Assembly (NCBI GenBank): GCA_039805765.1
Contig: JBDLTP010000031.1
Span: forward strand, 1-10,558
Length of the DNA stretch: 10,558 bases
Direction of reading: 5' to 3'
Origin: Pseudomonadota bacterium
GTDB lineage: Bacteria > Pseudomonadota > Gammaproteobacteria > Methylococcales > Methylomonadaceae
The notes under the pieces were generated by a model. That model had not been told where the DNA came from. It searched no databases and saw only the letters and a list, made by a program, of their open reading frames with translations. The position numbers were made by a program, and so were the translations under genes. Shown piece after piece: positions 1-10,558 of the stretch; positions within the stretch are counted from its first letter, which is position 1; each line of letters opens with the position of its first letter.

Positions 1-117
1 GCAAAAGCAGCTATTTACCATGTAGCTAATACTTCTGGGAATGATATTGTCGCTGGAGAAGTTGAGTTGATTGGTGTTACTACAGGTGTTGTAGCCGCAG
101 TTGACTTTGTAGCTTAA
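1..117 (+). CDS. 3' end of an upstream gene (last 38 codons, ...AKAAIYHVANTSGNDIVAGEVELIGVTTGVVAAVDFVA*); product not identifiable
   Basis: Frame 1 is open from the window edge to TAA at 115-117, followed by a strong intrinsic terminator. It is absent from the ORF track because it has no start in the window. The Gly/Val/Ala-rich tail vaguely resembles C-termini of large secreted repeat proteins; this is an impression only. Confidence 0.45.
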   Translation, partial: AKAAIYHVANTSGNDIVAGEVELIGVTTGVVAAVDFVA

Positions 118-169
118 CCCTCAAGCCTCAACCCCATGAGCGTCTAATACGCTTTGATTGAGGGAAGAA

Positions 170-204
170 ACCGTCGTTGTAGAAATGCAGCGGCGGTTTT
201 TTTA
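170..204 (+). terminator. Rho-independent terminator
   Basis: 10-bp stem ACCGTCGTTG (170-179) / CAGCGGCGGT (188-197) with two G-T wobbles and an 8-nt loop, followed by a T7 run. Confidence 0.75.
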
Positions 205-276
205 TGGGCGTTTGGGTGTGCTGTGGGGTGTGGTATGATGTGCGAAAGTAATTTATGTATTTTAAGGAATTAAGCA

Positions 277-525
277 ATGCCTAGTTTACAAGTACGTTTA
301 GATGAAAAAGAAAAGCAAGAAACGTTTTCTATTTTGCACCAACTCGGCGTAACGCCTGCGCAAGCTGTGAGAATGTTTTTTGCAGAAGTAAGGGCAACAC
401 ATTCACTGCCTTTTGCCATTGATTGCATTCCCAATGCAAAAACAAAAACAGTACTGAACGACACGACCAACTATTCAGAACATTTTGACAGTGTGGATGA
501 TTTGTTTGCAGATTTAGAAAAATAA
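277..525 (+). CDS. dinJ: RelB/DinJ-family antitoxin (type II TA)
   Basis: 82 aa. N-terminal ribbon-helix-helix-like MPSLQVRLDEKEKQE...GVTPAQAVRMFF...LPF and C-terminal DDLFADL resemble E. coli DinJ. AAGGA lies upstream of the ATG, and the stop overlaps the toxin start (ATAATG). Confidence 0.85.
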   Translation: MPSLQVRLDEKEKQETFSILHQLGVTPAQAVRMFFAEVRATHSLPFAIDCIPNAKTKTVLNDTTNYSEHFDSVDDLFADLEK

Positions 526-812
526 TGCGTTCTCTTATTTACAAAAAATCATTTAAAAAGCAGTTTAAGCTAATGCAAAGTCGCGGAAAAGAGTTGGCAA
601 AATTGAAAACTGTCATTGAGATATTAGCAAATGATTTACCCATTCCGATAAATTATAAAGATCACGCGTTAACAGGTAATTTTGCCAGTTTCCGTGATAT
701 TCATATTGAACCTGATTGGATTTTGATTTATCAAAAACGCGAAGCTACAAGTGAATATCCAGCTGGAATATTATCACTTGAGTTAACGGGTACACATTCT
801 GATTTGTTTTAG
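525..812 (+). CDS. yafQ: YafQ-family mRNA interferase toxin (RelE superfamily)
   Basis: 95 aa. YKDHALTGNFASFRDIHIEPDWILIYQ...LTGTHSDLF closely parallels E. coli YafQ YKDHPLQGSWKGYRDAHVEPDWILIYK...RTGTHAALF. Translationally coupled to the antitoxin. Confidence 0.9.
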   Translation: MRSLIYKKSFKKQFKLMQSRGKELAKLKTVIEILANDLPIPINYKDHALTGNFASFRDIHIEPDWILIYQKREATSEYPAGILSLELTGTHSDLF

Positions 813-936
813 TTCGCTAAACTTAATCAAACGTTAACCCACCACGCTCGCCATCATTTTCCAAAGTTAAGAAATGATCTGGTGTTTAAATGTGTAACGC
901 GCAACACCTGTTCTTCTCTTTATTTCCGGCACTTAG

Positions 937-1024
937 TTTGAACGCTAGGGCTTCTGTTTTGCATTTGAGCATGGTAAGAAATAGCTGAGTAGCTGGACTT
1001 AATGTTTTTAGCTTTGCTTGGCAC
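937..1024 (+). repeat. Repeat family S, copy 1 (TTTGAACGCTAGG...TTGCATTTGAGCATGGT...)
   Basis: About 90-bp segment that aligns by eye at roughly two-thirds identity with 1446-1543 (shared blocks TTTGAACRCTAGG, TTGCATTTGA, ATGGT, GTTTTT, GCTTGCT). Confidence 0.5.
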
Positions 1025-1240
1025 TTTATTCAATAGATTGATTTTTTAAATTATTATCAGAAATGGGGTCTGTAACCATAAAAAAATAGTGCTGCGGAAA
1101 TTTTATATAGAGTACTTTTCTACTTTCGGTGGTGATTTTGCACCTATAGTAGTGTGAAAAGTGGGGGTTGCTTTGCTGTTGTGATTGCGTTGCTTGAATG
1201 GGAATCATGCTGGTTAGTGATTGGTGGATGAAAATTAATC

Positions 1241-1286
1241 AAACAGGACGTTGTCATAACGTCGTGTTGTAACATCGTGCTGTTTT
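1241..1286 (+). repeat. 46-bp repeat R1: AAACAGGACGTTGTCATAACGTCGTGTTGTAACATCGTGCTGTTTT
   Basis: Member of a 7-copy family, all 46 bp with no indels and the same orientation. Differs from R7 at 4 of 46 positions. Outer 6-bp inverted ends AAACAG/CTGTTT; internal tandem units GTTGT(N0-3)AAC-RTCGT. Preceded by TAATC. Confidence 0.9.
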
Positions 1287-1330
1287 GTCATGTTAACGCG
1301 CAACACCAGATCCTCTCAATCAAAATAATC

Positions 1331-1376
1331 AAACAGATCGTTGTCATAACGTCGTGTTGTTTCGTCGTGCCGTTTG
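1331..1376 (+). repeat. 46-bp repeat R2: AAACAGATCGTTGTCATAACGTCGTGTTGTTTCGTCGTGCCGTTTG
   Basis: Same family and orientation as R1, 90 bp downstream (start to start). Preceded by TAATC. Confidence 0.85.
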
Positions 1377-1445
1377 GTTGAGTTAACCTTAACTCATTGT
1401 CATTCCTGCATTGTATTCATCCAGTACAGTAAGTCTGGCGTTTTA

Positions 1446-1543
1446 TTTGAACACTAGGCTATCAAAATTGCATTTGATTATGGTCAGCAAGAGCAACATA
1501 GCAGGGCACGTTGTTTTTTAAAAACTTGGGCTTGCTGTTTGCG
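1446..1543 (+). repeat. Repeat family S, copy 2
   Basis: Aligns with 937-1024 (see that entry). A weaker third fragment (GTTGCATTTAGGTGCAG) lies near 2124-2140. Confidence 0.5.
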
Positions 1544-1614
1544 CAAAACGACAGGACTTGGAAAAATCAAAGTGCTTGATGCTGTTTTTATGGAATCAAC
1601 ACGTTCTGTTTGGA

Positions 1615-1821
1615 GCAAACCAAGTGCCATAAAAAACTCACACACATATAGTAAATAATTAAGTTCAAGTTGATTTTGTTATTTCATATCAATTAGAAAG
1701 AAAGAACAAAGGCAGGGTGATTTGGAAAAATCACCCTTGCTAGCATGCAGCGTAGCTGCTGCTCCTTATTCCAGCAAAACAAGTTCATTCTGATTTGTTA
1801 AAACAACAGCACTTGATTTGT
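1615..1821 (+). repeat. Noncoding element copy A (207 bp): promoter-like box, hairpin, conserved box 2; candidate sRNA or small-ORF locus
   Basis: Box 1 AAAAAACTCACACACATATAGTAAA at 1631-1655 (TATAGT at 1647-1652, possible -35 GTGCCA 17 bp upstream). 9-bp hairpin AGGGTGATT/AATCACCCT at 1714-1737. Box 2 CCTTGCTAGCATGCAGCGTAGCTGCTGCTCCTT at 1735-1767. Ends are GCAAACCAAGTGC (1615-1627) and GCACTTGATTTG (1809-1820), an imperfect inverted repeat. About 97% identical to copy B. Confidence 0.6.
1745..1801 (+). CDS. Candidate small ORF in element A (18 aa, MQRSCCSLFQQNKFILIC)
   Basis: The ATG lies inside conserved box 2. Both A-versus-B substitutions within it (1771 C/T, 1774 G/A) fall on third codon positions and are synonymous. 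There is no recognisable Shine-Dalgarno sequence, so this is very tentative. Confidence 0.25.
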   Translation: MQRSCCSLFQQNKFILIC

Positions 1822-1823
1822 TC

Positions 1824-1866
1824 AAACAGGTCCGCTCTAAATAATTTGAAGTGCTTGATGCTGTTT
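1824..1866 (+). repeat. R-like hybrid site between elements A and B (AAACAGGTC...AAGTGCTTGATGCTGTTT)
   Basis: Shares the first 9 nt (AAACAGGTC, as in R4) and the last 7 nt (GCTGTTT) with the 46-bp family, but the interior is unrelated. Its 3' 18-mer AAGTGCTTGATGCTGTTT recurs at 1570-1587, one tandem period upstream. Confidence 0.4.
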
Positions 1867-1894
1867 ATTGAATGCAATATGCCTTATTTTTTTT

Positions 1895-2101
1895 GCAAAC
1901 CAAGTGCCACAAAAAACTCACACACATATAGTAAATAATTAAGTTCAAGTTGAATTTGTTATTTCATATCAATTAGAAAGAAAGAACAAAGGCAGGGTGA
2001 TTTGGAAAAATCACCCTTGCTAGCATGCAGCGTAGCTGCTGCTCCTTATTTCAACAAAACAAGTTCATTCTGATTTGTTAAAACAACAGCACTTGGTTTG
2101 C
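1895..2101 (+). repeat. Noncoding element copy B (207 bp), tandem to copy A with a 280-bp period
   Basis: Box 1 at 1911-1935, hairpin at 1994-2017, box 2 at 2015-2047. Perfect 13-bp terminal inverted repeat GCAAACCAAGTGC (1895-1907) / GCACTTGGTTTGC (2089-2101). Confidence 0.6.
2025..2081 (+). CDS. Candidate small ORF in element B (18 aa, identical peptide to copy A)
   Basis: Same frame and peptide as 1745-1801 despite two nucleotide differences. No clear RBS. Confidence 0.25.
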   Translation: MQRSCCSLFQQNKFILIC

Positions 2102-2188
2102 TCAAATGACTTGGCTTTGTTTCGTTGCATTTAGGTGCAGCTGTCATTGTCTGATTGAGTTGTCTTCCTTTTTTTTATGGATAAAAGC

Positions 2189-2234
2189 AAACAAGTTGTT
2201 GACGTAACGTCTTGTTGTAACATCGGACTGTTTT
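2189..2234 (+). repeat. 46-bp repeat R3: AAACAAGTTGTTGACGTAACGTCTTGTTGTAACATCGGACTGTTTT
   Basis: Same family and orientation. Confidence 0.8.
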
Positions 2235-2263
2235 TTTTAACGCCACAAATAGCAATTTCAATC

Positions 2264-2309
2264 AAACAGGTCGTTGTTGTTTCGTCATGTTGTAACACTG
2301 CGTTGTTTG
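2264..2309 (+). repeat. 46-bp repeat R4: AAACAGGTCGTTGTTGTTTCGTCATGTTGTAACACTGCGTTGTTTG
   Basis: Same family and orientation, and the most diverged copy. Ends 12 bp from the stop codon of the polymerase-like gene. Confidence 0.75.
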
Positions 2310-2321
2310 CACGTATCCAAT

Positions 2322-3740
2322 TTAAGGCGTCCGGTTATATTTCGTTTCCTTTAAAAACCAGAATGGATTGCTTGCTTGTATTGCGCTATCAATTTGCAGT
2401 TTAATTGATGGAGATAATTGATCTTTAAGGACAATAGCGTCATGTACGTTTGCTAGGATCGTCAAATTATTTGTGTTTGCGTAGCTGCGAACAATGTTCA
2501 TTACTTCAGTTTCGGCACTTTGATAAAGATAAGCAAGCAGCTTTAAACGTTTAAAAACGCTTTCTGTATCCCTTAAAAAGGAATAGCTTAATATATAAGG
2601 TTGATTTGCTTTGACCATATTGATAATAGTGTCATTCAATATTTTCTGTTCGGCTACAAAATCAATAATTATTTGAGATTGCAAAAATGTATCGCGTTCA
2701 ACGTCATCTTTAAATATCTCTCCAATAGCTTGCCGGCATTGATTTCCTTGCTGATCAAAATACATGCCCGCTGAGCGCCTTGCACCAAAGTTCAATGCAG
2801 TCATCGCATCCTTAATTAGCCCAATTTGTTTTTCATCGTTGTAAAAGCCATCAGTAAATACATCGGCTCTAATAGCGTCAATCAGCACGGACTTATTGCT
2901 CCAGTATTGATGGCACTGAGGGAAAATGGATTGAATGCTACCGGATAAGTTGTTTTGATTGATGTAATCTTGTGCAAAGCCCAGTTTCCATGCGACTACG
3001 CTACTGCGCATATCGTATTCCCAGCAGTCACCAAGCATCGCTTCACGCAAGTCTTTACGGATATTTTGAACGCTCAAGCCTTCATAATAGGTACGTCCAA
3101 AATCGCTGTGTTTTTTCTTTTGATAATAGATGTTATTTTTCCAACTTGCGGCAGCCGCAATTCGTTTTGCTTGCAAGTAAACGGTTCTATCCTTAATGTT
3201 GAACTTGATATTTTGTGCTAGCAGATTAGCAAAGGGTTGAATGAAATTGTTTACCGACTCAACATCAACCTCGCAGCAATAATAGTCCGTATCAATTTCT
3301 TGCTGGCTGAGCTTATGAAAATTAGGGTGTAATTTGGTAAATGCTGATTGAGGATCAAGTCTATCATCCACATCGGTTATTTTAATGCGTGCAGTGGGTT
3401 TAACAAGCGATGGGCCTTTATGTGATCCGTGTTTTTGACCTTCTTGCTCCTTATGGATTAATTTCAAGTTGTTTTGTTCTAGCCAAGCGTGCAAGCGTAT
3501 AGATTTAGAACCCATTTGCGGTGTGTTGTTTTGTAAGTCATGTAAGTAGATGCCATACAAACCCAAATTGATATTTAATGAGTAATTTCCTCTCAATTCT
3601 GCTTCATCCAGTGCTTGTTCAAGTTTTTTTGTGTAGCTAGCCAAAAGCTTTGCATTTGAACGAACTGCGTTTGGTTTTTTAGGAAATGCAGCTTCTAGTG
3701 CAGCTAGCACGCTTGGATCAATAATTTGGATTTGAATCAT
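2322..3740 (-). CDS. Divergent minimal family-A (Pol I-like) polymerase homolog, with no recognisable exonuclease domain
   Basis: 472 aa. By-eye alignment to Taq/Klenow: FGRTYYEGLSVQNIRKDLREAM ~ TGRLSSSDPNLQNIP...IRRAF; WEYDMRSSVVAW ~ motif A LDYSQIELRVLA; IKDAMTALNFGA ~ motif B RRAAKTINFGVLYG; YQSAETEVMNIV ~ QGTAADLMKLAM; LANVHDAIVL ~ motif C LQVHDELVLE. Motif B to motif C spacing is 124 aa (122 in Taq). The N-terminal ~230 aa are unassignable. Confidence 0.75.
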   Translation of the reverse strand: MIQIQIIDPSVLAALEAAFPKKPNAVRSNAKLLASYTKKLEQALDEAELRGNYSLNINLGLYGIYLHDLQNNTPQMGSKSIRLHAWLEQNNLKLIHKEQEGQKHGSHKGPSLVKPTARIKITDVDDRLDPQSAFTKLHPNFHKLSQQEIDTDYYCCEVDVESVNNFIQPFANLLAQNIKFNIKDRTVYLQAKRIAAAASWKNNIYYQKKKHSDFGRTYYEGLSVQNIRKDLREAMLGDCWEYDMRSSVVAWKLGFAQDYINQNNLSGSIQSIFPQCHQYWSNKSVLIDAIRADVFTDGFYNDEKQIGLIKDAMTALNFGARRSAGMYFDQQGNQCRQAIGEIFKDDVERDTFLQSQIIIDFVAEQKILNDTIINMVKANQPYILSYSFLRDTESVFKRLKLLAYLYQSAETEVMNIVRSYANTNNLTILANVHDAIVLKDQLSPSIKLQIDSAIQASNPFWFLKETKYNRTP

Positions 3741-3808
3741 GCAATACCTAATTGGATATGCTGTAAATGGGGCAAGTCATAGCGACAAGTTTGAGCGTTA
3801 TCGTAATC

Positions 3809-4031
3809 AAAAAACTCACACACATATAGTAAAATTATATTTTCATATAGAAAAATAATGTTGAAATAAGAAAAAATGCAGGTGAATTTCAGAAAGCAAT
3901 GCGAGCTTTAGCGAGTGTTGTTGATGAAATGAGCCTTGCTAGCATGCAGCATAGCTGCTGCTCCTTTCATTGCTTCCATTCAGAAAAGCAATCCAAGTGT
4001 CGTTGTTTTGCCTGCGTTGTTTTTTTTTTTT
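3809..4031 (+). ncRNA. Noncoding element copy C: promoter-like box 1, structured region, box 2, hairpin, T12 (candidate ~195-nt plus-strand transcript)
   Basis: Box 1 is identical to copies A and B at 3809-3833 (TATAGT at 3825-3830). Hairpin ATTTCA/TGAAAT (3886-3891/3925-3930) closed by GG/CC sits just before box 2 (3934-3966), the position held by a hairpin of different sequence in A and B. 7-bp hairpin ATTGCTT/AAGCAAT at 3969-3992. T12 run at 4020-4031. Strand is inferred from the -10 box and the T run, not proven. Confidence 0.4.
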
Positions 4032-4033
4032 AA
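3944..4033 (+). CDS. Candidate small ORF in element C (29 aa, MQHSCCSFHCFHSEKQSKCRCFACVVFFF)
   Basis: Same start and same N-terminus MQ(R/H)SCCS as the ORFs in A and B. It stays open through diverged sequence and stops at TAA 4031-4033, directly abutting the convergent stop of the 354-aa gene. No clear RBS. Confidence 0.2.
   Translation: MQHSCCSFHCFHSEKQSKCRCFACVVFFF
3999..4022 (+). repeat. Truncated R-like remnant (GTCGTTGTT-TTGC-CTGCGTTGTTT)
   Basis: The left 9 nt match R4 positions 7-15 and the right 11 nt match the R4 3' end (CTGCGTTGTTT), as if about 17 internal bp were lost. Same orientation as the family. Confidence 0.35.
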
Positions 4034-5098
4034 TTACCATCCATATACTGCGATTCGCTTTATTGGCTCGCCACGTTTATGCAGTGCAAGTTGTTCTTCA
4101 ATAAACTTCTTTTTAGCTTCCAACTTATGCAATTCAAGTCTTAATTGGAATTCGGGATCAACTGCTAGCAAATTAGCATGCCAATCTTCATCATGTGTTT
4201 TTAAGGGACTTTTATTCACACTATCCATTTTAAGCTTTGCCCATCGTCCATTCGATTCAAGTCGTCTGCGCATACATTGCCACATATAGCGATAATTGAT
4301 GTCAGGTATAGCAACTTTGTCTTTACATGGAAATTTTCCACGTGCGGCGTTTTCCATAATTAAATGAGAGTGATTAAGCATCCGGCAGGTTATATTTTCA
4401 AGTACCTGTGTAGCTTCAACCATATGATGTGGAATCCTTGTGACCGTAATATCTAAATCCGCGTATTTCTCACTCACACCTGCTTTTACGCCAAGTTTCC
4501 ATAGTGATAATTTTGGGTCGCTTGCTTTCATTAATAATAGACGAAGTGTAGTTGTAATTGATTCACAGTGAAAACGCTCACCATGTAAACTGTATTTTGC
4601 TTTAAGTGGCTCAATATAATCATTATCAATTTGTTCACTCACTGCTCTTAATATATCAGCTCGGCTGCCATCTAAAGGGACACCCAATAGCATAAAGCCA
4701 TAATGGTATCGGGCATATTTTTCTAATGCTGCTTTGCAAGCTTCAGTATCTGTAACATGGTCTTGTGGTACATAAGCTAAAGGCGTAGCTTGTAATTTGT
4801 GTACAGGCTCACCAAATAATTTGGCTTTTCCCATAAAGCTTGTCCACCAGATTCTAAATGGGAATTGATAAACATTTCCAAAATCATCATACGTTTTGCG
4901 TACTGCATCAAAGTCATCAGGCAATGCCGTTATTTCTTCTTTTGTTAATCCATCTTTAGCTGTTCGTTCTTTGTGAGCTTGAAAATATATAGGACTTAGG
5001 CGTAGATACTCGTACCAGAGCCTATATGGTTGGCTTCTTTCGTAGTGAAAAGTGCCTTTTAAGAACTCAAAACCCTCAATTTCCCATAATTCAGCCAT
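4034..5098 (-). CDS. Hypothetical protein, 354 aa (orphan; possible helix-turn-helix around LSLWKLGVKAGVSEKY)
   Basis: Long uninterrupted ORF with ordinary amino-acid composition and a weak RBS (GGTAGA). No family recognised from memory. Confidence 0.7.
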   Translation of the reverse strand: MAELWEIEGFEFLKGTFHYERSQPYRLWYEYLRLSPIYFQAHKERTAKDGLTKEEITALPDDFDAVRKTYDDFGNVYQFPFRIWWTSFMGKAKLFGEPVHKLQATPLAYVPQDHVTDTEACKAALEKYARYHYGFMLLGVPLDGSRADILRAVSEQIDNDYIEPLKAKYSLHGERFHCESITTTLRLLLMKASDPKLSLWKLGVKAGVSEKYADLDITVTRIPHHMVEATQVLENITCRMLNHSHLIMENAARGKFPCKDKVAIPDINYRYMWQCMRRRLESNGRWAKLKMDSVNKSPLKTHDEDWHANLLAVDPEFQLRLELHKLEAKKKFIEEQLALHKRGEPIKRIAVYGW

Positions 5099-5232
5099 AA
5101 ATCGATTTTATCTACCTTTTAATATAAAAATAATTTTTCGTATTCTAGCATGCGTATATTGTGTAATACAGAAAATACCATTATTTTTTTTAAAATTAAA
5201 ACTACACAAATAGCTTTAAATGGCTTACTTGT

Positions 5233-5255
5233 TAGATATAGTAAATCAATTCAAC
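5233..5255 (+). promoter_or_regulatory. Putative promoter of the 5368 gene; -10 TATAGT (5237-5242) in a box related to element box 1
   Basis: AGATATAGTAAATCAATTCAAC resembles ACATATAGTAAATAATTAAGTTC of elements A and B. Possible -35 TTTAAA about 17-18 bp upstream. It would give a ~120-nt leader containing an 8-bp hairpin GTGGTTGG/CCAACCAC (5273-5299). Confidence 0.35.
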
Positions 5256-5367
5256 TGCGTAGAATGTTTCACGTGGTTGGCAGTGACGACTCCAACCACA
5301 AGCTCTAACCACTTGCTGTTACGTTGTTGTAGCAGCAAACAATTAACTATTTATTGGAGAAATTCAC

Positions 5368-6210
5368 ATGACACAAATTGACAAAACAACCAAAGCGGCA
5401 ACAGCACAATCAGTAATGGCTAAATTAGATGATTTAGTTATACAGCGCGAAGCGTTCCAAGCGGAATACGACAAAGTTAACGACACCTTATTTGATTTGT
5501 TAGCTGAGTGCTTGGAAGTCTATTTGACAACGAAAGGTGGCAAAGCGGAGAAAAATGTTTTAGAAGCCATCAAAAGCGATTTTGCAGCACGTTCAATTGA
5601 AATTGGACGTCAGCCAACTGTATTGAGTTTGATCGTTCGCTATGTGTTTATTGATGATAAAAAACATGGTCGCCGTATTCAGTCCTATGTACGTGCACTA
5701 TCTTACGCAATGCAATCGGGTGCTTCGCCAGCTACTTTTGCTGATTACGTTAAGAGTTTTGGTGGCATTGAAGAAGTTGTGTCAACGCAAGGTCCCAAGC
5801 CAGCGACCATTCTTAAACGTGACACGCTAAAAGCACAAGTATCAGTTGTTCAAAATGAATTACCTGATGCTCAAGTGCTTGCTACTGTTGCACCATCGCA
5901 CTTAGTTAAGCCAGAAGAAACGGGCGAATATACGTTGTTAATTGGTAAAACACTGTTGTCGGGTGAAACAGAAGTGTTAGCGGTTGTACCAAAAGCAACT
6001 GATGCAATGATCAAGCAAGCAATTGCCAAAATCGCTGATGCTGAAATTGAATTTCAAAAATTGCAATTAGCATTACTTGCTGCTCAAGCACCAGCAGTAA
6101 CAGCTACTATCGCATCAGTTCCAGTTGTTACAACTGTAATTGAAGCTAATGTTGATACTGAGGCTGAATCTGCTAACGATACGACTGATTTAGACAGTAT
6201 CGCAGCTTAA
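5368..6210 (+). CDS. Hypothetical protein, 280 aa (helical N-terminal part; Ala/Val/Thr-rich, acidic C-terminal tail)
   Basis: Good RBS (GGAG 8 nt upstream of the ATG) and a long ORF. No family recognised. Confidence 0.75.
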   Translation: MTQIDKTTKAATAQSVMAKLDDLVIQREAFQAEYDKVNDTLFDLLAECLEVYLTTKGGKAEKNVLEAIKSDFAARSIEIGRQPTVLSLIVRYVFIDDKKHGRRIQSYVRALSYAMQSGASPATFADYVKSFGGIEEVVSTQGPKPATILKRDTLKAQVSVVQNELPDAQVLATVAPSHLVKPEETGEYTLLIGKTLLSGETEVLAVVPKATDAMIKQAIAKIADAEIEFQKLQLALLAAQAPAVTATIASVPVVTTVIEANVDTEAESANDTTDLDSIAA

Positions 6211-6220
6211 TTTCTCAAAC

Positions 6221-6247
6221 AAAGCGGAAGCTAATCCCTTCCGCTTT
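6221..6247 (+). terminator. Hairpin downstream of the 280-aa gene (possible weak terminator or attenuator)
   Basis: 10-bp stem AAAGCGGAAG/CTTCCGCTTT with a 7-nt loop. Only three T residues follow directly, so termination efficiency is doubtful. Confidence 0.4.
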
Positions 6248-6270
6248 AAACCCATTTTTGGAGGCTAAAG

Positions 6271-6807
6271 ATGTATAAAATATTTGAAAATATTGAAACT
6301 AATATTATTGATTTTAATGTAGGAAAAATACTCGTCTGTAAAAATGACCCTTTTTTGAGAATTAAAACATTAAAAATGCTTGCGAACTGTCAAAAAATTA
6401 AAGAAATAGAACATAATTGGAATGATTATAGTAATACTGAAGAGTTTAAACAAAATAGATATATCAATCTAGCTTATAGTGCAATTGGTGAAAATGAGAG
6501 TGAAGATTTAAGGATTTTTAAGGTTGATAATTCGGCTACATCACAACAGTTGGTAACGACAAACTATTTCGTTAACGCACTTGAATTTGATGAAAACTCT
6601 TTTAAGCATTTTACACACTGTAAATATTTATTAAATGAATCTCAAAATTTTAAAGAAATATTTAATGATAATTTTGATTGTTCCTATCCTCAATTGGCAA
6701 AGAATAAAAAAAGCGAAATAGAGTATTACTTAGATGATTTTGAAAATAAGCTATGTAATTATTATACACAACAATTGAACAGCTACCATTTGAATAATAA
6801 ATGGTAA
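6271..6807 (+). CDS. Hypothetical protein, 178 aa, AT-rich paralog 1
   Basis: RBS GGAGG 7 nt upstream. Shares a core with the next ORF: FKVDNSATSQQLVTTNYFVNALEFDENSFKHFTHC versus FKVDDSATSKLIIYTGNVIGALEFDEPAFIDFVHC. Both end in KW. Confidence 0.7.
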   Translation: MYKIFENIETNIIDFNVGKILVCKNDPFLRIKTLKMLANCQKIKEIEHNWNDYSNTEEFKQNRYINLAYSAIGENESEDLRIFKVDNSATSQQLVTTNYFVNALEFDENSFKHFTHCKYLLNESQNFKEIFNDNFDCSYPQLAKNKKSEIEYYLDDFENKLCNYYTQQLNSYHLNNKW

Positions 6808-6859
6808 TTGATAAATTTAAAATAAAACATTTTAAGTTAACTTTTTTGAGGATTTTACT

Positions 6860-7348
6860 ATGAATATTGGAAGAATATTGTTCTTTAAAGATGAAAATAA
6901 CGATATTGATATTAATGAGCTAAGAATAAATCTTTCGTGTAATGAAATAGTAGAGGTTCAGTGGATTAAAAAATATCTTTATCAATGCTGTATTTCAATC
7001 GAATCTATGTACGATTTTGATGATTACAAAGTTTTTAAGGTTGATGATTCTGCAACTTCTAAATTAATAATCTATACAGGAAATGTAATTGGTGCACTTG
7101 AATTTGATGAGCCAGCTTTTATAGATTTCGTGCACTGTATACAGCTAAAAGTAGTTAACAGTTTTTTAAATAATGTTGATAATTATATGGATTTATTACA
7201 GAGTCATCCTTTTGATTCAATCCATGTCGATAGACCTAATGAATTGATAGAAGAGCTTAAAGTGAATTTAGTCAATTTATTTTATACACCAAATTTAATG
7301 GAAGACCCTGATGTACGTTTAAAACGTCATTTAAGTTTAAAATGGTAG
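6860..7348 (+). CDS. Hypothetical protein, 162 aa, AT-rich paralog 2
   Basis: RBS GAGGA upstream. Paralogous to 6271-6807 and followed by a strong terminator. Confidence 0.7.
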   Translation: MNIGRILFFKDENNDIDINELRINLSCNEIVEVQWIKKYLYQCCISIESMYDFDDYKVFKVDDSATSKLIIYTGNVIGALEFDEPAFIDFVHCIQLKVVNSFLNNVDNYMDLLQSHPFDSIHVDRPNELIEELKVNLVNLFYTPNLMEDPDVRLKRHLSLKW

Positions 7349-7371
7349 TTCATTTTGTGTAAGTTCTGATG

Positions 7372-7406
7372 AAAAGCCGTTGCTCTAAATGAGTGACGGC
7401 TTTTTT
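7372..7406 (+). terminator. Rho-independent terminator
   Basis: Stem AAAAGCCGT (7372-7380) / ACGGCTTTT (7396-7404) with a 15-nt loop and a T6 run. Confidence 0.75.
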
Positions 7407-7469
7407 GCGTTTACGTAAAATATCGCTGCTAATAACTATTGCTCGGCGTTCCATTCCTCACTCAATCAA

Positions 7470-7501
7470 TCTCAAGTGCTTGCCAAATTAAACACTTGAG
7501 A
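7470..7501. other. 9-bp perfect inverted repeat TCTCAAGTG-N14-CACTTGAGA
   Basis: Seen directly. It carries the CAAGTG/CACTTG core also found in the terminal inverted repeats of elements A and B, and AAGTGCTTG as at 1570 and 1849. Confidence 0.4.
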
Positions 7502-7564
7502 TGTGCCATCTTAAAAATAAATTCCTATTTCTTATTTAAAACAATCAATTACAGAAAAATATTT

Positions 7565-7610
7565 AAACAAGTTGTTGTCGTAACATCGCGTTGTAACATC
7601 GTACTGTTTT
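7565..7610 (+). repeat. 46-bp repeat R5: AAACAAGTTGTTGTCGTAACATCGCGTTGTAACATCGTACTGTTTT
   Basis: Same family and orientation. Confidence 0.85.
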
Positions 7611-7650
7611 ATCGTTTCATCAAAATTACTGCATGCTTTGTTATCATCTC

Positions 7651-7696
7651 AAATAGAGCGTTGTCGTAACGTCGTGTTGTAACATCGCGCTGTTTT
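7651..7696 (+). repeat. 46-bp repeat R6: AAATAGAGCGTTGTCGTAACGTCGTGTTGTAACATCGCGCTGTTTT
   Basis: Same family and orientation. Confidence 0.85.
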
Positions 7697-7770
7697 TGTA
7701 AAATGGGATAATATGTTGAATTTTAAATGGACTTTCTTATTAATAAACAGATAGTTGTATCAAAATGATA

Positions 7771-7816
7771 AAACAGGCCGTTGTCGTAACGTTGTGTTGT
7801 AACATCGTGCTGTTTG
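7771..7816 (+). repeat. 46-bp repeat R7: AAACAGGCCGTTGTCGTAACGTTGTGTTGTAACATCGTGCTGTTTG
   Basis: Same family and orientation. Lies 54 bp from the stop codon of the recombinase gene. A short partial start (AAACAGATAGTTGTATC) lies at 7745-7761. Confidence 0.9.
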
Positions 7817-7828
7817 CATGATGTAACG

Positions 7829-7859
7829 AAAAGCACTGCCATTTTCAAAACAGCAGTGC
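7829..7859 (-). terminator. Possible terminator of the recombinase gene
   Basis: On the minus strand, a GCACTGC/GCAGTGC 7-bp stem with a 13-nt loop is followed by TTTTC. The T run is short. Confidence 0.4.
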
Positions 7860-7869
7860 ACACATGGCA

Positions 7870-8436
7870 TTAGATCAACGCCACCGCTTGACGTTTCATA
7901 TCATCATTTACATCAATATAGCGCTGTGTGGTAGAAATACAAGAATGGCCGGCAAGGGAAGCAAGTACACGAACGCTAACGCCTTTCGCTGCTAACGTGG
8001 TAATGAACGTGCGTCTGCCGGAATGTGAACTTGCGCCATTTAAGCCCGCGCGTTTGTAGAGCCAGAAAAAATATTGCGCAAGCGTATTCGCAGTAAAGCC
8101 TCTGCGTTTTTGCGTAGTGAAAAATGGCTCGGTTGGATTAACGCGTGTTAACTCCTTTGCGTAGCTCTGCAACTCTTTCTGCAAGCGCTCATTTAAAAAG
8201 ACCGTGCGTTCATGTCCGCCTTTCGTTTGCGTAGCCAGTAAACGTATTTCATTTCTAACAATGCCACTTTCGTCAATTACATCGCAATAACGCAGCTGAG
8301 CCACTTCGCCTACACGTAATCCGCCAAGCGTTGTCAGTAAAAACATCGCCCGATTGCGTTTTGCGTGTTTGTCTAAAGCGATCATTGCGAGCACTTGTTT
8401 AATTTCGGGTTGGGTAAGTGTTTTAGCTTGTGACAT
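7870..8436 (-). CDS. Minimal tyrosine recombinase (catalytic domain only, ~188 aa)
   Basis: Catalytic signature present: GGLRVGE (Arg I), HSGRRT (His-x-x-Arg), LAGHS and TTQRY (Tyr nucleophile). Start chosen at MSQAKTL (ATG 8436) because GGAG lies 8 nt upstream; the longest ORF would start at 8487. Confidence 0.85.
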   Translation of the reverse strand: MSQAKTLTQPEIKQVLAMIALDKHAKRNRAMFLLTTLGGLRVGEVAQLRYCDVIDESGIVRNEIRLLATQTKGGHERTVFLNERLQKELQSYAKELTRVNPTEPFFTTQKRRGFTANTLAQYFFWLYKRAGLNGASSHSGRRTFITTLAAKGVSVRVLASLAGHSCISTTQRYIDVNDDMKRQAVALI

Positions 8437-8474
8437 GGTGTTTTGCTCCAATAGATAATAATTTGTGTGCGTAA

Positions 8475-8504
8475 AGTATATTTTCATATCTTCGCAAATA
8501 GCAA
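8475..8504 (-). promoter_or_regulatory. Putative promoter for the 7870-8436 recombinase gene (-35 TTGCTA, 18-bp spacer, -10 TATACT on the minus strand)
   Basis: Hexamers read directly from the reverse complement. Not supported by anything else. Confidence 0.3.
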
Positions 8505-8574
8505 CAAAAATTCGTTATATATTAACCACTTGAAAACACTAAGCCTTTCGATGTAAGATAATAGAATGTAGATT

Positions 8575-9093
8575 CTATTTGGTTTTGAACATTTTTAATG
8601 ACAGAAAAGAATAAGCGGATTTTGAGCTATCTGCGTCTTGCGCGTGTAAATAAGTATTCCGACAAGATTCGCTGCTTGCATCAATGCCTAAGTTTTTAAA
8701 CAACCAAAAGAAATGCTGCGTAAGTGTATTTTGAGAAAATCCGCGTTTGGGTTCTTTTTGAGTATAAAACAATGGCGCTGCTGGATTAAGGTCATTAAGC
8801 GTGGCAATGTAGCGTTGCAGTTCAATTTTAAGTCCTTTGCATATTAAAACGCTGTGGACTTGCTGGTTTTTGGCTTGCTCTGGTCGCAAATGGATTTCAT
8901 CTCGCACCTGCCCACATTCATCAAGTACATCGCCAACAAGTAATGCAGCAGTTTCTTTTACGGAAAGCCCAGCAAGTACCATAATTAAAATCATTGCCCG
9001 ATTGCGCTCTGCGTGTTTAGTGACTGCAATGCTATCAAGTGTCCGCTTGAGATCGTCGCAGGTTAATATTTTGGCTGTTTTGATGTTTTTCAT
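8575..9093 (-). CDS. Tyrosine-recombinase-like paralog, catalytically degenerate and C-terminally truncated (accessory protein or pseudogene)
   Basis: 172 aa, clearly paralogous to the neighbour (KHAERNRAMILIMVLAGLSVKET versus KHAKRNRAMFLLTTLGGLRVGEV; FFWLFKNLG versus FFWLYKRAG). However, Arg I is Ser, HSGRR is ESCRN, and the ORF ends before the GH...Y segment. Good RBS (GGAG). Confidence 0.65.
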   Translation of the reverse strand: MKNIKTAKILTCDDLKRTLDSIAVTKHAERNRAMILIMVLAGLSVKETAALLVGDVLDECGQVRDEIHLRPEQAKNQQVHSVLICKGLKIELQRYIATLNDLNPAAPLFYTQKEPKRGFSQNTLTQHFFWLFKNLGIDASSESCRNTYLHAQDADSSKSAYSFLSLKMFKTK

Positions 9094-9223
9094 AATTGAG
9101 TGCTCCGTTAGGTAAATAAACCTTTTTCTATTTATTTATCAAATAAAGGAGCTGATGGACTGCTGCAGAGTTAAAAAGACAGTTCGGGTTGAATTTACAC
9201 TTATTATATATAGATGAATTTGA

Positions 9224-9297
9224 GCCATTTCCGGTTGTCCAACCAACGCCTCTGAAACTAAAGTTATGTCACATTAACTTAGATCGGAGTACACAAC
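9224..9297 (+). promoter_or_regulatory. Conserved promoter/operator/leader, copy 1 (-35 TTGTCC 9235-9240, 18-bp spacer, -10 TAAAGT 9259-9264, palindrome 9258-9282, RBS GGAG)
   Basis: A 74-bp block repeated in inverted orientation at 10168-10241. The hexamers and palindrome are conserved while the spacer differs. Confidence 0.55.
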
Positions 9298-9738
9298 ATG
9301 GCAACATTACTTAGCTCACTTAAATTAGTTTCAGCAACACGCGACAACAAAGTTTCACCCGTATTGCAGCGCAGACAAAAATTAATCAAAAAAATTGATG
9401 AACAAATGGAGCTGGCGAAGGCGCAAGCAAACGGATCAATTTATAGTCCGACCAAATTCAAAAATATCGTTAATGCTGAAACAGGTACAAATGAGTACAA
9501 GCAAGTACCAAAACGTATTCGCGCTTGGTGGTGGAAAAACGAAGCAGGCAAATTGAATTTGGTTGTGCGTTATGGCGCACGTATTATTGAATTGGGCAAA
9601 GGAAAAAACAGCATTGAACTTGAAAACGAAGCAGCCATTTTGCCAACGCTTGAAGTAATCAAAAAAGCAGTTGAAGCTGGCGAGCTAGATGATGCAATGA
9701 CGGCTGTGAGCAAAGCCGTGTTGTTAAATCTTAACTGA
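9298..9738 (+). CDS. Hypothetical protein, 146 aa (plasmid/ICE-type small conserved protein; family not named)
   Basis: Good RBS, then a strong terminator. RRQKLIKKIDEQ...RAWWWKNEAGKLNLVVRYGARIIELGKGKNSIEL feels familiar from genomic islands, but I cannot name the family reliably. Confidence 0.7.
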   Translation: MATLLSSLKLVSATRDNKVSPVLQRRQKLIKKIDEQMELAKAQANGSIYSPTKFKNIVNAETGTNEYKQVPKRIRAWWWKNEAGKLNLVVRYGARIIELGKGKNSIELENEAAILPTLEVIKKAVEAGELDDAMTAVSKAVLLNLN

Positions 9739-9751
9739 GTTTTAAATAGCT

Positions 9752-9788
9752 AGAGCTAACGTCATTATTGGCGTTAGCTCTTTTTTTA
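9752..9788. terminator. Bidirectional rho-independent terminator between convergent genes
   Basis: 10-bp perfect stem AGAGCTAACG (9752-9761) / CGTTAGCTCT (9772-9781) with a 10-nt loop and T7 on the plus strand. Confidence 0.8.
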
Positions 9789-9798
9789 TCTGCGTAAA

Positions 9799-10167
9799 TC
9801 AATATTCACGCGGCAACATAATCACCCACATGTCACCTGTGTAACACGCGTAAAGTTTTATCACATCAAGTTCAAAATCCGTGTATTCAATAAATTGCTC
9901 AGCAAGGATGTTGTCGTTCCCATCATCCAATTTCAGCAAAGCTGTGCACGAACTTTCAGAGCGCGAAACAGTTAAATTAGCAACGATGAAAGTTTCCTTT
10001 TGCGTAAACTCCGGCAGGTAACTTGCAATTGCAGTCATAAGCCAATATGCGCCACCTTTGTCAGCAACGAACTTTGCTCCATCCGTTATTACTGTATCAG
10101 GTGTAATGCGATAGTAACGCTCTGTGCCGCTGAAGTTGTTTAATTCATTTACCCATTGTGCTGTCAT
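9799..10167 (-). CDS. Hypothetical protein, 122 aa, resembling the DUF6876-type proteins of plasmids/ICEs
   Basis: FSGTERYYR...TDGAKFVADKGGAYWLMTAI...YTDFEL matches my recollection of that family signature (F-GTE-YYR, TDG, GAYWL). The family name comes from memory and is unverified. Confidence 0.65.
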   Translation of the reverse strand: MTAQWVNELNNFSGTERYYRITPDTVITDGAKFVADKGGAYWLMTAIASYLPEFTQKETFIVANLTVSRSESSCTALLKLDDGNDNILAEQFIEYTDFELDVIKLYACYTGDMWVIMLPREY

Positions 10168-10241
10168 TTTTTGTACTCCGATTAAAGTTAATGTGAAATA
10201 ACTTTAATTTCAGACCGACTTAATGGACAACCGGAAATGGC
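10168..10241 (-). promoter_or_regulatory. Conserved promoter/operator/leader, copy 2 (minus strand: -35 TTGTCC 10230-10225, -10 TAAAGT 10206-10201, perfect palindrome ATTAAAGTTA-N8-TAACTTTAAT 10181-10208)
   Basis: Inverted copy of 9224-9297, positioned identically relative to its start codon. Confidence 0.55.
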
Positions 10242-10279
10242 GTGCTTGGACTAAATACAAAGAAAAGGAGAATCTCGTT

Positions 10280-10558
10280 ATGAGAATAAATGAAATTACC
10301 AAATCAAATGACAAATTGGAATTATTGCGTATGATAGACGCTGCAATATGGCATGCGTTTGATGCAGAAAGTGCGTATGGAGATTATGACGAAACTAACG
10401 CAGAACAAGGCGTTGCAGCTGCACCTGTCAATACTAATCAAGTTGCACCAAAACCAGCCGCTATTCAAAAACCCACTACACCAGTTAAAAAGCTCACCCA
10501 ACAGCAGCAAGCGCATGTCAAAACGTTAGGACCAAAAGAACTTCTGCATTACATCAAA
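10280..10558 (+). CDS. Hypothetical protein, 5' partial (MRINEITKSNDKLELLRMIDAAIWHAFDAE..., runs off the window)
   Basis: ATG at 10280 is preceded by AAGGAG (10265-10270), and the frame is open for 93 codons to the window end. It is absent from the ORF track because there is no stop. Preferred over the antisense 64-aa ORF. Confidence 0.6.
   Translation, partial: MRINEITKSNDKLELLRMIDAAIWHAFDAESAYGDYDETNAEQGVAAAPVNTNQVAPKPAAIQKPTTPVKKLTQQQQAHVKTLGPKELLHYIK

Follow-up and report, generated by a model that had tools for sequence, protein, structure and literature searches.

This locus raises the question of whether a family of 46-bp repeats serves the adjacent pair of tyrosine recombinase genes, as the sites of a non-integron cassette or recombination platform, or belongs to something else. 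The stretch of DNA that was analysed (10,558 nucleotides, hereafter the window) belongs to a contig of 16.5 kb with a P4-type-integrase genomic island. All seven copies reported in the preliminary description were re-found on the plus strand (Table 1); they align without gaps as had been claimed, and direct reading of R1 against R7 gives 4 differences in 46 positions, i.e., 42/46 identical. A 25-nt core pattern with up to 3 mismatches gave 7 matches, against 0.02 expected from shuffles. The copies are all intergenic, most of them at 3′ ends of genes, and 53 bp separate the end of R7 from the recombinase stop codon (7870). Two degenerate relatives had also been proposed. At 1824-1866 the ends are indeed shared, and non-randomly so (AAACAG-N28-40-CTGTTT gave 3 matches versus 0.04 expected), while the interior is unrelated; no support was found for the one at 3999-4022.

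Table 1. Coordinates of repeats, modules and genes in the window.
Feature	Position	Strand	Remarks
RelB-YafQ toxin-antitoxin cassette	277-812	+	
Head motif copy	881-908	+	GGTGTT-(8-bp insertion)-GTAACGCGCAACACC; module M1, 3′ side of RelB-YafQ cassette
Module M1b	932-1010	+	second, diverged copy at ~1441-1492, across leader and array
Leader ahead of array	1026-1240	+	core ~1085-1155 almost invariant, then variable GT-rich stretch
R1, 46-bp repeat core	1241-1286	+	2 mismatches to family consensus
44-bp linker of 90-bp unit	1287-1330	+	GTTAAC (1292-1297), head motif TTAACGCGCAACACC, then CTCTCAATCAAAATAATC
R2	1331-1376	+	degenerate last copy of array; 7 mismatches; TTTC for TAAC in second unit
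Array end	1377-1399	+	GTTGA-GTTAAC (1382-1387), then small palindrome GAGTTAACCTTAACTC; matching end in L008
D5/D6 module, two copies 280 bp apart	1604-1826, 1884-2106	+	95% identical
Ends-only relative	1824-1866	+	AAACAGGTC...TGCTGTTT; interior unrelated to 46-mer
R3, 46-bp repeat	2189-2234	+	
R4, 46-bp repeat	2264-2309	+	12 bp from stop of polymerase-like gene
Divergent family-A DNA-polymerase-like protein, 472 aa	2322-3740	-	island-core-type gene in other lineages
Third D5/D6 module copy	3808-3987	+	upstream of polymerase-like gene
p354, 354 aa	4034-5098	-	homologous to polymerase-like gene's neighbour in L054
R5-R7 module, discrete	7449-7816	+	conserved 115-bp lead-in with hairpin CTCAAGTG...CACTTGAG, then R5, R6, R7
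R5, 46-bp repeat	7565-7610	+	
R6, 46-bp repeat	7651-7696	+	
R7, 46-bp repeat	7771-7816	+	
GTAAC	7823-7827	+	6 nt past R7; GTTTAAC in L020, L045; context switch point between relatives
Tyrosine recombinase, 188 aa	7870-8436	-	catalytic domain only; catalytic residues present on inspection by eye
Recombinase paralog, 172 aa, degenerate	8575-9093	-	48% identity; Arg-I = Ser, His-II = Glu, C-terminus lost

The tandem sub-structure described inside the 46-mer is real and has a 13-bp period, with three units (AAC-RTCGT-GYTGT) to each copy. Tandem Repeats Finder reported this period within R1 and R2, and the 13-mer AACRTCGTGYTGT, with at most 1 mismatch, has 10 matches, all on the plus strand and all within the seven copies (0.08 expected by chance). 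Across the family, the short motifs AAACA, GTTGT, TAAC, GTTGTAAC and TGTTT are near-invariant and the spacers between them vary; GTTGTAAC itself is invariant or almost so across 33 copies. Because it is built from three tandem 13-bp units, the 46-mer has the potential for an imperfect hairpin (-9.6 kcal/mol, z = -3.4), in which we found no covariation and three pairs are often broken. Tandem 13-mers and block-wise conservation with variable spacers would be explained by a sequence-specific DNA-binding protein no less well than by a structural repeat, and readings as iterons or as arm-type sites are therefore viable. Searches of Rfam, plasmid records and phage records returned no match to the repeat.

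The hairpin potential would also suit a transcribed non-coding repeat RNA (type III antitoxin-like or sponge-type) that the leader or D5 would give rise to, with the 46-mers as RNA hairpins; the order of conserved leader, tandem repeats and degenerate last copy, as well as a TATAGT/TACTAT-like box in D5, point the same way. We consider this very improbable, given that Rfam match and covariation are both lacking, that the leader has no convincing promoter (sequence reading included), that the consensus fold of nine leaders reaches just -3.5 kcal/mol, and that no array has a toxin gene downstream. It is extremely improbable that the copies act as Ter-type polar barriers to replication forks. Each contains TGTTGTAAC, the core of Escherichia coli Ter sites, and the near-invariance of GTTGTAAC and the uniform orientation would agree with such a role; however, the bases around the 9-mer differ from Ter, the ORFs of the window have no Pfam match to Tus/Ter, and this is one short-motif coincidence that was noticed after the fact.

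Although the 46-mer is a genuine repeat, it is not the entire repeat: it forms the core of a ~90-bp non-coding unit, consisting of the head TTAACGCGCAACACC, a ~25-bp linker, the 46-mer and then GTCGTGTTAAC. For R1-R2 and the copies on other contigs, the unit or period measures 88-91 bp and the 44-bp linker is conserved. The canonical head motif, GTGTT-AACGCGC-AACAC, has short inverted arms and a 7-8-bp spacer. Alongside the unit there are other short, conserved non-coding modules, namely the ~200-bp leader, M1b and D5/D6. The leader is conserved before arrays at seven loci, with a diverged copy beyond the window close to the integrase; the R5-R7 module has 88-89% identity to its counterparts in L001 and L020 and is invariably found 3′ of a p178-family gene. 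At other places on the 16.5-kb contig, leader-like sequence, D5/D6 and the head also occur with no 46-mers, and the head motif is found in L028/L029 despite the absence of 46-mers there. A sister-module non-coding region of ~850 bp is conserved across island lineages, which suggests that it functions in cis rather than spreading selfishly.

Elsewhere, the ~90-bp unit is present on 12 other contigs (4 of MAG Ki3-D2_bin-0182, 1 of Loclat_bin-03925 and 7 from lake metagenomes), singly or head-to-tail, with 1 to at least 4 full copies; a 13th contig, L045, came from the recombinase look-up. The carriers are an uncultured lake/freshwater Pseudomonadota population, and any dispersal of the repeat refers to these ~13 short contigs, perhaps all from a few flexible regions. 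The unit sits in non-coding joints, both of the P4-type-integrase island in the window and of toxin-antitoxin cassette arrays. Its neighbours vary, and include HicAB, ParE-type, BrnT and Phd-YoeB cassettes, a cheW-like gene, an RTX-type gene, DUF3782 paralogs and a PD-(D/E)XK gene; most copies outside the window adjoin toxin-antitoxin cassettes or the cheW-like or RTX-type gene, with no recombinase in view.

This distribution bears on the proposed link with the recombinases. Of the two minimal genes, the 188-aa one is intact, while its supposed partner of 172 aa is a dead paralog. A widespread island family, reaching as far as Burkholderia, has the 188-aa protein among its conserved core genes, which speaks against a link with the adjacent 46-mers, and co-occurrence failed as well: relatives 85-87% identical have no 46-mer within their contigs, and in L010 a recombinase fragment is 95% identical, yet a different palindrome occupies the equivalent position. 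Related lineages carry different palindromes at equivalent intergenic positions. As judged from these sequence comparisons, the adjacent 188-aa recombinase does not have the 46-mer as its dedicated substrate. The description of the sites as unlike attC/IntI held (0 attC-like candidates, no IntI), and the alternatives that had been listed beside the cassette reading, a REP-like intergenic repeat and iterons, come nearer to the evidence. The 5.3-kb segment is likewise more than a five-gene cargo, as its polymerase-like gene and p354 are of island-core type elsewhere. Nor are all five of very different composition: the two paralogs at 6271-7348 have 25% GC, the rest 33-43%.

Comparison of contigs did bear out a cassette-like, mosaic region, with breakpoints between relatives at or within repeats. 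In L001, ~1 kb (a D5/D6 module and a ParE-type toxin-antitoxin pair) directly follows the last 46-mer, after which the sequence that follows R7 in the window resumes. L020 has two copies at the site of the window's three, one copy in L045 is short of about one 13-bp unit, in L008 another module is joined to the 3′ half of an R6-type copy, and L015 has a single D5/D6 copy where the window has two. The block at 165-858, with RelB-YafQ, is 97% identical in L016 and L022 but in other surroundings. Flanks switch exactly at the 3′ end of the 46-mer (after CTGTTTT) and at GTTAAC 4-10 nt further; for R5, R6 and L014 the right boundary lies directly after CTGTTTT, not at GTTAAC. Five to six different continuations follow the 46-mer plus 4-10 nt plus GTT(T)AAC, and at least 8 different contexts precede AACGCGCAAC. 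Given these switches at the ends and the copy-number variation among relatives, the region is recombinationally mosaic, but no evidence connects the mosaicism to the recombinase.

Tried as a tyrosine-recombinase core site, the 46-mer was rejected: the required anatomy is absent, and the neighbouring 20-bp head motif fits better. The original idea can be kept with the crossover point moved, as an att-like complex in which the head motif would be the crossover core and the three 13-mers, to one side of it or to both, arm-type or accessory sites. The candidate binder would be the contig's 381-aa integrase, which carries a PF13356 Arm-DNA-bind_3 domain, the core itself might be a target of the 188-aa enzyme, and modules such as toxin-antitoxin cassettes would be gained and lost at the sites of a non-integron cassette platform. 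We regard this as possible but rather unlikely. Context switches at GTTAAC keep either the left side (46-mer + GTCGT) or the right side (GCGCAACACC...) constant, like attL/attR/attP hybrids, and the three direct 13-mers resemble the P′ arm of lambda attP, which has three contiguous direct arm sites. L001, the only other contig with this integrase (a 93% identical fragment), has 46-mers too, whereas none occur in lineages that have a different integrase (L028; the P0003 contig); a head motif ends each toxin-antitoxin cassette, and in L010 the flanking RTX-type gene is followed after ~100-130 bp, at an apparent island edge, by a head motif and a lone 46-mer. Against this, 13-mers are absent from the vicinity of the island's integrase end, R5-R7 lack the head motif, its left arm is not kept in many copies, and L028 heads occur in both orientations. 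The motif is also missing from the borders of the extra gene in L045 and from the left edge of the RelB-YafQ cassette, the repeat does not accompany close relatives of the recombinase, and to our knowledge no att site is a head-to-tail array of up to 4-5 units, as found here.

The 13-bp arrays could instead serve the island's own replicon as iterons, handcuffing sites or partition sites, bound by an initiator or centromere-binding protein, with clusters on either side of the polymerase-like/p354 module controlling replication or segregation of the excised island. We judge this unlikely. The tandem direct units form three clusters of one orientation, R3-R4 directly adjoin the polymerase-like gene at its 3′ end, and 1.5 kb without ORFs flanks that gene; its 472-aa product shows the fold of family-A polymerases and belongs to the core in other island lineages, encoded beside the integrase or DUF6641 (p354 gave no detectable fold match). 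Split iteron clusters on both sides of a rep gene have precedent in P1 and F. However, we looked for a recognisable initiator or ParB/ParR-type protein and found none, DnaA boxes are not enriched, the L010 polymerase-like homolog has no 46-mer at either end, copy number varies from 1 to 7 per island, and on contigs that show no island gene, arrays are likewise found next to toxin-antitoxin cassettes and the cheW-like gene.

As our best explanation, we tentatively favour a modular repeat of the REP/BIME/BOX kind, probably protein-bound, seated in the joints of flexible DNA. The unit would be a small, structured, non-autonomous intergenic repeat that spread through insertion or recombination at its own ends, and may now act as portable homology where adjacent gene modules duplicate, delete or exchange. 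Besides the missing hairpin covariation, the fit to a DNA-binding protein and the conserved sister-module region, other observations run against the REP-like reading: no RAYT or IS200-type transposase was seen as mobilising enzyme in the DNA that was read, and the copies here are all direct, while classical REP/BIME clusters alternate in orientation.

Among known systems, integron attC/IntI arrays share small cassettes (many of them toxin-antitoxin pairs) with conserved non-coding sequence between them, and identical cassettes in different surroundings; unlike them, the locus has no IntI and no candidate R″/R′ attC pairs, its cassettes bring their own conserved terminator and promoter module, and it has direct iterons instead of folded palindromes under covariation. 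Plasmid and prophage iterons (P1 incC/incA, F ori2/incC) likewise form same-orientation direct-repeat clusters around a replication gene with a long ORF-less region adjoining, but have units of 17-22 bp instead of 13 bp; here there is no Rep initiator, the neighbour gene is polymerase-like, and arrays also occur away from it. Lambda-type attP matches in its core with inverted arms and a 7-8-bp spacer beside three contiguous direct repeats, an arm-binding integrase on the contig and hybrid-site-like context switches at the core; it differs in that the units here are tandemly arrayed, the integrase end has no 13-mers, R5-R7 are coreless, and the integrase association comes from two contigs only. 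RAYT-mobilised REPs and IS200/IS605-type ends resemble the unit in the imperfect hairpin a few nt from a short fixed motif where flanks change, in uniform orientation, and in a head-to-tail build-up that is possible if the end motif is the target; they differ in that no Y1 transposase was found here, each unit has one hairpin, and the right boundary is not always GTTAAC. BOX of Streptococcus pneumoniae (boxA-(boxB)n-boxC) and enterobacterial BIME/REP differ in that the repeated module here is a triple 13-bp direct repeat, that known copies concentrate in the island and in toxin-antitoxin cassette arrays, and that orientation, alternating in BIMEs, is uniform within clusters; like the unit, they are short, lineage-specific and intergenic, combine a few conserved modules in mosaic fashion with one in tandem in variable number, and have imperfect-hairpin potential and a frequent position at gene 3′ ends.

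The seven 46-mers of the window are most firmly described as belonging to a lineage-specific, modular, non-coding repeat unit that sits in the joints of flexible DNA and at whose ends rearrangements occur. As originally described, the copies (R1 to R7) are ungapped and share one orientation; all are intergenic, and successive copies within the three clusters are spaced 90, 75, 86 and 120 bp apart. A 25-nt core pattern matched 7 out of 7 copies at no more than three mismatches, where dinucleotide-preserving shuffles gave an expectation of 0.02. To the window copies we added those on related contigs, and in the resulting 33 distinct 46-mers the blocks AAACA, GTTGT, TAAC, TC, GTTGTAAC, ATC and TGTTT are invariant or nearly so, with the variable positions (6-9, 15-16, 21, 24-25 and 37-40) lying between them. 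Re-phased, the 46-mer reads as a 13-bp unit, AAC-RTCGT-GYTGT, present three times in tandem, with 3 bp inserted between the first and the second; the same period was detected by Tandem Repeats Finder, and the 13-mer finds ten matches at no more than one mismatch, all on the plus strand and all within R1-R7 (0.08 expected). Two degenerate relatives had also been proposed, of which the first resembles the 46-mer at its ends only, yet non-randomly so (3 matches versus 0.04 expected), and the second could not be substantiated. The 46-mer folds into an imperfect hairpin (-9.6 kcal/mol, z = -3.4) and thus better than its shuffles, but covariation is absent (0.089 observed versus 0.092 in shuffles, 30 copies), and the pairs 8-38, 9-37 and 6-40 are frequently broken across these copies; a folded attC-like or RNA hairpin was rejected as an explanation.

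An exact-pattern scan of genome and metagenome contigs found true relatives of the 46-mer on 12 further contigs, namely four short contigs of the lake MAG Ki3-D2_bin-0182 (4 of its 278 contigs carry an exact match), one of Loclat_bin-03925 and seven from lake metagenomes, while a thirteenth (L045) was reached by looking up the recombinase; 12 of the 24 pattern-matched loci were discarded as chance matches. On the related contigs a conserved linker of 44 bp, GTCGTGTTAACGCGCAACACC-N-CTCTCAATCAAAATAATC, comes after the 46-mer, and the two together form an 88-91-bp unit that occurs singly or head to tail. Arrays range from one to at least four full copies, with up to four in L017, three plus degenerate copies in L006, and three before the contig end in L009. 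A leader of about 200 bp with an almost invariant 70-nt core stands before the array in seven loci, and arrays end in a degenerate last copy followed by GTTAAC and a small palindrome. R1-R2 is an array of this kind and R3-R4 a decayed 75-bp version of it, and R5-R7 lie within a discrete 368-bp module that recurs in L001 and L020 at 88-89% identity. In canonical units the head, which stands before the linker and 46-mer, reads GTGTT-AACGCGC-AACAC, a layout that matches a simple core site of a tyrosine recombinase; many copies lack a conserved left arm, and L028 has the motif in both orientations.

Coordinates of the repeats, genes and accompanying features (window unless another contig is named)
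Feature	Contig	Position	Strand
R1, R2 (starts)		1241, 1331	+
R3, R4 (starts)		2189, 2264	+
R5, R6, R7 (starts)		7565, 7651, 7771	+
R5-R7 module		7449-7816	
TGTTGTAAC, example positions		1266-1274, 7674-7682, 7794-7802	
Proposed degenerate relative, first		1824-1866	
Proposed degenerate relative, second		3999-4022	
Surface-protein gene stop in GCTTAAC		112-118	
Surface-protein gene stop in GCTTAAC	L010	about 142-150 (repeat orientation)	
Toxin-antitoxin cassette modules		121-254, 829-1010	
Toxin-antitoxin cassettes	L016	1600-3922	
RelB-YafQ block		165-858	
D5/D6		1604-2106, 3808-3987	
D5/D6	L025	4389-5245	
D5/D6	L028	560-1530	
p472 gene		2322-3740	-
p354 gene		4034-5098	-
p178 and p162 genes		6271-7348	
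p178/p162 family member	L001	1-103	
p178/p162 family member	L020	418-954	
p178/p162 family member	L045	1057-1587	
188-aa recombinase gene		7870-8436	-
172-aa paralog gene		8575-9093	-
Inverted repeat, about 83 bp		9224-9306, 10159-10241	
Palindrome CAAGCGTTACCGCGGTAACGCTTG	L028	1317, 5368, 5937, 8713, 12785	
Palindrome CAAGCGTTACCGCGGTAACGCTTG	L010	about 2668-2691 (repeat orientation)	

Comparison of these relatives bore out the expectation of cassette-like variation with junctions at the repeats, which takes the form of insertion, copy-number change, deletion and context switches. L001 carries about 1 kb (a D5/D6 module and a ParE-type pair) directly after the last 46-mer, beyond which the sequence that follows R7 in the window resumes, including the last 20 recombinase codons. 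L020 has two copies where the window has three, and in L045 one copy is short by about one 13-bp unit. In L008 the non-coding module M1b' is joined to the 3' half of an R6-type copy, with 1-2 bp of shared homology as read by eye, a fusion that amounts to a 6.2-kb deletion relative to the window. The block holding the RelB-YafQ cassette recurs at 97% identity in L016 and L022 in a different context. Five to six distinct continuations follow the string of 46-mer, 4-10 nt and GTT(T)AAC, and at least eight distinct left contexts precede AACGCGCAAC. From these insertions, copy changes and many contexts we therefore conclude that contexts switch at the 3' end of the 46-mer, immediately after CTGTTTT, and at the GTTAAC just beyond. 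Targeting of the repeats by IS66 was considered and dropped, as the IS end in L014 lies 68 bp away.

The tandem cassettes of the window, L016, L008 and L022 are built of differing toxin-antitoxin pairs (RelB-YafQ and HicAB-type); read by eye, each such cassette has a common terminator-plus-promoter module of about 120 bp before it and a common module of about 130 bp with the head motif TTAACGCGCAACACC after it. Within the D5/D6 module are AAAAAACTCACACACATATAGTAA and two hairpins, AGGGTGATTT..AAATCACCCT and GCAGCGTAGCTGC. In the window the module occurs twice at 280-bp spacing and again upstream of the polymerase-like gene, L015 has a single copy, and it recurs beside the island integrase.

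The suggestion that the 46-mer is tied to the adjacent recombinase did not survive, since contigs with an 85-87% identical recombinase carry no 46-mer anywhere. Only loci of the window type have 46-mers 3' of the recombinase gene (the window, L020, L045 and, as a remnant, L001), and L010, with a 95% identical recombinase fragment, has a different palindrome where the window has 46-mers. Most arrays adjoin other genes, on contigs with no recombinase: HicAB, ParE-type, BrnT and Phd-YoeB cassettes, a cheW-like gene, an RTX-type gene and DUF3782 paralogs. In relatives without 46-mers, the perfect palindrome CAAGCGTTACCGCGGTAACGCTTG is found where genes end, among them the recombinase gene, whose 3' end it directly adjoins; there L040 and L046 have other GTTATC...GATAAC hairpins. 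The palindromes of L028 and L010 were considered as the true site of the recombinase and rejected: in L028 the 3' end of a gene is the site of 5/5 copies, and contigs whose recombinases are 85-95% identical differ in the sequence. The hairpins of all four contigs are probably terminator- or REP-like elements of those lineages, judging from their sequence and placement.

The recombinases themselves belong to a wider setting. The window is part of the 16.5-kb contig JGI Ga0451681_0000618, on which its right end is followed by three small genes, about 850 bp of non-coding DNA, the 381-aa integrase Int381 (Arm-DNA-bind_3, PF13356) and a large surface-protein gene; no tRNA was found on this contig, and its two ends share no direct repeats that could serve as island att sites. 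The gene order integrase, DUF6876, DUF6641, 172-aa gene, 188-aa recombinase and variable DNA recurs elsewhere, except that the position of the 172-aa gene is taken by an unrelated one of 167-175 aa: in lake contigs, in one MAG (cargo: an EcoRI-type methylase and a GmrSD-type protein) and in Burkholderia cenocepacia (cargo: SIR2 and HerA). The 188-aa protein is therefore a conserved core gene of a widespread island family. It has more than 7,900 homologs, among which 188 aa is the usual length; read by eye, the catalytic Arg, His-x-x-Arg, His and Tyr are present, and the N-terminal DNA-binding domain is absent. The preliminary description of a recombinase pair thus holds for this enzyme and fails for its degenerate 172-aa partner, which shares 48% identity with it and in which Ser replaces Arg-I, Glu replaces His-II and the C-terminal Tyr region is missing; from its sequence we read this paralog as dead. 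DUF6641 and DUF6876 are convergent genes, and the region upstream of each, together with its first codons, lies in one arm of an inverted repeat of about 83 bp, whose perfect core, GCCATTTCCGGTTGTCCA, is 18 nt long. An invertible segment between these arms was rejected as a recombinase substrate, since L028 and L040 have the 17-bp core of the repeat, likewise inverted, ahead of both genes; a role as shared operator is more likely than one as inversion site. The stop codon of the flanking surface-protein genes lies within GCTTAAC in both the window and L010, and its TTAAC pentamer recurs at module junctions.

Beside the integrase, the non-coding stretch of about 850 bp contains leader-like, D5/D6 and head modules and lacks 46-mers. 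Because it is conserved in L028, we regard these modules as conserved parts of the non-coding DNA of the island, and because its identity between island lineages is 77%, it is probably a cis-acting or RNA-coding region. This arrangement bears on an att-like reading, next in our ranking and in our judgement unlikely, in which the head would be the core and the 13-mers putative arm sites. The core-like head of canonical units, the switching of contexts at the head, the arm-binding domain of Int381 and the presence of 46-mers on the sole other contig with an Int381-type integrase all speak for it, but no 13-mer lies near the integrase end of the island and the units are tandemly arrayed. If true, it would provide a second, integron-independent route to cassette arrays. 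Bolder, and to us improbable, is the proposal that head and triple 13-mer constitute a new non-integron cassette-capture site, used by island tyrosine recombinases to assemble and shuffle toxin-antitoxin and other modules in tandem; the candidate enzymes would be the arm-binding Int381, the catalytic-domain-only 188-aa enzyme, or both, and the result would be an integron-like platform with double-stranded att-type sites instead of folded attC.

The genes between the repeat clusters had been taken for cargo, which the comparisons contradict for some of them: in other lineages homologs of the polymerase-like gene adjoin the island integrase or DUF6641, and in one such locus (L054) the neighbour is homologous to p354 (354 aa). 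Considered as DNA-binding partner candidates, the window proteins p472, p354, p280, p178 and p162 matched no family in Pfam, PHROGs, NCBIfam or PADLOC. Judged by its AlphaFold model (pLDDT 92.6), p472 (472 aa) is a divergent family-A DNA-polymerase-like protein: the best 50 PDB fold matches are all family-A DNA polymerases, among them apicoplast Pol, Klenow, Taq and T7, with E-values down to 1e-5 and TM-scores of 0.26-0.42, and by eye its conserved motifs EYD, K...FGA and HDA resemble polymerase motifs A, B and C. Its 422 homologs are unannotated. The model of p354 is confident and all-helical (pLDDT 89.5) and has no PDB fold match at E <= 0.001. The p354 gene accompanies the polymerase-like gene in the window, in L027 and L045 and, as a distant homolog, in L054; L028 has a 47%-identical homolog with no polymerase-like gene in view, and one homolog carries the label of a Methylococcales MAG. 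Of the five genes said to differ greatly in composition, only the p178 and p162 paralogs do so, at 25% GC; members of their family lie directly upstream of the R5-R7 module in 4/4 contigs that have it.

The polymerase-like gene also bears on whether the repeats are iterons of a replicon, with the 13-bp units as putative initiator-binding sites. The direct units occur in three clusters and R3-R4 abut that gene, as such a role would suggest, but searches brought up no initiator family, DnaA boxes show no enrichment, and in L010 repeats of the R3-R4 type do not abut the polymerase-like gene; we rank iterons after the att-like reading, as unlikely. Neither megablast of the window nor tblastn of p472 found anything among plasmid records, the arrays, compared by blastn with plasmid and phage records, had just two matches, both of 61 bp and at chance level, and the repeat pattern has 0 matches in viral contigs.

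Two by-products may outweigh the repeat itself: an island family extending from Burkholderia to lake metagenomes, with DUF6641 and a catalytic-domain-only tyrosine recombinase as its core, and a family, so far without annotation, of some 420 divergent proteins that resemble family-A DNA polymerases and belong to such islands. We found no relevant literature on DUF6641 or DUF6876, on small recombinases in islands, or on GTTGTAAC.

Among known systems, attC/IntI, dif/Xer and shufflon sfx/Rci had been set aside from the start, and profile scores below cutoffs, differing site anatomy and uniform orientation agree with this. Against the IntI models TIGR02249 and NF011946 (cutoffs 265 and 435 bits) the 188-aa protein scores 43.9 and 24.3 bits and Int381 63.5 and 25.1, and both lack the length and architecture of IntI. 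A custom scan for RYYYAAC ... GTTRRRY pairs 50-150 bp apart with paired ends returned 0 attC candidates, both for the 16.5-kb contig and for the arrays of toxin-antitoxin cassettes in L016, L022, L001 and L006; the sole attC-type match, in L008, was dismissed as a self-complementary 80-nt stretch scoring on both strands. The 188-aa protein reaches 70-75 bits with the XerC and XerD models (cutoffs 330-335) and lacks an N-terminal domain, and the 46-mer consists of direct 13-mers, whereas dif is an 11-6-11 dyad. FimB-type models give 22-32 bits (cutoffs about 221), and shufflon and Fim systems need inverted sites, whereas the seven copies of the window and those of its relatives are all co-oriented. 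CRISPR arrays have unique spacers, whereas here one conserved linker is repeated in every unit, and the window has no cas genes. For type III toxin-antitoxin systems, no ORF follows any array on the repeat strand, no array has a toxin gene downstream of it, and PADLOC gave no match; Rfam had no match over the whole window at a permissive E-value, and the leader, viewed as an RNA gene, shows a weak consensus fold and no convincing sigma-70 promoter, manual reading included. Each 46-mer contains TGTTGTAAC, which we take to be identical to the core of the Tus-binding Ter site of E. coli; no Tus/Ter Pfam match was obtained among the window proteins, and we consider a Tus/Ter fork trap very unlikely: the motif is present but a Tus-like protein was not detected in the window. 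The comparisons with BOX and BIME elements, lambda attP, the iterons of P1 and F, IS608-type ends and Ter draw on established knowledge.

If the repeats are a REP/BIME/BOX-like element, the unit would be a structured, probably protein-bound element serving as portable homology, and one more lineage-specific modular repeat family would be added to those known. Their practical use would be to show where modules of islands and toxin-antitoxin arrays are reshuffled in an uncultured lake bacterium, and they would account for the assembly of these regions into short contigs. We tentatively rank this reading first because, as in REP, BIME and BOX elements, the repeats are intergenic imperfect palindromes, form a modular mosaic (leader, head, M1b, D5/D6 and 46-mer) and vary in tandem number, and because their sharp ends are reused and they occur independently of the recombinase.

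What the first reader, a model, noticed from the sequence alone, without database searches (positions are those of the whole stretch)
2322..3740. Minimal, exonuclease-less PolA-family protein with conserved catalytic aspartates but a rewired nucleotide-binding pocket
The C-terminal ~240 aa align by eye to all palm and fingers landmarks of family-A polymerases: the GR...QNI pre-motif, motif A D, motif B NFG, the Q-x-x-A-x-x-x-M helix and motif C HD. Motif B to C spacing is near-canonical (124 versus 122 residues in Taq). In that alignment several canonical residues are replaced. The steric-gate Glu of DYSQIE is Val (DMRSSV). The O-helix Lys three residues before NFG is Thr. The O-helix Tyr (FGxxYG) is Arg. 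HDE is HDA. There is no 3'-5' or 5'-3' exonuclease domain, and the N-terminal ~230 aa match nothing I recognise. A standalone 472-aa PolA-like enzyme in an accessory locus, beside recombinases and a structured noncoding element, is not a standard replication or repair gene. Possibilities include relaxed sugar selectivity, template-independent or RNA-primed or RNA-templated synthesis, an element-encoded replicase, or a defence-type nucleotide polymerase. All of these are speculative.
Basis: partly seen in the sequence, partly recalled or inferred. Interest (0 to 1): 0.85.

Follow-up and report, generated by a model that had tools for sequence, protein, structure and literature searches.

The report
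Minimal PolA-fold polymerase of mobile islands
The gene encodes a stripped-down, proofreading-free relative of DNA polymerase I that belongs with the 'TV-Pol' polymerases of transposons and viruses. It is probably the replication enzyme (primase-polymerase) of a mobile genomic island, so it is a large uncharacterised subfamily of a known kind rather than a new kind of enzyme.

Summary
The 472-aa ORF at 2322-3740(-) is real, intact and conserved: 837 clusters at 50% identity match its profile. No sequence library recognises it (Pfam, NCBIfam, PHROGs, PADLOC, PDB sequences). A confident AlphaFold model (pLDDT 92) matches only family-A DNA polymerases in the PDB. In the viral library it matches virophage TVpol-helicase proteins about five orders of magnitude better than canonical phage PolA.

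R216, D243, K310 and G319 are invariant, and F318, H433 and D434 nearly so. No conserved acidic motif exists in the N-domain, so the enzyme is exonuclease-less.

Loss of the steric-gate Glu (V/A/S) and of the HDE Glu (A/G/C/S) is family-wide. The "Lys→Thr" and "Tyr→Arg" changes most likely come from an alignment shifted by one helical turn. The "N" of NFG is not conserved, and K310-x7-F318-G319 fits K758-x7-Y766-G767.

Homologs sit in tRNA-adjacent integrative islands of freshwater Betaproteobacteria. They travel with tyrosine recombinases, DUF6641 and DUF6876, and never with a helicase. The 354-aa gene is not a constant neighbour.

Best reading: a TV-Pol-type element replicase or primase-polymerase. 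This is inferred, not shown.

The parts
2322..3740 (-). Gene for the 472-aa minimal PolA-fold (TV-Pol-like) polymerase
   Evidence: ORF. 100% identical protein P0001 on a 16.5-kb metagenomic contig. 837 representative clusters match the family profile. AF2 model pLDDT 92. Foldseek hits to family-A polymerases and virophage TVpol proteins.
3267..3740 (-). N-terminal domain (aa 1-158), mixed alpha/beta, retained across the whole family. No conserved acidic residues. Possibly a degenerate 3'-5' exonuclease-fold remnant.
   Evidence: The best 150 representatives nearly all match from profile position 1. DSSP of the model. No conserved D/E. Weak hhalign alignment to Klenow residues 371-506.
3132..3266 (-). 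Thumb: two long antiparallel helices (aa 160-175 and 182-200)
   Evidence: DSSP of the AF2 model. Matches the TV-Pol/PolA thumb description (PMC2579912).
3066..3095 (-). Pre-motif A hairpin FGRTYYEGLSVQ, with invariant R216 (3093-3095) and Q225 (3066-3068)
   Evidence: R216 117/117, Q225 111/117. Corresponds to Pol I R668...Q677.
2997..3014 (-). Motif A: catalytic D243 (3012-3014). V248 (2997-2999) sits at the position of the Pol I steric-gate E710.
   Evidence: D243 117/117. Position 248 is V74/A33/S6 and never E. D243 lies at the end of strand 239-244.
2784..2813 (-). Motif B on the O-like helix: invariant K310 (2811-2813), T314, F318-G319 (2784-2789)
   Evidence: K310 117/117, F318 114/117, G319 117/117, N317 not conserved. 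Helix 302-317 ends just before F318-G319. K->D spacing of 124 equals that of E. coli Pol I.
2436..2444 (-). Motif C: H433-D434-A435 (HDA; Pol I has HDE, T7 RNAP has HDS)
   Evidence: H433 116/117, D434 115/117. Position 435 is A/G/C/S and never E. Reference residues verified.
9298..9738 (+). DUF6641 gene. This is the most frequent partner of the polymerase gene elsewhere (usually directly downstream), but it is detached in this window.
   Evidence: Pfam PF20346 E 3.8e-14. 47% identical to the copy directly downstream of the polymerase in L003. Within 600 bp downstream on the same strand in 25/53 loci, and within 8 kb in 18/23. Model pLDDT 78 with no fold match.
9799..10167 (-). DUF6876 gene, a recurrent island gene usually upstream of the polymerase gene
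   Evidence: Pfam PF21781 E 1.6e-30. Present in 14/23 well-flanked loci. Shares a 56-nt leader sequence with DUF6641 (inverted repeat I1).
7870..8487 (-). Short (205-aa) tyrosine recombinase, catalytic domain only. A recurrent island gene.
   Evidence: Pfam Phage_integrase E 1.7e-26. Cluster c2 is present in 20/23 well-flanked loci.
8575..9093 (-). Second, degenerate short tyrosine-recombinase paralog (172 aa)
   Evidence: Weak Phage_integrase match, E 3e-4, covering profile positions 2-128 of 172. Same cluster c2.
4034..5098 (-). 354-aa gene directly upstream (family c4), function unknown, an optional island gene
   Evidence: No hit in Pfam, NCBIfam, PHROGs, PADLOC or PDB. Present in 9/23 well-flanked loci, usually divergent from family c8.
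5368..6210 (+). 280-aa gene (family c8), divergent partner of c4, function unknown
   Evidence: No significant family or PDB hit. Present in 7/23 well-flanked loci.
3808..3966 (+). Putative small transcription unit antisense to the polymerase leader. Its promoter-like block and terminator hairpin are shared with the 280-bp tandem units.
   Evidence: Repeat families D5 and D6. Terminator-like hairpin at 3946-3961. Three-way alignment A7. No Rfam match.
1604..2106 (+). Two tandem 280-bp units just 3' of the polymerase gene. Each has a promoter-like site and a terminator-like hairpin on the + strand, plus a minus-strand hairpin with a T-rich tail that could terminate the polymerase transcript.
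   Evidence: Repeat family D2, 95% identity. Promoter and terminator scan.

Best explanation
The gene encodes a catalytically competent, proofreading-free polymerase with the thumb-palm-fingers core of family-A polymerases. It belongs with, or immediately beside, the TV-Pol group of transposon and virus polymerases. It is a core gene of a family of integrative islands that insert next to tRNA genes by a tyrosine integrase.

Proposed mechanism:
- After excision, the circular element needs its own initiation of DNA synthesis.
- This enzyme starts strands de novo and/or extends them at an element origin. It uses two-metal catalysis by D243 and D434, with K310 as the general acid and F318-G319 closing the O-like helix over the incoming nucleotide.
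- The product is then handed to the host replisome.
- The Pol I steric-gate Glu and the HDE Glu are absent. The same positions are Gly and Ser in T7 RNA polymerase. Sugar selectivity is therefore likely relaxed, which would suit primer synthesis.

Shown here: the fold, the invariant residues, the absence of a nuclease motif, the mobile-island context and the recurrent partner genes.

Inferred: polymerase activity, priming, sugar preference, element replication, and any role for DUF6641 or DUF6876.
For: Fold:
- AF2 model with pLDDT 92.2 and pTM 0.87.
- All 50 top PDB hits are family-A DNA polymerases.
- In the viral library, virophage and giant-virus TVpol-helicase proteins (Zamilon V6BPG7, F2Y0M9 and others) score E 2e-11 to 1e-9 over about 335 columns. 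Canonical phage PolA proteins score 6e-6 or worse in the same library. Sputnik V13 and OLV25 N-termini are TVpol domains (PMC3671162).

Sequence:
- Profile-profile P=1.9e-4 over 304 columns to the Ma-LMM01 MAP_030 family, with all motifs in register. This compares with P=0.007 for Pol I and 0.09 for T7 RNAP.
- Invariant R216, D243, K310 and G319, and near-invariant F318, H433, D434, Q407 and E410, across 117 diverse members. The family has 837 clusters, so it is under purifying selection and is not a dead domain.

Context:
- Homologs lie in islands with a ~460-aa integrase directly beside tRNA-Asn, tRNA-Arg or tRNA-Val.
- Short tyrosine recombinases occur in 20/23 well-flanked loci, DUF6641 in 18/23 and DUF6876 in 14/23.
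- No other recognisable replication protein is present in a complete island.

Precedent:
- TV-Pols were predicted to be primase-polymerases of replicative mobile elements (PMC2579912).
- The TV-Pol CcPol, together with MP, is an experimentally shown primer-independent DNA primase (PMC7581432).

In this window the gene is flanked by iteron-like repeats and by a possible antisense transcription unit over its leader. This layout is typical of replicon control regions.
Against: - No activity has been measured for any member of this family.
- No helicase is fused or adjacent, although helicase linkage was the main contextual argument for priming in classic TV-Pols and in CcPol-MP.
- The frequent downstream partner DUF6641 shows no OB or SSB fold. 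Its best Foldseek E-value is 0.43 on a pLDDT-78 model. DUF6641 also occurs in islands that lack the polymerase (L053).
- The Arg of the TV-Pol/PolA RxxxK motif is not conserved in my preferred register.
- The sequence link to a named TV-Pol is weak. The family HMM scores 0 bits against MAP_030, and the hhalign probability is only 48%. That MAP_030 is the Ma-LMM01 TV-Pol is my inference from its motifs and the neighbouring transposases.
- Replication of these islands after excision has not been shown.
Confidence: 0.55

Rival explanations
1. It is a primer-dependent DNA polymerase only. It extends 3' ends during island replication, or fills gaps during integration, excision or repair, and priming is done by host DnaG or another factor.
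For: CcPol without its partner MP only extends primers (PMC7581432). No SSB-like or zinc-binding priming module was found here. All PDB fold matches are primer-dependent DNA polymerases.
Against: The host already supplies Pol I and Pol III, so a mobile element gains little from a non-processive, non-proofreading extender. The closest structural relatives are TVpol domains that occupy the primase position in primase-helicase fusions.
Confidence: 0.2
2. It is a defence-type nucleotide polymerase carried as island cargo. On phage infection it would make a signalling or toxic nucleic acid.
For: Islands of this kind often carry defence genes. A restriction-type ResIII helicase gene sits next to the island in L039, and the window has a RelB/YafQ toxin-antitoxin pair. 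The pocket substitutions could allow unusual substrates.
Against: There is no PADLOC match. The gene behaves as a core gene with fixed position relative to recombinases across many islands, not as variable cargo. Relatives are also encoded by phages themselves.
Confidence: 0.08
3. It is a minimal single-subunit RNA polymerase that transcribes island genes, like a T7-type RNA polymerase.
For: The two positions where it departs from Pol I (E710->V/A and E883->A/G/S) are Gly and Ser in T7 RNAP. TV-Pols are related to both DNA and RNA polymerase lineages (PMC2579912).
Against: No T7-like RNAP appears among the top 50 PDB fold matches. The hhalign P-value to T7 RNAP is 0.09, against 0.007 for Pol I. 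Phe replaces the Tyr that T7 RNAP uses to select ribose. The protein has no promoter-recognition or N-terminal RNAP domains, being 472 aa against 883 aa.
Confidence: 0.07
4. It is a catalytically dead polymerase fold used as a DNA-binding or structural protein.
For: Some 'Pol' partners in the PolA-SSB family have lost their catalytic residues (PMC10061031). Several canonical pocket residues are missing here.
Against: Both metal-binding Asp, the Arg of the template hairpin, a motif-B Lys, the aromatic-Gly pair and the motif-C His are invariant or nearly so across 117 divergent members.
Confidence: 0.03

Closest known systems
TV-Pol / TVpol family (Iyer, Abhiman & Aravind 2008, PMC2579912), e.g. 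the N-terminal domain of Sputnik V13 and the Ma-LMM01 element polymerase
   Same: - Minimal family-A core: two-helix thumb, Arg-bearing hairpin, two-Asp palm, helical fingers with a conserved Lys.
- Never linked to a nuclease.
- 400-600 aa, some with an extra N-terminal domain.
- Encoded by mobile elements with lambda-type integrases.
- Virophage TVpol domains are the best characterised structural matches.
- Best profile-profile match, P=1.9e-4, to the Ma-LMM01 candidate.
   Different: - Not connected by HMM-to-sequence searches, and no library names it.
- The Arg of RxxxK is not conserved.
- No D5/S3H helicase is fused or adjacent.
- The N-domain is mixed alpha/beta in the model, not all-helical as TV-PolN was predicted to be.
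- It has its own partner set: DUF6641, DUF6876 and short tyrosine recombinases.
- I could not check whether any sequence of this family was in the 2008 alignment, because the supplement is not held.
CcPol-MP primase of SCCmec and the PolA-SSB primases of Bacillota (Bebel et al. 2020, PMC7581432; Rice 2023, PMC10061031)
   Same: - An exonuclease-deficient PolA-fold enzyme of an integrative island.
- A small gene often lies directly downstream (DUF6641 here, MP there).
- The N-terminal region is possibly a truncated exonuclease fold.
- It offers a working precedent for a PolA-fold primase.
   Different: - Proteobacteria rather than Bacillota.
- Tyrosine rather than large serine recombinases.
- No helicase in the operon.
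- DUF6641 shows no OB fold.
- CcPol keeps the two residues that discriminate against ribonucleotides, whereas this family has V/A at the steric-gate position.
Bacterial DNA polymerase I polymerase domain (Klenow/Klentaq) and T7 DNA polymerase
   Same: Overall fold (Foldseek E about 1e-5, TM about 0.4). Shared R668, Q677, D705, H881 and D882 equivalents. The K-to-D spacing of 124 is identical to E. coli Pol I.
   Different: About 10% identity and no Pfam DNA_pol_A match. No exonuclease domains. E710->V/A and E883->A/G/C/S. Either the R754 or the K758/Y766 equivalents are missing, depending on the register.
T7-like single-subunit RNA polymerases
   Same: Same right-hand superfamily. A small residue sits at the steric-gate position, and motif C is HD followed by a small residue (HDS in T7, HDA here). 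The K-x7-aromatic-Gly motif B spacing is shared.
   Different: Half the size, with no promoter-binding domains. Phe replaces the ribose-sensing Tyr. There is no significant profile or fold match.

Membership tests
Family A DNA polymerase (Pfam DNA_pol_A) | Significant match to the family sequence profile | tested here: not met
   No Pfam or NCBIfam hit at E<=1. The family HMM does not report E. coli Pol I or T7 DNAP with filters off. Best hhalign P-value is 0.007.
Family A DNA polymerase (Pfam DNA_pol_A) | Thumb-palm-fingers fold of Klenow/Taq | tested here: met
   AF2 pLDDT 92. All 50 top Foldseek PDB hits are family-A polymerases, E 7.7e-6 to 8e-4, probability 1.00.
Family A DNA polymerase (Pfam DNA_pol_A) | Two catalytic Asp (motifs A and C) | tested here: met
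   D243 117/117 and D434 115/117. Both lie at the ends of adjacent palm strands.
Family A DNA polymerase (Pfam DNA_pol_A) | Motif B R-x3-K-x3-F-x3-Y-G on the O helix | tested here: inconclusive
   K310, F318 and G319 are invariant. Two registers four residues apart both place them on conserved Pol I residues. Helix boundaries and the K-to-D spacing favour K310=K758 and F318=Y766, in which case the Arg is absent. This needs 3D superposition.
Family A DNA polymerase (Pfam DNA_pol_A) | Steric-gate Glu (E710) and motif C HDE Glu (E883) | tested here: not met
   Position 248 is V74/A33/S6. Position 435 is A91/G11/C10/S4. Neither is ever Glu.
TV-Pol (Iyer et al. 2008) | Minimal core: two-helix antiparallel thumb, then a beta-hairpin with an absolutely conserved Arg | tested here: met
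   Helices 160-175 and 182-200, then strand 204-210 and R216. R216 is 117/117.
TV-Pol (Iyer et al. 2008) | RRM-like palm with two conserved Asp | tested here: met
   D243 and D434.
TV-Pol (Iyer et al. 2008) | Fingers with an RxxxK motif | tested here: inconclusive
The Lys (K310) is invariant. Position 306, four residues before it, is variable (V/I/K/T/R/L).
TV-Pol (Iyer et al. 2008) | No nuclease domain fused or linked | tested here: met
   No conserved acidic motif in the N-domain. No nuclease gene among the recurrent neighbours.
TV-Pol (Iyer et al. 2008) | Encoded by a mobile element or virus with an integrase, resolvase or transposase | tested here: met
   The integrase lies beside tRNA genes. 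Tyrosine recombinases occur in 20/23 loci. Relatives are present on viral contigs and in a Desulfovibrio phage.
TV-Pol (Iyer et al. 2008) | Sequence-profile connection to a named TV-Pol | tested here: inconclusive
   hhalign P=1.9e-4, probability 48%, to the Ma-LMM01 MAP_030 family, with all motifs in register. The HMM-to-sequence score is 0 bits. MAP_030's identity as the published TV-Pol is inferred.
TV-Pol (Iyer et al. 2008) | Structural similarity to recognised TVpol domains exceeds that to canonical PolA | tested here: met
   In BFVD, virophage TVpol-helicase proteins score E 2e-11 to 1e-9, against 6e-6 or worse for canonical phage PolA. TVpol assignment of V13 and OLV25 is from PMC3671162.
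TV-Pol (Iyer et al. 2008) | Fusion or linkage to a D5/S3H helicase (one subset only) | tested here: not met
   The best 150 representatives are 450-720 aa with no extra helicase-sized region. No helicase family appears among the conserved neighbours.
PolA-SSB primase (CcPol-MP) | Small OB-fold ssDNA-binding partner encoded directly downstream | tested here: not met
   DUF6641 lies directly downstream in 25/53 loci. Its model (pLDDT 78) has no OB or SSB match, with best E 0.43. The PDB profile search found nothing. The model's confidence is only moderate.
PolA-SSB primase (CcPol-MP) | Helicase in the same operon and a large serine recombinase locus | tested here: not met
   No helicase is present, and the recombinases are tyrosine-type.
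PolA-SSB primase (CcPol-MP) | Primer-independent DNA synthesis | not testable with these tools
   Requires biochemistry.
T7-like single-subunit RNA polymerase | Profile or fold match to T7 RNAP; Tyr639-type ribose selection | tested here: not met
   Absent from the top 50 PDB fold hits. hhalign P=0.09. The aromatic residue is Phe in 114/117 members.

The most novel reading that the evidence does not exclude
This family is a helicase-independent, self-priming PolA-fold replicase with relaxed sugar selectivity. It has V/A in place of the steric-gate Glu and no third carboxylate. Together with DUF6641 and DUF6876 it would form a previously unrecognised replication module for tRNA-integrating islands and some phages of freshwater Proteobacteria. 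That would make it a third, independently evolved solution for PolA-type priming, alongside TVpol-helicase fusions and CcPol-MP.
Probability: 0.25. Interest if true: 0.65.

Novelty: new member of a known kind. Interest (0 to 1): 0.45.

Why it matters
- Only one TV-Pol-type enzyme (CcPol-MP) has ever been assayed.
- This is a large, unnamed branch: 837 clusters at 50% identity, with no Pfam, NCBIfam or PHROG model. It has a very confident structural model and clearly invariant catalytic residues.
- It occurs in cultured Limnohabitans strains, so island replication and the enzyme's priming and sugar preference could be tested directly.
- It would also give annotation pipelines a name for hundreds of 'hypothetical proteins', and it links two domains of unknown function (DUF6641 and DUF6876) to a replication-type gene.
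- It does not open a new category of enzyme.

Tried and rejected
Sequence and profile searches that found nothing:
- Sequence-library scans of the polymerase gave no hits in Pfam, NCBIfam, PHROGs or PADLOC.
- PDB sequence searches with the single protein and with the profile gave only spurious hits, including a serpin and a lectin.
- Megablast of the whole window against plasmids found no match.
- Rfam and tRNA scans of the window found nothing.

Alignments to reference polymerases:
- hhalign of the 45-sequence alignment against single Pol I, T7 RNAP and T7 DNAP sequences was not significant.
- hhalign against the Ma-LMM01 family was also not significant with that alignment. It became informative only with a 121-sequence profile.
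- hhalign cannot settle the motif B register, and it misplaces motif A by about four residues.

Partner genes:
- I first compared the 354-aa gene with the wrong neighbour in L003. Clustering later showed that its true homolog there is the 246-aa gene.
- The idea that DUF6641 is an MP-like OB-fold SSB was tested and is not supported.
- Families c4 and c8 gave nothing in Pfam or the PDB.
- The small ORFs downstream of the viral relatives are not DUF6641.

Other dead ends:
- tblastn bridges from phage and viral relatives to other phages found nothing.
- The 2008 TV-Pol supplementary alignment is not held.
- The iteron-like repeats are not stable hairpins, with z-scores from -2.6 to +1.2. They are absent from the other 89 loci.

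Readings rejected:
- A fragment of a disrupted phage polymerase: rejected because full-length conservation includes the N-domain.
- A dead domain: rejected because of the invariant catalytic residues.
Full report
OBSERVATION

It is not a chance ORF.
- An identical protein is on record from a 16.5-kb metagenomic contig of a 'Pseudomonadota bacterium' MAG.
- A word-indexed search returned more than 422 homologs, none with a Pfam domain or a name.
- An exhaustive profile search of 1.84 billion cluster representatives found 837 clusters at E<=1e-3 and 343 at E<=1e-30. The best 150 nearly all match from the first profile position, so the N-terminal domain belongs to the family and the gene is not a fragment.

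WHAT SEQUENCE METHODS SAY

- There is no match to Pfam DNA_pol_A or any other Pfam, NCBIfam, PHROGs or PADLOC model at E<=1.
- PDB sequence searches with the protein or the family profile gave nothing meaningful.
- A family HMM run with all filters off does not report E. coli Pol I, T7 DNA polymerase or T7 RNA polymerase.

WHAT STRUCTURE SAYS

An AlphaFold2 model built on a 45-sequence alignment is very confident, with mean pLDDT 92.2 and pTM 0.87.
- Against the PDB, all 50 best Foldseek matches are family-A DNA polymerases: apicoplast Pol, M. smegmatis Pol1, Klenow, Taq and T7. E-values run from 7.7e-6, probability is 1.00, TM is about 0.4 and identity is about 10%.
- Against predicted viral structures, the top two hits are uncharacterised phage proteins (E 1.7e-28 and 2.6e-20).
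- Most of the next hits are virophage and giant-virus replication proteins of 700-1300 aa, matched over about 335 columns at E 2e-11 to 1e-9 (F2Y0M9, Zamilon V6BPG7, a Pyramimonas orientalis virus protein, Catovirus).
- Canonical phage PolA proteins appear only from E 6e-6 in the same library.
- The Sputnik V13 and OLV25 class of virophage proteins is a fusion of an N-terminal TVpol domain with an S3H helicase (PMC3671162).

The fold claim is therefore confirmed, and the nearest characterised relatives are TVpol domains.

CONSERVED RESIDUES

I aligned 117 diverse full-length members.

| Residue | Conservation |
|---|---|
| R216 | 117/117 |
| D243 | 117/117 |
| K310 | 117/117 |
| G319 | 117/117 |
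| F318 | 114/117 |
| A320 | 115/117 |
| Q225 | 111/117 |
| Q407 | 114/117 |
| E410 | 115/117 |
| H433 | 116/117 |
| D434 | 115/117 |

In the model, D243 ends strand 239-244 and H433-D434 lie in the 428-438 hairpin. This is the palm geometry expected for motifs A and C. The domain is not dead.

The N-terminal 150 residues have no conserved acidic residue, so there is no DEDD-type exonuclease site. A weak profile alignment places residues 2-130 on Klenow 371-506, the 3'-5' exonuclease domain after its first motif. The N-domain may therefore be a degenerate remnant of that fold, as described for CcPol-type enzymes (PMC10061031). This is a hint, not a result.

THE 'REWIRED POCKET'

- The residue five positions after the motif A Asp (E710 in E. 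coli Pol I) is V74/A33/S6 and never Glu.
- The residue after HD (E883) is A91/G11/C10/S4 and never Glu.
- The same two positions are Gly542 and Ser813 in T7 RNA polymerase.

The other two claims rest on pairing the window's N317-F318-G319 with Pol I N761-F762-G763.
- N317 is not conserved: it is G47/S43/N8 across the family.
- hhalign reproduces that pairing only by opening a 4-5 residue gap exactly at the invariant K310.
- The O-helix motif has a period of four (R754, K758, F762, Y766). Two registers therefore both put the invariant residues on conserved Pol I positions.

|---|---|---|
| K310 | R754 | K758 |
| T314 | K758 | F762 |
| F318 | F762 | Y766 |
| G319 | G763 | G767 |

Three observations favour the alternative register.
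- The model's helix runs 302-317 and stops just before F318-G319. The Pol I O helix likewise ends at Y766-G767 and the T7 RNAP helix at Y639-G640 (the helix limits of the reference enzymes are from my own knowledge).
- This register keeps the general-acid Lys that is conserved in this superfamily.

I put about 70% on the alternative register. In that case the pocket lacks the Arg of RxxxK and has Thr in place of F762, but it keeps the Lys and an aromatic-Gly pair. Only a 3D superposition, which these tools do not offer, can settle this.

GENOMIC CONTEXT

I fetched 73 loci from one-genome-per-species contigs.
- Most are freshwater Betaproteobacteria (Limnohabitans, Comamonadaceae, Oxalobacteraceae, Burkholderiaceae). 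A few are Methylococcales, Thiosymbion or Legionellaceae.
- Many lie inside large chromosomal contigs.

I clustered all ORFs in these loci. A recurring order appears, for example in L039, L023 and L038:
1. short tyrosine recombinase
2. DUF6876
3. polymerase
4. DUF6641
5. a low-complexity protein
6. a divergent pair (the families of the window's 354-aa and 280-aa genes)
7. two or three small genes
8. a ~460-aa integrase

tRNA-Asn (or tRNA-Arg/Pro, or tRNA-Val) lies directly beside that integrase. These are tRNA-targeting integrative islands.

Linkage counts:

| Gene family | Frequency |
|---|---|
| DUF6641 within 600 bp downstream, same strand | 25 of 53 loci with enough flank |
| DUF6641 within 8 kb | 18/23 |
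| Short tyrosine recombinase within 8 kb | 20/23 |
| DUF6876 within 8 kb | 14/23 |
| 354-aa family within 8 kb | 9/23 |
| 280-aa family within 8 kb | 7/23 |

Other context results:
- In a complete island, Pfam recognises only the two recombinases and DUF6876. There is no helicase and no other replication protein.
- Five viral contigs and a Desulfovibrio phage encode standalone relatives of 520-770 aa. Their small downstream ORFs are not DUF6641.

In the window itself the module is rearranged. DUF6641 and DUF6876 sit 5.5 kb away, convergent, behind nearly identical 56-nt leaders.

PARTNER PROTEINS

DUF6641 was the obvious candidate for an MP-like ssDNA-binding partner.
- Its model (pLDDT 78) has two N-terminal helices, a small beta core and a C-terminal helix.
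- No PDB fold match reaches significance; the best E-value is 0.43.
- A profile search of PDB sequences finds only helical-repeat noise.
- DUF6641 also occurs next to integrases in islands without the polymerase (L053).

The SSB idea is therefore not supported. The 354-aa and 280-aa families have no Pfam or PDB relatives.

COMPARISON WITH WHAT IS KNOWN

- Iyer, Abhiman and Aravind (2008) defined TV-Pol as the minimal catalytic unit of the PolA/T7-RNAP class. Members are 400-600 aa, are never linked to nucleases, and occur in viruses and in bacterial mobile elements with resolvases, lambda-type integrases or transposases. Some have an extra N-terminal domain and some are fused to D5 helicases. 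The authors predicted them to be primase-polymerases (PMC2579912).
- Bebel et al. (2020) showed that one TV-Pol, SCCmec CcPol, is a primer-independent, dNTP-using primase when bound to the small protein MP. They also showed that it keeps the two residues that exclude ribonucleotides (PMC7581432).
- Rice (2023) extended this to PolA-SSB pairs, all in Bacillota (PMC10061031).

To test membership by sequence, I took the 506-aa hypothetical gene MAP_030 of Microcystis phage Ma-LMM01.
- It lies beside two transposase genes.
- It carries the motifs GLRVYEKGGGLQ...FREVLL, NYD, VKTAVLAVINGARL and QHDGAL.
- The 2008 paper lists this phage as a carrier but does not name the gene, so the identification is my inference.
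- HMM-to-sequence comparison gives 0 bits.
- Profile-profile comparison with a 121-sequence query gives P=1.9e-4 over 304 columns with every motif in register. Pol I gives 0.007, T7 RNAP 0.09 and T7 DNAP 0.22.

Fold, motifs and context therefore fit TV-Pol, and the sequence link is suggestive but not conclusive. The family differs from described TV-Pols in four ways:
- It lacks any helicase link.
- It lacks the conserved Arg of RxxxK.
- It has its own partner genes.
- It has V/A at the steric-gate position.

No paper in the searchable library mentions DUF6641 or DUF6876 or describes this proteobacterial family.

MECHANISM

The best-supported reading is that this is the island's own replication enzyme.
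- After integrase-mediated excision, it would initiate and/or extend DNA synthesis on the circular element. It would use D243 and D434 for two-metal catalysis and K310 as the general acid, and the host replisome would take over.
- Priming is inferred from the TV-Pol and CcPol precedent, and from the absence of any other replication gene. It is not inferred from any feature I could test.
- Loss of both Glu residues suggests relaxed sugar selectivity, which would suit primer synthesis.
- The window's noncoding surroundings fit a replicon control region: iteron-like repeats bracketing a 280-bp tandem duplication 3' of the gene, and a paralogous promoter-to-terminator unit antisense to the polymerase leader. 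These features are specific to this contig and untested.

I give this reading 0.55. The rivals are a primer-dependent polymerase only (0.2), a defence polymerase (0.08), a minimal RNA polymerase (0.07) and a dead fold (0.03).

VERDICT

The most striking part of the interpretation, loss of the O-helix Lys and Tyr, is probably an alignment artefact. The class has been known since 2008 and has had one biochemically proven member since 2020.

What is new:
- a very large, unnamed, structurally well-defined branch
- a distinct island context
- family-wide loss of the ribose-excluding Glu

I rate it a new member of a known kind, with interest 0.45.

Noticed in passing
window 1604-2106 and 3808-3966: There is a 280-bp tandem duplication (95% identical) just 3' of the polymerase gene. 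Each unit has a + strand promoter-like site (GTGCCA-17-TATAGT) and, about 100 nt later, a terminator-like hairpin. The same 24-nt promoter block and 45-nt terminator block recur in the 354-aa/polymerase intergenic region, antisense to the polymerase leader, with a different body between them. These may be small countertranscript RNAs. There is no Rfam match.
   Followed up: partly
window 1232-1387, 2180-2320, 7556-7827: Seven same-orientation copies of a 45-66-nt iteron-like unit, each made of three ~13-nt sub-repeats (CGTnGTTGTnAAC...). They bracket the 280-bp units and lie 3' of the short tyrosine recombinase gene. They form only weak hairpins, and the pattern is absent from the other 89 fetched loci. 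They could be a candidate origin or recombinase-binding sites.
   Followed up: partly
window 9224-9306 and 10159-10241: The convergent DUF6641 and DUF6876 genes are each preceded by the same ~56-nt leader (86% identical as an inverted repeat), plus a perfect 18-nt inverted repeat further out. This points either to shared regulation or to an invertible segment next to the two short tyrosine recombinase genes.
   Followed up: no
window 6271-6807 and 6860-7348: Two paralogous, extremely AT-rich genes (about 25% GC, against about 38% for the window) of 178 and 162 aa have no family match. They look like recently acquired cargo.
   Followed up: no
window 277-812: A RelB/DinJ antitoxin and YafQ toxin pair (type II toxin-antitoxin) lies at one end of the window.
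   Followed up: no
window 8575-9093: The second short tyrosine recombinase (172 aa) matches only profile positions 2-128 of 172 of the Phage_integrase domain. It probably lacks the C-terminal catalytic region.
   Followed up: no
L053 (Limnohabitans parvus II-B4), whole locus: Three tandem island-like units each end in DUF6641 followed by a ~450-aa integrase, but only one carries the polymerase gene. DUF6641 therefore belongs to the island backbone and is not strictly a polymerase partner.
   Followed up: partly
L084:5386-7689 (Desulfovibrio phage 7757, OR395405, unannotated record): A 767-aa phage protein is a distant member of the family (HMM E 7e-30). It carries K-x7-Y-G in motif B and has about 250 extra N-terminal and about 130 extra C-terminal residues.
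   Followed up: partly
L090:22746-24266 (Microcystis phage Ma-LMM01, MAP_030): A 506-aa hypothetical protein beside two transposase genes carries TV-Pol-type motifs. It has no Pfam hit and only six homologs in the 5.8-billion-protein collection.
   Followed up: partly
L039:4541-7993: A 1150-aa ResIII/SNF2-type helicase gene and a 1052-aa neighbour (restriction-like) lie immediately outside the short-recombinase end of the island. They are possibly defence cargo or an adjacent island.
   Followed up: no

What the first reader, a model, noticed from the sequence alone, without database searches (positions are those of the whole stretch)
3809..4031. Conserved structured noncoding element between the polymerase-like gene and the 354-aa gene, with two orphan copies 2 kb away
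Three copies (1615-1821, 1895-2101, 3809-4031) share two near-invariant boxes. Box 1 is AAAAAACTCACACACATATAGTAAA (a -10-like TATAGT). Box 2 is CCTTGCTAGCATGCAGC(G/A)TAGCTGCTGCTCCTT, containing a GCAGC-NNN-GCTGC mini-hairpin. The sequence between and after the boxes has diverged between copies A/B and copy C. A hairpin still sits immediately 5' of box 2 in both versions, with different sequences: AGGGTGATT/AATCACCCT in A and B, and GG..ATTTCA/TGAAAT..CC in C. A second hairpin follows box 2. Conserved structure with changed sequence argues for function rather than drift. Copy C starts about 70 bp from the polymerase-like start codon, pointing the other way, and ends in a T12 tract against the stop codon of the convergent 354-aa gene. 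A minus-strand TATAAT (3839-3834) overlaps box 1, so the polymerase-like gene promoter and the element promoter may be interlocked. Possible roles are an sRNA regulator, a primer/template or origin-type RNA for the adjacent polymerase, or the 5' UTR of a small ORF (see separate finding).
Basis: partly seen in the sequence, partly recalled or inferred. Interest (0 to 1): 0.75.

Follow-up and report, generated by a model that had tools for sequence, protein, structure and literature searches.

The report
Polymerase-linked start box and RNA unit
The three repeats are copies of a conserved, one-directional "start box plus short RNA" module that sits beside a minimal family-A (TV-Pol-type) polymerase gene in many freshwater bacterial mobile elements. 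It points to the DNA site this poorly understood polymerase family probably works from.

Summary
Box 1 (25 nt) and box 2 (33 nt) each occur three times on the + strand, with none expected by chance. The spacer between them is no more alike in copies A and C than shuffled sequence.

The neighbouring 472-aa gene is a divergent family-A polymerase, closest in fold to TV-Pol (virophage and mobile-element) enzymes.

In 74 of 82 homologous loci a box 1 (consensus AAAAAGTCACACGCWTATAGTAAT) lies about 79 nt upstream of the polymerase gene on the opposite strand. All 101 copies in 841 kb point the same way. The motif is a sharply bounded block of about 40 bits, with a TATAGT core and no -35.

About 70-125 nt downstream comes a hairpin-prone, fast-evolving spacer. 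It ends in a conserved 3' box, the core of box 2 (..GC..[G/C]TCCTT).

In relatives the unit usually precedes co-oriented genes: cargo genes and a 55-aa protein. In this window no ORF follows, so here it is a non-coding unit.

Best reading: a promoter-type start unit that makes a short RNA or leader and is specific to these polymerase elements. Which enzyme reads it, host RNAP or the polymerase itself, is unresolved. There is no Rfam match and I found no prior description.

The parts
3809..3833 (+). Box 1, copy C: promoter-type start box with a TATAGT core at 3825-3830, 68 nt from the polymerase ATG and pointing away from it
   Evidence: Exact triplicate in the window. Conserved at 74 of 82 homologous loci. 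Logo of about 40 bits with no -35.
3834..3933 (+). Variable body of copy C: an AT-rich start (15% GC over 3834-3879), then a nested hairpin (3884-3930)
   Evidence: One-sided and compensatory changes in relatives L003, L092 and L098.
3934..3966 (+). Box 2, copy C: a 9-bp hairpin AGCAuGCAGC-aua-GCUGCUGCU (3941-3962) followed by CTCCTT (3961-3966). It is terminator-like and resembles the anti-Shine-Dalgarno sequence.
   Evidence: The homologous 3' box [G/C]TCCT[T/C] peaks 90-113 nt after box 1 in relatives.
3967..4031 (+). Tail of copy C: a second hairpin (about 3970-3992) and a T12 run (4020-4031) that abuts the stop codon of the 354-aa gene
   Evidence: There is no canonical stem directly before the T run.
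1631..1767 (+). Copy A: box 1 (1631-1655), body with a 9-bp hairpin (1714-1737), and box 2 (1735-1767)
1911..2047 (+). Copy B: box 1 (1911-1935), hairpin (1994-2017), and box 2 (2015-2047). It is tandem to copy A at 280 nt.
2322..3740 (-). 472-aa minimal family-A polymerase of TV-Pol type. It is the only gene that accompanies box 1 in every kind of locus examined.
   Evidence: AF2 model with pLDDT 91. Foldseek hits to Pol I, apicoplast polymerase and Taq and to virophage/NCLDV replication proteins. R216, D243, K310 and H433-D434 are invariant. Pfam, PADLOC, NCBIfam and PHROGs gave no hit.
3741..3808 (.). Divergent control region between box 1 and the polymerase start codon
   Evidence: The median spacing across loci is 79 nt. 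Several relatives carry inverted partial copies of the left half of box 1 (GTGTGACTTT) in this region.
1570..1587 (+). AAGTGCTTGATG relic, repeated at 1849-1866. It resembles the start context (ATAAGTACTTGATG) of the 55-aa ORF that follows the unit in relatives.
   Evidence: This link is an inference.

Best explanation
Copy C, with copies A and B, is an autonomous, oriented transcription unit. It belongs to a family of integrative mobile elements built around a TV-Pol-type minimal family-A polymerase.

Box 1 is the start signal. It has a TATAGT (-10-like) core inside a 24-25-bp recognition block whose remainder (AAAAAGTCACAC..) is bound by an element-specific factor. That factor is most probably the polymerase or initiator itself, since the polymerase is the only gene that always accompanies box 1.

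Synthesis runs away from the polymerase gene. It passes through an AT-rich, hairpin-prone and rapidly diverging body of 70-125 nt and reaches a conserved 3' box: a hairpin followed by YCCUU, which in this window looks like an intrinsic terminator.

In this window the product is a non-coding RNA of about 115-200 nt. It lies antisense to any read-through from the upstream co-oriented 354-aa gene into the polymerase gene. That is the same geometry as plasmid counter-transcripts such as CopA. I therefore infer that it tunes polymerase or replication-module expression. In most relatives the same unit also serves as the promoter and leader of the leftward operon (cargo genes plus a 55-aa protein).

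Shown: the anatomy, the conservation, the polarity, the linkage to the polymerase, and the co-oriented downstream genes. Inferred: that an RNA is made, which enzyme makes it (host RNAP is assumed here), and what it regulates.
For: - The boxes are exact in all three copies while the spacers are at random-level similarity.
- Box 1 is present at 74 of 82 polymerase loci, at a median of 79 nt upstream. All 101 copies have the same orientation.
- The logo has sharp edges, with A and T invariant at the key -10 positions of TATAGT.
- Box 1 occurs with the polymerase in loci that lack the short recombinase, DUF6876 and DUF6641.
- Copies are followed within 110-360 nt by co-oriented ORFs: SP55 in about 45 loci, and toxin, amidotransferase and nucleotidyltransferase cargo. 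Cargo sits between the unit and SP55.
- The 3' box lies at a constrained distance from box 1. It is homologous across subfamilies.
- Box 2 was flagged as terminator-like in all three window copies.
- The window copies fold better than shuffled sequence, with z of -2.8 and -3.3.
- Inverted half-box copies lie on the polymerase side in several loci, in the manner of operators.
- Co-resident elements in one genome have divergent bodies.
Against: - No transcript data exist.
- There is no -35 and no TG extended -10, so host RNAP alone should use box 1 poorly.
- Conservation of all 24 positions, including the G of TATAG and the following TAAT, exceeds what a sigma-70 promoter needs.
- Canonical terminators are not general: 10 of 80 elements have one, the same rate as the opposite strand.
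- The folding signal is modest and shows no strand bias.
- Covariation is sparse.
- Complementarity between the 3' box and the polymerase ribosome-binding site is no better for a locus's own pair than for cross-locus pairs, p = 0.28.
- Copies A and B and the copies outside the window are not antisense to the polymerase leader.
Confidence: 0.42

Rival explanations
1. Box 1 is the polymerase's own initiation site. On this view the TV-Pol-type enzyme acts as a promoter-specific single-subunit RNA polymerase or primase. It starts at the G of TATAG and copies the + strand. The product either primes replication of the excised element (as with the T7 origin promoters, ColE1 RNA II, or mitochondrial LSP-CSB) or transcribes the leftward and cargo genes. 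The 3' box acts as a sequence-specific pause, stop or primer-maturation signal.
For: - TV-Pols are related to both Pol I and T7-like RNAPs and are predicted primase-polymerases.
- The characterised relative CCPol-MP primes de novo at an origin next to its operon.
- Box 1 has the dimensions and layout of a T7-class promoter: about 24 bp, an A-rich upstream part, a specificity block (GTCACAC, compare SP6 GTGACAC, from my own knowledge), TATA, then G, then a conserved initial sequence. It has no -35.
- Strict co-occurrence with the polymerase and strict polarity.
- Multiple and tandem copies lie in front of genes, while the polymerase gene itself has no box 1 in its own orientation.
- Motif A lacks the Glu steric gate (V248) and motif C is HDA, not HDE (combined with my own knowledge of Pol I and T7 RNAP motifs).
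- A conserved 7-8-nt box followed by U-rich sequence resembles T7 class II stop signals (own knowledge).
Against: - No TV-Pol has been shown to transcribe duplex DNA.
- CCPol-MP prefers dNTPs and single-stranded DNA and needs an SSB-like partner. No such partner was identified here: the DUF6641 model gave no informative fold match.
- The protein is only 472 aa and has no recognisable promoter-binding N-terminal domain.
- F318 sits where T7 RNAP has the rNTP-selecting Tyr.
- TATAGT fits a host -10 equally well.
- Having several 'origins' per element would be unusual.
Confidence: 0.3
2. The unit acts only as DNA. The boxes are protein-binding or recombination joints, for example for the short tyrosine recombinases or for homologous cassette exchange, or they are titration or partition sites. 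No functional RNA is made.
For: - The boxes are conserved as sequence, while the spacers are unrelated. That mosaic pattern is typical of recombination joints.
- Homology breakpoints between co-resident elements coincide with unit boundaries, and cargo is inserted just downstream of units.
- Tandem arrays occur without genes.
- Folding shows no strand bias.
- Short tyrosine recombinases are frequent neighbours, in 41 loci.
Against: - Box 1 and box 2 are not inverted repeats of each other, and box 1 has no core-type dyad.
- Units occur in loci without the short recombinases.
- Consistent co-orientation with downstream ORFs at promoter-like distances is unexplained.
- The 150-280-nt spacing of tandem copies is unlike that of iterons.
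Confidence: 0.15
3. The region is protein-coding. Either it encodes the 44-aa ORF 3899-4033 (+), or it encodes a leader peptide on the polymerase strand whose Shine-Dalgarno sequence is the complement of the 3' box (AAGGAG).
For: - The ORF exists.
- On the polymerase strand, AAGGAG followed by ATG gives a 14-codon ORF in the window and a 24-codon ORF ending just before box 1 in one beta-proteobacterial cluster.
Against: - The frame of the 44-aa ORF is broken by indels in L003 and L092, and copies A and B have no equivalent ORF.
- Leader-type ORFs are absent from most subfamilies. They lose their start or frame within the one cluster that has them, and most of the rest depend on TTG codons that lie inside the conserved motif itself.
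Confidence: 0.03

Closest known systems
TV-Pol family polymerases and the SCCmec CCPol-MP primase-polymerase module (Iyer et al. 2008, PMC2579912; Bebel et al. 2020, PMC7581432)
   Same: - A minimal family-A catalytic core without an exonuclease domain.
- Encoded on integrase-bearing mobile elements.
- A specific cis site lies right next to the gene. In SCCmec that site is the origin and the preferred priming site.
   Different: - Sequence similarity is undetectable; the relationship shows only at fold level.
- No D5- or Cch-type helicase and no identifiable SSB-like partner.
- The cis site here is a single oriented 24-bp box followed by a hairpin-rich body and a 3' box, not 5-nt iterons.
T7-class single-subunit RNA polymerase promoters, and transcription-primed origins (T7 phi1.1A/B, ColE1 RNA II, mitochondrial LSP-CSB)
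   Same: - A block of about 23-24 bp with sharp edges.
- TATA followed by G, and a conserved initially transcribed sequence.
- Strict polarity, tandem copies, and linkage to a family-A-like polymerase.
- A conserved sequence block about 100 nt downstream.
   Different: - The block between the A-rich part and TATA is 3 nt longer than in T7 or SP6 promoters.
- The enzyme is roughly half the size of T7 RNAP.
- No evidence of RNA synthesis by this protein family.
- The resemblance is recalled from my own knowledge, not tested with any tool.
Plasmid counter-transcript RNAs (R1 CopA, ColE1 RNA I, pMV158 RNA II)
   Same: - About 100-nt multi-hairpin RNA genes placed in the leader upstream of the replication gene.
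- Transcribed away from that gene, with the upstream gene co-oriented with the replication gene.
- Bodies diverge between co-resident replicons.
- Both strands fold.
   Different: - Those RNAs use ordinary sigma-70 promoters and clear terminators.
- Here the promoter box and the 3' box are the most conserved parts.
- Extra copies lie outside the polymerase leader.
- In relatives the unit continues into protein-coding genes.

Membership tests
TV-Pol / family-A polymerase (the adjacent 472-aa gene) | Right-hand family-A polymerase fold (thumb, palm, fingers) without an exonuclease domain | tested here: met
   AF2 model with pLDDT 91. Foldseek against PDB hits Pol I, apicoplast polymerase and Taq at E 1e-5 with TM 0.36-0.40. 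Foldseek against BFVD hits virophage and NCLDV replication proteins at E 1e-11 to 1e-9, and uncharacterised phage proteins at E 4e-28.
TV-Pol / family-A polymerase (the adjacent 472-aa gene) | Invariant beta-hairpin Arg, two catalytic Asp, and the RxxxK fingers motif | tested here: inconclusive
   R216, D243, D434 and K310 are invariant in 45 sequences. The residue four positions before K310 is not Arg. The assignment of motifs rests on my reading of the sequence, not on a structural superposition.
TV-Pol / family-A polymerase (the adjacent 472-aa gene) | Residence in integrase-bearing mobile elements | tested here: met
   Integrases or short tyrosine recombinases lie near the gene in the contig and in most loci. 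tRNA genes lie nearby in L005 and L045.
T7-class (single-subunit RNAP) promoter | A sharply bounded conserved block of about 23 bp with TATA directly before a +1 G | tested here: met
   The logo shows a 25-nt block of about 40 bits and flat flanks. TATAG is invariant.
T7-class (single-subunit RNAP) promoter | Recognised and used by a cognate single-subunit polymerase | not testable with these tools
   Only co-occurrence with the polymerase could be shown.
Sigma-70 promoter | A -10 hexamer with A at position 2 and T at position 6 | tested here: met
   TATAGT is invariant.
Sigma-70 promoter | A -35 element at 16-18 bp, or a TG extended -10 | tested here: not met
   Information content is about 0.1 bit at the -35 positions, and the bases before TATAGT are GCT or ACA. 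Copies A and B have only a weak GTGCCA.
Plasmid counter-transcript (ctRNA) copy-control RNA | Located in the leader of the replication gene, on the opposite strand, about 60-150 nt long, with stem-loops | tested here: met
   for position, size and hairpins. Whether a sense transcript crosses the region is unknown.
Plasmid counter-transcript (ctRNA) copy-control RNA | A defined intrinsic terminator at the 3' end | tested here: inconclusive
   Terminator-like in all three window copies, but in only 10 of 80 elements family-wide.
Any Rfam family | A covariance-model match | tested here: not met
   The window gave nothing at E <= 1. Twelve relatives at gathering score gave only tRNAs. L045 at E <= 10 gave only noise.
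Integron attC-type recombination site | Terminal imperfect inverted repeats (R''/L''...L'/R') that fold one strand into a bulged hairpin | tested here: not met
   Box 1 and box 2 are not complementary, and no such inverted repeat spans the unit.
Iteron origin | Phased arrays of 17-22-bp direct repeats | tested here: not met
   Box 1 copies are 150-280 nt or several kb apart.
Retron / DRT non-coding RNA | Partnered with a reverse-transcriptase-family gene | tested here: not met
   The partner has a family-A fold. There were no RT, PADLOC or Pfam hits.

The most novel reading that the evidence does not exclude
The 470-520-aa TV-Pol-type proteins are promoter-specific single-subunit polymerases, acting as RNA polymerases or sequence-specific primases. 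Box 1 is their 24-bp promoter. Together they would form a miniature T7-like transcription or priming system carried by bacterial integrative elements. The 3' box would be its dedicated stop or primer-maturation signal.
Probability: 0.28. Interest if true: 0.9.

Novelty: new variant of a known kind. Interest (0 to 1): 0.66.

Why it matters
TV-Pol enzymes were predicted in 2008 to be the primase-polymerases of transposons, virophages and islands. Only one distant member, SCCmec CCPol-MP, has been characterised. No cognate DNA site is known for the bacterial integrase-linked forms.

This analysis supplies a concrete, testable candidate: a 24-bp oriented box of about 40 bits. It is conserved next to the gene across proteins that share only about 33% identity, in hosts ranging from GC-poor gamma- to GC-rich beta-proteobacteria.

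If the polymerase reads the box, this would be by far the smallest promoter-specific single-subunit polymerase and an obvious orthogonal expression tool.

If host RNAP reads it, the unit is still an undescribed regulatory RNA and leader class. It controls the replication module and cargo expression of abundant freshwater mobile elements (Limnohabitans, Polynucleobacter, Methylococcales).

Tried and rejected
- **No hits for the polymerase or the 354-aa protein.** Pfam, PADLOC, NCBIfam and PHROGs gave none. PDB sequence and profile searches gave no true hits.
- **Plasmids and phages.** Plasmid megablast and tblastn gave nothing. Phage tblastn gave two weak hits.
- **Collection scans.** The metagenome scan for close relatives returned only 6 loci. 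The viral-contig scan for polymerase relatives returned none. The box 1 scan of IMG/VR returned one phage contig with no polymerase nearby.
- **RNA family and consensus structure.** Rfam gave nothing. RNAalifold on MAFFT alignments of the two largest beta clusters gave no consensus structure. The cluster-1 hairpins are nearly invariant or broken, so they are uninformative.
- **Strand assignment.** Folding energy gave no strand bias.
- **General intrinsic terminator.** Rejected: 10 of 80 elements, equal to the opposite strand.
- **Leader-peptide idea** (Shine-Dalgarno sequence as the complement of the 3' box). Rejected as a general feature.
- **Pairing of the 3' box with the polymerase ribosome-binding site.** Attractive in cluster 1, with one compensatory change. 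But own-locus pairs are no better than cross-locus pairs, p = 0.28.
- **DUF6641 as an MP/SSB-like partner.** The model has pLDDT 74 and no fold match.
- **Association with the 354-aa gene.** Its homologues elsewhere lack box 1. One homologue, in L085, lies downstream of a unit.
- **Flanking direct repeats in canonical loci.** None were found around the polymerase module.
- **Literature.** Searches for DUF6876 and DUF6641 and for a description of this element found nothing.

Full report
**1. Observation**

- Box 1 (AAAAAACTCACACACATATAGTAAA) occurs exactly three times, at 1631, 1911 and 3809, all on the + strand. Box 2 occurs three times, at 1735, 2015 and 3934, and differs only at one R position.
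- None of 200 dinucleotide-preserving shuffles gave a single match to either box.
- Copies A and B are 97% identical tandem units 280 nt apart.
- Between the boxes, copies A and C are 51% identical. That is exactly the level of shuffled sequence (50 +/- 3%). The boxes are islands of perfect conservation in otherwise unrelated sequence.
So is the T12 run (4020-4031), which abuts the stop codon of the 354-aa gene.
- The + strand RNAs of copies C and A fold better than shuffles (z = -2.8 and -3.3). The - strand of copy C gives z = -1.9.
- The same contig carries at least two more box 1 copies about 1 kb beyond the window, in the same orientation. One of them has a diverged box 2.

**2. The neighbouring gene**

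- The 472-aa ORF (2322-3740, - strand) has no Pfam, PADLOC, NCBIfam or PHROG hit and no PDB sequence hit. It has more than 400 homologues, all annotated as hypothetical.
- A confident AF2 model (pLDDT 91) matches family-A DNA polymerases in the PDB.
- Among viral models it matches uncharacterised phage proteins best (E 4e-28), followed by virophage and giant-virus replication proteins such as that of Zamilon.
- Those viral proteins carry the TV-Pol domain defined by Iyer, Abhiman and Aravind (PMC2579912). TV-Pols are minimal polymerases related to Pol I and to T7-like RNAPs. They are found on integrase-bearing mobile elements and are predicted to be primase-polymerases.
- The only characterised relative is SCCmec CCPol-MP. 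It is a dNTP primase that prefers the origin next to its own operon (PMC7581432).
- Invariant residues R216, D243, K310 and H433-D434 fit the catalytic core.
- By my reading, motif A lacks the Glu steric gate (V248) and motif C is HDA. Pol I has HDE and T7 RNAP has HDS at that position.

**3.

- A scan of species-representative genomes gave 80 loci with polymerase homologues at 29-52% identity. Most are from freshwater Burkholderiales (Limnohabitans, Polynucleobacter, Oxalobacteraceae). Others are from Methylococcales, Rhizobiales and Thiosymbion. Several genomes carry more than one copy.
- In 74 of the 82 loci with enough upstream sequence, a box 1 with at most 5 mismatches in 24 lies within 250 nt upstream of the polymerase start, on the opposite strand. 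The median distance is 79 nt.
- All 101 hits in 841 kb have the same orientation relative to the polymerase gene.
- The logo is a sharply bounded 25-nt block of about 40 bits, AAAAAGTCACACGCWTATAGTAAT. The flanks are flat. There is no -35 and no TG extended -10.
- Box 1 also occurs in loci that share only the polymerase with this window. L005 and L091 lack the short recombinase, DUF6876 and DUF6641. The polymerase is therefore its only constant partner.

**4. Anatomy downstream of box 1**

- The following 70-125 nt fall into about 28 mutually unalignable sequence clusters.
- Most of them end in a conserved 3' box, [G/C]TCCT[T/C]. It peaks 90-113 nt after the start of box 1, against a background of about 1%.
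- The window's box 2 is the local version of this 3' box. Compare:
  - window: CTTGCTAGCATGCAGCGTAGCTGCTGCTCCTT
  - L091: GATGCTAGAACCCAGCGGTAGCTGGTTCTCTT
  - L015: CTTGCTAGTTAGCTGCTCTTCCTT
  
.
- Hairpins recur, and a few pairs show compensatory change. Examples are AU/GC/CG at one pair, and GCAGC/GCTGC versus GCTGC/GCAGC versus CCAGC/GCTGG in the terminal hairpin.
- The statistical support for structure is modest. The mean z-score over 54 non-redundant elements is -0.92, with p about 1e-6, and it is identical on the opposite strand.
- RNAalifold found no consensus structure for the largest clusters.
- Canonical terminators are not general, although box 2 is terminator-like in all three window copies.

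**5. What follows the unit**

- In relatives, nearly every copy with enough downstream sequence is followed within 110-360 nt by a co-oriented ORF.
- The most frequent is a conserved 55-aa protein, SP55 (MHTYQASVR..DARWLLWAQYGFHSIQ), found in about 45 loci. Its start lacks a Shine-Dalgarno sequence and has the context ATAAGTACTTGATG.
- Other downstream ORFs include zeta-toxin-like, glutamine-amidotransferase, nucleotidyltransferase and RHH-like genes, and in one locus a homologue of the 354-aa protein.
- Cargo sits between the unit and SP55.
- Tandem units are common. L009 has 3, L062 has 2+2, and L063, L067 and L080 have 2 each.
- The canonical module is: short tyrosine recombinase, DUF6876, then (SP55, unit) on the opposite strand, polymerase, DUF6641.
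- In this window the module is rearranged. SP55 is absent and no co-oriented ORF follows any copy.
- The 44-aa ORF is not conserved in frame. Here, therefore, the unit is non-coding.
- Copy C lies antisense to the intergenic stretch between two co-oriented genes, the 354-aa gene and the polymerase gene. This mirrors the canonical DUF6876-polymerase arrangement.

**6. Interpretation**

- The strict polarity, the co-oriented downstream genes, the TATAGT core and the AT-rich start all argue that box 1 is a start signal for synthesis away from the polymerase gene.
- Its 24-position conservation across hosts of very different GC content, and across proteins at 33% identity, requires a specific protein reader.
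- Inverted copies of the left half of box 1 on the polymerase side in several loci look like operators.
- I cannot decide which enzyme reads the box. Either host RNAP uses the -10 with an element factor bound alongside (my working model, 0.42), or the TV-Pol enzyme itself initiates there (0.30). The second option is the most novel reading. It is favoured by the T7-like layout and the missing -35, but there is no biochemical precedent.
- A DNA-only role as a recombination or titration joint (0.15) fits the mosaic pattern and the cargo breakpoints. It does not explain the promoter-like relation to downstream genes.
- Coding explanations are essentially excluded.
- The 3' box reads YCCUU, like the anti-Shine-Dalgarno end of 16S rRNA. 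In one cluster it is complementary to the polymerase ribosome-binding site, with one compensatory change. The family-wide test is not significant.

**7. Comparison and novelty**

- No Rfam family matches, and I found no description in the literature.
- The unit works like known kinds: a counter-transcript or leader, a phage-type promoter, or a transcription-primed origin.
- It meets the membership criteria of none of them fully. It lacks a -35 for a sigma-70 promoter, lacks a general terminator for a ctRNA, has no iteron phasing, and has no attC-type dyad.
- I therefore class it as a new variant of a known kind. It is attached to an under-studied polymerase family, and the next experiments are clear.

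Noticed in passing
window 1232-1297, 1322-1387, 2180-2245, 2255-2320, 7556-7621, 7642-7707, 7762-7827: Seven co-oriented copies of a 45-66-nt repeat (AAACAGGACGTTGTCATAACGTCGTGTTGTAACATCGTGCTGTTT) with 10-nt terminal inverted repeats. They are clustered at the 3' ends of genes. Among all loci fetched, the repeat is found only in this contig and in its 97% relative L083. It could be REP-like, a terminator, or a recombination site; this is unresolved.
   Followed up: partly
window 9224-9306 and 10159-10241: An inverted repeat of about 83 nt. It duplicates the 5' regions and first codons of the convergent DUF6641 (9298-9738) and DUF6876 (9799-10167) genes. It lies next to two FimB-sized tyrosine recombinase genes (7870-8487, and a truncated paralogue at 8575-9093). 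This may be an invertible segment. Canonical loci do not show it.
   Followed up: partly
L001 2107-2131 and 2149-2172 (about 1 kb beyond the right end of the window, window + orientation): Two further box 1 copies sit in tandem. One has the beta-type sequence AAAAAGTCACAGGCATATAGTAAT. The other is followed by a diverged body and box 2 (GCTTGTAGCATGCAGCGTGAGCTGCTGCTTATT). A P4-type integrase gene lies beyond them.
   Followed up: partly
L093 663-685 (IMG/VR contig IMGVR_UViG_3300023184_000010): A perfect 24/24 match to the consensus box 1 lies between two phage structural-type genes, antisense to them. No polymerase homologue is present in the 9.4 kb held. I estimate such a match is unlikely by chance. 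It may reflect cross-talk between a phage and these elements.
   Followed up: partly
L045 5590-5757 and about 45 other loci; relics at window 1570-1587 and 1849-1866: A conserved 55-aa protein (MHTYQASVR..GRSQV..TEVRA..DARWLLWAQYGFHSIQ) is always co-oriented with box 1. Its start has no Shine-Dalgarno sequence and is preceded by the near-palindrome ATAAGTACTTGATG. Its 3' end overlaps the end of the convergent DUF6876 gene. It is absent from the window.
   Followed up: partly
window 277-525 and 525-812: A RelB/DinJ-RelE/YafQ toxin-antitoxin pair sits at the left edge of the island.
   Followed up: no
window 6271-6807 and 6860-7348: Two adjacent paralogous genes of unknown function (178 and 162 aa, about 34% identical) share DNA repeats D9 and D10.
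   Followed up: no
L067, L069 and L077; L050, L054 and L059; L010, L032 and L041: Single genomes carry two or three divergent copies (65-80% nucleotide identity) of the whole polymerase module. Their unit bodies differ, and cargo is inserted just downstream of the units. This is reminiscent of incompatibility-type diversification.
   Followed up: partly
L006, L015, L018, L021, L041, L063, L080, L088 (region between box 1 and the polymerase start): Inverted partial copies of the left half of box 1 (GTGTGACTTT) lie at variable spacing on the polymerase side. In L041 the copy is directly upstream of the polymerase ribosome-binding site. This is an operator-like arrangement.
   Followed up: partly
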